Virus record (IMG/VR): IMGVR_UViG_3300026522_000557
Location: 1 to 7,288 of that record
From: a virus
Direction: 5' to 3' (one strand)
Length of the DNA stretch: 7,288 bases
Numbering within the stretch: the first letter of the stretch is position 1; every line of letters starts with the position of its first letter. The translations under genes and the position numbers were made by a program. Shown in pieces: positions 1-7,288 of this stretch. Under the pieces are notes generated by a model, which saw nothing but the letters and a program-made list of their open reading frames with translations, did not search any database and had not been told where the DNA came from.

Positions 1-3000
1 TTAGCATCTTCTTCTTCATAGAACTGGTTTAAGTTCTTTACTGCCTCGTCGTGAGATTTAGTATTCCCATTTTCAATAGCTTTAATTAAAGTTACATCTG
101 GAGCACAAACATATCCGAAAAAAGCAGAAAAATCATTCCCACCAACAGACCAACTGCTAAGACCGCTATTAAACCCTCCATTAGCTGCATATGCTTTTGT
201 CTGTACTTTTAATCGTCCGATTTCTTTAGGAGTATATCCTAAATTGATATAAGGGGTTTTCGTATTTATTGGCTCATATTGAATATCAGGACCTTGAGTG
301 GCAGAAATATCTAAATAGCTCCAATCTTTTCCTGCAAAAGTCTTTTGAGCTTCTGTATAAGTGCTATCTTTACTGCCTGCAATAGCTCCTTTATCTAGAG
401 CTTCTACATGATTAAACCATAATACTTTAGAAGGAAAATCTTGATTATCAGGATTATGCGGCTCTTCTTTAGTCTCATAAATAAAATCTAAATGTCCTTG
501 TTCAACAAGAGACTTAAAAGTATAGGTCGTATCTGGATTCTGAAGTTTTCCGCCCCAACAAATTACAGGTTTATATTTGTCAGTATAAGAATTAGGAATT
601 TCATCTACAATCTGAAAGCTAGAATCTTGTTCCCAATTTGAAATTTTTATATTCCAAACATCTGTAGCAATTAAATTATCTTCATCTACATCATCAGTAT
701 AATAACGAATTTCAATAGGCACTTCCGCCGCCTTATATATGACAAGATAAGAATCTTTAATATCTTCTGCTTTAGTAAGCATTTCGTCCTTCAGATACCA
801 TCCATAAGGTTCACCTACGGTATAAAAAGGAATTTGTTTTTTCTTTTGTTCATCATCGGGGTCAATTACTCCAGAATAAGGATACATATCATCTAAGTCG
901 ATAAATTTATCCACATAAACGCCATCGGCAAATTCTGTTTCATCAATTGTAACATCTTTTTCTCCGATATAAAAATATTTAGAAGTAAAAAATTCTTCTT
1001 TTTCTTCAGCCAAATAATATTGCTCTTTATAATATTTAACCTTAATTGTATAGGTCTTAGGATTTTCTACTTTTGTATAAATAATATCAAATGGCGCAGC
1101 AGCTAAAAGTCTTCTTAAGTTGACCCGCCCTGTCTTGTCATTATAGCTATAATTTGGTTTATATCCAGCAGGTTTATGTTTCTGGATATCAATAACCTGA
1201 CCAAAAGTAGGAACAGAAAGAAAATCAGTTTCTTTTAACTCAATATCTTCTGAAGCAATTAAATTAGCTTGATCATCTTTATTGTCTTTCCAATATTTAA
1301 CTGTGACATGGTAACCAACAATTTCATAACGGACATTGAATATAAAATTCTTAACACTATTGAATGTTACATCGCCTAAATCTGTTAAATTAACAATTTT
1401 ACCTGGGCCATAATATTCTGGTTGATAATAATCAACAAACAACTTATCATATGGTTTCCATTCATTTCCATTTACAAAATCACTCTCGCGGAAGTAAATA
1501 GTAGATGACTGGAAAAGAGTCTCACCTTGGTAATAGTTTACATAACAACATCCAATATTATGTTCTGGGTTAGTATCTTTAACATCTGGATCATCCATAA
1601 TATTAAAGCTCTTTTTACCTGTTGCGTCTTCAAAAAATGTTTGTGTGACTTTATCATATAAGCAGTTGCTAGGAGCAATTTTATCTCCAATTTTATCGTA
1701 AAATTGTACAGGAACATAATCACGAATAAGATTATTATCATAATAAATCTTACAACTTTTAATTCCTACACCTGCAATTCCACCGCGATAAAATCCATTC
1801 TGATCACAAGCAAATAAATACAGCGGAACGGTCATTTTAGCAGAATTACTTTGTACAAGCTGAGTATAGGTTAGTGTCGCATAGCTATAACCATCTCTTG
1901 TAGATGAACTAATTCCCGTATTCGCGCTAAATCCCTCTGAAGCAGATTCTTCAACAACCAGTTCTGGAGTTCCAAGACCCGCGGACACATTAAAAGTATT
2001 AACCCCAGTTAATTGCTTCTCATCTTTAAATTTGGTATTATTAACATACTTAATATAGTAAGCACCATCTTCAGTTACACTACCGAATAGATAAGCATCG
2101 CCAACATTAACATTGTAAAGAGGCTCTGTGTCAAATACTCTATAAGTATTAACTAATACCGTCAACTTACTCATATCATCGCAAGTCACACCTGTATTAA
2201 TATAAGCATGATTTAATGTCCAAGTAGGATAATCTTTTTCATAATTACCCATATCATTATGTTGTAAGAACAAAATTCTATGTGGATAATCAATGCCGCT
2301 AGGATCAACAGGCTCGCTCTGCGCTGTATAAACAATATTAATAGCATCAAGATTTCTTAAAGCAGAAAAATTTACAGGGCCAGTGTACTGGATCTCGCCA
2401 TTTCCACAATAAGAAGGTTTAAAAGCATTAATATCAAGTCCTAAATCTGTAAGAGTAGTATCAGTTGTAAAATCAAGAACTCTATACCTTAATTGATTGC
2501 TTCCAATCCAGTTCTCATTTGCGACTTCATCTGTGTAATATCTAACCTGCGTTGTATATGTTGAAGCCATATATAAAACAGAATACTCACCTTGAAGTTC
2601 ATCAAAAGTAAAACGAGAAGAAGCACTCACTCCATCAAGAAGTCCTTTATCATAATAATCAGGTCTATAAGCATTAAGATCAAATAAATCTGGAAGTGTA
2701 ACGCCTCCTCCAACCTGTGCTTCTTCTATTGTAATAATAGAAGTATTGATTGTAGAGAAAGTAGACGCCATTTCCTGTTTATATCTAATTACAATGCTTT
2801 TTGTCTTAATAGTTTCAACAGGCTTATATGCAATAGTAATAGGAGAATTGGCAAGTAAAGAACCTAATGTAATTGCTCCACTATAGGATTTACTTTCATC
2901 AAAAATAAATCCATCGGCGCGGGCGGCGTTCACATCAACAATGTCTGCGAGACTTGGATCATTTAAAAACATTGTCTCATTAATAGTTACATTTATTGTC

Positions 3001-4439
3001 TTTAGTTCTTTTCCTGTATCATCTACATATTTTACTGCAAGGGTATAATCTTTTGCTTTATAATAAACTTGAATAACCCCAACGTTTACTACATCATCAA
3101 AAGTAGAAAGATTTGCGTTATAGATACGGCCATCATCATAGGTTGCACTATGGTATTTATTTATATCTATACCAATATCAGTGATGATGTCTGTTGAATT
3201 TTCATATGCTGTATTATATTTAAACTTATAAGTGATCGTGGTGATACGATTCCAGTTTGGGTATTCTCCATAATAATATTCAACAAAAACAGAATTTTCT
3301 GTTAAAGGATATCTAACATTATATGAATCTTTTAAATCACCATAAGTAATAATTGCCGTCGAGTCAGCATCCGAAAGATAACCATCGGAATAATACTTCT
3401 TTGGCTTGTATCCATTAATGTTAATAAAATCTGCTAAAGTTGAATTTAAAACAATATCACTTTGTTTAATTACAATAGTAGAAGACTGAAAAACAACAAA
3501 TTGATTATCAGAAGTCTCTTGCTCATATGTAATAGTAATATTTTTACTCTCTTCATTTTGGATTTTTTCATAATAAACCTGTAGAAGGGTAGTATTTATA
3601 AAACTATCAAAAGTAAGATCGCCATAAAAATTCGTGACAGCTCTATAACCATTTGGTTTACCTGTCTTCAAATCAATAAGATCACCGATATTTCTTGCAT
3701 CATCTACTTTTTTCTTTGTAAAAGTAATGCTTACTGTCTGTACAGATTCAAGAGTTCCTTCATCTGTACGAATGAAATATTCTACATCTTTTGTATAAAC
3801 GATTGGCGCATAGTTAATAATTAATGTACCAACGCTTTTAAGCTCTTCATAAGTCAACATATGTCCAGTATAATTGGTTACTTGACCTGGCTTATAATAA
3901 ATTGGCTTATAAGCATCTACATTTATCCCTAATTGTTCAAAGCTAATTCCAGCATAAAAATCAGATGCTTTAATTATTTTTTCATTTGTCGCGAGTAAAT
4001 TGTTTCCATCTTGGTAATATAAAATTTTTAATTTAAAATAATCAGTTGCAACAGAATCAGTAGTATAAACCTCCGTTGCCCCTTTTGCATAATCGCTTTT
4101 TAGTCTAACAGTAAGAATGAAATTACCATTCTTTAATCTATTTTGAGTGGTTTTACCTTCTGTAGTTACGCTAAATAACAAATTAATGTCATCAAAAACA
4201 ATTTCTGCTTTTCGCAACATTGCGGTTAATCTGCTCATCACAAGAAAAGCATCTGTTTCATTTTTCTCAGTTACTAAGAACTTCAAAGTTATATCTTTAA
4301 ATTTATCTTGCTGACGAACAAATGTAGGTTGAATATCTCCTTCAAGCCAATCTGACGTTGTATCAACCATATTACTAGATAATATTCTGTCATATAATTG
4401 GACGCCCAAAGAAGATAAATCTATACCATTAATTAGCAT
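1..4439 (-). CDS. Giant tail/baseplate protein. Dit-like (distal tail protein) N-terminal domain followed by adhesin-like tandem repeats and lectin-like domains. 3' end lies beyond the window.
   Basis: ATG at 4439..4437, 8 nt downstream of GGAGG (4452..4448). I translated 1479 codons down to position 3 with no TAA, TAG or TGA; the remaining 2 nt show the ORF continues off the edge. A scan of all 'cta' triplets on the + strand in 1..4440 found none in this frame. The N-terminus MLINGIDLSSLGVQLYDR...KFKDITLKFLV...AEIVFDD resembles the siphophage Dit / Sipho_tail fold (by eye). It is absent from the ORF track, presumably because no stop lies in the window. Confidence 0.85.
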   Translation of the reverse strand, partial: MLINGIDLSSLGVQLYDRILSSNMVDTTSDWLEGDIQPTFVRQQDKFKDITLKFLVTEKNETDAFLVMSRLTAMLRKAEIVFDDINLLFSVTTEGKTTQNRLKNGNFILTVRLKSDYAKGATEVYTTDSVATDYFKLKILYYQDGNNLLATNEKIIKASDFYAGISFEQLGINVDAYKPIYYKPGQVTNYTGHMLTYEELKSVGTLIINYAPIVYTKDVEYFIRTDEGTLESVQTVSITFTKKKVDDARNIGDLIDLKTGKPNGYRAVTNFYGDLTFDSFINTTLLQVYYEKIQNEESKNITITYEQETSDNQFVVFQSSTIVIKQSDIVLNSTLADFININGYKPKKYYSDGYLSDADSTAIITYGDLKDSYNVRYPLTENSVFVEYYYGEYPNWNRITTITYKFKYNTAYENSTDIITDIGIDINKYHSATYDDGRIYNANLSTFDDVVNVGVIQVYYKAKDYTLAVKYVDDTGKELKTINVTINETMFLNDPSLADIVDVNAARADGFIFDESKSYSGAITLGSLLANSPITIAYKPVETIKTKSIVIRYKQEMASTFSTINTSIITIEEAQVGGGVTLPDLFDLNAYRPDYYDKGLLDGVSASSRFTFDELQGEYSVLYMASTYTTQVRYYTDEVANENWIGSNQLRYRVLDFTTDTTLTDLGLDINAFKPSYCGNGEIQYTGPVNFSALRNLDAINIVYTAQSEPVDPSGIDYPHRILFLQHNDMGNYEKDYPTWTLNHAYINTGVTCDDMSKLTVLVNTYRVFDTEPLYNVNVGDAYLFGSVTEDGAYYIKYVNNTKFKDEKQLTGVNTFNVSAGLGTPELVVEESASEGFSANTGISSSTRDGYSYATLTYTQLVQSNSAKMTVPLYLFACDQNGFYRGGIAGVGIKSCKIYYDNNLIRDYVPVQFYDKIGDKIAPSNCLYDKVTQTFFEDATGKKSFNIMDDPDVKDTNPEHNIGCCYVNYYQGETLFQSSTIYFRESDFVNGNEWKPYDKLFVDYYQPEYYGPGKIVNLTDLGDVTFNSVKNFIFNVRYEIVGYHVTVKYWKDNKDDQANLIASEDIELKETDFLSVPTFGQVIDIQKHKPAGYKPNYSYNDKTGRVNLRRLLAAAPFDIIYTKVENPKTYTIKVKYYKEQYYLAEEKEEFFTSKYFYIGEKDVTIDETEFADGVYVDKFIDLDDMYPYSGVIDPDDEQKKKQIPFYTVGEPYGWYLKDEMLTKAEDIKDSYLVIYKAAEVPIEIRYYTDDVDEDNLIATDVWNIKISNWEQDSSFQIVDEIPNSYTDKYKPVICWGGKLQNPDTTYTFKSLVEQGHLDFIYETKEEPHNPDNQDFPSKVLWFNHVEALDKGAIAGSKDSTYTEAQKTFAGKDWSYLDISATQGPDIQYEPINTKTPYINLGYTPKEIGRLKVQTKAYAANGGFNSGLSSWSVGGNDFSAFFGYVCAPDVTLIKAIENGNTKSHDEAVKNLNQFYEEEDA
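468..1589 (-). repeat. Second block of four more adhesin-like modules (aa 951-1324). One module is enlarged by an insertion.
   Basis: Same architecture as the first block. Openers: CCYVNYY, HVTVKYW, TIKVKYY, PIEIRYY. Centres: KHKPAGYKPNY, DKYKPVIC. Closers: IFNVRYE, FDIIYTK, YLVIYKA, LDFIYET. The following residues (nt 3..467; PSKVLWFNH...TPYINLGYTPKEIGRLKVQTKAY) look like the start of a second copy of the aa 708-950 domain type. Confidence 0.5.
1590..2318 (-). other. Non-repeat domain (aa 708-950) of the giant ORF, jelly-roll / lectin-like by eye
   Basis: This segment breaks the repeat periodicity. Motifs: PHRILFLQHNDMG...YINTGV...KLTVLVNTY...VPLYLFACDQNGFYRGGIAGVGIKSCKIYYDNNLIRDYVPV...CLYDKVTQTFFEDATGKKSF. 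These recall receptor-binding jelly-roll domains of phage fibres. The assignment is from memory only. Confidence 0.35.
2319..4043 (-). repeat. Seven degenerate tandem modules of about 80-86 aa (protein level, aa 133-707 of the giant ORF), MucBP/beta-grasp adhesin-like
   Basis: Each module opens with an alternating strand ending in aromatics: KLKILYY, DVEYFIR, NITITYE, VFVEYYY, TLAVKYV, SIVIRYK, TTQVRYY. Most carry a central D-I/L-x-x-N-x-Y/F-K/R-P-x-Y-Y motif, e.g. INVDAYKPIYY, ININGYKPKKYY, DLNAYRPDYY, DINAFKPSYC. Each closes with a (I/V)x(I/V)xY strand: LIINYAP, LLQVYYE, VIQVYYK, ITIAYKP, INIVYTA. The nucleotide sequences are diverged, so this is not a DNA repeat. Confidence 0.6.
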
Positions 4440-4443
4440 TCAT

Positions 4444-4650
4444 TTAACCTCCATTGCGTTGTACTCTTAATCCGATTTGATTCATCAAATCGTCCATATC
4501 ATCATCTGATGCAGATGTTGCGGTGGGAGAATTAAGAGCATTATCATAAATAGAATAATCATTTCCTCTATCAGAGATAGAACTCCCAATAGCCGTAATA
4601 AGCGTATCTTGGATTGTGCCTTGTAACGCTGATATATCTGTCATTTCCAT
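4444..4650 (-). CDS. 68-aa acidic hypothetical protein, sitting where a tape measure gene would be expected
   Basis: Intact ORF in the track. ATG at 4650 lies 7 nt after AAGGAG (4663..4658). TAA stop at 4446..4444 sits 4 nt before the start of the giant ORF. No in-frame TAG. No recognisable family. Confidence 0.7.
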   Translation of the reverse strand: MEMTDISALQGTIQDTLITAIGSSISDRGNDYSIYDNALNSPTATSASDDDMDDLMNQIGLRVQRNGG

Positions 4651-4661
4651 TTACTATCTCC

Positions 4662-4946
4662 TTATATATCAAGGGCAGAGAAAGTAGATAATCTTTCTTG
4701 TCTAGATGCTTCTGAATATTCAGAATTATCATTAAAAAATAATAAATCAGAATTATTACTTCTTGCTCTTCTTAATGCTGCAATTGTGCAATTTGTTTCT
4801 AACTCTTGCTTTTCAATAAAACCTTTATAAGCTATTTCAATTTCTTTTGGAGTCAAATAATAAAAATCTTTAGGAGAAATTCTTATCTCTCCAACAGCAA
4901 TACCAAACAGTTTTTCCTATTCTTGCTTTATATCAATCTGCTTCAT
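4662..4946 (-). CDS. Tail assembly chaperone-like protein (GTA g10/g10.1-like motif) with one in-frame TAG. The 5' end is uncertain.
   Basis: The track ORF 4662..4856 begins at a TTG, but the frame stays open upstream through a single TAG (4919..4917) as far as 5036: ...FMKQIDIKQE*EKLFGIAVGEIRISPKDFYYLTPKEIEIAYKGF... The motif 'L-x-I/L-S-P-x-D/E-F-W/Y-x-L-T-P-x-E-I/L' is what I recall from small GTA/HK97-type tail chaperone proteins. The first in-frame ATG is at 4946 and has only a weak SD. TAA stop at 4664..4662. Confidence 0.5.
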
Positions 4947-5035
4947 AAATTGAAGCACATCTTCAACAGTATGGATATCTTTGGTTTTATCTATATTAAA
5001 AGCATCTTTGAAACAATCTATAAATAAATTTTCAA

Positions 5036-5073
5036 GCTAAAAAGAAGAGAGCGGCTAGAGGTCAACCGCTCTC
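5036..5073 (-). terminator. Rho-independent terminator downstream of the major tail protein gene
   Basis: Perfect 8-bp stem: GAGAGCGG (5047..5054) pairs with CCGCTCTC (5066..5073), with an 11-nt loop. On the minus strand the stem is followed by TTCTTTTT (reverse complement of 5039..5046). It lies about 110 nt after the major tail protein TAA stop. Confidence 0.6.
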
Positions 5074-5184
5074 ACATTTAAACTAGAGAATAAAAGGAGT
5101 TCTGTTTCAATTCCTCTGTCTATTTTTGAAAAATTCTTTAGTGCAATTATGCTTTTTAGTCCTAATCGAAAACAGAATAATTTA

Positions 5185-5592
5185 TTATGAATCTTCCGTA
5201 CTATCATTCAATTTTCCAACTCCACTAAACATAATTCGATATGAATAAGTATCATTATAAACAGTAGAAAGTGGGAAAGAAGTAATAATAGCTTTTCCTT
5301 CATAACCTTTATTTGAATCAGTAATCTTTAAATTAACTGATTTACCATTATTAAATGCTTCTTCTAATGCAGCAAAAGCAGTATCATCTTTAATAAACAT
5401 CCCATTACAAAGAAGACTCCAACTGCGAACGCCGCTTATTTGTTCCTTCCACTCTCCATTAATTTTATTGGTAATATCTATCGGCGACATAGAACGGGAT
5501 AGAGAAGCGTTCTGCTGTCCCCCTAAAATATTATCACCAATAGAAACTACCACGTCTACACCTTTATGAGGAGGTTGAACTATTCTGCTCAT
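5185..5592 (-). CDS. Major tail (tube) protein, TP901-1 / Phage_tail_2-like family
   Basis: Intact 135-aa ORF. Pattern VVVSIGDNILGGQQNASLSRSMSPIDITNK..GEWKEQISGVRSWSLLCNG......Y.GKAIITSFPLS resembles the TP901-1/GTA-g9 type tube protein (by eye). AGGAGG at 5612..5607 is upstream of the ATG at 5592, with a long 14-nt spacer. TAA stop. No TAG. Confidence 0.8.
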   Translation of the reverse strand: MSRIVQPPHKGVDVVVSIGDNILGGQQNASLSRSMSPIDITNKINGEWKEQISGVRSWSLLCNGMFIKDDTAFAALEEAFNNGKSVNLKITDSNKGYEGKAIITSFPLSTVYNDTYSYRIMFSGVGKLNDSTEDS

Positions 5593-5986
5593 TTATTTCT
5601 TTTACACCTCCTGCACTTTTTATTGTGTATGAAATTATTCCGTGTTTCATTACCACGCCCGTGGATTTATCATCTAATATCTTGCAATCTGATTCTCGAA
5701 TATAAGTAACCCCAGGAATATCATAGAGTTCTTTTAAATGCTATGCAATAGACTCTTCAATTTCTAGGATCTCTTTTTCCCCTTCATAAGTAGAAAAAAT
5801 ATCTAATTTATATCTGATTGTATATAAGAAATTATTTTGAAAATAATCTCTTTGTAAATTAGATAAAGTTAGTTTTAAAAAAGGAAAGGTGTCTGTTTCT
5901 TCCCCCTACGCTCTATCCGTAATATTATATCCAAGAGAAGAGATTATTTGATAAAGTTTTGTCTTTATATATAATACTAGCGGCAT
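5564..5986 (-). CDS. Tail terminator / tail completion-like protein (DUF3168-like position and size), 140 codons with two in-frame TAGs
   Basis: ATG at 5986 lies 6 nt after AAGGAG (5998..5993). I checked the frame codon by codon down to TAA at 5566..5564. The only interruptions are TAG at 5908..5906 and 5743..5741. Sequence: MPLVLYIKTKLYQIISSLGYNITDRA*GEETDTFPFLKLTL...EIEESIA*HLKELYDIPGVTYIRESD...KSAGGVKEINEQNSSTSS. The gene overlaps the major tail protein start by 29 nt. The family call rests mainly on synteny (between gp10-like and major tail protein). Confidence 0.6.
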
Positions 5987-5997
5987 TATCTTCTCCT

Positions 5998-6180
5998 TTA
6001 TGTTATTTGTATATATTCATCAAATCCCATACTACCCATATTATCATTAGACTGACTTCCAAGATCACCAATTTCATTTAAAGACTTGAAAAAACCCTAA
6101 ATAATGCCCACAAGGGCGGCAGCTAATAAAGAGGAAAACAGTTCACCTGTCCAAATACCTCCGCCACCGCCACCGTCCAT
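5998..6180 (-). CDS. Small Gly-rich hydrophobic protein (60 aa) with one in-frame TAG. Alternatively the read-through tail of the gp10-like gene.
   Basis: ATG at 6180 lies 5 nt after GGAGG (6190..6186). Sequence: MDGGGGGGIWTGELFSSLLAAALVGII*GFFKSLNEIGDLGSQSNDNMGSMGFDEYIQIT, ending at TAA 6000..5998. TAG at 6099..6097. It is in the same frame as the upstream gp10-like ORF, so it is only a separate gene if the TAG at 6210..6208 terminates. Confidence 0.4.
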
Positions 6181-6207
6181 AGCTCCCTCCCCTTGTATAG
6201 AGCCAAT

Positions 6208-6639
6208 CTATTCTGCTAATTCTTGCTGCGCTTCATCGACGGCCTCTTCAAATTCTGCTTGTGTAGAGGCCCAAGCTTGTTCTAAAGCGGGACGAAAATA
6301 AGGCTGCGCCTCCATCTTATAAGTTCCATATTCTACGTATTGTGCATAATCTGCATCTACTCCTGCAGTGATACTAGAATCGTCTGATTCACGCCAAATT
6401 GTAGATTGTAAAAAACCCGTTCTAACGGGGACCATCTCCGTTGCAATATCATAAAATGTATTTGCAAAATCAGCAAAAGCCTAACTATAATCCACATCAA
6501 CAGTTACTGTAACAGGGTCGTCATTTCCTAGATAATTATTAACGCCATTTCCATCTGAATCAACAGGTTCTAGCGCTGTCCCGCTAACCGTTCTTTTAAG
6601 GCCAAGGTCATCAATAGTAATAGTCGCCTCAAGTCCCAT
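6208..6639 (-). CDS. HK97 gp10-family head-tail joining protein with one internal in-frame TAG
   Basis: The track fragment 6208..6435 carries the family signature PVRTGFLQSTI...ADYAQYVEYGT..MEAQPYFRPA. The frame stays open upstream through TAG 6483..6481 to ATG 6639, which lies 6 nt after AAGGAG (6651..6646). That gives 143 aa, a typical size for the family. The ORF ends at a TAG (6210..6208), the only non-TAA gene end in the window. Confidence 0.8.
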
Positions 6640-6642
6640 AAC

Positions 6643-6831
6643 TTACTCCTTGATATCTTTAATATCTACTTCTTTATAATTTTCGGGTTTATCGAAACGC
6701 CCCATCTTCAACTGAGTAGAGTAGAGATGTTTCTCAATAACCTAATGATCTTCATTTAAAACATAGTGAGGCTCTGCAAAATCCAGAACTTTACCTGTTG
6801 ACGAATAAATAAATCTACCATCAATTCTCAT
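6643..6831 (-). CDS. 62-aa hypothetical head-tail module protein with one in-frame TAG
   Basis: ATG at 6831 lies 6 nt after AAGGAGG (6844..6838). Sequence: MRIDGRFIYSSTGKVLDFAEPHYVLNEDH*VIEKHLYSTQLKMGRFDKPENYKEVDIKDIKE, ending at TAA 6645..6643. TAG at 6744..6742. Tightly packed, 3 nt before the gp10-like start. Confidence 0.55.
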
Positions 6832-6842
6832 ATTAAACCTCC

Positions 6843-7288
6843 TTACTTAGTATAAACTACTGTCCAATACCCTATTCCAGTATAATTTATATAACGCCCA
6901 CTTCCTAAATATATTTTTGAATCTGCTGGTTCAACTAATATCCAACAAAAAGAATACTAATCTGGTATTATTTTATTATTCCCAAAGCCAGAAACCCAAG
7001 GAACAGAAAAAATTCTTCCCTCATTATAAGCCGTTACTATTTTTGCTTGTGTTACAGGTGAATTCATACCCTTATATGAACTTGGTAAAGCAATACCTTG
7101 ATCTTTTAAAGAAACTGGCTTACCAACGCTATCTTTGTATAAACCACAAGCAGCCCTGTCTCCAGACTGATACGTCCCTGTAGGGAAAAATACATCTTTT
7201 AAATTTTCAATAGAAAAATCTGAAGGAAGACTAACATAAGTCTGTTTGGTACAAAGATAATTCCAAGTTTCTAAAGTTCCCCCGCCAC
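6843..7288 (-). CDS. C-terminal 147 codons of a structural protein (5' end outside the window) with one in-frame TAG
   Basis: The frame is open from the right edge: GGGTLETWNYLCTKQTYVSLPSDF...GRIFSVPWVSGFGNNKIIPD*YSFCWILVEPADSKIYLGSGRYINYTGIGYWTVVYTK, ending at TAA 6845..6843. That stop is embedded in the next gene's SD. TAG at 6959..6957. Function not recognisable. Confidence 0.6.

Follow-up and report, generated by a model that had tools for sequence, protein, structure and literature searches.

In-frame TAG codons occur in five genes of a phage structural module, and comparison with related genomes leaves very little doubt that they are translated as some amino acid. In the lineage concerned this amino acid is probably glutamate, judging from the residues that relatives carry at the same alignment columns. 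The DNA analyzed, hereafter the window, is the whole stretch of 7,288 nucleotides (nts). It carries the neck-to-tail module of a siphovirus-like phage with a small genome of about 24-26 kb, and its GC content is 32.9%. The account as a whole, in which TAG is a sense codon, stands for Glu and is read by a decoder supplied in trans, appears fairly probable to us.

Gene organization of the window

The genes and other features are listed in Table 1. Gene F matched Pfam Phage_tail_2 (2.5e-17) and phrog_1407 (1e-29), and its closest GenBank phages infect Firmicutes, with identities of 41% or less. The C-terminal extension of the gene CD product is Gly-rich and hydrophobic. Only weak matches were obtained for gene G (Phage_TAC_6, E = 0.053; phrog_16333, E = 0.0015), and a search of Pfam and PHROGs gave no match for genes A, B and H or for the segment of CD that had originally been called gene D. 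The frame of the giant gene is free of any stop codon, TAG included. Its product gave nothing significant in Pfam and PHROGs beyond a marginal match of the C-terminal half to phrog_18955 (E about 1e-3), and the best homologues are 61% identical over 91% of the query and 59% identical over 98%. In the protein collection's own calls CD has 213 aa and G 181 aa, so that the gene caller already reads through these TAGs.

Table 1. Features of the window, with positions counted from its first nucleotide
Feature	Position	Strand	Description
Gene A	6843..7286	(-)	structural, no assigned function; 3' part, 147 codons, cut by contig end; stop TAA
TAG of gene A	6957-6959	(-)	in frame, single
Gene B	6643..6831	(-)	62 aa, no assigned function; AAGGAGG Shine-Dalgarno; stop TAA
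TAG of gene B	6742-6744	(-)	in frame, single
Gene CD	5998..6639	(-)	213 aa, HK97 gp10-like / Neck1 tail-completion (Pfam PF04883 and phrog_5)
TAGs of gene CD	6481-6483, 6208-6210, 6097-6099	(-)	in frame, three
Gene E	5564..5986	(-)	140 aa, tail terminator (phrog_176)
TAGs of gene E	5906-5908, 5741-5743	(-)	in frame, two
Gene F	5185..5592	(-)	135 aa, major tail (tube) protein; no TAG
Gene G	4662..5207	(-)	181 aa, tail-assembly-chaperone-like; ATG at 5207, overlaps end of gene F
TAGs of gene G	5055-5057, 5037-5039, 4917-4919	(-)	in frame, three
Terminator-like hairpin	5037..5073	(-)	inside gene G; 11-bp stem, then TTCTTTTT
Gene H	4444..4650	(-)	68 aa, acidic, between gene G and giant gene; no TAG
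Giant gene	1..4439	(-)	first 1479 codons of a 3078-aa gene in tape-measure position

The window falls in a large phage family, with genomes of 23-27 kb, that is at least partly of rumen origin. Its members use the standard code, TGA as Trp or TAG as a sense codon; the TAG users form two clades, and among them the window lineage groups on the Glu side. Contigs of the family measure 23-27 kb and come from many assemblers, and on a 52,010-bp contig the tail genes lead directly to those for TerS, TerL and the portal. An IMG/VR scan with the major tail protein gave no close relative. Scans of GTDB species genomes with the tail-terminator and Tal alignments returned nothing, and therefore neither a prophage copy nor a host assignment was obtained.

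Translation of in-frame TAG codons

The original prediction had listed seven TAGs (4917, 5741, 5906, 6097, 6481, 6742 and 6957), all of which are present on the minus strand and in frame. It had distributed them over six genes, but the actual count is ten TAGs in five genes (A, B, CD, E and G), those at 6208, 5055 and 5037 having been overlooked. The supposed genes C (starting at 6639) and D (ending at 5998) share one frame, and TAG 6208-6210 is not a gene end. They are a single gene because the homologue in the standard-code relative L010 is continuous, with 219 aa and CAA at the column of this TAG (CD column 170), where L009 also has CAA and L006-8 have CAG. Similarly, the chaperone-like gene, thought to have no proper start, begins upstream at ATG 5207, and TAG 5055 and TAG 5037 fall in the 5' third of the gene thus extended. 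Its N-terminus, MIVRKIHNKLFCFRLGLKSIIALKNF, matches MKLIKAGNKIYQLKFGLKALMALEEI of L010, and the motif is conserved in other relatives as well. The region 5037-5185, by implication non-coding and containing a terminator in the earlier reading, hence encodes an N-terminus that standard-code relatives conserve.

Other parts of the prediction held. Within the genes there is no in-frame TAA or TGA and no frameshift, AAGGAGG-like Shine-Dalgarno sites and short gaps or overlaps lie between them, and all gene ends are TAA (8/8, which is also the count for L001, the window's own contig). That every internal stop is TAG exceeds chance, since TAG makes up only 25% of the off-frame stop triplets of the region (10/10, p ~9e-7). 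When TAG was treated as sense, open reading frame coverage of 4444-7288 on the minus strand rose from 0.48 under table 11 to 0.99, compared with 0.58 for TGA and 0.67 for TAA as the sense codon; in L001 it rose from 0.876 to 0.995.

Profile or homologue alignments cross every TAG, as had been expected. In gene A, four representative homologues with 57-67% identity cross the codon (KIIPDxYSFCW versus KTIPDNSSFIW and KRIPDDVSFIW), and in gene E phrog_176 covers residues 7-123, spanning both TAGs, over which 11 homologues also align. TAG 5906 is CAG in L002-5 and CAA in L006-8. The ratio dN/dS relative to the 70%-identical L006 lineage was 0.02-0.14 and stayed as low past the first TAG (gene B, 0.02 overall and 0.035 downstream; gene CD, 0.11 and 0.10; gene E, 0.10 downstream). 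The same TAGs recur in four other independent assemblies, L002-L005, obtained from different samples and with different assemblers, and that of gene B is common to L002 and L006. In L002, which is 97-98% identical to the window, TAG is found in frame four times in TerL, once in the portal gene, five times in a MuF-like gene and in others, and its complete called genes end in TAA (13) or TGA (5), none in TAG. This TAG pattern in terminase and portal is likewise seen in dozens of related genomes of 23-27 kb.

The comparative evidence shows read-through of all ten TAGs to full length. The genes end only at TAA, and in the close relative at either TAA or TGA. The central claim of the prediction, that TAG is an amino acid codon in this structural module, is thus upheld by homology, purifying selection, shared TAGs and the fact that TAG is never a terminator. 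Translation of TAG is an established phenomenon, also in phages of this size and habitat (Borges et al. 10.1101/2021.08.26.457843).

Amino acid assigned to TAG

The assignment to Glu draws first on L002, in which each of the five TAGs of TerL and portal occupies a column with Glu in relatives. Of these columns, TerL 'PRSIV*L' and portal column 104 are invariant (E in 24/24 relatives), and at TerL 'GSIM*G' E is found in the standard-code relatives with the same TerL type. At the TAG columns of the window itself, relatives have E/D (6481 and 5037) or N/D (5741 and 6957). At TAG 5037, L006-8 have GAA and the family as a whole has E15/D5, TAG 5741 is common to L001-8 with N or D elsewhere, and the four homologues of gene A have N, D, N and D at 6957. 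A BLOSUM likelihood for the window clade alone gave LL(E) -86.5 versus LL(Q) -90.6, a small margin of about 2-4 nats.

The neighbouring clade clearly appears to use TAG as Glu, as judged from its alignments. Out-of-clade residues at its 135 TAG columns gave LL(E) -325.7 versus LL(Q) -357.5, its conserved TAG columns have E in 23 cases and Q in 2, and between genomes with at least 85% identity TAG is exchanged with GAA (13) and GAG (10) versus CAA (2) and CAG (2). The invariant 'EE' of the TerL Walker B motif has TAG in place of its first Glu in three genomes of this clade. When the same method was applied to the other TAG clade, LL(Q) was -519.6 versus -543.9 for LL(E), and for the TGA clade Trp was returned. 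The method therefore discriminates between amino acids. As L002 TerL shows no greater similarity to the Glu clade than to relatives with the standard code (65-73% identity), the code of the window lineage could have arisen separately.

Pyrrolysine was considered and set aside, Lys being without enrichment at TAG columns. Codon-usage compensation, as depletion of GAG or of CAG, gave counts too small to separate Glu from Gln.

Alternative readings

The original prediction had referred to TAG as Gln (table 15), which was an analogy. On this reading the phage has the standard 'code 15', with TAG as Gln like crAss-like phages, Lak phages and most TAG-recoded gut phages, and we consider it rather unlikely. 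The recent TAG polymorphisms of the window lineage are all with CAG, that is C/T transitions (at E27, E134 and CD207), and TAG 6208 stands on a family-wide Gln column. In addition, TAG clearly stands for Gln in a large sister clade within the family (33 swaps with CAG/CAA versus 1 with GAG, LL(Q) exceeding LL(E) by 24 nats), and Gln is the sole TAG reassignment reported for phages (PMC9523058). Only the recent polymorphisms point to Gln within the lineage, whereas the deeper comparisons favor Glu: Gln would have to sit at the two invariant and three further Glu columns of L002 TerL and portal, and the likelihood of the window clade goes the other way. Under TAG as Glu, the TAG/CAG swaps must be Q-to-E replacements, and these are plausible, as L001 and L002 differ about equally often per nonsynonymous and per synonymous site. 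The Q printed at TAG positions in the database proteins P0001 and P0002 was rejected as evidence for Gln, as the DNA has TAG and the Q is an artefact of the gene caller's translation table.

The mixture of deep Glu columns and recent Gln swaps is also what ambiguous or leaky decoding would give, in which Glu and Gln are each inserted in part, or near-cognate host tRNAs read TAG with low efficiency so that truncated and full-length proteins coexist. For example, a non-discriminating GluRS could load Glu onto a Gln-type suppressor that is then only partly amidated. Such decoding would accord with the scarcity of TAG in high-copy and very long genes, with the failure to find a dedicated tRNA in the window and L001-L092, and with an SD-like GGGGAGGGAG and ATG after TAG 6208, through which CD could conceivably be made in a short and a long form. 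Nevertheless, the neighbouring clades are clean and opposite (Glu 23:4, Gln 33:1), and inefficient read-through could not make the products of genes with 3-12 TAGs, such as the TerL of L022 with 11. Near-cognate read-through of UAG inserts Gln, Tyr or Lys, not Glu. We judge ambiguous decoding to be improbable. Far less credible still is that the TAGs are nonsense mutations of a decaying prophage, or sequencing or assembly errors, and that the genes are not made full-length. The one point in its favor is that table 11 shreds the module into fragments; at CD109, a conserved Tyr/Trp column, L002 alone has a TAG that may represent a genuine defect or an error. Against it are the restriction of internal stops to TAG, the low dN/dS that continues beyond the TAGs, the recurrence in five assemblies, the similar pattern in terminase and portal of dozens of related genomes, and the absence of any gene ending in TAG.

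Distribution of TAG among genes

The giant gene has 0 TAGs in 3079 codons versus 10 in 953 for the small genes (Fisher p = 2e-6 relative to Glu and Gln codons), and in the window lineage TAG is nearly absent from this gene and from that of the major tail protein as well. For TAG-coded family members, the number of TAGs per 1000 codons was 0.7 in the MCP, 2.4 in the scaffold and 3.9 in the giant N-terminus, and 18.7 in TerL, 22 in MuF and 27 in the chaperone. TAG is thus most frequent in low-copy proteins (terminase, MuF-like, chaperone, neck) and almost lacking in high-copy ones (capsid, scaffold), and as a less efficiently decoded codon it may act as a brake on late genes or set their stoichiometry. 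In the complete relatives TAG occurs in nearly every gene, small putative regulators included, and therefore no standard-code 'early' block exists from which a code-switching factor could be made first.

In the terminator-like hairpin inside gene G, TAG 5055 lies in the 3' arm and TAG 5037 directly after the T-run. Five terminator-like sites were found versus 1.4 expected from shuffles, and this hairpin is the strongest. L006 has, at the equivalent place, a 19-bp hairpin of different sequence that is followed by TAG TAG.

Source of the decoder

The original prediction had expected a suppressor tRNA or a release-factor gene, and neither turned up in complete relatives or in that part of the contig which could be read. 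ARAGORN detected no suppressor tRNA in the window and L001-L092, one tRNA-Thr being the only tRNA, and Rfam at gathering and relaxed thresholds gave no tRNA-like or other RNA family, although non-canonical tRNAs can escape both programs. Two TAG-coded contigs (24,409 and 23,076 bp) were covered end to end and had no tRNA. The search of the window's own contig covered the 12.1 kb of L001, and a suppressor tRNA could lie in the other approximately 12 kb. Since the decoder is absent from the readable part of the contig and from the complete relatives, we infer that it is supplied in trans, by the host or a co-resident element, and it would presumably be a tRNA with a CUA anticodon.

These observations would describe a small rumen siphovirus lineage with TAG as Glu, whose sister clades in the 24-26 kb family use TAG as Gln, TGA as Trp or the standard code, all of them lacking suppressor tRNAs and having TAG even in putative regulators, so that the meaning of TAG is set outside the phage genome; we lean slightly towards this description. 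The host or co-resident element would then provide a Glu-type or a Gln-type amber suppressor. In Firmicutes both types could share one non-discriminating GluRS and differ only in amidation by GatCAB.

Implications

As TAG recoding itself is established, the window would by itself add just one further case, and its importance would lie in the identity of the amino acid. Gln is entered at each recoded TAG by annotation pipelines, among them the one behind the protein collection of this analysis; should a clade read TAG as Glu, the Walker B motif of terminase and other catalytic positions of its proteins would be wrongly translated there. A single phage family that combines four codes and carries no tRNA itself would offer a compact system in which to study how a code is imposed in trans and at what speed a reassigned stop codon can take on a new meaning. 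A Glu-inserting suppressor in Firmicutes, if real, would be of interest to genetic-code engineers.

Comparison with known systems

A search of the literature found no report of a code with TAG as Glu for a phage or a bacterium. Alternatively coded gut phages with TAG reassigned to Gln (table 15) are described by Ivanova et al. 2014, Borges et al. (10.1101/2021.08.26.457843) and Peters et al. (PMC9523058), where a suppressor tRNA is put as detectable in about 40% of stop-codon-recoded gut phage genomes. The window resembles these phages in its in-frame TAGs in structural genes, low GC, preference for TAA stops and gain in coding density, as well as in having close relatives with the standard code or TGA as Trp and an animal-gut (rumen) habitat. 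It differs in that aligned residues favor Glu in the window lineage and do so clearly in the neighbouring clade.

The Topaz clade consists of small circular Firmicutes phages of 22 +/- 3 kb with TAG, TGA or standard codes, some of them integrated beside tRNA-Thr in Oscillospiraceae, and for phages differing in code from their host the same report gives only Gln and Trp reassignments (Borges et al. 10.1101/2021.08.26.457843). The parts seen of the window lineage and the Glu clade differ from Topaz in having no integrase. The family of the window is similar to it in genome size (23-27 kb), in its mixture of codes 11, 15-like and 4 and in its Firmicutes-phage-like structural genes. Two family members, L052 and L032, carry a TAG-free tyrosine integrase just after the tail genes, beside which L052 has a tRNA-Thr(CGT).

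Among catalogued codes, TAG is to our knowledge assigned to glutamate only in the nuclear code of peritrich ciliates (NCBI table 30, TAA/TAG to Glu). That code is eukaryotic and nuclear and reassigns TAA too, whereas the window has TAA as its main terminator, Shine-Dalgarno sites and phage homologues.

Reading frames and TAG codons of the window

The window (7288 bp, GC 32.9%) corresponds, in reverse complement, to one end of the ENA metagenome contig ERZ27252042:k141_278499 (24,147 bp), of which locus L001 covers 12.1 kb, and all of its genes are on the minus strand. The original prediction placed seven in-frame TAG codons in six genes and proposed that TAG is read as a sense codon. All seven were found in frame; three more, at 6208, 5055 and 5037, had been overlooked, which brings the total to ten TAGs, spread over five genes. 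The TAG at 6208 had been taken for a gene end, whereas the stretches on its two sides share one frame and form the single gene CD, which is one 213-aa product in the protein collection. In the standard-code locus L010 the CD homolog is an unbroken 219 aa with CAA at this column, and the column is CAG in L006-8, a lineage about 70% identical to the window. TAGs 5055 and 5037 are within the 5′ third of G. No start had been seen for this chaperone-like gene because it begins upstream, at an ATG (5207) within the final part of the tail-tube gene; its N-terminus (MIVRKIHNKLFCFRLGLKSIIALKNF) agrees with the L010 protein and other relatives.

Features of the window and of related loci
Feature	Locus	Position	Strand	Description
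Gene A	window	>7286..6843	-	
Gene B	window	6831..6643	-	
Gene CD	window	6639..5998	-	HK97 gp10-like / Neck1 protein (family searches)
Gene E	window	5986..5564	-	tail terminator (phrog_176, residues 7-123)
Gene F	window	5592..5185	-	major tail protein (Phage_tail_2)
Gene G	window	5207..4662	-	weakly chaperone-like (family searches)
Gene H	window	4650..4444	-	
Giant gene	window	4439..1	-	first 1479 codons
Giant gene	L001	2850-12086		whole gene, 3078 aa
SD-like site	window	6180-6210	-	GGGGAGGGAG and in-frame ATG (6180)
Hairpin in G	window	5037-5073	-	terminator-like, 5073-5047, then T-run
Hairpin	L006	about 1760-1810		same place as in G, then TAG TAG
Endonuclease gene	L002	4241-4990		HNH/NUMOD4
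Collagen-repeat gene	L002	7485-9017		510 aa
CD homolog	L002	9426-9989		TAG at alignment column 109

As had been predicted, in-frame TAA and TGA are absent from the eight window genes, each of which ends in TAA. Among off-frame stop triplets of the same region 25% are TAG, so that finding ten TAGs out of ten has p ~9 × 10⁻⁷. ORF coverage of 4444-7288 (minus strand) rose from 0.48 with table 11 to 0.99 with TAG as sense, compared with 0.58 with TGA and 0.67 with TAA as sense.

Two local structures were observed around the TAGs. The SD-like site and its ATG follow TAG 6208 directly on the 3′ side, inside CD, and from the sequence, CD could conceivably yield a short product that stops at this TAG, a longer one made by read-through, or a C-terminal peptide with its own start. 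The strong hairpin in the coding region of G is approximately 110 nt past the stop of the major tail gene, with one TAG in its stem and the second directly after the T-run. The hairpin of L006 is longer and differs in sequence, and it seems that the structure is kept while the sequence is not.

Evidence that TAG is translated

Alignments to homologs continued past every TAG in E, CD, B and G, and also in A, where four representative homologs (57-67% identity) from an exhaustive search align on both sides of the TAG. Against L006-8, dN/dS was 0.02 (B), 0.11 (CD) and 0.14 (E), and it was equally low downstream of the first TAG (0.035, 0.10 and 0.10, respectively). The same TAGs are present in four further independent assemblies from other samples and assemblers (L002-L005). 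One of these, L002, is a 97-98% identical relative that reaches upstream into the head genes, where in-frame TAGs occur in the large terminase (TerL, 4), portal (1), MuF-like gene (5), HNH endonuclease and others, and every gene ends in TAA or TGA. Homology, selection, the shared TAGs and the L002 genes together exclude gene decay and sequencing error as the source of the TAGs. Judged from these sequence comparisons, the core of the original prediction, TAG as a sense codon, appears correct and is strongly supported. The gene caller of the protein collection already applied read-through of these TAGs.

In the CD homolog of L002, the TAG at column 109 is found in L002 alone; all relatives have Tyr or Trp, and the codon is TAT in L001 and L003. 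This gene also differs from that of L001 at 39 codons and by a 26-codon gap, and these oddities could reflect local rearrangement, error or a real defect. In L002 the endonuclease gene separates the MuF-like gene from the scaffold gene, and the collagen-repeat gene is upstream of the neck genes. Gene A occupies the place matching the latter, yet the two are unrelated, a pattern indicative of a mosaic region.

TAG distribution and the giant gene

In TAG-coded family members, the number of TAGs per 1000 codons was 0.7 in the capsid gene, 2.4 in the scaffold gene and 3.9 in the N-terminal part of the giant gene, and 18.7, 22 and 27 in the TerL, MuF-like and chaperone-like genes, respectively. In the window's genome none of the 3079 codons of the giant gene is TAG, versus 10 of the 953 codons in the small genes (Fisher p = 2 × 10⁻⁶). 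This distribution fits TAG being a costly codon in abundant or very long proteins.

The giant gene takes up about one third of the ~25-kb genome and is in the tape-measure position, with chaperone-like genes on one side and a 119-aa Dit-like gene on the other. Its product had no significant match in Pfam or PHROG, and appears beta-rich and repetitive, without the helical look of a tape measure. Comparison of L001 with L002 gave 83 nonsynonymous and 29 synonymous differences in this gene.

The phage family and its genetic codes

Searches with the tail terminator, giant protein and Tal protein, to which IMG/VR and JGI metagenome scans contributed, collected 92 loci of a large family with contigs of 23-27 kb; the sheep rumen data set AUXO01 (PMC4158751) is the source of several. 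A contig of 52,010 bp (L012, ENA ERZ27256908:k141_100508) runs without a break from tail genes to TerS, TerL and portal, with only some small genes in between, an arrangement suggestive of a genome of approximately 26 kb that is circular or concatemeric. Judged from L012, L009 and L022, genomes of the family appear to be ~24-26 kb, with every gene on the same strand; the non-structural content is limited to a handful of small HTH proteins, one endonuclease (HNH or GIY-YIG type) and a protein of 142-246 aa weakly similar to replication initiators, DnaD or ScpB, and no polymerase or recognisable lysis gene was seen. In many members no integrase was seen either. A tyrosine integrase directly follows the tail genes in L052 (TAG-coded) and L032 (standard code); that of L052 has zero TAGs and adjoins a tRNA-Thr gene.

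By ORF coverage, 53 loci used TAG as sense, 34 the standard code (L010, L032, L063 and others) and five TGA as sense, to which L015, L051 and L066 were added upon closer inspection. In-frame TGA on conserved Trp was found in L009 (a whole 23,334-bp contig), L015, L051, L057, L060, L062 and L080; in these sister lineages TAG is a genuine stop, and they contain no tRNA genes.

The amino acid inserted at TAG

Two database proteins from these contigs (P0001 and P0002, public collection) show Q wherever the underlying DNA has TAG, which only reflects the TAG=Gln table of the gene caller. Such Q is no proof of Gln, and protein-level alignments are Gln-biased and unusable for code inference; therefore, codons were compared instead. 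For each TAG column we noted the codon of the closest relative without TAG there, and residues from outside the clade were scored with BLOSUM62 conditional probabilities. The TAG users split cleanly into a Gln clade (L027, L029, L030, L033, L034, L052 and others) and a Glu clade (L019, L020, L022, L061, L076, L011, L017 and others, from IMG/VR and JGI).

Codon exchange and likelihood by clade (swaps counted between genomes at least 85% identical)
Clade	Columns	Log-likelihood (LL)	Swaps	Conserved columns
Gln	197 TAG	Q -519.6, E -543.9	CAG 23, CAA 10, GAG 1	Q 16, E 9
Glu	135 TAG	E -325.7, Q -357.5	GAA 13, GAG 10, CAA 2, CAG 2	E 23, Q 2
TGA (control)	18 TGA	favours Trp	TGG 1	W 7, F 1

In TerL of L019, L020 and L022, from three metagenomes, TAG takes the place of the leading Glu in the invariant 'EE' of Walker B (CWI*EAY versus CWIEEAY and AWLEEAT). 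Gln at this Glu should abolish the activity of ASCE ATPases. The exchange with GAA/GAG and the replacement of the Walker B Glu imply, at the level of sequence, that TAG would be read as Glu in the Glu clade. At another TerL column, 'GSIM*G', standard-code relatives have E in one terminase type and Q in the other, and TAG was found in both backgrounds.

The window lineage groups with the Glu-type and TGA-type clades in a rough UPGMA tree on average identities. All five TAGs in TerL and portal of L002 are on Glu columns, two of them invariant in 24 of 24 relatives; the columns of window TAGs 6481 and 5037 are E/D and those of 5741 and 6957 N/D; and the likelihood for the window clade favoured Glu by 2-4 nats. 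Recent polymorphisms within the lineage are all TAG/CAG (E27, E134, CD207), and TAG 6208 is on a Gln column. Nonsynonymous and synonymous differences per site are nearly equal between L001 and L002 and ordinary Q/E replacements are seen; therefore, the TAG/CAG swaps could be Q-to-E changes. Weighing these columns and swaps, we consider that TAG is probably Glu in the window lineage; Gln would be an unlikely reading, and a mixed or other assignment a quite improbable one.

Source of the decoder

ARAGORN detected no tRNA gene in the window or the 92 loci (12.1 kb for the window's own contig) except the tRNA-Thr of L052, and Rfam gave no match at gathering or relaxed thresholds. Two TAG-coded contigs were covered end to end (24,409 bp, L022 and L058; 23,076 bp, L011 and L067). 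TAG is present in nearly all genes of L022, TerS and small putative regulators among them, which leaves no standard-code early block to make a code-switching factor first. Supply of the decoder in trans is therefore the most likely case, with the host or a co-resident element as its source. Suppressor tRNAs were found in only ~40% of TAG-recoded genomes by Borges et al. (bioRxiv 10.1101/2021.08.26.457843).

Comparison with known recoded phages

TAG recoding itself is already known, including in phages of such size and habitat. What is new is the evidence for TAG as glutamate in part of the family, probably including the window lineage, together with the finding of no phage-encoded decoder in the loci scanned. 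In the searchable literature we found no report of TAG as Glu in phages, and Borges et al. state that phages with a code unlike their host's showed Gln and Trp reassignments only. The nearest GenBank phages by major tail protein, with no more than 41% identity, are phages of Firmicutes. Compared by description, the family resembles Topaz, the clade of small phages of Borges et al., in size, mixed codes and integrase arrangement.
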